Source of the DNA: a virus
Taxonomy: Duplodnaviria > Caudoviricetes
Strand: one strand, 5' to 3'
Length of the DNA stretch: 38,977 nucleotides
IMG/VR virus record: IMGVR_UViG_3300016474_000552
Location: 1 to 38,977 of that record
The notes under the pieces are model-generated. The model had not been told where the DNA came from and searched no databases. It worked only from the letters and a program-made list of their open reading frames with translations. The translations under genes and the position numbers were made by a program. Positions 1 to 38,977 of the stretch are shown here, piece by piece (position 1 is the first letter of the stretch; every line of letters begins with the position of its first letter).

Positions 1-2
1 TG

Positions 3-1808
3 AGCCAACCCATAGAAGGGCCGGCGGGCCTGCTTCTCTTTGAGAAGCTCTCGATTGAGATTGTGGGCGAGGTCGTCCCAGGTGAGCGCCCTCGCCGCGA
101 CCAGCTCCTCGTGAAGAACGCCGATGGCTCGGTCTACGCTGGACAGCTCCTCTCTCCGTCGGCGGTGAGCACGGGCGAGAAGTGCGAGAGGAGCTTCGGC
201 TTCACCTACGTCGACAAGCTGCCCCGCAAGTCGACGAAGGCGCAGGAGGTCGGCACGGCGACGCACAAGGAGCTGGAAGACTGGCTCAAGGACGTCATCC
301 CGCCGCGCACGCCCCTGCTGACGAACTCGGGCGCCCTCGGCCACTTCCCAGCGCCGAAGACGCCGGGGCTCGAGGTCGAGACGATCTTCGCCTTCCGCGC
401 CACCCTGCTTCGCATCCCCGAGGCCCTCGACGTGCCTGGCGCACGAGAAGCCCTGCAACGCGCAGAGGACGTGTCGGCGGTCTTCTACGGCTACAAGGAC
501 GCGCAGGTGATCCTTCCCGGCTCGGCGTTCGTCTACGACTTGAAGACGACGTCGTCGCTGGCGTGGAAGAAGACCCCCGAGGAGCTCCACGCCGACACGC
601 AGGGCGTTGTCTACGCCGTCGATGCGCTCTTGTCGGCACGAGCGCCGAAGACGACCCTGCGCTGGGTCTACACGCAGACGAAGAACGCGCCGGCGGCGGC
701 AGTCACCGACGTGGTGATGGACTGGGCCCATGTCGAGGCCCTCCTCGCCAACCGCGTCGCTCGTGCGTGGCGTCTCGGCCTCCTGAAGGAGCAGATGCCG
801 AAGGGGTCAGCGAAGACCCTCCCACCCAACCCCCGCGCCTGCGGGGACTACGGAGGGTGCCAGTTCATGCCCCTCTGTGACGACCTCACGGCAGCGACGG
901 GGTTTTTGTCGCTGTCGAGACAAAGCCGACTTCAAGAAAGTCGGGAAGCGCGACCTGCAACAGCAACAAGGAGTACAGCTATGGTGTCCATCCTCGCGAA
1001 GATGAAGTCCGACCTCTCCAAGCGTGGCGACGTCGCCACCGTCGACGAGGCCCTCAAGGCCCCGCCCGTGCCCGTCTCGTCGACCGTCACGACGGCCCCC
1101 GCCGCGTCGTCGCCCGCACCCGTCGCGCCGTCGGCGCCCGCGCCCACGCCGACGAACGACCGAGCGAGCCCGACGGCGCTCCGGGGCATGCTCGCGAAGC
1201 TGAAGGGTGAGGTCACGGTCCCCGCAGCCTCCACGCCCCCGGCGCTCCCCGTCGGCGTGAATCCGCCCGATGCTCGCCCGCCGGGTGTCGTCGACGCCCC
1301 CGCGCCGGCCCCCGCGCCGGCCCCGACGGCGCCCCAGGCCGAGAAGCGCAAGCCGGGGCGCCCGAAGAAGGTGGAGGCGGCGCCGACCGCGCCGACCGCT
1401 GAAGCGAACCCACCCGTTTCCGCGCCAGCTCCCGCCACGGCGCCCGCCACGGCGCCCGCCACGGCGCCCCTGCCTCGCGACTGGGCCGAAGACGGCCTGC
1501 CTGAGTCGCTTCGTGCGCCTATGGGATTCACCCTGCTGCTCGACGTGGCCCCGGTGAAGGGCATGGCTTTCAGCAACATCGAGGACGTGCTGTCGGCGGC
1601 GCGTGTGACTGTTGAGCTTGAAGCTGGATGCAGCTACCGGCTGATCGACTACGGCAAGGGCCCCGCGTTCCTCGCCGAGCAGCTCGAGGAAAACTTCAAG
1701 ATCGAGCCGCCCTGCGGCGCGTTCTTCGCGTCGTCCTACGGGCTCGACAAGGAAGTGCTCGACGTGCTCGTGCGCCACGCCACCGTCGTCTTCCGCGCCA
1801 CCCGGTGA
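3..1808 (+). CDS. Cas4-like/AddB-type PD-(D/E)xK exonuclease fused to a Pro/Ala-rich linker with AT-hook and a C-terminal domain (5' end may lie at or beyond the window edge)
   Basis: LSPS..C.R.F N-terminal motif, GYKD...YDLKT nuclease motif, CGDYGGCQFMPLC Fe-S cysteine cluster, KRKPGRPKK AT-hook; the frame is open upstream of GTG63 to position 3. Confidence 0.8.
   Translation, partial: SQPIEGPAGLLLFEKLSIEIVGEVVPGERPRRDQLLVKNADGSVYAGQLLSPSAVSTGEKCERSFGFTYVDKLPRKSTKAQEVGTATHKELEDWLKDVIPPRTPLLTNSGALGHFPAPKTPGLEVETIFAFRATLLRIPEALDVPGAREALQRAEDVSAVFYGYKDAQVILPGSAFVYDLKTTSSLAWKKTPEELHADTQGVVYAVDALLSARAPKTTLRWVYTQTKNAPAAAVTDVVMDWAHVEALLANRVARAWRLGLLKEQMPKGSAKTLPPNPRACGDYGGCQFMPLCDDLTAATGFLSLSRQSRLQESREARPATATRSTAMVSILAKMKSDLSKRGDVATVDEALKAPPVPVSSTVTTAPAASSPAPVAPSAPAPTPTNDRASPTALRGMLAKLKGEVTVPAASTPPALPVGVNPPDARPPGVVDAPAPAPAPAPTAPQAEKRKPGRPKKVEAAPTAPTAEANPPVSAPAPATAPATAPATAPLPRDWAEDGLPESLRAPMGFTLLLDVAPVKGMAFSNIEDVLSAARVTVELEAGCSYRLIDYGKGPAFLAEQLEENFKIEPPCGAFFASSYGLDKEVLDVLVRHATVVFRATR
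1431..1469 (+). repeat. 12-bp tandem repeat (cccgccacggcg)x3 encoding PATA
   Basis: Read directly from the sequence. Confidence 0.9.
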
Positions 1809-1812
1809 ACCC

Positions 1813-2175
1813 ATGTCGTCGTCGAAGAAGCCGAGACAACGACCCGTCAAGGTCTTCGAGCGTGTGAGCCCAAGAGGGCACGTCACGCTCGCGACGTCGC
1901 AGGACGAGAGGGTGGCCTACCCCCTCCGGTCCAGTGACCTCTGGCTCGTGGTCGACGACGAAGGCGAGGGTTGCGTCAAGAACAGGGAACAAGCCGAGCG
2001 ATTCGTCGCCGGCGCCCTGGGCTCGACCTCCTCGCTGCGTAACGCGCTGCCCGTGCCCTATCGCATCGTCACCGAGGCCGAGGTTCGCCAGAAAGAAGCG
2101 GCGAAGCGAAGGGCGCAGGCGCGAGAGGACGCGCGGGCGCTTTTCATCGAGGTCTTTGGGGAGGGGGAAGCGTGA
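1813..2175 (+). CDS. Hypothetical protein
   Basis: Coding-like codon usage; its stop overlaps the next start (GTGA). Confidence 0.7.
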   Translation: MSSSKKPRQRPVKVFERVSPRGHVTLATSQDERVAYPLRSSDLWLVVDDEGEGCVKNREQAERFVAGALGSTSSLRNALPVPYRIVTEAEVRQKEAAKRRAQAREDARALFIEVFGEGEA

Positions 2176-2753
2176 CCCGCGAAGTCACTGCCAACGAAGA
2201 CGAAGGCCCGCGCCAAGAGTGGGCGACGCCGCGCCTCATCGCCGATGTGCTCGTGGCCGAGTTCCAGCTCGACCTCGACGTCTGCGCGCTGCCGCACAAC
2301 GCAGTGATCCCCCGCTTCATTGTCGCGCCTGATGCGCCCGACGCGGCGAAGGCGCTCGCCGTCGGCGTCGACGGCCTGCGCTTGAGCTGGGCGGCGCTGT
2401 CGCCGACGAGGCGCGTCTGGTGCAACAACCCCTACACCTGCAGCGACTTGTGGGTCGAGAAGGCCCTCGACGAAATGCTTCAGGGCGTCTTTACGCTCAT
2501 GCTCGTGCCAGCGAACACCGAGACGCGCTGGTTCCACCGGCTCGCTCGTTACTGCGCCATCGACTTCTTCCAAGCGCGGTTGAAGTTTGAGCCCGCGCCC
2601 GAGCTGGCTGCGTGGTACGCGGCGAGGGGCAAAAAGCTCTCAGGCCCCGGCTTTCCTTCCATGCTCGCACGAGTCGACCCGTCCGCGACGGTCGACGACG
2701 TGGGCCGCTTTCGTCGTCGGTGCGGAAAGACCGGCGCGCTCTTGGAGGACTAG
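2172..2753 (+). CDS. dam: Phage-type DNA N6-adenine methyltransferase (Dam-like, PF05869 type)
   Basis: EWATP, LDLDVCA, VWCNNPY, LVPANTETRWF motifs. Confidence 0.85.
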   Translation: MTREVTANEDEGPRQEWATPRLIADVLVAEFQLDLDVCALPHNAVIPRFIVAPDAPDAAKALAVGVDGLRLSWAALSPTRRVWCNNPYTCSDLWVEKALDEMLQGVFTLMLVPANTETRWFHRLARYCAIDFFQARLKFEPAPELAAWYAARGKKLSGPGFPSMLARVDPSATVDDVGRFRRRCGKTGALLED

Positions 2754-4655
2754 GTGAGTCAAGTCGCAGCCTTCATGGCGAAGCTGAAGCCCGCCGCCGC
2801 GCCGGGGGCGAAGCGCGTCGTCCGTCGCACCGAGGACTTCCGACGCATCGAGGTGATCCCTCGTCGTTCGAGCTTCGTCGACTTGTCGACGCCGATGACG
2901 GCATGGCTGAAGACGCCGACGGGCACCATGAGCCTGCGGCGCGAGCAGGCGTGGGGCCTCGCCGAAGCCTTCGAGGCCGGCGGGCTCTTTGGCCCCGTGG
3001 GCGTGGGCGTGGGCAAGAGCCTTTTGACTTTGCTCGCGCCCACCGTCATGGAGTCGCAGCGCCCCTTGCTCATCATCCCGGCGGCGACGAGAGACGAAAA
3101 GACGATCAAGAAAGACCTCCCCGACCTGGCGAAGCACTGGCGCCTGCACCCGAAGTTCATCAGCGCCATGTTCGACGTCGAGGCTCGAAAGGACTGCATC
3201 CTCTCCTATGAGGAGCTGTCCCGCGAGAGCCAGGCTGAAGCGTTCCAGCGCATCCAGCCCGACCTCATCATCCTCGACGAGTGCCACCGGGTGAAGAACA
3301 AGAAGAGCGCGGTCTGGCGGCGCATTGAGCGGTACTTCAACGAGTACCCCGAGACGAAGATGATTGCCGTGAGCGGCACCATCACGACGAAGAGCCTGCG
3401 CGACTACGCGCACATCGCGAAGCTGTGCTTGAAGGACTCAAGCCCGCTCCCGCATCGCTGGTCGGACCTCGAGGACTGGGCCGACGCGCTCGACGAGGGC
3501 ATCGACGAAGAGCAGCGCCCACAACCCGGAGCGTTGGAGCTTTTTTGCACGCCAGACGAGAGCCCACGTCAGGGGTTTCGCCGGCGGCTGCTTGAGACGC
3601 GGGGCGTGGTCGCCACCGAGAGCCCCTCGGCGCAGGCGTCGATCCTCATCAGCGAGCTGCCCGTCAAGCCCCCGAAGGTCGTCGAGGACGCCTTCGCGAA
3701 GATGCGCGCTGAGTGGCTCACGCCAGGCGGCGACGTGATCATGACCGCATTGGAGCTGGCGGCGCACCTCATGGAGCTCGCCTGTGGCTTCTACTATCGC
3801 TGGGTCTGGCCCAACGACGTGGTCGATCAGGAGTGGCTCGACGCCCGTAAGGCGTGGCGCAAGTACGTCCGCGAGACGATCAAGGCATCAGGCACCGCCC
3901 GCGTCGAGCATCAGGTCTTCGACACCGAGCAGCAGGTAGCGTCCGCGTGTGCTCAGGGACGACTGCGTCCACCGCTCGACGAGTACAACGTCTGGCGCGG
4001 CATCCGGGGACGGACGAAGCCCGAGACGGAGCCGGTCTGGATCAGCGACTACCTCGTGGACGCCGCCGTCGCGTGGTTGAAGAAGCCCCACGAGGTCGGG
4101 CAGGCAGGGCTCGTCTGGACCGAGCATCGCGCCCTGCTTGAGCGCCTGCGCCCTCGCGTTGAGGCCCTCGGCCTGCACGCCTACGGTGCTGGCCAGCACG
4201 ACGTGATCTACGAGACGAAGAGCTGCGTCGTCAGCATCGACGCCCACGGTGAGGGAAAGAACCTGCAGACGCATCACAGCAGGAACCTGTACCTCTGCCC
4301 GCTACCCAACGCGAAGATCGCGGAGCAGTCCATCGGGCGCACGCATCGTCAGGGCCAGAAGGCCGACGAGGTCACGGCGGAGCTGGTGCTGCCCTCCATC
4401 GAGTTCTGGGCAGCCTTCGAGAAGGCCCGCCGGCAAGCGCACTACATCGAGGCCACAACCGGCCAGCAGCAGCGCCTCAACGTCGCCGACGTCACCGTCT
4501 TCGGCGAAGACGAGGTGATCAAGCGCGCAAAGACCGAAAACCCCCTCTGGGTCAAGGAAGTGAGCGTGGACGCGATCCTCGACGTGGAGGCACCCGCGAC
4601 CGCCGTCGCGACCGCCGTCGCGACCGCCGCGCCACCTCTGCGAGCAAAGACTTGA
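2754..4655 (+). CDS. Superfamily 2 (DExH/SNF2-like) helicase
   Basis: Walker A GVGVGKS, motif II ILDECH, motif III SGT, motif VI QSIGRTHR. Confidence 0.9.
   Translation: MSQVAAFMAKLKPAAAPGAKRVVRRTEDFRRIEVIPRRSSFVDLSTPMTAWLKTPTGTMSLRREQAWGLAEAFEAGGLFGPVGVGVGKSLLTLLAPTVMESQRPLLIIPAATRDEKTIKKDLPDLAKHWRLHPKFISAMFDVEARKDCILSYEELSRESQAEAFQRIQPDLIILDECHRVKNKKSAVWRRIERYFNEYPETKMIAVSGTITTKSLRDYAHIAKLCLKDSSPLPHRWSDLEDWADALDEGIDEEQRPQPGALELFCTPDESPRQGFRRRLLETRGVVATESPSAQASILISELPVKPPKVVEDAFAKMRAEWLTPGGDVIMTALELAAHLMELACGFYYRWVWPNDVVDQEWLDARKAWRKYVRETIKASGTARVEHQVFDTEQQVASACAQGRLRPPLDEYNVWRGIRGRTKPETEPVWISDYLVDAAVAWLKKPHEVGQAGLVWTEHRALLERLRPRVEALGLHAYGAGQHDVIYETKSCVVSIDAHGEGKNLQTHHSRNLYLCPLPNAKIAEQSIGRTHRQGQKADEVTAELVLPSIEFWAAFEKARRQAHYIEATTGQQQRLNVADVTVFGEDEVIKRAKTENPLWVKEVSVDAILDVEAPATAVATAVATAAPPLRAKT
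4595..4629 (+). repeat. 12-bp tandem repeat (cgcgaccgccgt)x~3 encoding ATAV
   Basis: Read directly from the sequence. Confidence 0.9.
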
Positions 4656-4680
4656 CACCCACCACCGACGTGGGTACAAG
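4652..4680 (+). promoter_or_regulatory. Putative sigma70-type promoter
   Basis: TTGACA, 17-nt spacer, TACAAG; the spacer carries an inverted repeat acccac/gtgggt. Confidence 0.55.
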
Positions 4681-4766
4681 ATCCATCACGCGCAACGTCC
4701 TGCAGGGTGCAGCGCAGAGCGCGTGTTGATGAGCCCGCTTCGGCGGGGATGAACAAGGAGATGAAC

Positions 4767-5240
4767 ATGGGTGCGTTTGGGAAGTTTCAGAAGGCCAAGG
4801 CTGCCAATGGTCCTCGCGTGCGTTTCGAGCTCGGCTCGTACCTCACGTCGATCAGCGGCGTGAAGTTCGACAAGACCCGCAAGGGTGACGAGCTCTTCGC
4901 CGTCACCTTCAAGATCGAAGAGTCCAGCTCGAACCTGCCGAGCATGCAGCCTGGCAGCTACGCCGACTGGGCCGCGCTCTCGTCGTGGGATTCCTACGAG
5001 GGCTTGGTCAAGGACTTCGTCTGCAAGCTCTACGGCGTGCCCGAGGCCGACTTGAACGCGCTGCCCGAGAGCGAGTTCGAGGAGCTGATGGAGAACCTGA
5101 CCGGCGCCGCGCAGGCGTCGACGGGTCGCAAGATCCGCGTGGAGTGTGTCGGAGTGACGAACAAGGCCGGCGAAGACGCGCTCGCCATTCGGTTCATCAC
5201 CGTGCCCGACAGCGAGCAGCCCGCCGACCAGGCGGCGTGA
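4767..5240 (+). CDS. Putative single-stranded DNA-binding (OB-fold) protein
   Basis: AAGGAG 6 nt before ATG4767; beta-rich G.Y...I..V pattern, acidic tail, located between helicase and polymerase. Confidence 0.55.
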   Translation: MGAFGKFQKAKAANGPRVRFELGSYLTSISGVKFDKTRKGDELFAVTFKIEESSSNLPSMQPGSYADWAALSSWDSYEGLVKDFVCKLYGVPEADLNALPESEFEELMENLTGAAQASTGRKIRVECVGVTNKAGEDALAIRFITVPDSEQPADQAA

Positions 5241-5249
5241 CCTGGCGTC

Positions 5250-5290
5250 GTGCGGGGGCCGCGCTCGTCGTGGCCCCCGCACTTGCTTTT
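5250..5290 (+). terminator. Intrinsic terminator
   Basis: Stem gtgcgggggccgc/gtggcccccgcac, 7-nt loop, followed by ttgctttt. Confidence 0.7.
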
Positions 5291-5321
5291 CATGCAGAGG
5301 TAACTCTGCAGGGGGTTCGTC

Positions 5322-5756
5322 ATGCCCGACGACATCACCGTCCGCGAGGCCCTCAACAAGATCGTGGAGAACGTCGAGAAGGGCACGCACTGTCCGTGCT
5401 GCGGGCAGCTCGCGAAGGCGTACAAGCGGCGCCTGCGAGGAAACCACGCCCGCTTCCTCTTCGACGTCGCCCGCCTCACGAGTGACGAGAGCCCGTGGGT
5501 CCACTACAAGCAGTGCTTCTTCGCGGGTCGCGACTACAACTACCTTCGCCACTTCGGCCTTGCAGAGACGGTGGAGCGCGAGGGCCTGTGGAAGATCACG
5601 CCGCTCGGCGCCCAGTTCCTCATGGGTGACGCCGACGTGCCCGCATGGATTCTCGTTTTCAACAACGCGGTGGTCGGCACCTCGACGGAGAAGCTCACGG
5701 TGCGTGAGTGTCTTTCCGCTGGCGGCTTCGACTACGACGAGCTGATGAGCGGCTGA
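5322..5756 (+). CDS. Hypothetical protein with CxxC (CPCCGQ) and possible winged-helix
   Basis: CPCCG motif; C-terminal GLAE...GLWKITPLG resembles a wHTH wing. Confidence 0.6.
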   Translation: MPDDITVREALNKIVENVEKGTHCPCCGQLAKAYKRRLRGNHARFLFDVARLTSDESPWVHYKQCFFAGRDYNYLRHFGLAETVEREGLWKITPLGAQFLMGDADVPAWILVFNNAVVGTSTEKLTVRECLSAGGFDYDELMSG

Positions 5757-5759
5757 CCC

Positions 5760-7964
5760 TTGACCACGTCCAACCCCTTCCTCTTCTGCATCGACCTCGA
5801 GACGTTCCTGATCGAGCCAGGCGGCGGCGCGCCCCCGCCTGTCGTCGCCGGCTGGACGGCCACCGACGGGCAGACCGTGGAGAGCGGCATCATTCACGTC
5901 GACCCCGCGCACGGTTTCGAGGGCGACTGGACGCCGACGAGCGCCTATCCGCCCCTCGAGGGCCTTTACCGCTGGGGCATTGAGCGGGTGCGGGAAGCCA
6001 AGCGCCGGGGGCTCGTGGCGCGCTTCGTCAACCAGAACATCGTCTTTGACCTGGGCGTCGTCTGCGCGGCCTACCCGGCGCTCTTGCCGCTCGTCTTTGA
6101 GGCATACGACGAGGGCCTGATCGAAGACACCATGATCCGCGAGCAGCTCATCGACATCGCCGCCGGCTCGCTCGGCTGGGTGCGTGGCGCGGTGTCGCCC
6201 CGAGGGACGAAGATCAAGCGGGCGTACACGCTGAAGGACATGGCGAAGCGGCGCTTGAACGTCGACATGGACAAGACGACGTGGCGCATGGGCTACGCCA
6301 GCCTCGTCGACGTGCCCCTCTCGCAGTGGCCCCAAGGCGCGAAGGACTACGCCATCGACGACACGGCGATCGCGCTTCAGGTCTACCTGAGCCAGCGCGA
6401 CGAGCTGCTTGAGGACGGCATCGAAGACGTGCCCAACAGCATCGAGCAGGCCCGCGCACACTGGGCCCTGCACCTCATGTCGACCTGGGGCATCCGTACC
6501 GACGGCGCCCGCGTCGCCCGCTACAAGCACGAGCTGGAGACGCGCCTGCGGGTGCTCGAAGGTGCCCTGCAGCACGTCGGCTTCATCCGAGGCGACGGGA
6601 TCAAGGGCAAGAAGTCAGGAACGAAGGACAAGAAGCTGATCGAGGCCACGATCCTCGAGCTGTACAACGCAGGGGAAGGCAGGGGATGGCCCGTCGGCCA
6701 CGAGCTCGCACGCACCGAGAAGGGCGCTGTCTCCCTCACCGCGCAGTCGATGGACGACCTCCTCGAAGCCCTCGACCTGAACCTCGTGCCCGTGAAGGCG
6801 AAAGACGTCGGGGGAAAGAAGAAGGAGCCCGTCGACTTCGCCCTCGACCTCGCACGCACACTGCCGACCACTCCCGGCGACACGGTGACCGACCTCGACG
6901 GCCACCCCGTGTCGAAGAAGATCGCGGCCCTCGCCTTGCTCGCGTGGCACACCAGCACGCAGAAGTTCCTCGGGACGTACATTCCGCCGCTCGAGGCCGG
7001 CGCTCGCTACCCGATCAACTGCCGTTACAACGTGCTCGTCGAGTCGGGCCGCTCGAGCTGCACGTCTCCAAACCTCCAAAATCTGCCAAAAGAACGGGGA
7101 GTTAGAGAGTGCTACCGTGCTCGCCCCGGCATGGTGCTCTCGTCGGTGGACTACGAGGCCCTTGAGCTGCACACGCTCGCCCAGGCGTGCCTCACACTGC
7201 TTGGCAAGAGCAAGCTCGCCGAGGCGTTGAACGAGGGCGTCGACCCGCACCTCTTGCTCGCGACCCAGTTCCTGCTCGAAGGCATCAGCTACGACGAGGG
7301 AAAGAAGATCCGCAAGGACGAGAAACACCCGCGTTACAAGGAGGTCGTCCACGCCCGCAACATGGCGAAGATTGCCAACTTCGGCCTGCCAGGTGCGCTC
7401 TCACCCAAGACGCTCGTCACCTACGCGAAAAACGGGGGCATCATCATCGACCTCGACGCCGCGACCGACTTGAAGGCGAAGTGGTTCAAGGCGTGGCCTG
7501 AAATGAAGGAATACTTCAAGCGGATCTCGTCGATGCTCTACATCGACGATAACGGCGAAGAGGTCGGCACCGCCGAGCAGCTCTTCTCGGCGCGCATCCG
7601 AGGTGGTGCCCGCTACACGGCGCTCTGCAACACCCTCTTCCAAGGGCTCGCCGCCGACCTCGCCAAGGTCGCTTGCTACGAGCTGGCGAAGGCGTGCTAC
7701 GTCCCCGGTCACAACCCGATCCTCTACGGGAGCCGCCCCATCGTCTTCGTCCACGACGAAACGATCGTGGAGCACCCCATCGAAACCGCTCACGAACGCG
7801 CCCTCGAACAAGCGCGCATCATGGTCGAGGCCGGGAAAGCCTTCTGCCCCGACGTGCCTCTGAAGGCCGAGCCCGCCCTCATGTTTCACTGGAGCAAAGA
7901 CGCCGTCGCCGTCTACGACGAGAACAAGCGCCTCGTGCCGTGGATGCCACAGGAGCAAGCGTGA
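5760..7964 (+). CDS. polA: Family A DNA polymerase with 3'-5' exonuclease domain
   Basis: Exo I IDLET, Exo II NQNIVFDL, Exo III YAIDD; SGRSS..PNLQNLP; motif A VDYEALELH; motif B RNMAKIANFG; motif C VHDE. Confidence 0.95.
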   Translation: MTTSNPFLFCIDLETFLIEPGGGAPPPVVAGWTATDGQTVESGIIHVDPAHGFEGDWTPTSAYPPLEGLYRWGIERVREAKRRGLVARFVNQNIVFDLGVVCAAYPALLPLVFEAYDEGLIEDTMIREQLIDIAAGSLGWVRGAVSPRGTKIKRAYTLKDMAKRRLNVDMDKTTWRMGYASLVDVPLSQWPQGAKDYAIDDTAIALQVYLSQRDELLEDGIEDVPNSIEQARAHWALHLMSTWGIRTDGARVARYKHELETRLRVLEGALQHVGFIRGDGIKGKKSGTKDKKLIEATILELYNAGEGRGWPVGHELARTEKGAVSLTAQSMDDLLEALDLNLVPVKAKDVGGKKKEPVDFALDLARTLPTTPGDTVTDLDGHPVSKKIAALALLAWHTSTQKFLGTYIPPLEAGARYPINCRYNVLVESGRSSCTSPNLQNLPKERGVRECYRARPGMVLSSVDYEALELHTLAQACLTLLGKSKLAEALNEGVDPHLLLATQFLLEGISYDEGKKIRKDEKHPRYKEVVHARNMAKIANFGLPGALSPKTLVTYAKNGGIIIDLDAATDLKAKWFKAWPEMKEYFKRISSMLYIDDNGEEVGTAEQLFSARIRGGARYTALCNTLFQGLAADLAKVACYELAKACYVPGHNPILYGSRPIVFVHDETIVEHPIETAHERALEQARIMVEAGKAFCPDVPLKAEPALMFHWSKDAVAVYDENKRLVPWMPQEQA

Positions 7965-8461
7965 GCGCCCTCGTCAGCATCGACCCCGGCACCGAGGAGA
8001 CGGGCATCGCCCTCTACCGCGACTCTTCCCTCGCCGACGTCGACGTCTTGCGCGTGAAGCGGAGCGTGGGCAACAAGGAGCCGCGAGCCAGCGTCATGGG
8101 TCGACTCACCGTCGAACGCCTGAAGACGTGGGGCCCTTCACGCATCGTGCTGGAGTACCCCCAGGTCTACAAGCACGGCCCCGGCTCTGAGGTCGACCCC
8201 GACGACATCCTCGCCCTCGTGCTCGTGCTCGGGCATGTCTGGGGCACGTTCCACGCCATCGACGGCTACAAGGTGGAGCTGGTGCGCCCCTCGACGTGGA
8301 AGGGGCAGGTGCCGAAGCGCATCATGAACAACCGCATCGTCGGCACCCTGACAACCGCCGAGCAGCAGCTCGTCCACGACAAGGTGCGAAGCAATCACAA
8401 CGCCCTGGATGCCGTGGGCATCGGGCTCTGGGCGCTTCGGCGCCCGTGGGGTCAGCCATGA
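7961..8461 (+). CDS. RuvC-like Holliday junction resolvase
   Basis: AGGAG RBS, GTG overlapping the polA stop; SIDPG..TGIA, IVLEYP, PSTWK, HNALDAVGIGL. Confidence 0.85.
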   Translation: MSALVSIDPGTEETGIALYRDSSLADVDVLRVKRSVGNKEPRASVMGRLTVERLKTWGPSRIVLEYPQVYKHGPGSEVDPDDILALVLVLGHVWGTFHAIDGYKVELVRPSTWKGQVPKRIMNNRIVGTLTTAEQQLVHDKVRSNHNALDAVGIGLWALRRPWGQP

Positions 8462-8473
8462 AGGGATACAGCT

Positions 8474-9586
8474 ATGAGATCAAAGCGCCGGCTGAAGACT
8501 GGACAGCCCTGCCGTGTCCGAGCCCGCGTTGCCGACGACAGACGCCTTCGGTACCATCCGCCTGTGGTTTCTGCGCAAGCCTCTGCCAACCGGGCTGGTT
8601 CCATCGAGGACGTCGTCCAAGCGCTTCCGGCGTTGGCGCGGGCGCGTCTGCAGTGGTTGCCTGATACCGTGCGGCAGCTGGTCATGCCGCTGCGTGACGC
8701 CGACGCTGAACGGCTCCACCGCGCCATCGACGACATCTCGCTCGACGCTGCGCGCGCTCTTTTTCGTGTGTCGAAGGACAGCGTTCTGTGGACCGATCCG
8801 GCCTTCCTTGCCGTGGCACGTGATCGCCTCGAGCACGGTGGCGAGCACGTTGAGGTCGCGGTTCGCCGACGTCTCGACCCGACGGACACATGGGCAGCAG
8901 ATGACCTTCGTGAGGCCCTGAGCTGGATGCGCGCCGTTCTGGCCGCCTTCGTCTCGGCAACGTTGACGATGGGCCTGGCCGAGGCCGCAGCCTCGCAACC
9001 CGAGCCGACCGACGCCCAACTCAAGGCGGAGCTGCGTGGCCCCGGCGGGAGCCTCATTCGCGGTCTTTGTCTGACCATGGCGATGGGCGAGATGCTCATC
9101 GACCCGGCTCCCCTGCCGAGGTTCTTCGGCGAACTGTCCCGTATCGCTTTGACCGAGATGCAGGCGGCGGCGAACGCCCGTCGTGCGCAGGGGTTTCCTG
9201 TTCCCACTGCCATCCACGTCGCCGGCTTCAGCCCGCCGGAGTGGGAGCGGCGGCGAAGCCAGGTGAGCGGGCTTGTGCCGGCCAGGCTCTTCCCTGAGAC
9301 GTTGCGGAAGAAGCTCATCGATGGTTTCGCTCCCCTCGAGATCTGGCTCTTTGGGAGCCGCGCCCGCGGTACCCACGGGCCTGAGAGCGACTGGGACCTC
9401 CTTGTCGTGCTTCCCGACGGAGATGCGTCTTCCGAAGACCCGGCAAAGCTGGCACCGCTGCGCACCGAGAAGGCCGACGTCGTCTTCATCGAGGCCTCTG
9501 ACTTCGATGCCGCTCGCCGCAAGTTCGGGACGTTGTCTCACACGGCGGTCACCGAGGGGTACCGCGTTCATGAGCGACCACGCTGA
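8474..9586 (+). CDS. Protein with C-terminal minimal nucleotidyltransferase (MNT) domain, antitoxin-like
   Basis: EIWLFGSRARG...SDWDLLVV pol-beta superfamily motif; about 270-aa helical N-terminal extension. Confidence 0.8.
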   Translation: MRSKRRLKTGQPCRVRARVADDRRLRYHPPVVSAQASANRAGSIEDVVQALPALARARLQWLPDTVRQLVMPLRDADAERLHRAIDDISLDAARALFRVSKDSVLWTDPAFLAVARDRLEHGGEHVEVAVRRRLDPTDTWAADDLREALSWMRAVLAAFVSATLTMGLAEAAASQPEPTDAQLKAELRGPGGSLIRGLCLTMAMGEMLIDPAPLPRFFGELSRIALTEMQAAANARRAQGFPVPTAIHVAGFSPPEWERRRSQVSGLVPARLFPETLRKKLIDGFAPLEIWLFGSRARGTHGPESDWDLLVVLPDGDASSEDPAKLAPLRTEKADVVFIEASDFDAARRKFGTLSHTAVTEGYRVHERPR

Positions 9587-9668
9587 AGTCGACCTCAAGG
9601 TCGTCAAGAGCTGGCTCGACGACGCCGACATCAGGCTTGTGGAGTTGTTGGGTTTGCGGAAGGTATGA
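9570..9668 (+). pseudogene. Truncated HEPN toxin N-terminus (32 aa)
   Basis: ATG overlaps the MNT 3' end; VKSWLDDADIRLVELL resembles HEPN helix 1 (W...A..DL); stops before any R-x4-H motif. Confidence 0.55.
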
Positions 9669-9743
9669 AAAACCGCCTTGGTGCGATGATGATAATCTGA
9701 AAATAAAGTGGGCAGCAGCCTGCAACAAGACCCAGTGGAAGCC

Positions 9744-10469
9744 ATGACGGTGCTTCGACAACGAAGCGACGGCGACTTCGACATCATCGAGGACGGCGTC
9801 GTCAAAGAAACGATGAGCGAGTACAAGAGGAGGACGACGATGGCGAGCACGACGACGACGACGGCGACGACGAAGGAAGTGGTGAAGGCGCGGGCTTTCG
9901 AGGCCGCGAAAGAGAATGTGGAGTTCTTCGAGGTGGTGAAGGGCTACGTCATCCAGTCGGACGACGAGTACGCCGACGCCGCTGAGATTCTCAAGATCGT
10001 GAAGCACAAGTTCAAGGTGCTCGACGAGGAGCGGACCATCAGCGTGAAGCCGCTGAACGACGAGGTGAAGGAGATCAATGCCTGGTTCAAGCCGGCGCTC
10101 GAGCGCCTGAAGGACTGCGAGGCCGAGCTCAAGCGCATCATGGGTGCCTACTCGCTCGCGAAGCAGCAGGAGCAGCAGCGCATCCTCGCTGAAGCCGCCA
10201 AGGCGGCGGAAGCCGCGCTCGTGACGTCCAGCGACCCGCAGCAGAGCGTCATGGCCCTCGTCCAGCAGGCGACCGAGGCGCAGGCCCCCCGCGTGGCCGG
10301 CGTGAGCGTGTCGCGGGTCTGGAAGTGGGAGCTGGTCGACCCGGCGCAGGTTCCGCTTGAGTTCTGGTCAATCGATCCCGCGAAGCTCGATGCGGCGGTG
10401 AAGGCCGGAACCCGTGAGATCCCCGGTGTGCGTGTGTACGAAGACGCCCGCGTCATCGCGAGGTCGTGA
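9744..10469 (+). CDS. Conserved phage coiled-coil protein (alternative start at 9840)
   Basis: IQSDDEY..A...K...EER....KPLN.....INAWFKP and GVS....WKWELVD...VP patterns typical of a phage family found near recombination genes; GGAGG before ATG9840. Confidence 0.7.
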   Translation: MTVLRQRSDGDFDIIEDGVVKETMSEYKRRTTMASTTTTTATTKEVVKARAFEAAKENVEFFEVVKGYVIQSDDEYADAAEILKIVKHKFKVLDEERTISVKPLNDEVKEINAWFKPALERLKDCEAELKRIMGAYSLAKQQEQQRILAEAAKAAEAALVTSSDPQQSVMALVQQATEAQAPRVAGVSVSRVWKWELVDPAQVPLEFWSIDPAKLDAAVKAGTREIPGVRVYEDARVIARS

Positions 10470-10476
10470 GGAAGCC

Positions 10477-10737
10477 ATGAACCGAGAAGAGCTTGAGACG
10501 TTGTGGTGGGCAATCGTGTACGTCGGGGCTCTCGCGGGCCTCATCACGTTCCTGAGAACCCTCTTCGTTCCACCGAAGACCCCCGCAGGCGGTGACTACC
10601 GGAAGGCACCCTTCGAGGTCTGGCTGGAATACTCGCAGAGACGGGCGCAGGAAGACCTTCGCGCCGAGCTGGAGAAGTACCGGATCGACCGAGGACTGGC
10701 CCACCCGTCCCGCGAGCCGTCGGCGCCGACGCCATGA
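10477..10737 (+). CDS. Small membrane protein
   Basis: GAGG RBS; hydrophobic LWWAIVYVGALAGLITFL. Confidence 0.7.
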   Translation: MNREELETLWWAIVYVGALAGLITFLRTLFVPPKTPAGGDYRKAPFEVWLEYSQRRAQEDLRAELEKYRIDRGLAHPSREPSAPTP

Positions 10738-11516
10738 GTATCATCAAGCCGACCGGGCGCTTTCGCGGGCAGGAGATCATCGACGCGAACCGCAAGCACC
10801 TCGAGCCCGATGAGGTGCGCCGGCTGTTTGCGGTGTTGAAGGAGCCCCTCGTCGAGGACGGCCCCCAGCGTTTCTCGTTCGGCCCGTTCTGGCACGGCTA
10901 CTTCGCGATTCAATACTACTTCGGCTGCCGCGTCTCTGAGGTCGCCCTCCTCTTGAAGGAGGACGTGAGCTTCAAGACCAATGAGATCCTGATCCGCCGC
11001 CTGAAGAAGCGCCAGTTCAAGAAGGCCAGCGACGGGGAAAAGAAGAAGGTCGGCGACGGCTTCACCGAGTCGGTCTACGGCATGACGCCCCAGCTCGCCG
11101 AGGCCGTGCAGGGCGTGCTCGACGCTCACAAGGCCCTGGGCGTGGACCCGAAGAACCCGTGGCTGTTCGGGTCGGCGAGCTCGAAGGCTCTGGGCCAGAG
11201 CAACGACAGGCTCATGCTCATCCGGCGCACCGAAGTGGACGGGCGCATCTTCCGCGCCATCGCACGAGACACCGCCGACACCCGCTTCCGCCAGGCGGCA
11301 ACCTGCGCTCGCGTGCCGAAGCACCTTCGGCACACCCACACGCTGCGCCACACCCGCGCCACCCTCGCCCTCGCCGAGGGGGTGGCTGAAGAGGACGTGA
11401 AGTTCCTGCTCGGGCACTCGCGCATCGAAACGACCAGAGGCTACCTTGGAGTAGCCAAGTCCCTGCGCCTGCGCCTTCAGACCCGTGCTGAACAAGTGAC
11501 TGGTCTGTTTGGCTAG
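10734..11516 (+). CDS. Tyrosine recombinase/integrase (catalytic domain only)
   Basis: GCRVSEV (Arg I), HTLRHT (H-x-x-R), LLGHSRIETTRGY (catalytic Tyr). Confidence 0.92.
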   Translation: MSIIKPTGRFRGQEIIDANRKHLEPDEVRRLFAVLKEPLVEDGPQRFSFGPFWHGYFAIQYYFGCRVSEVALLLKEDVSFKTNEILIRRLKKRQFKKASDGEKKKVGDGFTESVYGMTPQLAEAVQGVLDAHKALGVDPKNPWLFGSASSKALGQSNDRLMLIRRTEVDGRIFRAIARDTADTRFRQAATCARVPKHLRHTHTLRHTRATLALAEGVAEEDVKFLLGHSRIETTRGYLGVAKSLRLRLQTRAEQVTGLFG

Positions 11517-11536
11517 CCAGCGCGGCGCGGGCACGC

Positions 11537-11549
11537 TACCCTCGCCCCC
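11537..11549 (+). promoter_or_regulatory. Putative leaderless -10 promoter
   Basis: TACCCT, 7 nt, ATG11550; no Shine-Dalgarno. Confidence 0.5.
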
Positions 11550-11843
11550 ATGTCTACCCCGTCCCTCGGCCAGGTCGCGGCCCAGATCCTGAGCAACGCC
11601 TTCGAGGCGTGCGAAGTCGCGGGCTGTAAGCACAAGAGTCTTGGCATCGTGTGTGCTGAGTGCAGCCGCTTCGTCTGCCAGTCGCACTACTACCTCGCAC
11701 CCACCACGCAGATGCCTCCCAAGGTCGTCTGCACGAGGTGCATCCTCGCTCGAGCTCACCGCGACACGGTGATCGAAGCTGACTACACCCGCACAAGCGC
11801 CGAGCCTCTGAAGGCGCGTGTCGTTTCAGGAGCCGCCCGATGA
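11550..11843 (+). CDS. Small zinc-finger (B-box-like) protein
   Basis: CEVAGC...CAEC...CQSH...CTRC. Confidence 0.65.
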   Translation: MSTPSLGQVAAQILSNAFEACEVAGCKHKSLGIVCAECSRFVCQSHYYLAPTTQMPPKVVCTRCILARAHRDTVIEADYTRTSAEPLKARVVSGAAR

Positions 11844-12514
11844 GCCACTACGTCCCCGCCGCTTCGCCCTACGCCTACCGGCTCCCGCCCGACACGTTCC
11901 TGTCGCGGCGCGATCCCAACTGGTACATCGGCGCCGCGTCGGGGCCAACGCCCGACGACGTCAGCCGCGAGCTGCTGGGCGCTCAGACGAGCGTTGCGCT
12001 GCACGAAATGGCGAAGAAGCTGGACGACATTCTCAAGGCGAGCTTCTCCAGCTCCAGCATGGTTGCTGGGGCTGCTGCTGCCTCCGTCCCCGGCGTTGGT
12101 CTTATTATCTTCCCGGCCTACGCCAATGCGGTGAGCGCGAGGAAGTTCTTGACCGACGCCAGAGACAAGCTGGTCAAGCCAGGGGGCGCTGCAGGACAGA
12201 TTGGGAGCACTGTTGAGCTGGCGCTTGCAGTCATTCGAGACAAGTCCATCCCATATGACGAGGTGGCACGTCGCGTCCGTGAGTTTATTCAAGACACAGC
12301 AAAGGGCATCGACGACCAGATTCGGCTGAACCAAAAGTCGGCAGACATTTTCGGCAACACGCTGAAAGCGTTCGACGAAGCCGCAGGGCAGATCAAGAAA
12401 AAGCTGAAAGAAGCTGTCGTCCCCGAGGACAAGGACATTCCCGTTTGGGCGTGGGCCGCTGGCGGCCTCACCGCGATTCTCGCCATCGCCTACATCACAG
12501 GAAAGGTGAAGTGA
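11840..12514 (+). CDS. Membrane-anchored helical protein (putative virion membrane protein)
   Basis: AGGAG RBS; C-terminal TM WAWAAGGLTAILAIAYIT followed by GKVK. Confidence 0.7.
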   Translation: MSHYVPAASPYAYRLPPDTFLSRRDPNWYIGAASGPTPDDVSRELLGAQTSVALHEMAKKLDDILKASFSSSSMVAGAAAASVPGVGLIIFPAYANAVSARKFLTDARDKLVKPGGAAGQIGSTVELALAVIRDKSIPYDEVARRVREFIQDTAKGIDDQIRLNQKSADIFGNTLKAFDEAAGQIKKKLKEAVVPEDKDIPVWAWAAGGLTAILAIAYITGKVK

Positions 12515-12813
12515 TGCGTCACTACGACACCGATACCGACCTCGTCGTCGGCGCAGGCGTGCAGGCCCCGTGGCCTGGTGCGCTCTACAACAAGCCCGTC
12601 ATCATCCACTCGCACTCCAGCCACGGTGCGCTCCGTCGCAGCTACCTGCCCGAGAAGACCCTCGACGGCTTCTCTGGGCACTACTGCGGCGTCGGCTCCA
12701 CCGACTCGTTCGGCATGCCGTTGCAAGGGCTCGATGAGAGCCAGAAGTCGGCGCTCTCGACTGTCGCGATGGTTGGTATCGCTGCCCTCGCCCTCTATCT
12801 CGTCTCGAGGTGA
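12514..12813 (+). CDS. Small protein with C-terminal TM anchor
   Basis: TGATG overlap; VAMVGIAALALYLVSR. Confidence 0.7.
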   Translation: MRHYDTDTDLVVGAGVQAPWPGALYNKPVIIHSHSSHGALRRSYLPEKTLDGFSGHYCGVGSTDSFGMPLQGLDESQKSALSTVAMVGIAALALYLVSR

Positions 12814-12817
12814 TCGC

Positions 12818-13312
12818 GTGTACGTTCCTTCCCTCGGCGAAACCGCCAGCTCGCAGTCTCTTGGACTGAACGTCGACACCGCCGTCCAGACCATCGGCAA
12901 GCGTGTCTCTGACAGCGTCGTCTCCGAGGTCAACAAGGCGTCGGGGCGTTTGACGTCCGTCGTGTCGACCGCCGCCTCGCAGGGCGTCGAGCGCATGACC
13001 TCGGCAGCAGGCATCGGCCTCGACCGCTTCCTCGACTCGCCGGCGGGCACGGCGCTCTTCACGAAGATCGAGGACAAGGTCGACCGGGTCGCATCGAACG
13101 CGCTGAAGAAGCGTCAGGCCGAGCTGGCGGCGCTTGGCGTCGCGGGCCTCGCCTTCGTCATGGGGAGCGTCAGCGTAGGCAGTCGGATGAGCCGGAAGCA
13201 GACCATCATGGCGTTCGCTGTCGGAGCGGCGGCGCTCGGGCTGGTCGCTTCAGGAGCCCTTGCGCCCCCCGAGGCGCCGCCTGTACCCTCCCTGCCGCCA
13301 CGACGCCTTTGA
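12818..13312 (+). CDS. Membrane protein with two C-terminal TM segments
   Basis: GAGGTG RBS before GTG12818; LAALGVAGLAFVMG and IMAFAVGAAALGLVASG. Confidence 0.65.
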   Translation: MYVPSLGETASSQSLGLNVDTAVQTIGKRVSDSVVSEVNKASGRLTSVVSTAASQGVERMTSAAGIGLDRFLDSPAGTALFTKIEDKVDRVASNALKKRQAELAALGVAGLAFVMGSVSVGSRMSRKQTIMAFAVGAAALGLVASGALAPPEAPPVPSLPPRRL

Positions 13313-13334
13313 TCGGCGAGAAAGAGCAGCACCT

Positions 13335-13889
13335 ATGAATGACTACGAAGTCGACTACGAGCTCATTCGCGAAACCATTGTGAAGTTTGGCGAGCGCATG
13401 GAGGCGCTTGGCTTCCCGAAGATCCTCGAAGACATCGAGGGCTCGGGCAAGATCGGCAAGTGCGTGCGCGATCCTCGTGACACCGACCGAGTGCTCACCA
13501 TCGTCAAGTACCTCAAGAGCGTGGCGCAAGACCTCATCGAGGAGGAGCGCGAGCTCATCCAGAAGGGGCAGATCGACCCGGCGATCCCGCAGGCGAAGGC
13601 CGCGCTCGAGGAGTGCTACCAGACCATGAAGCTCTGCGTCGTCGACACGCAGGGTCCAGGGCAGGCTGAAGCGCAGCGTCGCGCCCAGCTCGCCGCTGCC
13701 CAGAAGGTGCAGCCGACCATGCGCGTCGCCGCGCCCCAGCAGCGCCAGGCGCTTCCGGCACCTCGTGTGGCGGCGGCTCCTGTCCAGCTCACGCCGGCGC
13801 AGGTGGCCCAGCTCCGAGCCGCTCAGATGGCTCGCGCCAATGCCCTCGTTCCGTCTCAGGTGATCCCCGGCGCTCCCAGGGGGCGGTAG
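13335..13889 (+). CDS. Hypothetical helical protein with Q/A/P-rich tail
   Basis: Coding-like codon usage from ATG13335; coupled to the next ORF. Confidence 0.7.
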   Translation: MNDYEVDYELIRETIVKFGERMEALGFPKILEDIEGSGKIGKCVRDPRDTDRVLTIVKYLKSVAQDLIEEERELIQKGQIDPAIPQAKAALEECYQTMKLCVVDTQGPGQAEAQRRAQLAAAQKVQPTMRVAAPQQRQALPAPRVAAAPVQLTPAQVAQLRAAQMARANALVPSQVIPGAPRGR

Positions 13890-14170
13890 TGGACCCCGAC
13901 ACGCGCAGGAAGGCTTTCGCCGCCGCGCTGGGCCTCGCCGCGTTCTTTGCGGCGGGGCCTATCTCTCGGGGCCTCCGACGGAGGTTTCCTGAGAGCCCCT
14001 TCGCCGCTCAGGTCGTCATCGGGGGCTCGATCGCTGTGGCGTCCTACGCCTTCGCGAAGGCCCTCCTGCCGCAGAACCCTCGAGCCTCAGAAGCTGTGCT
14101 GGCGAGGTCGTGGGGCGTATTCGGAGGCGCCTACCAAGCGATGAAGAACGCGAACGAAGGATACGACTGA
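13889..14170 (+). CDS. Small membrane protein
   Basis: Two hydrophobic segments AFAAALGLAAFFAAG and VVIGGSIAVASYAF. Confidence 0.6.
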   Translation: MDPDTRRKAFAAALGLAAFFAAGPISRGLRRRFPESPFAAQVVIGGSIAVASYAFAKALLPQNPRASEAVLARSWGVFGGAYQAMKNANEGYD

Positions 14171-14183
14171 GAGGACGACCACC

Positions 14184-14831
14184 ATGCGCCCCGGCTTCAT
14201 CAACAGCTTCCAGCCTTCTCGCGACCCCGTCGTGCAGCCCATCCCGCTGCCGTCGGACTACTGGCACGTCAGCAACGCCAACTACTCGGCGTCGGCGTTC
14301 CTGCCGCAGCAGTCCTACCCGTTCACGGGTGTTGGCTCTTGGAACCTGAACACAAGCAATCTGCTCTACGCGGTTCCGTTTTTCGTCGGACGGGCGGGGC
14401 GAACGGTGACGGCGCTCGGCGCACGCTGGGTGTCGGCCCCGACCGTGGGCGCGATCTTGAAGATCGGCATCTACGACGTGCTCCCAGCGTCGGCGCACAA
14501 CGTCTACCCGCAGAACCTCGTCGCCAGCGTGGAGTTCGCGTTGACCGGCTCGACGGGCGTTCAGACCGGCGCACTGGCGTCGTCCGTCAACCTGCCGAAC
14601 GGCTTGTATTGGATCGCGTTCGCCCGCCGGTCGGGGTCTTCCGGCTCCATTCGCGCCATCAACAGCCTCGGCGCCAACCAGATGGCGGGACGCAACCCCC
14701 TCCAGTGGACCGGCGCGACGCTGAACTCCTACCTGCAAGTCGCGCTGCCTGACGCCTCGGCGCTCCCTGCGACGTTCGCTGCCAGCGCGACGATTCAATC
14801 CGGCAACCCGCCGCTTCTTGAGGTGCTGTGA
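14184..14831 (+). CDS. Putative beta-rich virion protein, paralogue 1 of 3
   Basis: Shares DYWH, PFFVG, KIGIYD, YP.NL and LPATF motifs with the next two ORFs. Confidence 0.7.
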   Translation: MRPGFINSFQPSRDPVVQPIPLPSDYWHVSNANYSASAFLPQQSYPFTGVGSWNLNTSNLLYAVPFFVGRAGRTVTALGARWVSAPTVGAILKIGIYDVLPASAHNVYPQNLVASVEFALTGSTGVQTGALASSVNLPNGLYWIAFARRSGSSGSIRAINSLGANQMAGRNPLQWTGATLNSYLQVALPDASALPATFAASATIQSGNPPLLEVL

Positions 14832-15769
14832 TGACGCAACCGTGGGACTACTGGCACGTCGCAGGCGGCGGCGGACTGACCGTCTACAACACGCGAGAAC
14901 TGGTCGAGAGCGCGGGCATCATCGGCCCTGGAGGCGCTGTCAACTACGCGCTGCACATGCTTTCGGCGCGACCGTTCTTTGTGGGAGACGAAGGCGTCAC
15001 GGTCGCAGCCGTCAGCGTCAATCTGGACTCGTCGACGACTCCCGGCACCTGTCGTTTTGGCATCTATGCCTGCCCGCCGCCCTCGGCGCACGACATGTAC
15101 CCAGCGCAGCTTCTTGCGGACTTTGGCGAACTGACGCTCACGGGGTCGTTCCGTCCCTCGCTCGCCGTCACGCCGCTCACGCTCGACCCCGGCTTCTACT
15201 ACCTCGCCACGATCTTCAGCAATGCGTCGCCAACCCTGCTCACAGCCGGGTACGGACAAGCACAACTCGGAGGCCCCGGCTTCCCGCTGGGCTACTCGCC
15301 TGCAAACGGCGTCGGGTTCATCGGATTCTCGGTGTATCGGCCTTACGGTGCGCTGCCGTCGACCTTCCCGGCGCTTGTGGCAGGCAGCTTTGGCTTCGTA
15401 CCGGCGTCCGTTCCACCTTTCAGCAACAACATACAAATCTACGTCGAGTGCGAGGCTTCCGTCACGGGCACGTTCCAAGTGAACTGGGGTCGCGACGTCG
15501 CGCTGCCCACCAACAGCGCCACGGTGACAGCAGAAACAGCATCCTCTGTCACCATTCGATACGGCACGGACACGTCGCCAGCGACCTTTGCGGCGGCGCT
15601 GCAAACGCAGTCGGCGAACGTCAAGACGGCGATAAGCGTCGGTTCGCCTGCGAACTTTCCCAACAGCGGCCCTTGGACCATCAATCTCCAGAACGCCGGG
15701 CCTTTGCAGAACTCGGCAGGCAACGTCGCGCAGTATCTCCCCATCACGGCGATTGCCGTCCAGCTCTGA
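14831..15769 (+). CDS. Putative beta-rich virion protein, paralogue 2 of 3 (extra C-terminal domain)
   Basis: QPWDYWH, PFFVG, RFGIY, MYPAQLLADFG, LPSTFPA. Confidence 0.7.
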   Translation: MTQPWDYWHVAGGGGLTVYNTRELVESAGIIGPGGAVNYALHMLSARPFFVGDEGVTVAAVSVNLDSSTTPGTCRFGIYACPPPSAHDMYPAQLLADFGELTLTGSFRPSLAVTPLTLDPGFYYLATIFSNASPTLLTAGYGQAQLGGPGFPLGYSPANGVGFIGFSVYRPYGALPSTFPALVAGSFGFVPASVPPFSNNIQIYVECEASVTGTFQVNWGRDVALPTNSATVTAETASSVTIRYGTDTSPATFAAALQTQSANVKTAISVGSPANFPNSGPWTINLQNAGPLQNSAGNVAQYLPITAIAVQL

Positions 15770-15778
15770 GAGGTCGCC

Positions 15779-16405
15779 GTGGTCCAGCCTTTCGACTACA
15801 TACACAATCCCGGTTTGGTCGACCCGCGTACAGCAGCGCCGTACCTGACCCTGCAAAACTACGCAGCCCGCCCTGATAACACGTCTGGAAACCCGTCGTC
15901 GCTGATCAACACGCTGCTCGCGCAGCCGTTTTGGACCGGCGACGAGTCGCTGTCGATCACGGCGCTTGGAATCAACTGCCTGAGCACAGGCACGGCGACG
16001 TTGCGGATCGCGGTGTACGACGTGCCGTCGACACGCAACCTCTATCCCGGCAACCTGCTGCACGACTTCGGCGTCGTCGACTACACGGCGACGGGCGTTC
16101 GCTTGGCGTCGTTGAGTGTAACGCTGCCCGCCAACCAGATGTTCTGGATCGTGACGAACACGCCGGGAGGCACGGGGCAACACGCAAGCGTCGTGTCGTC
16201 GAACGAGATCACGCTACCGTCTGGTCCCTTGGGCACTGTCGTATCATCACCCACGTCCGTATCGAATCAAGCAGCCCTCGGCCTGTTCGTTGCCTCGACC
16301 TACGTCGCCCCGCCGACTCCGATGCCCGCGACGTTCCCCGCAGGAGCGGCCACGCGCAATAACCAGTTCGGCGTGTACCCGGCCATCGTCATCGTACCCG
16401 CTTGA
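15779..16405 (+). CDS. Putative beta-rich virion protein, paralogue 3 of 3
   Basis: QPFDYIH, PFWTG, RIAVYD, LYPGNLLHDFG, MPATFPA. Confidence 0.7.
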   Translation: MVQPFDYIHNPGLVDPRTAAPYLTLQNYAARPDNTSGNPSSLINTLLAQPFWTGDESLSITALGINCLSTGTATLRIAVYDVPSTRNLYPGNLLHDFGVVDYTATGVRLASLSVTLPANQMFWIVTNTPGGTGQHASVVSSNEITLPSGPLGTVVSSPTSVSNQAALGLFVASTYVAPPTPMPATFPAGAATRNNQFGVYPAIVIVPA

Positions 16406-16416
16406 TAGGAGCCGGC

Positions 16417-18390
16417 ATGGCAACCCGCAAACCCGTAGTCAACGTCAACGGCACGAACCAGCAGATCCCCAACGCCGACACGCTCGCCGTCGGCGCAGGC
16501 ATCGACGCAGCCGCCGCAGGCGCGCTGGCGATCGGGGCATCGACGGCGACGTCGGTGGTGGTCACGCCGCCAACCACGATTCAAGGACTGACCGTAGGTC
16601 GCGGCGCAGGCTCGTTGTTGAGTAACACGGTGGTTGGCGCGGGCGCCCTCGCGTCGAACGGCACAGGCGTCGACAACACCGCCGTCGGTTCGTCGGCCCT
16701 GACGGCGAACACGACGGGGAGCAACAATACCGCGCTCGGATCGGGGGCGGGGGCGAGCATCGACAGCGGCATCAACAACGTCGCTGTAGGTGCCGGTGCT
16801 TTGAGCAGCGGCGTAAGCGTGAGCAGCGTGGTCGCTATCGGAGTCTCCGCCCTAAACAACAACCAAGCCGATGAGGTCGTTGCCGTTGGAGCACTGGCAG
16901 GGGCCAAGAACGAAACGGGCGTCAGGCTGACGGCAATCGGAAAGGAGGCGGCGTTTCGGAACCAAGCCGCAAACGACGTGACGGCGGTAGGTTTTGAGGC
17001 GCTGCTGAACAACTCAGCCAATAGTAACACCGCCGTCGGGTCGCGAGCCCTGTTGACGGTGACAGCGGGCGATTCGTGTACGGCAGTAGGGCATGAAGCC
17101 CTGCGTGGCGCTTCCACGGACGTACCTGCCGGGTCTACGGCAGTCGGCGCGAGCGCCCTCGGTGCGATCACGACAGGCCAGCGCAACACCGCGATGGGTT
17201 TCTTTGCGGGAGGACTGTTGTCCTCCAACGCGAACAACTCGTACTTCGGCTATCTCGCGGGCCAGAAAATCACAGGCGGCAGCAACACAGGCATCGGACA
17301 GGCCGCACTTGGTAGCGGCACGGGCGGTACGGGCGAGAGCAACACCGCCGTCGGTTCGTCGGCCCTCGGGACGTTGCAGACCGGGGTCGAGAACGTCGCC
17401 GTCGGTCGCGAAGCTGGTTTTGCCTTGACGTCGGGAGGGCAGAACGTCGCCGTCGGCGCGTATGCGCTATCGGCGGCAACGACCAACGGCTCCAATGTCG
17501 CCGTCGGCTTCAACTCGTTGCTGTTGGACACCCTCGGCACCAACTCGGTCGCCGTCGGCTTTCGCGCCCTCGATGCCCAGAACCCTGGCGCAGCAGGCGC
17601 GATGAACAACGTCGCCGTGGGCAGCAACGCGGGCGGGGCGGTCACGACCGGCACGAACAACACGCTGGTCGGAGCAAACGCAGGCGGCCTCATCACGACG
17701 GGCGCCAACAACGTCATCATCGGAAACAACGCGGACGTTGTATTCAACAGCGGAAACAACAACATCGTCATCGGCCACAACGCCGCTGTGGCTACGGGGG
17801 TGTTGAGCAACAACGTCTCCATCGGCAACAGTTCGACCGAGACTCTGCGCTTTGGCGTCGCCGCGACGAACCTGCCGAACCCCGGTCTTTCTGCTTCAAG
17901 TCTGAACGGCCCGTCTACGACGCTGAACATCGGGCACCTCGCAAACTCTGGGTCCGCACCGTTCACGGCGTTCTCGATTGCTGGGGCGCTTGTGGGCGGC
18001 ATCCGACAGGCTTCCGGCGGCGGTACGCCGCTCGTCTACGCGACGACGTCGGACTACCGCATCAAGACCGACGTCCAGCCCATCGAAGCGCCGCTGGACC
18101 GGCTGGCCGCGCTCAAGCCGTGCAGGTTCCACTTCTCGACGAACCCCGCTGGCTCGCCGCTCGTCGAGGGCTTCATCGCCCATGAGGTGCAGGCGGTCGT
18201 GCCCCAGGCGGTCGTCGGTACGAAGGACGAGGTCGACGCCGACGGAAACCCCGTACATCAGGGGCTCGATCAGGCCCACCTTGTTCCCCTCCTGACAGCG
18301 GCGTGTCAGGCTCTCGTCGCCCGCGCCGAAGCAGCAGAAGCCCGCCTCGCGGCTTTGGAAGCCGCTATCATCGCCCTGCAAGCTCAGTGA
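16417..18390 (+). CDS. Fibre/spike protein with NTAVG beta-roll repeats and C-terminal Peptidase S74 intramolecular chaperone
   Basis: AGGAG RBS; many N(T/V)A(V/I)G..AL repeats; TSDYRIKTDVQPI...LKPCRF...GFIAHEVQAVVPQAV plus terminal coiled coil. Confidence 0.88.
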   Translation: MATRKPVVNVNGTNQQIPNADTLAVGAGIDAAAAGALAIGASTATSVVVTPPTTIQGLTVGRGAGSLLSNTVVGAGALASNGTGVDNTAVGSSALTANTTGSNNTALGSGAGASIDSGINNVAVGAGALSSGVSVSSVVAIGVSALNNNQADEVVAVGALAGAKNETGVRLTAIGKEAAFRNQAANDVTAVGFEALLNNSANSNTAVGSRALLTVTAGDSCTAVGHEALRGASTDVPAGSTAVGASALGAITTGQRNTAMGFFAGGLLSSNANNSYFGYLAGQKITGGSNTGIGQAALGSGTGGTGESNTAVGSSALGTLQTGVENVAVGREAGFALTSGGQNVAVGAYALSAATTNGSNVAVGFNSLLLDTLGTNSVAVGFRALDAQNPGAAGAMNNVAVGSNAGGAVTTGTNNTLVGANAGGLITTGANNVIIGNNADVVFNSGNNNIVIGHNAAVATGVLSNNVSIGNSSTETLRFGVAATNLPNPGLSASSLNGPSTTLNIGHLANSGSAPFTAFSIAGALVGGIRQASGGGTPLVYATTSDYRIKTDVQPIEAPLDRLAALKPCRFHFSTNPAGSPLVEGFIAHEVQAVVPQAVVGTKDEVDADGNPVHQGLDQAHLVPLLTAACQALVARAEAAEARLAALEAAIIALQAQ

Positions 18391-18398
18391 GGTAGACC

Positions 18399-19223
18399 GT
18401 GCAAAAGCTCACCGCCGAAGTCATCAAGCAACTCAACAACCTGGGAGGCGGCTTCCCGCCAGCTCCCACCGGCCCGAACAACGAGCCTCAGAACGACGAG
18501 CAGTGGATTCTCGGCGACTGGCTCGAGGAGATCAGGGTTCGCCCTGGCGTCAGCGCGCTCGTCGACCTCCCGGTCCTCGACAACGAACTCGGCGACGTCC
18601 GCTTCGTCGTTGCCCTCGGCGCTTGGTACTGGTGGGACGGTGCTGCGTGGGTGCCCGTAGCTGGAGGCGGTGGGGGTGTCACCACCGTCACGGCGAGCTC
18701 GCCGCTGGCCTCAAGCGGTGGCGCGAACCCGGACATCAGCTTCCCGAGCTGGCCGGCGAACGCGCTAGGGGCGCTGACGAACGATGGCGCGGGCGTCTTG
18801 TCGTGGGTTCCTGCAGGCAGCGGGTCTGCCTTGGACGTGCCCTCGGTCGCGACCGAGGTGCTGGTCGCCGGCGAAGCCGTTCGCTTCGTGACGGGCGGCG
18901 TACAGAAGGCCGACGCCAACGCGCCCACCCAGCTCGAGCCCGTGGGTTTTGCTGTGGCGGGCGCAGGCATCGGAGCTCCTGTTTCGGTGCGTGTCGCCGG
19001 CGTGGTCGATGTGGCGGCAGCTCTGTTTGACGCGGCGCCGATCGCAGCCGACGTGGGCAAGCGGGTTTGGTTGTCAACGACCGCTGGGAGTGTCACACTG
19101 ACTGCGCCCTCGGCTGTAGGAGACGTGGTGCAACGTGTCGGAATCCTTGCGACCCTGTCGGGCGGCGGGGGCGGGACACCTCAGATTCTTGTGCAGATCG
19201 GCGATCCCGTCCTGCTCACCTGA
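18399..19223 (+). CDS. Virion structural protein (modular; N-terminus shared with 28215 ORF, C-terminus with 19559 ORF)
   Basis: GAGG RBS; G/A/V-rich; shared segments visible by eye. Confidence 0.7.
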   Translation: MQKLTAEVIKQLNNLGGGFPPAPTGPNNEPQNDEQWILGDWLEEIRVRPGVSALVDLPVLDNELGDVRFVVALGAWYWWDGAAWVPVAGGGGGVTTVTASSPLASSGGANPDISFPSWPANALGALTNDGAGVLSWVPAGSGSALDVPSVATEVLVAGEAVRFVTGGVQKADANAPTQLEPVGFAVAGAGIGAPVSVRVAGVVDVAAALFDAAPIAADVGKRVWLSTTAGSVTLTAPSAVGDVVQRVGILATLSGGGGGTPQILVQIGDPVLLT

Positions 19224-19243
19224 CGACAAGGGAAGTATCCAAC

Positions 19244-19462
19244 ATGGCGCAGTTCAAATATCTCGGCGAGCCTCCGCGTAGCTTCGTGGCGTCCTACGGA
19301 CCCACGACCGTGATCGCGGTCCCGCAGAAGAATGGGGCAAAGACCGTGCTCGACAACCCCGCCGGGTGGCCTGTCGGCGAGGTGCTGCCCTACGACTTTG
19401 AGGACCAGATCAGCCTCATGTTCCTCCGCGCTGACCCGCGCTTCGAGGAAGTGACGGGCTGA
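19244..19462 (+). CDS. Small hypothetical protein
   Basis: AAGGGA RBS; coding-like codon usage. Confidence 0.65.
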   Translation: MAQFKYLGEPPRSFVASYGPTTVIAVPQKNGAKTVLDNPAGWPVGEVLPYDFEDQISLMFLRADPRFEEVTG

Positions 19463-19558
19463 TATGCGGACACGCGCACCGTCGGCCTCGGCAACAAGGT
19501 TGACGCCAACGTCAACGCCACCGCATTCACGCTAGTGATTCTCTGAAAGGACAAAGAC

Positions 19559-21661
19559 ATGGCATCCCAGAAGCCTCTCATTATCTCGGGCGGATCGACG
19601 CAGCGGATTCCCGACGCCGACACGCTGGTCGTTGGCGTTGGCATCGACGCAGCAGCCCCAGGCGTGCTCACCATCGGCGGCACAACCGCCACCAGCATCA
19701 CGCTTGGTTCAGCGACCATCCCCGTGTCGATCCCCGGTGACGTCGTCACCGTTGGCGGCACGACGTTCACGACCGACGCGACGTTTGAGGGCAACGTCAC
19801 CTTCGGCGCGGGTGCTGCCGACACGGTGACGTTCGCCGCGTTGACGACGGTGACGAGCGACATCAACTTCGGTGGCGCTCCCGGCACCTACAAGATCACG
19901 AACCTCGCCAACGGCACGAACCCCAACGACGCCGTCAACTTCTCGCAGCTTTCGGCGCTCGTCACGGGCGTCTCGGCGGTCAGCGCAACGGCTCCCCTGC
20001 TCTCGTCAGGTGGTGCTACCCCCGACATCAGCATCGACACCGCTGGCGCCAGCAACGGCGACGTTCTCACTTACAACGGTGCGGCGTGGGCGGCGGCGGC
20101 GCCTGCGGCGGCGGCGCTGACGGTCGGCTCGACGGTCATCGCTTCTGGCGCTGTGAACCGGGTGCTCTTTGAGGGCGCGGGCAACGTCCTGCAAGAGAGC
20201 GCCAACCTGACGTGGGACGGCTCGGCCTTCACGGTCAACGGCGTCGTCTCAGTCGGCGAGGGCAGCGCACCGTCGGCGACGGCAGCCTTCGGCAAGCTGT
20301 GGGCGAACAGCGCCGCCGACGCACGTCCGTATTGGGTCGACGACACCGGCCAGAGCTTCAACCTGACCCTCGACCGCTTCAACACGTTGACCCCGGCTGC
20401 GTCGGTCGCCATTGACACGTCGCCCGCGCTGCCGGTCTTCAACAGCTTGGCGCTCAACCAGAACACGACCTTCACGACGTCGAACCTCGGCAACGGGCGC
20501 TCGGCTTCGGTGCGGGTCATCGGCGACGCCTCGACGCGGACGCTGACGTTCCCCGGCGGCTGGACGTGGCTCGGCTCTGGCGTTCCGCCGACCAGCCTTG
20601 CCGCGAATGACGTCGGCTACCTCTCGATCACCGCCTACGGCGCGACCGACGCGGACGTCGTCGCTGCGTGGTCCTACGAGAACCAGCCCGTCCCTGTCAC
20701 GGGCACGGGCGTCAACGATCAGATCGCGGTCTGGTCGGGCACGAACACTCAGGACGGCTCGTCCAGCCTGACGTTTGACGGCACGACCCTCGGCGTCACG
20801 GGGGGCATCACGCAGTCGGGTGGTGCGGTCAGCCTCACGGCGAACGCGGCCTCGTCGTTCACGACGTCGGCTGGCGCCCTGACGCTCACGTCGGCGGCTG
20901 CGGCGACGTGGTCGAGCACGGCGGGCGACCTCGCCATCACAGGCGGTGCTGCGCTCCAGTTCACGGCGGCGGCGGGTAACGAGGTCGTCGTCAACGACGG
21001 CAGCGCCGACGTCGACTTCCGCGTCGAGAGCAACGCCCAGACCCATGCGTTGTTCGTCGACGCCGGTAACGACCGCGTGGGCGTGTTTGCCTCGACGCTG
21101 ACGCACACGTTCAACGTCGGCGACGGCACGAACAGCAACTTCTCCGTCGCCAGCGGTGGACGCATCCACACCTACGACGGGTCTGCGCCGACGGACGGCC
21201 AAGTCCTGATCGGCAACACGGCGCTCGGCAACTTCGCCAAGGCCACGCTGACGGCGGGCACAGGCATCGCCATCACAAATGGATCTGGATCGATCACGAT
21301 CACCGCGACTACGGACTACTCCGTCGTTACTCTCACCACGGCGCAGCCAGCGAACACCGCCGTCACCGTGGGTGGTGCGGCGGCGATTGCGACGGCGGCG
21401 TCGACCTCGCGTGTGGCAGGTATCGTCACGGCGACCAACACGGTGAAGGTGCTTGGCATCTGCACCTGCGATGTCGAAGGCGCGCTGTCGATCGCTGCGG
21501 GCGACGTCGTGTACCTGTCGGCGACTGAGGCCGGCGCGGTGACGAACGTCGCGCCGTCGACGGCGACCCAAGTCGTCGCGGAGTTGGGCATCGCGACGGC
21601 GGCGTCGGGCGGTGGCACGGTCGCGGTGCTCTGGCAGCCGAAGTCCATCGTCGTCCTCTGA
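19559..21661 (+). CDS. Long fibre/spike-like virion protein
   Basis: G/A/T/S-rich; KITNLANGTNPNDAVNFSQL (autotransporter neck-like), DVDFRVES repeat-type segment; N-terminus paralogous to the 16417 ORF. Confidence 0.8.
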   Translation: MASQKPLIISGGSTQRIPDADTLVVGVGIDAAAPGVLTIGGTTATSITLGSATIPVSIPGDVVTVGGTTFTTDATFEGNVTFGAGAADTVTFAALTTVTSDINFGGAPGTYKITNLANGTNPNDAVNFSQLSALVTGVSAVSATAPLLSSGGATPDISIDTAGASNGDVLTYNGAAWAAAAPAAAALTVGSTVIASGAVNRVLFEGAGNVLQESANLTWDGSAFTVNGVVSVGEGSAPSATAAFGKLWANSAADARPYWVDDTGQSFNLTLDRFNTLTPAASVAIDTSPALPVFNSLALNQNTTFTTSNLGNGRSASVRVIGDASTRTLTFPGGWTWLGSGVPPTSLAANDVGYLSITAYGATDADVVAAWSYENQPVPVTGTGVNDQIAVWSGTNTQDGSSSLTFDGTTLGVTGGITQSGGAVSLTANAASSFTTSAGALTLTSAAAATWSSTAGDLAITGGAALQFTAAAGNEVVVNDGSADVDFRVESNAQTHALFVDAGNDRVGVFASTLTHTFNVGDGTNSNFSVASGGRIHTYDGSAPTDGQVLIGNTALGNFAKATLTAGTGIAITNGSGSITITATTDYSVVTLTTAQPANTAVTVGGAAAIATAASTSRVAGIVTATNTVKVLGICTCDVEGALSIAAGDVVYLSATEAGAVTNVAPSTATQVVAELGIATAASGGGTVAVLWQPKSIVVL

Positions 21662-21676
21662 GCAGGGCGACCGCGA

Positions 21677-21720
21677 CGCTCCTGCGCCGTTTGACGGCGC
21701 AGGAGCGGCGTTTGTGTTAT
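21677..21720 (+). terminator. Intrinsic terminator-like hairpin
   Basis: Perfect 14-bp stem cgctcctgcgccgt-ttg-acggcgcaggagcg followed by a T-rich tract. Confidence 0.7.
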
Positions 21721-21740
21721 TGTGTTATAAAGGAACCCCA

Positions 21741-22184
21741 ATGCAATCTTCGGTCTACATCGCCAACGGCACGCTCAGAACGGTTAGCGTCTCGACGGGG
21801 TTGGCGACGATCGACTTCGGTGCGTTCCCCGGCAAAAGCGACGTCTCGCTTGCTGTCACAGGGCAAACGGGCATCGACGCTTTGACGTCAATCGTGCAGG
21901 CTTGGATCGTGCCAGCCACGACGATCGACCACAGCGTCGACGAGCACATTCTCGAAACGATCCGCGTCTTCGCCCACACCGTCGTCACAGGTACAGGCTT
22001 CACGATCACCGCGCGCAACGACTCGGAGATTTTTGAGCCGTTTCCGTCGAGCATGGTCCAAGACTTCCGCTCTAACATCACAGGGGGCGCGCGCGGCGGT
22101 GGCAACAAAGTGGGCTACGGCGGCGGGCGCGGCACACGCATCTACGGCAAGTGGCAAGTGGGCTGGCGTTGGAGCAACGTATGA
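21741..22184 (+). CDS. Hypothetical beta-rich virion-associated protein
   Basis: AAGGA RBS before ATG21741; located in the structural block. Confidence 0.65.
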   Translation: MQSSVYIANGTLRTVSVSTGLATIDFGAFPGKSDVSLAVTGQTGIDALTSIVQAWIVPATTIDHSVDEHILETIRVFAHTVVTGTGFTITARNDSEIFEPFPSSMVQDFRSNITGGARGGGNKVGYGGGRGTRIYGKWQVGWRWSNV

Positions 22185-22393
22185 GCATGGTTATTTTCTC
22201 GTCGGAAGACCGCGAAGCGGCCTATGCCTACCTCGAAACGGCGCGCGGCAGCCACCCCCTTGCAGAGTGTCGTAAAGATGGCGACAGCTTCGTCATCTAT
22301 GATACGCCAGCAGACTACTTCAACAAGACGGTGTTGGACGATATCGTAGAGCGCGTGGCCCTGCGTGTCCTCGAAAAACTCAACGGAGGCTGA
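22181..22393 (+). CDS. Small hypothetical protein
   Basis: GGAG RBS, ATGA overlap. Confidence 0.6.
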   Translation: MSMVIFSSEDREAAYAYLETARGSHPLAECRKDGDSFVIYDTPADYFNKTVLDDIVERVALRVLEKLNGG

Positions 22394-22396
22394 CTC

Positions 22397-23053
22397 ATGG
22401 CAATCCAGATTCAAGGCAACAGCGGCACGGTGGCAGAGGTCGATGGCACGCAGTTCCGCGCGCAGCGGTACGCTCGGCGACCCATCGACTACAACGCGCT
22501 GGGCATCTACTCGATCTCAGGTCAGACGGGCATCCTGGCAGCGGGCTTGGCCGCGAACAGCGAGGTTTTCCAGTTTCGGTGGACCGACCCGACGCGCCTT
22601 TGTGCGATCTACCGCGTCGACTGCAACGGCGCGGGTAGCATCACAGCGTTCAGCGCAGGCTTTGTGCAGATGAGCCTCACGGTCGCACGGTCGTGGACCG
22701 TCGCAGGCGCAGGAGGCTCCGTGCTGACGACAACGGGTAACAACCAGAAGCTCCGCTCGTCGATGGGCACGTCCCTCGTCAGTGAGATTCGTGTCGCCAC
22801 GACAGCGGCGCTCACGGCGGGTACAAAGACGCTGGACGCGCAGCCTCTTGGGTCGGCGACAGGCAGCATTACGACGACGGCTGGTGAAACGCTGCTCCAG
22901 CAACAGCACCTGTTCGGTGCGCCAGAAATGTCAGACAACATGCCCATCATCCTCTCGCAGAACGAGGGCATCGTAATCCGCGCCACCGTCCCGGCGGGAG
23001 GAACGTGGGTCACGTCCTTCGACGTCACTTGGGCCGAGCTGGATTCTTACTGA
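22397..23053 (+). CDS. Putative beta-sandwich virion protein
   Basis: GGAGG RBS; alternating beta-strand pattern, ending in FDVTWAE. Confidence 0.6.
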   Translation: MAIQIQGNSGTVAEVDGTQFRAQRYARRPIDYNALGIYSISGQTGILAAGLAANSEVFQFRWTDPTRLCAIYRVDCNGAGSITAFSAGFVQMSLTVARSWTVAGAGGSVLTTTGNNQKLRSSMGTSLVSEIRVATTAALTAGTKTLDAQPLGSATGSITTTAGETLLQQQHLFGAPEMSDNMPIILSQNEGIVIRATVPAGGTWVTSFDVTWAELDSY

Positions 23054-23071
23054 TTGTGACGAGGTCGCCTC

Positions 23072-23734
23072 ATGACCATCGCCGCTCTTCTGTCGTTCAT
23101 CGCCGCAGGCGAGGGCGGCTACAACTCGATGAACCAGGGCACGCAGGGCGGGCGCATCGTTGGCAGCACGCACAACGCGGCGTCCGTCCTCGGCAAAAAC
23201 CTCACCGACATGAGCATCGGCGAGGTCATGGGGCACCAAAACTCCAGCCCGCGCCGGCTGTTCGCGGCGGGGCGGTATCAGATCATCCCCGACACGCTCA
23301 AGGGCATCTTGCCGTCGAGCGGCCTGACGGCGCGTGACCCCTTCAGCCCGCAGAACCAAGACCGCTTGGGCCTCGCGCTCATTCAGCGCCGGAAGCCGGC
23401 GTGGGACTACCTCACCGGCAAGAGCACCAACCGCGACGCGGCGCTCCTGTCGCTCGCGCAGGAGTGGGCGAGCCTGCCCGACCCCCGCACGGGAAACTCG
23501 TTCTACGGCAGTGGCAACCGCGCCCAGCACACCGTCGCCCAAGTCGCTGCCGCCTTGGATGCAGCGCGAACGTCCCTGAGCGCACCGGCCCAGCCCCCGA
23601 CTCCAGGTGCGAAGACCTCGAGCTCGGGCTCGACGTCGTCGACCTCCCCCTCGGAAAAGGGGTCGGCGTCCCTGTTGGTGCCGCTCCTTCTCGTCGGGGG
23701 CCTCGCCTTTGCGCTCTGGCGCCTTCGCCGCTAG
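23072..23734 (+). CDS. Lambda-lysozyme-like muramidase/lytic transglycosylase with C-terminal membrane anchor
   Basis: Catalytic AGEGGY, AAGRYQI, FSPQNQD, LAQEWASLP; S/T/P linker and TM LLVPLLLVGGLAFALWRLRR. Confidence 0.85.
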   Translation: MTIAALLSFIAAGEGGYNSMNQGTQGGRIVGSTHNAASVLGKNLTDMSIGEVMGHQNSSPRRLFAAGRYQIIPDTLKGILPSSGLTARDPFSPQNQDRLGLALIQRRKPAWDYLTGKSTNRDAALLSLAQEWASLPDPRTGNSFYGSGNRAQHTVAQVAAALDAARTSLSAPAQPPTPGAKTSSSGSTSSTSPSEKGSASLLVPLLLVGGLAFALWRLRR

Positions 23735-23931
23735 TCGCAGACACACTCGTCGTGGGGGCTCAAGCACTCGACGCAGAGGTCGAGGCGCACGACGTCGTCG
23801 ACCTTCGGAAGACGTGCGATCCCGACCACGTCTGCACGGGGCCTCGCCAGCTCGACTTTGACCCACGAGGGCGCGAGGGCCTCCTCGAAGAAGGCGGCAA
23901 AGGGTCGGCGAACGGCTTCGAGCGAGGTCAT
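23731..23931 (-). CDS. Small Cys-containing hypothetical protein
   Basis: Fills the gap on the minus strand; CVEC...CVC; TAGGAT 8 nt upstream of ATG. Confidence 0.5.
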   Translation of the reverse strand: MTSLEAVRRPFAAFFEEALAPSWVKVELARPRADVVGIARLPKVDDVVRLDLCVECLSPHDECVCD

Positions 23932-23979
23932 GGGTCGTGATCCTAGACTCGCGAAAGCGCCTGCGCTACCGTCGACTCC
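23932..23979. promoter_or_regulatory. Divergent leaderless promoter pair
   Basis: Plus: TACCGT(23967-72), 7 nt, ATG23980; minus: TAGGAT(23945-40), 8 nt, ATG23931. Confidence 0.5.
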
Positions 23980-24258
23980 ATGAAAACTCATCGCCGTTCA
24001 CGCCGTCGCCGAAAAAACCCCCTGGGTCCGCTCACGGGTCGACCCGTCCTCGCCGGCGTGCTGGCGTGGCTCACGGTCGGCGCGGTTGGCACGGCGGTGG
24101 CGGTTCCCTTGCTGACGTCCCGCGCAAAGCAGCTCCCGCCGACGCCCTCACAGACGGACTTGGCTCCCATCAAGGCGTTCGCGCAGTCGCTGCACACTGT
24201 CATCGTCGTCGGCCAAGTGGTCGGGGCGATTGCAGCATACCGTGCTGCGAAGGTCTGA
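23980..24258 (+). CDS. Small membrane protein with basic N-terminus ending in RKNP
   Basis: MKTHRRSRRRRKNP followed by two hydrophobic segments. Confidence 0.7.
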   Translation: MKTHRRSRRRRKNPLGPLTGRPVLAGVLAWLTVGAVGTAVAVPLLTSRAKQLPPTPSQTDLAPIKAFAQSLHTVIVVGQVVGAIAAYRAAKV

Positions 24259-24267
24259 GCTGACGTC

Positions 24268-26397
24268 GTGACGTACTGGAAGCTCGAGCGCCCGTCGAAG
24301 CGCAGCGGAAAGAAGTGGAAGGTCCGCGTGCCCACCAGCTCGGGGCGCGGCAAGACCGTGGCCTTCGGCGATGCGACGATGAGCGACTACACGATCCACA
24401 AGGACAAGGCTCGGCGTGAGCGATACCGCACACGCCACCAGCACGATCGCATCGACGATCCCTACGCCCCCGGCTTCTGGTCGTGGTGGTCCCTCTGGGG
24501 TGAGTCGAGCGACCTCGCCAAGGCGCACGCCGACGCCGTGAAGCGAGCGAAGAAGATTCTCGGTGTGAAAAAAGACACAGAAGGAAACGAAATGGCGACG
24601 AAAGAGCCCCGCAGGAACCCGAATCCGCCAGGAACACCCACCCCCACGATGGCCGAAGTCGCCGAGGTCATCACCGTCCTCGACGTGCCGAAGCACCTCC
24701 GCGCCGAGTTCTTGAAGGGCTTTGCGACTGAGTGGGAACACGCACACACGGTCGGCTACGACCACGTCATGGTCGGCAGCATCGTCCTCGACCACCTCGC
24801 CGAGGACGCCCACTACTACCGGAAGCTCCGACGAGCTCGTCTGAACCCTGCCGCCAGCGACACCGCCCCGTCGAACCGCGTGCAGGCGTGCTTCGACGCG
24901 CTGCTCTCCAACGTCCAAGAGCAGTACCCCTCGCTCTCTTGCACCATCGAAGTCGACGAAACCGCCGGCGAGCGTGACGGGAAGGCGTGTTCCCGCGCCT
25001 TCGCCTTCTGCGAGGACCACGGCGAGGGCGGGGCCTTCCGCATCGCCATCGCAGGGAAGCTGAACGACCCGGACATCGCCGACGACAGCCGGGTCGACGG
25101 CATCCTGCGGCACGAGCTGGCGCACGCCGTTCTGCTCCACGGTGGCGACATCGAGCACACCGAGCGGGACGCCGACGAGGTCGCCGAGGCCCTCTTCGGT
25201 TCGCCCATCTTCTACGACGAGGACGACGTCCAGACGACCGACCCGAGCGCCCCCGGCGCCCGCCGCCCGCGCCCCGAGTATCTGGACGATGAGAATGGGC
25301 GCACTCTGGACACCCCAAAAGCGAACCCCTACCCTACGGGCACTATGCACCAGCTCCACACGGTCGAAGACGTCGCTTCCTGCCTCGATGACTGCGCCGC
25401 CCAGGGCGACGCCAAGACCCCGCGCATGCTCGCGAGCCAGCTCTCGCAGCAGGCGAAGCAGGTCGCTGGTGCCCAGTCGCGCATGCTCCTCACCCTCGCG
25501 AAGGCCGCACGGCACTGCGCGGGCGCCATCGAGGCCCGCCTCGCCGGCGAAGTCGACCGTGCGATGGTGGGCGAGCGCATGTGCGAACGCGCCCTCGCCG
25601 ACGCGCAGTCGCCCAGCCGCACGAACCCCGAGTGGGCGAAGAAGCTCGGCAGTGGCCTCTACAAGGGCACCCGCTACGCCGGCGAGACGGCCCGCGACCT
25701 CTACCAGGGCGCCCGCGAAGCGCACGCCACGCACGGCGCCGAGGCCCCCGCCGAGCGGAAGAACCCACGGCGCCCCCGCTTCGAGCAGTACGACTTCCGC
25801 GTGTCGAAGTCGTTCCTCCCCGCGTTGTTCAACGGTGACACGTCGGGTCTTTCCTCCGAGGACGAGGCCGCTCTTGATCGCTTTCTCGCGAGGGTGATGA
25901 AGCTGGGTCGTGGTCACTGGGCTGAGATCGAAGAGGACGCGGGCTTCGGCAAGGACGAGATCACGGGACTGGGCTCTGACCGCGCCCTCGTCGCTTGGAT
26001 GACCGAGCGGAAGAACCCACGTCGGCGTGCGAGTGAATCCCGTAAGGCATGGGAAGCACGCGGCGCGGCCATCCCGGCGAGTGATCTTGTTGCCGCAGAC
26101 GTATTCCGCACGCACGAGCAGCGCGCCCTTGCTCGGGCCACGCACACGCACCGCCTCCCCGACATCGGTCGCCTCACGATCACGCCCGACCCCAAGGGCG
26201 TCCGTGACCACGCCAGCGTCGAGGTGACGAAGGCGTTCGCCGACCAGTGGGACCACGGTGACGGACGCTCCTACCTTGCACAGGACGTCATGGACGCCGC
26301 TGAGAAGCACCGGGGCGACTCCAACTTCTACGCCGTCGCGCTCAAGTACCGAGGCCGGGAGTTCTCGAAGCTCTACCCCCGTGGCGCCGGGGTCTGA
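24268..26397 (+). CDS. Modular polyvalent protein/polyprotein: DUF5754-like, DUF5661-like, HExxH metallopeptidase-like, helical, DUF6926-like and unknown modules separated by NP motifs
   Basis: KKW...GKTVAFG..MSDYTIHKD..RRERYRTRH...PGFWS; GFATEWEH...IVLDHLAEDAHYYRKL; LRHELAHA...ERDAD; ALFNGDTSGLSSEDEAALD. Confidence 0.8.
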   Translation: MTYWKLERPSKRSGKKWKVRVPTSSGRGKTVAFGDATMSDYTIHKDKARRERYRTRHQHDRIDDPYAPGFWSWWSLWGESSDLAKAHADAVKRAKKILGVKKDTEGNEMATKEPRRNPNPPGTPTPTMAEVAEVITVLDVPKHLRAEFLKGFATEWEHAHTVGYDHVMVGSIVLDHLAEDAHYYRKLRRARLNPAASDTAPSNRVQACFDALLSNVQEQYPSLSCTIEVDETAGERDGKACSRAFAFCEDHGEGGAFRIAIAGKLNDPDIADDSRVDGILRHELAHAVLLHGGDIEHTERDADEVAEALFGSPIFYDEDDVQTTDPSAPGARRPRPEYLDDENGRTLDTPKANPYPTGTMHQLHTVEDVASCLDDCAAQGDAKTPRMLASQLSQQAKQVAGAQSRMLLTLAKAARHCAGAIEARLAGEVDRAMVGERMCERALADAQSPSRTNPEWAKKLGSGLYKGTRYAGETARDLYQGAREAHATHGAEAPAERKNPRRPRFEQYDFRVSKSFLPALFNGDTSGLSSEDEAALDRFLARVMKLGRGHWAEIEEDAGFGKDEITGLGSDRALVAWMTERKNPRRRASESRKAWEARGAAIPASDLVAADVFRTHEQRALARATHTHRLPDIGRLTITPDPKGVRDHASVEVTKAFADQWDHGDGRSYLAQDVMDAAEKHRGDSNFYAVALKYRGREFSKLYPRGAGV
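25751..26021 (+). repeat. Exact 19-bp direct repeat ccgagcggaagaacccacg at 25751-25769 and 26003-26021
   Basis: Read directly; both copies encode ERKNPR, 252 bp apart and in frame. Confidence 0.95.
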
Positions 26398-26398
26398 C

Positions 26399-26686
26399 GT
26401 GGCGTCGACGTGGCTCGCTCCTCGAAAGCCCAAGCGACTTGAGCACACCACCTCGGTGGCGTGCCCCCGCAAGGGCCCGCTGCCTGTCGAGATCAGCTTG
26501 TTGATCTGCTCGAGGATGAACGAAGCCGCGCCCGAAAGGTGCGCGGCTTGTTCGTGCCGAAAGGCTCAGGTTTTCGCGAAGCAGATCGACGACCTCAAGA
26601 TGACGTCGCACTTCGGTGCGCTCATGCGAGCCTCGGACCTCCCGTTGGCGTCGACGTCGACGGACTCTGCTCCAGAGCTGCAATAA
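26399..26686 (+). CDS. Small Cys-rich hypothetical protein
   Basis: GTG directly after the polyprotein stop; C...C...CAACSC; overlaps the patatin 3' end convergently. Confidence 0.45.
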   Translation: MASTWLAPRKPKRLEHTTSVACPRKGPLPVEISLLICSRMNEAAPERCAACSCRKAQVFAKQIDDLKMTSHFGALMRASDLPLASTSTDSAPELQ

Positions 26687-27542
26687 CCTGACGGCGCCCG
26701 TCCTCGATCCCCTTTCGGATCTGGTCGGGCTTCTGGTTGAAGTCGAAGCCGCTGCCCGTGGTCTGGATAGCGATGACCCGGTCGTCGTCGCGAGCGGAGA
26801 CGTCGGCGGATTCCCACAGCGCAAGCGACGCCACGGCGAGGACGTAGTCCTTCAGCCCGTTGATACGGTCGACGGTCGGCTCGACCTGGCGGTAGAGGCA
26901 CAGGCCCACCGTGGGCTCGTTCTTGTCGGCGAAGACGTCGAGGGCGAAGTTATCGGCGACGCCTCCGTCGCAGTAGAGGCGGTTTCCGGTGTCGGCTGAC
27001 GGGATGGTCTGCGCCGCCGCGAGGAACGGGATGGCCGAGCTGGCCGGCAGCACCTCATCGAGCTTCACGAGGGGCGTCGCCCACGACGAAAACACGCGAG
27101 GCGTGCGGGTGTAGAGGTCCGACACCACGACGGCGAGCGGGATCGCGGCCTCGCCCATGCGGGTGTTTGCACCCCAGACCTTGCGGACGGTTTCCTTCAT
27201 CACGTTCCAGTGGCAGAGCCCGTACCGCTGCCAAGCGAAGACAGACGTGTCGAGCACCTTGTTGCCCTGCAGCATGTCGACGAGGAGGTCTTCCATTTCC
27301 TTTCGTCCGATGCCGAAGGCGAGAGCGGCTGACGCCAAGGCGCCTGCCGACGTGCCGACGCATCCGAGCACCTCGGTGCGCTCGGCGAGGGCATAAAGCC
27401 CGCCGGCGAGCTCCTTGAGGTGCGCTGCACCGCCAGAGACGGCGACGTAGTTCTGGGGCTTCGAGAAGCTCCGCAGACGGGTGATGGAGGGGGCCACGGG
27501 GCCGAGGAAGGAGGGGCGGGCGGCGGGGCGTGAGGGCTTCAT
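26622..27542 (-). CDS. Patatin-like phospholipase
   Basis: SGGAA oxyanion loop, GTSAG nucleophile elbow, ASSAIP, DGG catalytic Asp. Confidence 0.92.
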   Translation of the reverse strand: MKPSRPAARPSFLGPVAPSITRLRSFSKPQNYVAVSGGAAHLKELAGGLYALAERTEVLGCVGTSAGALASAALAFGIGRKEMEDLLVDMLQGNKVLDTSVFAWQRYGLCHWNVMKETVRKVWGANTRMGEAAIPLAVVVSDLYTRTPRVFSSWATPLVKLDEVLPASSAIPFLAAAQTIPSADTGNRLYCDGGVADNFALDVFADKNEPTVGLCLYRQVEPTVDRINGLKDYVLAVASLALWESADVSARDDDRVIAIQTTGSGFDFNQKPDQIRKGIEDGRRQVIAALEQSPSTSTPTGGPRLA

Positions 27543-27572
27543 GCCCATAGCGTAGCGTGTTAGGGTCGCGCC
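27543..27572. promoter_or_regulatory. Back-to-back bidirectional leaderless promoters
   Basis: Plus: TGtTAGGGT(27561-66), 6 nt, ATG27573; minus: TACGCT(27554-49), 6 nt, ATG27542. Confidence 0.65.
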
Positions 27573-28208
27573 ATGAAGACTTGGCAGTGGCTTGCTCTCG
27601 GTGGCGCGGCGGCGTTCTTCCTCTTGCGAAGGGGTGGGGGCGCCGGCTCCCGAAGCATCACGAGCGGCAAAGACTTCTTCCAGCTCGCCCAGGGCGACCC
27701 GCGCTGGGCGTCCATGCTCGTGGGTTTCTCGACGAAGCCTGAGAGCTCAATGGCGAATGTGGGCTGCTTCTTCACGTCGCTCGTCGCCACGCGAAACATG
27801 CTCTTGGGCGGGTCGATGCTGCCTCCCGAAGCGATGCAGCTCGCGAAGCGTGCGGAAGCCTTCCAGAACGACCTGCTCATCCTGTCCAAGGCGGCTCAAG
27901 CCCTCGGCGTCTCAGCGCCTGAGAGCGAGCGCATCCGAGCAAACGAAGAACCCGTCGAGAAGCTCCGTGCGAAGGCCGATGACATCCTGCGTCGAAACGG
28001 CATCGTGATCTTCAACGTGGGTTACAACTCGACGGCTCCCCGTCACTTCCTCATCTGCAACCGGCGCAGCGCCAACGGCTATGAGTGCATGGACGTCGCG
28101 GGGACGAAGCCCCACTTCATGACGCTCGACCCCACGTCTCTCCAAGGCCAGCGCACCGCGTCGAAGCGATACATCGCCGTCGGCGTCGCCGGCGTCTTCA
28201 GGAAGTAG
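27573..28208 (+). CDS. C39-like (papain-fold) cysteine peptidase with N-terminal membrane anchor
   Basis: Q.DPRW...GCFFTSL (catalytic Cys), HFLI (His), MD; N-terminal TM WQWLALGGAAAFFLL. Confidence 0.75.
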   Translation: MKTWQWLALGGAAAFFLLRRGGGAGSRSITSGKDFFQLAQGDPRWASMLVGFSTKPESSMANVGCFFTSLVATRNMLLGGSMLPPEAMQLAKRAEAFQNDLLILSKAAQALGVSAPESERIRANEEPVEKLRAKADDILRRNGIVIFNVGYNSTAPRHFLICNRRSANGYECMDVAGTKPHFMTLDPTSLQGQRTASKRYIAVGVAGVFRK

Positions 28209-28214
28209 GTCGTC

Positions 28215-29012
28215 GTGCAAAAGTGGACCCCGAGCATCCGAGGTCAGCTCAACGACCTCCCTGGCTTCCCCGCCAGGCCGAACACGACGCCGCCGGCTGA
28301 TGACCGCTGGGAGCTCGGTGAGTGGATCGACGAGTGCCACGTCAGGCCCGAGGTCGCCGACGCCGCCGCCCTGCCCCTCACAGGCAACGAGGACGGCGAC
28401 GTTCGCATGAGCCGCGCCGACGAGGCGTGGTTCATCTGGGACGCGACGCTTTCGATCTGGAAGCCCGTGGGCGTCGCTGGCGGCGGTGTGACGAGCGTGA
28501 CGGGCATCGCTCCGATCAACGTCACGGCGGGCGCGAACCCCGTCGTCAGCCACAACGCAAGCGGCGTCGTCGCGGGCACCTACGGCGACGCCGCCAACAG
28601 CGCCCGCGTGACGGTCGATGCGCGAGGGCACGTCACGGCGGCGACGCAGGTTCCGATCTCGATCACGGCTCCGATCGGGACGTTCGTCCTCGGCACCGGC
28701 CCGATCCAGACGATCTCCGCGAACACCGACCAGATCACGCCCGTCGCGCCGCTGCATCGCATCCAGACGAACGGCAGCAACAAGGCGCTGACGTCGACAC
28801 CCCAGATCAACCTCCCCGGCGCGGTGCTCGGGCAGGTGCAGCTCGTCCAGAACGTCGACCCGTCGTTCCATGTCGACGTCGCACGCGGCGTCGCGCAGGG
28901 CTTGTCGTTGTCGAACGCCAACAAGCGGCTCGACCCCGGCGGCACGTTCATGTTCGTGTTCAACGGCACGCTCTGGGTCGAGGTCGTCCACACGCAAGGC
29001 ACGACGACATGA
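28215..29012 (+). CDS. Virion structural protein, paralogue of the 18399 ORF N-terminus
   Basis: MQK.T..I..QLN.L.GFP...W.LG.W..E..VRP...LP...NE.GDVR; AGTYG....VTVDARGHVT fibre repeat. Confidence 0.7.
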   Translation: MQKWTPSIRGQLNDLPGFPARPNTTPPADDRWELGEWIDECHVRPEVADAAALPLTGNEDGDVRMSRADEAWFIWDATLSIWKPVGVAGGGVTSVTGIAPINVTAGANPVVSHNASGVVAGTYGDAANSARVTVDARGHVTAATQVPISITAPIGTFVLGTGPIQTISANTDQITPVAPLHRIQTNGSNKALTSTPQINLPGAVLGQVQLVQNVDPSFHVDVARGVAQGLSLSNANKRLDPGGTFMFVFNGTLWVEVVHTQGTTT

Positions 29013-29191
29013 ACCTCGCACTCGCCGCAGCCCTCGTCTCCACCGTGATCGAGTACCCGCTCGCAAAGCGGTATCCAACGTCACCGCCCACGAACCTCGC
29101 CGTGCGAATGGCCGTCGCCGGCGGCATGACCCTCGTCGCCGTCCTCGTCGCACAAAAGATCCTCGCGTCCACGCCGAAAGGAACCCCATGA
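29009..29191 (+). CDS. Small two-TM membrane protein (holin or virion membrane candidate)
   Basis: ATGA overlap; two hydrophobic segments; upstream of the endolysin. Confidence 0.6.
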   Translation: MNLALAAALVSTVIEYPLAKRYPTSPPTNLAVRMAVAGGMTLVAVLVAQKILASTPKGTP

Positions 29192-29370
29192 AGCCCTCCG
29201 TCACTGAGCTTGCCGCCGTCACCGCCGTCGGCCTCGCCCTCGCCTACGCCGCGAAGAAGACCTCGATCGCCGAGAAGGCCCCTCTGCTCGCGCCGGCGCT
29301 CCTCTACACGCTGGGCTTCTACATCGCGACAAAGCGCCCCGAGGGCGGCTACGGGCAGCTCTCCAAGTGA
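29188..29370 (+). CDS. Small two-TM membrane protein (holin or virion membrane candidate)
   Basis: AAGGA RBS; two hydrophobic segments; coupled to the endolysin. Confidence 0.6.
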   Translation: MKPSVTELAAVTAVGLALAYAAKKTSIAEKAPLLAPALLYTLGFYIATKRPEGGYGQLSK

Positions 29371-29831
29371 GGCTCTCCAAGAACTTCACCCTCGTCGAAA
29401 TGACCCGCAGCGAGGCCGCGACTCGCGGTGGCTTCGACAACACGCCGCCGCCCGACGCCGTCGAGAACCTGCGGGCGCTCTGCGAGAAGGTCTTGCAGCC
29501 CCTCCGCGATGCGATGGGTCGACCGATGCGCGTCAACAGTGCGTACCGAGGCCCCGACGCGAACCGCGCTGTCGGCGGGAGTCGGACGAGCCAGCACATG
29601 ACCGGCGAAGCCGCCGACATCGAGTTTGACGGCTTCGATAACACCCAGCTCGCGCAGAAGATCGTGGACATGAAGCTGCCTTTCGACCAGTTGATCTTGG
29701 AAGGACACAAGTTCGGTGACCCCAATAGCGGTTGGGTTCACGTCAGTCACAAGCGAGGCGGGCCGCAGAGGGGTCAGGTTTTGACTGCGACCTTCGTGCA
29801 AGGCAAAGTTACCTATACACAAGGCATATAA
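29367..29831 (+). CDS. Peptidase M15A (Peptidase_M15_3) endolysin
   Basis: LSKNFTL.EM..S, SAYR...N.AVGG...SQH..GEAADI, WVHVS zinc ligands. Confidence 0.92.
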   Translation: MRLSKNFTLVEMTRSEAATRGGFDNTPPPDAVENLRALCEKVLQPLRDAMGRPMRVNSAYRGPDANRAVGGSRTSQHMTGEAADIEFDGFDNTQLAQKIVDMKLPFDQLILEGHKFGDPNSGWVHVSHKRGGPQRGQVLTATFVQGKVTYTQGI

Positions 29832-30538
29832 TGCGATCTTCTGGTATTTACGCCATAGAGTGTGTTCACACCGGAGAACGCTACGTCGGCAGCGCCGTCA
29901 ATGTTGCTAGACGATGGGAACGCCATCGTTGCGAGTTGAAGAAACGCAGGCACCATTCATGGAAACTTCAACGGGCATGGAACAAGCACGGAGAAGAAGC
30001 GTTTCGTTTTATCATTCTAGAAGCCGTAAATGAAAAAACTTCTCTACTACCCGCAGAGCAGCGACACCTAGACGAGAGCATCCGAGCAGGCAAGTCGCTG
30101 AACGTGTTGCCGACCGCAGGATCTCCGCTCGGCGCGAGGCAGACGCCCGAGTCCTGCGCCAAGAGAGCGCAAACCCTAAGGGGGCATTACGTCTCAGAAG
30201 AAACGAAGCTGAAAATAAGTACGAAAGCGAAGGGTAGAAAAGTCTCAGAAGAAACAAGAAAGCGCATGAGCGAAGCCAAGAAAAACGCAAAAAGATCTGA
30301 AAAAGCGATAAAAACACAGATGGTTCCGATCAAAAGATTGTGTCCTGAGAGCGGAGAAGTGGTTGAGTACCAATCCATAAAGTCAGTAAAAGCCCACGGT
30401 TTCACACCCTCTTGCGTGAGCGGGGTTTTAGCGGGGAGGCTTGCACATCATCGTGGGTTTTTATGGCAATATGCGACCGAAAAAAGAGGGTGGTCGTACC
30501 GACACACTCGTAAGACTGAAAAGGGTATTTCTGAATGA
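29831..30538 (+). CDS. Free-standing GIY-YIG homing endonuclease with NUMOD3 repeats
   Basis: GIYAI...YVGSA...R...H; SEETKLKIS and SEETRKRMSEA; markedly AT-richer than flanks. Confidence 0.92.
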   Translation: MRSSGIYAIECVHTGERYVGSAVNVARRWERHRCELKKRRHHSWKLQRAWNKHGEEAFRFIILEAVNEKTSLLPAEQRHLDESIRAGKSLNVLPTAGSPLGARQTPESCAKRAQTLRGHYVSEETKLKISTKAKGRKVSEETRKRMSEAKKNAKRSEKAIKTQMVPIKRLCPESGEVVEYQSIKSVKAHGFTPSCVSGVLAGRLAHHRGFLWQYATEKRGWSYRHTRKTEKGISE

Positions 30539-30732
30539 GCTACCACCAGCTTCCCGACAAGACCCCTCCCGGTTCCGACGTGGTCCGCGCCACCGTAGGC
30601 TTGCCTGGCTTCAACGTGGTCATCCCGGTGGCGTCGAAAGAGCGCCTCTACCTCGCCATCGGCCTGAGCGTGCTTGCCGGCGTGGCCGGCGGCACCCTCA
30701 TCGCCCAGCTCCTCAAGCGGGCGTCGCGATGA
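30535..30732 (+). CDS. Small protein with C-terminal TM anchor
   Basis: LYLAIGLSVLAGVAGGTLIAQLLKR. Confidence 0.65.
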   Translation: MSYHQLPDKTPPGSDVVRATVGLPGFNVVIPVASKERLYLAIGLSVLAGVAGGTLIAQLLKRASR

Positions 30733-30953
30733 GCGCGATGAGTTCCGTCGACCTGAACGCCGTGCTCGACACGATCCGCGACGCCATCTATCGGTGCAGG
30801 CCGCTGTCGGAGAAGGAGCGCGACGCCTTTATCGCCTACAGCAAGCTGCTGGAAAGACACCTCGACGCCATCGAGGACACCCAAGGCGCATCCACGGCGC
30901 ATGTGCAGGCGCTACGCCTGCTGTTGGACGCCATCCCCGGCATCATGGTCTAG
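30729..30953 (+). CDS. Small helical hypothetical protein
   Basis: ATGA overlap; coding-like codon usage. Confidence 0.6.
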   Translation: MSAMSSVDLNAVLDTIRDAIYRCRPLSEKERDAFIAYSKLLERHLDAIEDTQGASTAHVQALRLLLDAIPGIMV

Positions 30954-30970
30954 CCTTCACAGAACGAGTG

Positions 30971-30986
30971 GGTGTATGCTCGGGCC
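30971..30986 (+). promoter_or_regulatory. Putative leaderless -10 promoter of ardA
   Basis: TATGCT(30975-80), 6 nt, ATG30987. Confidence 0.55.
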
Positions 30987-31697
30987 ATGACCTCCTCCAA
31001 AGCCGCCGCCCGCACCGCCATCCGAAAGCTCGTGAAGGACACCCCCCGCATCTACGTCGCCAACCTGGCGGCGTACAACGCCGGTCGCCTGAAGGGGAAG
31101 TGGATCGAGCCGTCGACTGACGCCGACGAGCTGGCCGAACAGGTCGCCGAAGCCATCGGCGGGAACGTCGACCGCGATGAGTGGGCCTTTCACGACTACG
31201 ACGCCTTCCCGAACATGGGCGAGACGCCCCCGCTCGAGGACGTCGCGGCGATGGCCGAGCTGCTCGAGGAGCACCCCTACGCCATCGTCCGCGCCGCCCA
31301 GAGCTTCGTCGACCGCGACGACGTCGACGCCCTGCGTGACTTCCTCGACGAGGGCTACGGCGTGTACGAGTCGCAGCGGGACTACGTCGAATCGTTCATC
31401 GACGACGCTGGCGGCGTGGTGAACGCGGTGCCGAAGAACATGCTCAACTTCTACTTCGACTACGACGCCTTCGGCCACGACCTCTCCATCGACGCCGATG
31501 AAGAGGACCGTGAGCGGTACGAGGGCATGAGCGACCGCGAGATCGGCGAGTCGGTCATCGACGACGTCTACGGCGACAAGATCCCGAAGGATCTGGCCGA
31601 GCGGTACTTCGACTACGACGCCTACGCCCGCAACGTCTTCATGGAGGTCGCCTCCGTCCGCACGCCCGAGGGCCTCGTCGTTTTCCACGCTCGGTGA
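30987..31697 (+). CDS. ardA: Antirestriction protein ArdA (type I R-M DNA mimic)
   Basis: PRIYVANLAAYNAGRL.GKWI, EWAFHDYD, YFDYDAFGHDL; highly acidic. Confidence 0.92.
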   Translation: MTSSKAAARTAIRKLVKDTPRIYVANLAAYNAGRLKGKWIEPSTDADELAEQVAEAIGGNVDRDEWAFHDYDAFPNMGETPPLEDVAAMAELLEEHPYAIVRAAQSFVDRDDVDALRDFLDEGYGVYESQRDYVESFIDDAGGVVNAVPKNMLNFYFDYDAFGHDLSIDADEEDRERYEGMSDREIGESVIDDVYGDKIPKDLAERYFDYDAYARNVFMEVASVRTPEGLVVFHAR

Positions 31698-31720
31698 CGC
31701 TGTCGACGTAGACGGGGCGT

Positions 31721-31737
31721 GGTGCTAGGGTCGCGGC
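31721..31737 (+). promoter_or_regulatory. Repeated leaderless extended -10 promoter
   Basis: ggTGcTAGGGTcgcg, then ATG31738; exact 15-bp copy at 33854-33868. Confidence 0.7.
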
Positions 31738-33849
31738 ATGACCGGCACGACGGGCCCCGTCTTCATCGTTCCCTGCGGCAACGCGAAGCTCCCGCACGCT
31801 GCCCCAGCACGCGATCTCTACACGGGGGCGCAGTTCCGCTACGTCTTCCCGCTCGCCGATGCCGCAGCGAGGCGCACGGGCGGCGAGGTCTTCATCCTCT
31901 CGGCGCTGCACGGGCTCGTCGAGCCCGACCGCGTGCTTGAGCCCTACAACAAGAAGATGGGCGACCCCGGTAGCGTCCCTGTGTGGCGGCTCGCCGAGCA
32001 GGTACGCGAGCTGGGCCTCGCAGGGCGTGAGGTCTACGCCTTCCTCGCACGCCCCTACTACGAACGCCTTGAGTCCGCGCTCGCCGTCGAGGGCGGGCAC
32101 GCCGTCGACGTCTTCGACGTACCGACAAAGACCGCACGGGGCGGGCGCATCCAGCTCGGCGAGCAGAAGACCGTCGCACGGGAGTTCCTCGAGGGTTTCG
32201 CCGCCCGTCCCGCCACCCGCGCCGCCGTGCCAGTGCGCCCCCGATGGCTCGAAGACGAGTACGCCTACCTCGACGAGCGGTTCGCACAGGCGATGGCGGG
32301 GTCGAAGCGGGACGAGCAGGTGCCTCTCCTCGCGCTCGTAACCGAGGGCGACGCGGGCGCGACGAACGTGGTCGCGAAGACCTCCGACGGGCGCCGCTGG
32401 CAGGCGTCGTTCGACACGCAGGGGGAAGCCCAGGCGGCGGCTGAGTCCCTCGACCTCGGCGCTCTGACTCGTCGTGCCCCCGAAGACCCGGTGCCTGAAG
32501 AGATCGAAGCCCTCGGAGACGAAGGCGTCGAGGCCGACATGGCGCAAGGCGACAGCGTGGGCGGTCTGCGGTGTGTCTACTTCGCGTCGGGCAGCAACCA
32601 CCAAGGCGAGATCGAGGGGCTCTCGTCGATCGGCTTCAACGTCGGCGTGGCAGCATCCGAGGTGAAGTCGGCGGAAACCATCAAGGCGCTCACCGACCTC
32701 GCCGGGACAGGCGTCCGCGTGTTCGTTGACAGCGGAGCTTTCGGCGAGGTCGACTTCAACTTCCCCAACACCACGGGGCGCCCGAAGAAGAACCGGCGAT
32801 CGAAGCGCCAGATCGAGCTGGGCATGGTCGCTACCACCCCGCCTGGCGGTCTTCCTTACCCGATGCGACCCATCGGCCCGCTGATCCTCGAGGAGATCAC
32901 ACCGGCTCAGTGGCGCATCCGTCTGGAAACCTACCGTGTCCTCGCTGAGGCACTCGGCGAGCAGGTCTATCTCGTCGCCCCGGACTGCGTCGGGCATCAA
33001 GACGAGACGCTCCGTCGCCTGCGAACCTACGCCTCCGAGGTCCGCGAGCTTCGCAAGCTCGGCGCAAACATCATCGTCGCGATGCAAAAGGCTGTCACCC
33101 TTGACGCCCAGCACCTCGACCCCGACGCTCCTGACATCCCGCTGGGTCGGCTCTCTCGTGAAGCCCTCGACGCCCGCATCGAAAGCATCCTCGGCTTCGA
33201 CGACTTCGTGCGCGGTATGCCCATGCGGAACCGCACGACCACCCCTGACGAGGTCGTCGCGTTCCTGAAAGCACGCCCTCACGTCAAGCGCATCCACCTG
33301 CTCGGCTTCGGCCCTGCGTCACGGGGCTACATCGGCACCCTGAAGAAGCTCGGTGAGGTTCGCCCTGACCTCGACCTCACTTGTGACAGCGTGCTGCTCG
33401 TCGCCCACAAGGGCACGACGAACGGCCCAGGCGGCGGGCCCCGACGCCTCACGAAGGCCGAGGATGAATACTGGTACGACGAGCTGGGGCCCGAGTCCTT
33501 TGCCGACGATACGGGCATCGGGGACTACACCGAAGCGATCTCCGAGGTCGCCTCATGGCTCTACCGCAGCGCCCGCGAGCAGCTCGCTGACCGCTGGCTG
33601 CTCGACAACGTGCAGCGCCGCGCTTGGTTGAAAGACCCCGAGAGCTGGTTGCAGCGGCACTACCGAGACGACCCCGAGCGCCCCAAGCACTACGAGCTGC
33701 CCCAGATCGCAGCCGACCTCGACCGAGCATGGGCCGACCACAACTTCCGCGAGAAGGTCGCCCAGCGCAAGCGGACGGGCATCCAGCGGGCCTTCGGACC
33801 CGGCTCTGGTTTTGCCTTCGGCGGGGGCGAGGACGTCGACGAAGGCTAG
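31738..33849 (+). CDS. Multidomain protein: DUF6884-like N-terminus plus TGT/DpdA-like (tRNA-guanine transglycosylase fold) domain
   Basis: IVPCG.AK....PARDLYTG...ILSALHGLV...EPYN; VFVDSGAF, VAPDCVG, IHLLG, CDS. Confidence 0.65.
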   Translation: MTGTTGPVFIVPCGNAKLPHAAPARDLYTGAQFRYVFPLADAAARRTGGEVFILSALHGLVEPDRVLEPYNKKMGDPGSVPVWRLAEQVRELGLAGREVYAFLARPYYERLESALAVEGGHAVDVFDVPTKTARGGRIQLGEQKTVAREFLEGFAARPATRAAVPVRPRWLEDEYAYLDERFAQAMAGSKRDEQVPLLALVTEGDAGATNVVAKTSDGRRWQASFDTQGEAQAAAESLDLGALTRRAPEDPVPEEIEALGDEGVEADMAQGDSVGGLRCVYFASGSNHQGEIEGLSSIGFNVGVAASEVKSAETIKALTDLAGTGVRVFVDSGAFGEVDFNFPNTTGRPKKNRRSKRQIELGMVATTPPGGLPYPMRPIGPLILEEITPAQWRIRLETYRVLAEALGEQVYLVAPDCVGHQDETLRRLRTYASEVRELRKLGANIIVAMQKAVTLDAQHLDPDAPDIPLGRLSREALDARIESILGFDDFVRGMPMRNRTTTPDEVVAFLKARPHVKRIHLLGFGPASRGYIGTLKKLGEVRPDLDLTCDSVLLVAHKGTTNGPGGGPRRLTKAEDEYWYDELGPESFADDTGIGDYTEAISEVASWLYRSAREQLADRWLLDNVQRRAWLKDPESWLQRHYRDDPERPKHYELPQIAADLDRAWADHNFREKVAQRKRTGIQRAFGPGSGFAFGGGEDVDEG

Positions 33850-33853
33850 GCGC

Positions 33854-33871
33854 GGTGCTAGGGTCGCGAGC
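33854..33871 (+). promoter_or_regulatory. Repeated leaderless extended -10 promoter
   Basis: ggTGcTAGGGTcgcgagc, then ATG33872. Confidence 0.7.
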
Positions 33872-34678
33872 ATGAACACGCTCGTCCAGATCACCTACGG
33901 CGTCCGCAAGCACCCTGACCACGACGGCTGGCTCCCCGTCGTCACCGAGCACGTTGAGGGCAGCAAGCCGCACGTCAGCGCCCCGTGGGGCCGGCCCCTC
34001 GACGAGGACCACGCCCTCTTTCTGGCGAAGGACACCGCCGAGAACTGGGCGTCGCGGTACAGCGGCGACTTCACGGTGGTCGTGTCCGAGGCAGCCCCCG
34101 AGGCAGCCCCCGAGCGCGGGCCCCGTCGAAACCCCCTCACGCTCGTCGAAGAGCTGGACGCCCTCGCGGCGAGGTTCGCCGACCTCGACGAGGACGAGCT
34201 CATCGAGACGAACATTCACAGCGCCTTGAGTCCAATCCTACAACGCCACCTGGGTTACTCGCTCGGCCCGTCGGCTGACTGGGTGAACCCGACGTGGGAA
34301 CTCGGCGGCGACCTCTATCTCTTTGAGAACGATGCCGATGGCGAGTACGTCGTCCTGCGACGTGACGCTGATTCCGACGAGATCGAAATGGTCAAGGAGA
34401 TACGCGACCTTGACGCCCTGCGCCGGTACTTCCGCATGCGCCGAAACCCCCGCCGCAAGGCACCCCCGCCGTCGCCGCCCCCGCCGTCGCACACCTTCGC
34501 GCTCGAAGCCTCGGCGGTGCAGCAGGGCCTCTTCGCGCCGTCGTCCTACGAGGCGAAGCCGAAGAAGCGTACCGTCGAACCCATGTTCGTCGACGAGCGT
34601 CAGGTCGACTTGTTCGCGCCGCCGCCCCCTCCGGCGAAGAAGAACCCGCGTCACGCGCCCCCTCGGCGGCGCCGATGA
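33872..34678 (+). CDS. Modular protein with three RRNP/KKNP motifs and two QxxLF motifs
   Basis: GPRRNPL, MRRNPRR, AKKNPRH; QQGLF and QVDLF. Confidence 0.7.
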   Translation: MNTLVQITYGVRKHPDHDGWLPVVTEHVEGSKPHVSAPWGRPLDEDHALFLAKDTAENWASRYSGDFTVVVSEAAPEAAPERGPRRNPLTLVEELDALAARFADLDEDELIETNIHSALSPILQRHLGYSLGPSADWVNPTWELGGDLYLFENDADGEYVVLRRDADSDEIEMVKEIRDLDALRRYFRMRRNPRRKAPPPSPPPPSHTFALEASAVQQGLFAPSSYEAKPKKRTVEPMFVDERQVDLFAPPPPPAKKNPRHAPPRRRR

Positions 34679-35574
34679 AACGCCTCCGCGAAAACAAGGC
34701 CAGTCAGAGCTTCATCCGTCGCACGCCCTCCCGCGACGGCTCGAAGCGTCGCTTCCGGTACACCTACGACCCCGACCTCGCCACGCGAGTGAACGTGAAG
34801 GCGAAGGTCAAGGAAAAACTCCGCATCCCGCACGCCGGCTCCCCCGGCCACTACGAGGTGGTCGCTCGCCTCGCTCCCAACGTCGTCGGCGTCATCCACG
34901 ACGAAACCAAGCACGCGATGGCGATCTCCGACCTCGCCTTGCGCGAGCTCGCCCGAGACGTCTACCGCCCCGCCAAAGACGCCACTCCCTCCGAAGACGT
35001 CCGCTACCGCCACGAGCGTGAGGACGCCCTCCCCCGCTCCCGCGACGACGCCTATCAAGCCATCATCGAAGCGTCGGGCATCAAAGACCACGACTTCGCC
35101 CGCGCCGACGCCGCCTATCGCAAGTGGAAGGCGGGCAAGGGCAAGCGCCGGGTCAAGCCCCCGCCCCTCACGGGTGGCCAGCTCGACGCCTTCGAGGGCG
35201 ACCGCAGAGGACGCCACTTCACGTCCCTCTTGGAAGCCTTCGAGCACGCGACGCGAGGGGCCCGCACTTGGCGCGACCTCGAGCCGGCGCTCGCCCTCCT
35301 GCGTGACGTCCCCGGCTTCCGAAAAGCACGCTTCCCCGACGAGGTCTACGAGCGGCACAACCGCCACGAGGCCGAGCTGGAAGAGCAGGGCTACACGATC
35401 GACGTCGACCTCTACGGTGTCACCATGACGCCCGACATGGACGTGAACGAGGCCGTGTTCCTCGCCTCGACGATGGACCCGCCGCGCCTCTGGGAGCCCC
35501 TCTCCGAGGAAGACGTGGCGCGGGCCGCTCGTGAGGAAGAGGGCATGTACGAGGAAGAAGACGCATGGACGTGA
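34675..35574 (+). CDS. Hypothetical protein
   Basis: ATGA overlap; basic N-terminus FIRRTP...RFRYTY; acidic tail. Confidence 0.7.
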   Translation: MKRLRENKASQSFIRRTPSRDGSKRRFRYTYDPDLATRVNVKAKVKEKLRIPHAGSPGHYEVVARLAPNVVGVIHDETKHAMAISDLALRELARDVYRPAKDATPSEDVRYRHEREDALPRSRDDAYQAIIEASGIKDHDFARADAAYRKWKAGKGKRRVKPPPLTGGQLDAFEGDRRGRHFTSLLEAFEHATRGARTWRDLEPALALLRDVPGFRKARFPDEVYERHNRHEAELEEQGYTIDVDLYGVTMTPDMDVNEAVFLASTMDPPRLWEPLSEEDVARAAREEEGMYEEEDAWT

Positions 35575-36632
35575 AGATCGCGGGCCTCTTCGCCGGCATC
35601 GGCGGGCTTGACTCTGGCGTTGCTGAAGGACTCGAAGACCAAGGCTTCGACGTCGAACACGTCGCCCTCGTCGAGCGCGAGCCCTTCCCTCGGCGCGTCC
35701 TCGCGGCGCGCTTCCCCGGCGTGCCCGTCTTCGATGATGTTCGCGAGGTACACGGCGACGACCTCGACGACGTCGACGTCCTCGTCGGGGGTTTTCCTTG
35801 TCAGGACGTAAGCGGGGCCAAGAAGGACGCCGAGGGGCTCGCCGGCAAGCGCAGCGGCCTGTGGAGCGAGCAGATCCGCATCATCCGTGAAGCACGCCCC
35901 CTCTTCGCCGTCGTCGAGAACGTCGAGGCGCTCCTGCGTCGCGGCCTGTGGAAGGTGCTCGCCGACCTCTCCGAGGCTGGCTACGTCGCTCAGTACGACG
36001 TCCTCACCGCGCATGCCGTCGGAGCCCCGCACCAGCGCGAGCGTGTCTTCGTGCTCGCCCAGCGGCTCGACGTCTTCGCCTACCTCGGCGGGCGCCTGGC
36101 GCGCTTCCAGCCGCATGACACGGGCTCGTGGGCGTCGGCGTGGCCCTACCCGTGGGCCGACGCTCGTGCGCCCGTCGTGGCCCCGGTGAAGGCACTCGGC
36201 AACGCCGTCGTGCCAGCGATGGCGGCGGTCGTGGGTCGGGGCATCGGCGCCCTGCTCACGCAGGACGAGAGCGCGACGGTCGCCTGCCCACACGGCTCGG
36301 GGCGCCCGCTCGATCAGAACGCCCGCATGCCCAGGGCGGGGTGCGTGGGCGCCGACGGGTTGTTGCACGCTCTGCCGTCGGTGACGAAGCGTGCGACGGC
36401 GCGTGGAGGCTTCGACGAGCTCGAGCTGACCGGGACACGCGAGGACCGCACCCGCGAGCTGGCGGCGCGCATCGCGGCGCGGCGCCTGCCGACGCCGACG
36501 GCGACCGACTGGAAGGGCGGCGGGGTCGGGGGCGCGTGGCACCGCAACCTGAAGCAGGGCCTCGGCGGTATGCCCTCGCCGGCCTTCCTCGAGTGGGTGA
36601 TGGGCTTCCCTATCGGGTGGACGGACGTCTAG
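35565..36632 (+). CDS. dcm: DNA cytosine-C5 methyltransferase (permuted C-terminus)
   Basis: LFAGIGG, GFPCQD, ENV, PHQRERVF, ALGNAVVP, then LPTP.A.DWKG...WVMGFPIGWT. Confidence 0.9.
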   Translation: MDVKIAGLFAGIGGLDSGVAEGLEDQGFDVEHVALVEREPFPRRVLAARFPGVPVFDDVREVHGDDLDDVDVLVGGFPCQDVSGAKKDAEGLAGKRSGLWSEQIRIIREARPLFAVVENVEALLRRGLWKVLADLSEAGYVAQYDVLTAHAVGAPHQRERVFVLAQRLDVFAYLGGRLARFQPHDTGSWASAWPYPWADARAPVVAPVKALGNAVVPAMAAVVGRGIGALLTQDESATVACPHGSGRPLDQNARMPRAGCVGADGLLHALPSVTKRATARGGFDELELTGTREDRTRELAARIAARRLPTPTATDWKGGGVGGAWHRNLKQGLGGMPSPAFLEWVMGFPIGWTDV

Positions 36633-36721
36633 TCCTCGGGGTCCGAGAACGCGGCGGCGACGGCGCTCAGGATCAACACGCCAGCGAACACCAGACCGAT
36701 GACGATGCCGACGCCGGTCAT
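36629..36721 (-). CDS. Very small membrane protein
   Basis: MTGVGIVIGLVFAGVLILSAVAAAF; ATGA overlap with the upstream ORF. Confidence 0.5.
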   Translation of the reverse strand: MTGVGIVIGLVFAGVLILSAVAAAFSDPED

Positions 36722-36999
36722 CGGGCGCCCCCGTCCTCGTAGGACGTCACGTCCGCGCTTCCACGCGCCCCACCCTCCGCACGAGCACGGATGGGCGCGT
36801 GGAGGCGTAGGCGCCGCAGGACGCACTCTTCGCGCTCCTCGGGGCTCCGCATCGCGGCGTACTCGCGAGCCCAGCCCAGGCCGAGCTGGGCTTCGAGCAG
36901 GCGCGCCGTCGAGGGCGGGATCGTGCCTTCGGCGGCGTCGGTGACGAGCCGCTCAAGCAGGGCGAGCAGAAACTTCCGGTCGGGGGTGAGCCAGTTCAT
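36718..36999 (-). CDS. Hypothetical protein
   Basis: GGAG RBS; ATGA overlap with the methyltransferase stop. Confidence 0.6.
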   Translation of the reverse strand: MNWLTPDRKFLLALLERLVTDAAEGTIPPSTARLLEAQLGLGWAREYAAMRSPEEREECVLRRLRLHAPIRARAEGGARGSADVTSYEDGGAR

Positions 37000-38351
37000 G
37001 TGTTCTCCTGCGCCGCGACATACGCCGCGATGCGCCGTCCGATCCATCGCATGACGGGCACGGCCATGCTGTTGCCGAGAGCCTTGTACCGTGGGCCGTC
37101 GGGGCAGTCGACCGCCGGCTTGCCCTTCCACGGGATGAGCGTCCAGTCGTCGGGGAAGCCCTGCAGCCGCTCACATTCTCGCGGCGTCAGGCGACGCACG
37201 ACCATGCGTGGGTGTGCGCCCGCGAGTACGGCGGGCGAAGTGGCGAGCGGGGTTTCCGGTCCTTCGTCCCCCGGCGCGTAGCCGAGCTGGTCGGCGTCGG
37301 GGTAGCAGTAGGCGGGCGGGTCGTCGGCGGCGCCCTCTTTGACGACGTGCGGCACGACGTGCGGCACGCCGTGCGGCACGACGTTGCGCGTGCGGAAGTT
37401 GTGGCTCCCTTCCTGCGTGTACGTCTTCGCCTCGTTCGACGTGAGCGGGTCGGCGACCTCTTGCGGCCACGGGAAGCTGCCCTGCGCCGGCTCACGCGAC
37501 GGCGCGACGACGCCAAGCTGACCCCCGCCATTGTGGTTGAGCGTGCCGATGATCTCGTGCGTGATCTCAGGAACAACGCCGGCTCTCATTCCTCGCTCGG
37601 GTCGTCCTGCTCCTCGTCCTCGTCCGCGCCCACGTCCGTGTTCGCCACCACGCTCCTCAACGCCGACTCCAGAAGCGGCGGCAGGGTTTTGCCGCGCTTC
37701 GCGGCTCGGCGCAGAATCCCGGCGCACGCCTTCCCACTCAAGAAGTACCTGCGAGGGATCGAACCCGTCTCGAGCACTTGAGACAACGAACACACGCTGG
37801 CGTCGTTGGGCCAAGCCGTGGTATTGGGCGTCTTGGACCCGCCACGCGATTGCTCTTTGGGGTCCAAGCACAACACCAGCGTGCGTCCATTTTCCCCCTG
37901 GCGGTTCCAACGGCACATCTTCGCCGGAAAGACCTCCGATAAGATTTCCGAATGCGTTGGTTTTGTCGGAGAAGATTCCAAGCACGTTTTCGTATACGCA
38001 AATGACAGGGGGTTTTCCCGATCGAAGTCGTAGTCGGTCGGCATGGTCGATGATCCTTGCGTATGTGAGTGTCAGATTGCCACGCTCGTCGTCGAGGCCC
38101 TTGCGAAGCCCCGCGATAGAAAAACTCTGACAAGGAGGCCCGCCGACAATGATGTCGGCCTCCTCAAAAACTCTTTCCGGCCAGCGCAGGAACTCGCTGA
38201 TGTCCCCGTAGTTCGGAACTTGAGGGTGACGGTAGGCGAGAACTGCCGAAGGAAACGCCTCTATTTCAGCAACCCCGACGCACTCAAAACCAAGCGGGTG
38301 CCAAGCAGCAGACGCGGCTTCTATTCCGCTGCACAACGACAAGAACTTCAT
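36996..38351 (-). CDS. dcm: DNA cytosine-C5 methyltransferase (alpha-type polypeptide)
   Basis: LSLCSGIEA, GPPCQSFS, ENV, QRRQRVF, RRLTPRECERLQGFPD, YKALGNSMAVP. Confidence 0.92.
   Translation of the reverse strand: MKFLSLCSGIEAASAAWHPLGFECVGVAEIEAFPSAVLAYRHPQVPNYGDISEFLRWPERVFEEADIIVGGPPCQSFSIAGLRKGLDDERGNLTLTYARIIDHADRLRLRSGKPPVICVYENVLGIFSDKTNAFGNLIGGLSGEDVPLEPPGGKWTHAGVVLGPQRAIAWRVQDAQYHGLAQRRQRVFVVSSARDGFDPSQVLLEWEGVRRDSAPSREARQNPAAASGVGVEERGGEHGRGRGRGRGAGRPERGMRAGVVPEITHEIIGTLNHNGGGQLGVVAPSREPAQGSFPWPQEVADPLTSNEAKTYTQEGSHNFRTRNVVPHGVPHVVPHVVKEGAADDPPAYCYPDADQLGYAPGDEGPETPLATSPAVLAGAHPRMVVRRLTPRECERLQGFPDDWTLIPWKGKPAVDCPDGPRYKALGNSMAVPVMRWIGRRIAAYVAAQENT
37586..38044 (-). CDS. Nested alternative-frame ORF, M.EcoHK31I beta-polypeptide-like
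   Basis: SLSQVLE...RYFLSGKACAGILRRAAKRGKTLPPLLESAL in a second frame inside the methyltransferase gene; exact start uncertain. Confidence 0.75.
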   Translation of the reverse strand: MPTDYDFDRENPLSFAYTKTCLESSPTKPTHSEILSEVFPAKMCRWNRQGENGRTLVLCLDPKEQSRGGSKTPNTTAWPNDASVCSLSQVLETGSIPRRYFLSGKACAGILRRAAKRGKTLPPLLESALRSVVANTDVGADEDEEQDDPSEE

Positions 38352-38743
38352 CTGAACCCCATGTATTTCATGGCGGCATCGCGCCATTCAGGATCGTCCC
38401 ACCCGCCTAAACGAATGTTGCAGCGATGGCAGAGTAGTCCACGGACCTTGCCGGTTTCGTGAGAGTGATCGATGTGGAACTTGATCAGATTGACGGCGCA
38501 GATGGCGCAACAACCGTTTTGATCCGCCAGCATGCTCTGGACGATCGCCGGCGTGATGCCGTAACGAGTCTTCACCTGCCATTTGCGCTTCTGTTCAGGG
38601 CTGTAGTTACGAACCCGACTTTCTCGCTGCTTCTGATTCGCGCAGAGTTTGCAGTAAGAATGACGACCCAGCGGCCCGCTCGGCTGGCGGTGAAAATCAT
38701 CTAATGGTTTTGTTTTTCGACACACCGGGCAGGTTTTGCTCAC
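38348..38743 (-). CDS. Endonuclease VII-type (HNH) homing endonuclease
   Basis: GGAG RBS before GTG38743; CPVC..CKLC zinc finger, YGIT...Q.G.CAIC...IDHSHETGKVRGLLCHRCN. Confidence 0.9.
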   Translation of the reverse strand: MSKTCPVCRKTKPLDDFHRQPSGPLGRHSYCKLCANQKQRESRVRNYSPEQKRKWQVKTRYGITPAIVQSMLADQNGCCAICAVNLIKFHIDHSHETGKVRGLLCHRCNIRLGGWDDPEWRDAAMKYMGFR

Positions 38744-38877
38744 AGTCCGCTCCACACGAAGACGCACCGTAGGTGAAGAGCACAGGAGAGGAAATCGCAG
38801 CCGACGGCCTCCCAGCCGAGAGGCTCCCACGCGACCGACGCAGCCTCGATGCCTGAACAGACGGAGAGATACTTCAC
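38740..38877 (-). pseudogene. Stranded original 5' end of the C5 methyltransferase (45 codons)
   Basis: Translates MKYLSVCSGIEAASVAWEPLGWEAVG..., matching MKFLSLCSGIEAASAAWHPLGFECVG at 38351. Confidence 0.85.
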
Positions 38878-38975
38878 CGATACCTCGTGAGGCGCCCCTC
38901 GGCGTCCTCGGCGGCACGCAGCATGTCAGCGGCGTGGTGGAACAAAAGGGCGGCGCCGTGGGCGTCGTCGCACGT
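38874..38975 (-). CDS. 3' end of a hypothetical gene entering from the right edge (partial)
   Basis: Open frame TCDDAHGAALLFHHAADMLRAAEDAEGRLTRYR*, with stop overlapping GTG38877. Confidence 0.55.
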   Translation of the reverse strand, partial: TCDDAHGAALLFHHAADMLRAAEDAEGRLTRYR

Positions 38976-38977
38976 CT

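Follow-up and report, generated by a model that had tools for sequence, protein, structure and literature searches.

The window, that is, the whole 38,977-nucleotide stretch of viral DNA analyzed here (G000 in genome comparisons), is a phage fragment, 68% complete by CheckV, with genes for PolA, a helicase, an integrase, ArdA, methylases and an anchored lysozyme. On its plus strand, an open frame at 24268..26397 encodes a 709-aa protein, which homologues, motif counts and AlphaFold describe as a polyprotein of seven modules in the order C-D-B-F-A-E-G. Short basic-Asn-Pro sites lie between the modules, and the motif recurs in an upstream gene and in a second polyprotein:

23980..24258, plus strand: small protein upstream of the polyprotein, containing a hydrophobic stretch; its basic leader ends in RKNP (24010-24021)
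24268..24573, plus strand: module C, DUF5754 (Pfam), basic; mostly stand-alone in other viruses
24580..24594, plus strand: AAGGA and an in-frame ATG (Met109), immediately 5' of site 1
24610..24627, plus strand: site 1, RRNP-NP; kept in 40/40 close homologues; pLDDT<50 at 114-122
24628..24837, plus strand: module D, DUF5661 (Pfam)
24838..24849, plus strand: site 2, RLNP; kept in 29/40; pLDDT<50 at 192-196
24862..25308, plus strand: module B, minimal gluzincin by profile and fold (HELAH at 282-286, Glu299)
25318..25329, plus strand: site 3, KANP; kept in 21/41; pLDDT<50 at 355-361
25330..25617, plus strand: module F, helical, no family (profile search, AlphaFold)
25618..25629, plus strand: site 4, RTNP; kept in 41/41 close homologues
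25630..25755, plus strand: module A, 46 aa (EWAKKLG...), the most frequent module (48 copies in 55 proteins)
25756..25767, plus strand: site 5, RKNP; kept in 39/41 close homologues
25768..26007, plus strand: module E, weak DUF6926 likeness; optional, movable
26008..26019, plus strand: site 6, RKNP; kept in 18/32 close homologues
26020..26397, plus strand: module G, alpha/beta, no family (profile search, AlphaFold)
33872..34678, plus strand: second RxNP polyprotein; three sites (34124, 34439, 34637) followed by an Arg-rich tail

Searching for homologues gave 55 proteins, the query's own record included, and several of them are 61-81% identical to the 709-aa ORF end to end; the ORF is therefore not the product of an assembly join. 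Scanning viral contigs with a single protein or with the family alignment gave no close relative of the polyprotein, a scan of genome contigs gave distant DUF5754 matches only, and none of the 26 stretches that matched a DNA pattern for module A came from the polyprotein family. No cultured phage matched the 709-aa ORF. The 14 metagenome loci were read to 10 kb on each side, a reach that leaves the capsid block of this clade outside view.

We then counted the motif. A preliminary description of this DNA had noted NP preceded by basic residues at six places in the ORF, and all six are where it put them: NP occurs seven times at six sites, site 1 being NPNP, with the site Asn at residues 117, 193, 353, 453, 499 and 583 (nucleotides 24616, 24844, 25324, 25624, 25762 and 26014). 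Shuffling the ORF 100,000 times gave a mean of 0.10 [RK]xNP and never reached the six observed. Across the 55 family proteins, Arg stands at -2 of 275 of the 325 NP and Lys at 19; the 275 RxNP compare with 4.0 in shuffles, a count over related sequences and hence not one of independent events. The basic-NP motif first described is thus recurrent and enriched, and we sharpen it here: the true motif is R-x-N-P, and the KANP of the window is a minor form. Sites 1, 4 and 5 bear out its expected conservation in relatives, and the partial retention of sites 2, 3 and 6 listed above indicates that any cutting there would not be obligatory.

The matches to DUF5754 (residues 8-57, E 4e-14) and DUF5661 (residues 148-189, E 3e-7) both pass the Pfam cut-off. 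In 80 fetched viral loci, DUF5754 was mostly a stand-alone gene of ~100 aa, as had been expected of a small viral protein, and RxNP was absent from 79 of the 80 DUF5754 ORFs; an unrelated polyprotein (L103), in turn, has DUF5661 with an RRNP on either side. The AAGGA and Met109 ahead of site 1 are possibly an internal start or the leftover of a gene fusion, and relatives without module C start MAPKKNP.

Module B combines HExxH with a downstream Glu, as zincins do, and its catalytic residues are near-invariant among members. At E<=0.01 the HExxH module was matched as SprT-like in 20 of 36 members. Its predicted model has a pLDDT of 94.8, and the best fold match is abylysin (4jiu; rmsd 2.9, 95 aligned) with a Z of 8.7, barely over the level that the fold-search tool terms common. 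Foldseek gave nothing for module B at E<=0.001, and PPEP chains are not among the matches listed in either fold search, which excludes nothing. The module often exists alone as a gene of ~130 aa; stand-alone DUF5754 and HExxH genes are about module length and mostly without the motif. A stand-alone HExxH gene adjoins an integrase at L209:2212-2544, L162:14118-14504, L186:4893-5156 and L182:3032-3466, and anti-repressor peptidase genes also lie beside integrase genes.

The DUF6926 match of module E (E 0.012) is under the cut-off, and an Atlas search with module G returned nothing. Among the module labels first proposed, DUF5754 and DUF5661 hold by Pfam and the HExxH peptidase-like label by its gluzincin fold, and DUF6926 is a hint only. 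The ORF joins two or more unrelated domains in one mobile-element chain. The AlphaFold model of the whole protein has a pTM of 0.32, and the seven modules appear to be domains that fold independently of each other.

Next, we investigated whether the sites fall between modules, as the preliminary description held. When the 55 proteins were split at NP, the resulting fragments clustered into 38 classes in many orders, with modules inserted, dropped, doubled or moved. Such clustering presupposes the motif, and the boundaries were therefore retested independently of it. We aligned 178 stretches that came from 154 distant proteins; 3, 5, 0, 3, 3 and 3 of them cross sites 1-6. Within modules the counts rise to as many as 75 in C, 65 in B and 12 in D or E, and distant relatives of modules F and G are nearly absent. 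Close homologues differ by 304 insertions of at least 40 aa; in 111 of these an NP lies within 10 aa of each end, compared with 11.5 at random and a maximum of 21 in 1000 randomizations. One end lies near an NP in 255 of the 304. In 193 insertions the motif is missing from at least one end; we inspected 25 of these, most of them partial alignments in which the paired modules were not homologous. In 13 motif-bearing proteins, no site falls within any of the 25 Pfam stretches. In the AlphaFold model, pLDDT falls below 50 at residues 114-122, 192-196, 355-361, 450-510 and 547-616, and all six sites are inside or within 2 residues of these segments, the last two of which are long and also span module A and part of E. 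AlphaFold parsing, alignments and insertions thus all bear out the claim, with the six sites at low-confidence linkers and not inside folded domains. Overall, R-x-N-P marks the joints of independently folding modules in viral polyproteins, one short motif being common to unrelated precursors at domain or propeptide borders.

R-x-N-P is a signal used across the whole virus group, beyond the 709-aa ORF. The RKNP leader of the small gene at 23980 is kept in four relatives (L092, L093, L097 and L098), and the motif is present in all 33 members of the family of the polyprotein at 33872, at 84 sites compared with 3.3 in shuffles. A zinc-finger module opens with the same junction in both polyprotein families (P0010, P0212). 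Further polyproteins of close relatives hold ADP-ribosyltransferase, ParB, PcfJ, GNAT, NUDIX and Zeta domains between sites; the effector domains ART-PolyVal, ddrB-ParB and GNAT were found in motif-bearing relatives, and in the 709-aa ORF only the zincin. Leaders at the N terminus contain 31 of 560 sites and 20 stand ahead of short tails that are mostly Arg-rich; the net charge around sites is raised essentially at -2 and -1 alone.

To place the motif in the wider group, we reached whole records through an HExxH profile search of viral contigs and then a protease profile search, giving a first set of 14 records and 17 further ones, 7 of them read whole. Genes of relatives come from a simple codon-model caller. 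The records were taken in 20-kb pieces, and a gene spanning two of them appears truncated. Basic-NP was enriched 1.8- to 6.5-fold in G001-G007, G011 and G012, the excess in G011 being weak (22 vs 12.5), as it was in G014. We observed no enrichment in G008, G009, G013 (11 vs 9.8), G015 or four giant-virus loci. Among the added records, G022, G024, G025, G027 and G028 were enriched, and G020 and G031 were not.

The motif-rich records that we read share a block in which an Arg/Lys-rich protein, ending in hydrophobic segments, is followed by two adjacent capsid-like genes of ~220 aa. In 10/10 related records checked that have a basic tract, the protein 5' of the capsid-like gene has an Arg/Lys tract that contains 4-31 Asn and hardly any Asp, Glu or Gln. 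Asn recurs through the tract, the next residue being Arg, Gly, Pro or Ala, and the residues enriched after Asn are Pro (144 vs 27) and Gly (81 vs 40). Since Asn is constant in these core tracts and the following residue varies, RxNP is the form of this clade: we found RxNP in the window clade, xx[RK]NP in G004/G006 and basic-x-N-R/G/A in core proteins. The capsid-like protein of G022 (L241:18990-19679) starts MLRKNP.

One capsid-like gene of the relatives matches SPV1_VP4 at E 0.0016, under the cut-off, and the other has PM2 P2-like features at 0.76, a lead only; the two paralogues do not align in hhalign, and a relative's capsid-like protein had no match in cultured phages. These comparisons weakly suggest that the two adjacent genes encode single-jelly-roll capsid proteins, as would be expected of tailless viruses like Portogloboviridae or Halopanivirales. 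We saw no terminase or HK97-type capsid in these viruses. The Walker-A proteins listed for the closed genomes G004, G006 and G007 include none seen to resemble a packaging ATPase, by a Walker-A motif screen with Pfam run on three of the G007 proteins. The smallest closed genome with the motif, a capsid-like gene and a transglutaminase-like protein is L243 (G027; 16.7 kb, direct terminal repeats), in which we found no HExxH and no Walker-A protein.

G000 itself has a syntenic nuclease-helicase-SSB-PolA block common to G004, G006 and G013; the closest block belongs to G013, a genome without motif enrichment. Capsid profiles and the protease profile gave no match in this incomplete fragment. On the shared motif, module B and the replication block, G000 very probably belongs to the tailless group, whose hosts, judging from gene content, would be prokaryotic.

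We then asked which protease could read the motif. A transglutaminase-like protein with an invariant GDCDD and His, mostly with Asp, was present in 9/9 closed motif-enriched records (G004, G006, G007, G012, G014, G022, G025, G027 and G028), six of which had been selected through this very protein; the HExxH module was present in 6/9. By route of selection, the three records found via module B all have the transglutaminase-like protein, and 3/6 found via the latter have module B. Four closed records whose enrichment is not significant (G013, G015, G020 and G031) have the protein as well. It ends in a hydrophobic anchor in most members, and its nearest sequence match of solved structure is a weak one, PDB 4fgo (E 0.042), which we take to be LapG. 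The preliminary description had named three possible cutters, namely the internal HExxH module, a C39-like peptidase at 27573 and a protease outside the window. The last fits best, and the transglutaminase-like cysteine protease is, as predicted from sequence, the best candidate cutter. The C39-like protein was rejected, with no homologue in the related genomes compared and no copy between the flanking genes of the close relative L092. The HExxH module, first favored for its co-occurrence in the first 14 records, was overturned by the 17 further records. The whole-record search missed HExxH in G025 and G031, where hmmsearch later found it, and its other negatives are weak.

On our reading, R-x-N-P is probably the site that a virus-encoded maturation protease recognizes, likeliest the transglutaminase-like one. 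In a tailless virus with two jelly-roll-like capsid genes, precursors would be packed or condensed with the genome through their basic stretches, and the protease would cut next to Asn, the sole invariant residue across the group, during maturation. Cutting would chop the Arg/Lys-rich core protein and release small modules, DNA-binding ones and effectors, to be delivered into the host. A gene that gained the tag on both sides would become releasable cargo, which would explain the module shuffling. Cleavage or packaging is the role that best fits the sequences, in line with the preliminary description. That some viral protease, transglutaminase-like or module B, cuts R-x-N-P is probable, and the chance that the transglutaminase-like maturation protease of the group does so is about even. 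The fuller picture, in which tailless prokaryotic viruses forming a large uncultured group would mature like adenovirus, with an Asn-directed transglutaminase-like protease and one tag that condenses, loads and releases modules, has a somewhat less than even chance.

Module B is an unlikely cutter, whether of the polyprotein that contains it or in trans. It is the sole protease candidate within the 709-aa ORF, with the near-invariant catalytic residues described above and a gluzincin fold close to abylysin and selecase; it is present in G011, G012, G014 and G025, records found independently of it, and missing from the motif-poor G013, G015 and G020. However, three closed motif-bearing genomes (G022, G027 and G028) have no module B match and no credible HExxH protein, many RxNP polyproteins are without module B, and its gene is often beside an integrase, not structural genes. 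A metallopeptidase site with Asn-Pro does exist in PPEP-1, which cuts VNP↓PVP (PMC10413326). PPEP-1 needs Pro after NP, yet Pro follows NP at just 37/325 sites here, which argues against a PPEP-like module B.

Comparably unlikely is a docking or packaging tag that is never cut, in which a basic-Asn-Pro turn would bind DNA, capsid or membrane and load the intact chain. Consistent with such loading, the motif is found in leaders and basic core tracts, the Walker-A proteins listed for G004, G006 and G007 include no packaging-ATPase-like protein, and some polyvalent proteins travel uncut (PMC5512222). Nevertheless, one tag per chain would be enough, yet the motif stands at nearly every seam; the charge is raised essentially at two positions, and an invariant Asn with a variable next residue in core tracts is more like a protease subsite.

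The motif might also need no protease at all, the chain cleaving itself through Asn cyclization at Asn-Pro, which we consider quite improbable. The invariant Asn and its enriched followers, Pro and Gly, speak for this chemistry. FlhB/YscU (NPTH) and reovirus mu1 self-cleave at Asn-Pro type sites, and Pro and Gly after Asn favor Asn chemistry. To our knowledge, the described cases of Asn self-cleavage need a folded scaffold, whereas the sites here are in unrelated linkers that AlphaFold predicts to be poorly ordered.

Cutting by a host protease after entry is very improbable: no protease gene for the motif was seen in the 39-kb fragment, but the form of the motif drifts with virus clade, and the motif marks structural proteins, including the leader of the G022 capsid-like protein.

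A signal in DNA or at the ribosome, whether a recombination site, a skip or stall signal, or the scar of fused gene starts, is the least probable reading. In its favor, 19 nt around site 6 are identical to the DNA around site 5, a Shine-Dalgarno-like AAGGA and ATG precede site 1, and Met is somewhat commoner upstream of sites (131/529 vs 15%). Nonetheless, the Asn codon is AAC at 110/125 motif positions vs 3643/4119 elsewhere and the coding frame has 125 motif matches compared with 13-25 in the other frames; with background-like codons, free synonymous positions and a single frame, the motif is read as protein. Long DNA identities around sites are not commoner within genes (5/158) than between genes (8/327), and a conserved DNA site at cassette borders, as in integrons and shufflons, was not found. 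The motif also precedes tails of <10 residues, and at 2-6 residues from a start it would be too close for tunnel-based skipping.

Core polyproteins of ASFV and poxviruses mature comparably at a short motif. The adenovirus protease matures its substrates at (M/I/L)XGG↓X and (M/I/L)XGX↓G, and basic DNA-condensing precursors and other internal proteins share that short motif (PMC4246237), as the proteins here share R-x-N-P. Adenovirus, ASFV and poxviruses are eukaryotic viruses with Gly motifs and another protease family, whereas we infer prokaryotic hosts, a basic-x-Asn-Pro site and a transglutaminase-like candidate. T4 capsid-targeting sequences and the A-x-E prohead protease sites of T4, phiKZ and SPN3US likewise place a short motif behind the N-terminal leaders of unrelated head cargo, where a viral protease cuts (PMC5694885). 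The leaders here are similar; however, those are tailed phages whose Glu-specific sites are mainly in propeptides, and the motif here is Asn-centered and repeated between modules. The R-x-N-P consensus matches neither x-x-E nor GG↓X.

The architecture resembles the polyvalent proteins of phages and conjugative elements, for which processing into units, with a zincin as the cutter, has been proposed (Iyer et al., 2017; PMC5512222). Those chains also hold many unrelated small domains, including a zincin, near late genes, and the relatives here carry ART-PolyVal, ddrB-ParB, GNAT, NUDIX and Zeta. Unlike them, the proteins here have a fixed tetrapeptide at the seams, the cited passages of that paper naming no linker motif, and the zincin is dispensable in this virus group. 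LapG, of the BTLCP family, is a site-specific protease with a transglutaminase-like fold and a Cys-His-Asp triad, a cellular periplasmic enzyme that cuts Ala-Ala in one adhesin (PMC3032545); the viral proteins match its class weakly, and their activity is predicted. By analogy, the system may work like polyvalent proteins combined with T4 or adenovirus maturation, and would be an undescribed variant of motif-directed viral polyprotein processing, cleavage itself being a prediction. We found no paper in the open-access literature that describes the R-x-N-P motif, which subscription papers or supplements might; the main text of PMC5894146 does not contain 'protease', 'transglut' or 'polyprotein'.

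On the preferred reading of cutting by a viral protease, R-x-N-P would let the cut points of hundreds of unannotated viral proteins be read from sequence. The 38 module classes from one gene family, many of them without a Pfam family, would each be a candidate early effector against the host. The processing of polyvalent proteins, long proposed, becomes testable with synthetic genes and peptides. The analysis also names a candidate protease whose predicted specificity, for Asn-Pro, is unusual, and it suggests that virions of prokaryotic tailless viruses undergo motif-driven maturation. The fuller picture of adenovirus-like maturation, if true, would bring a new chemistry of site-specific proteolysis (basic-x-Asn-Pro) together with a plug-in cargo system, with dozens of interchangeable effector modules released and a protamine-like core protein chopped.

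Several other features of the window are worth recording. A small minus-strand gene with a Cys-rich tail (23731-23931) is 67-94% conserved just 5' of the polyprotein in most close relatives, and a Cys-rich plus-strand ORF directly 3' of it (~26399-26686) is kept in L092, L094-L097 and L100-L102. At 29732-30538 (plus), a GIY-YIG/NUMOD homing endonuclease gene lies in a low-GC stretch and is missing between the same flanking genes in L092. The plus-strand segment 30972-33849 holds the antirestriction gene for ArdA and a DUF6884 fusion of 703 aa; the fusion lacks the motif and matches part of a motif-bearing 2506-aa polyprotein in G005. On the minus strand, 36996-38917 holds a C5 methylase frame, split by the gene caller, beside an endonuclease VII gene and facing a second C5 methylase (35565-36632). 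Finally, three tandem paralogues at 14184-16405 (plus) match phrog_25864 and are likely beta-rich spike or vertex proteins.
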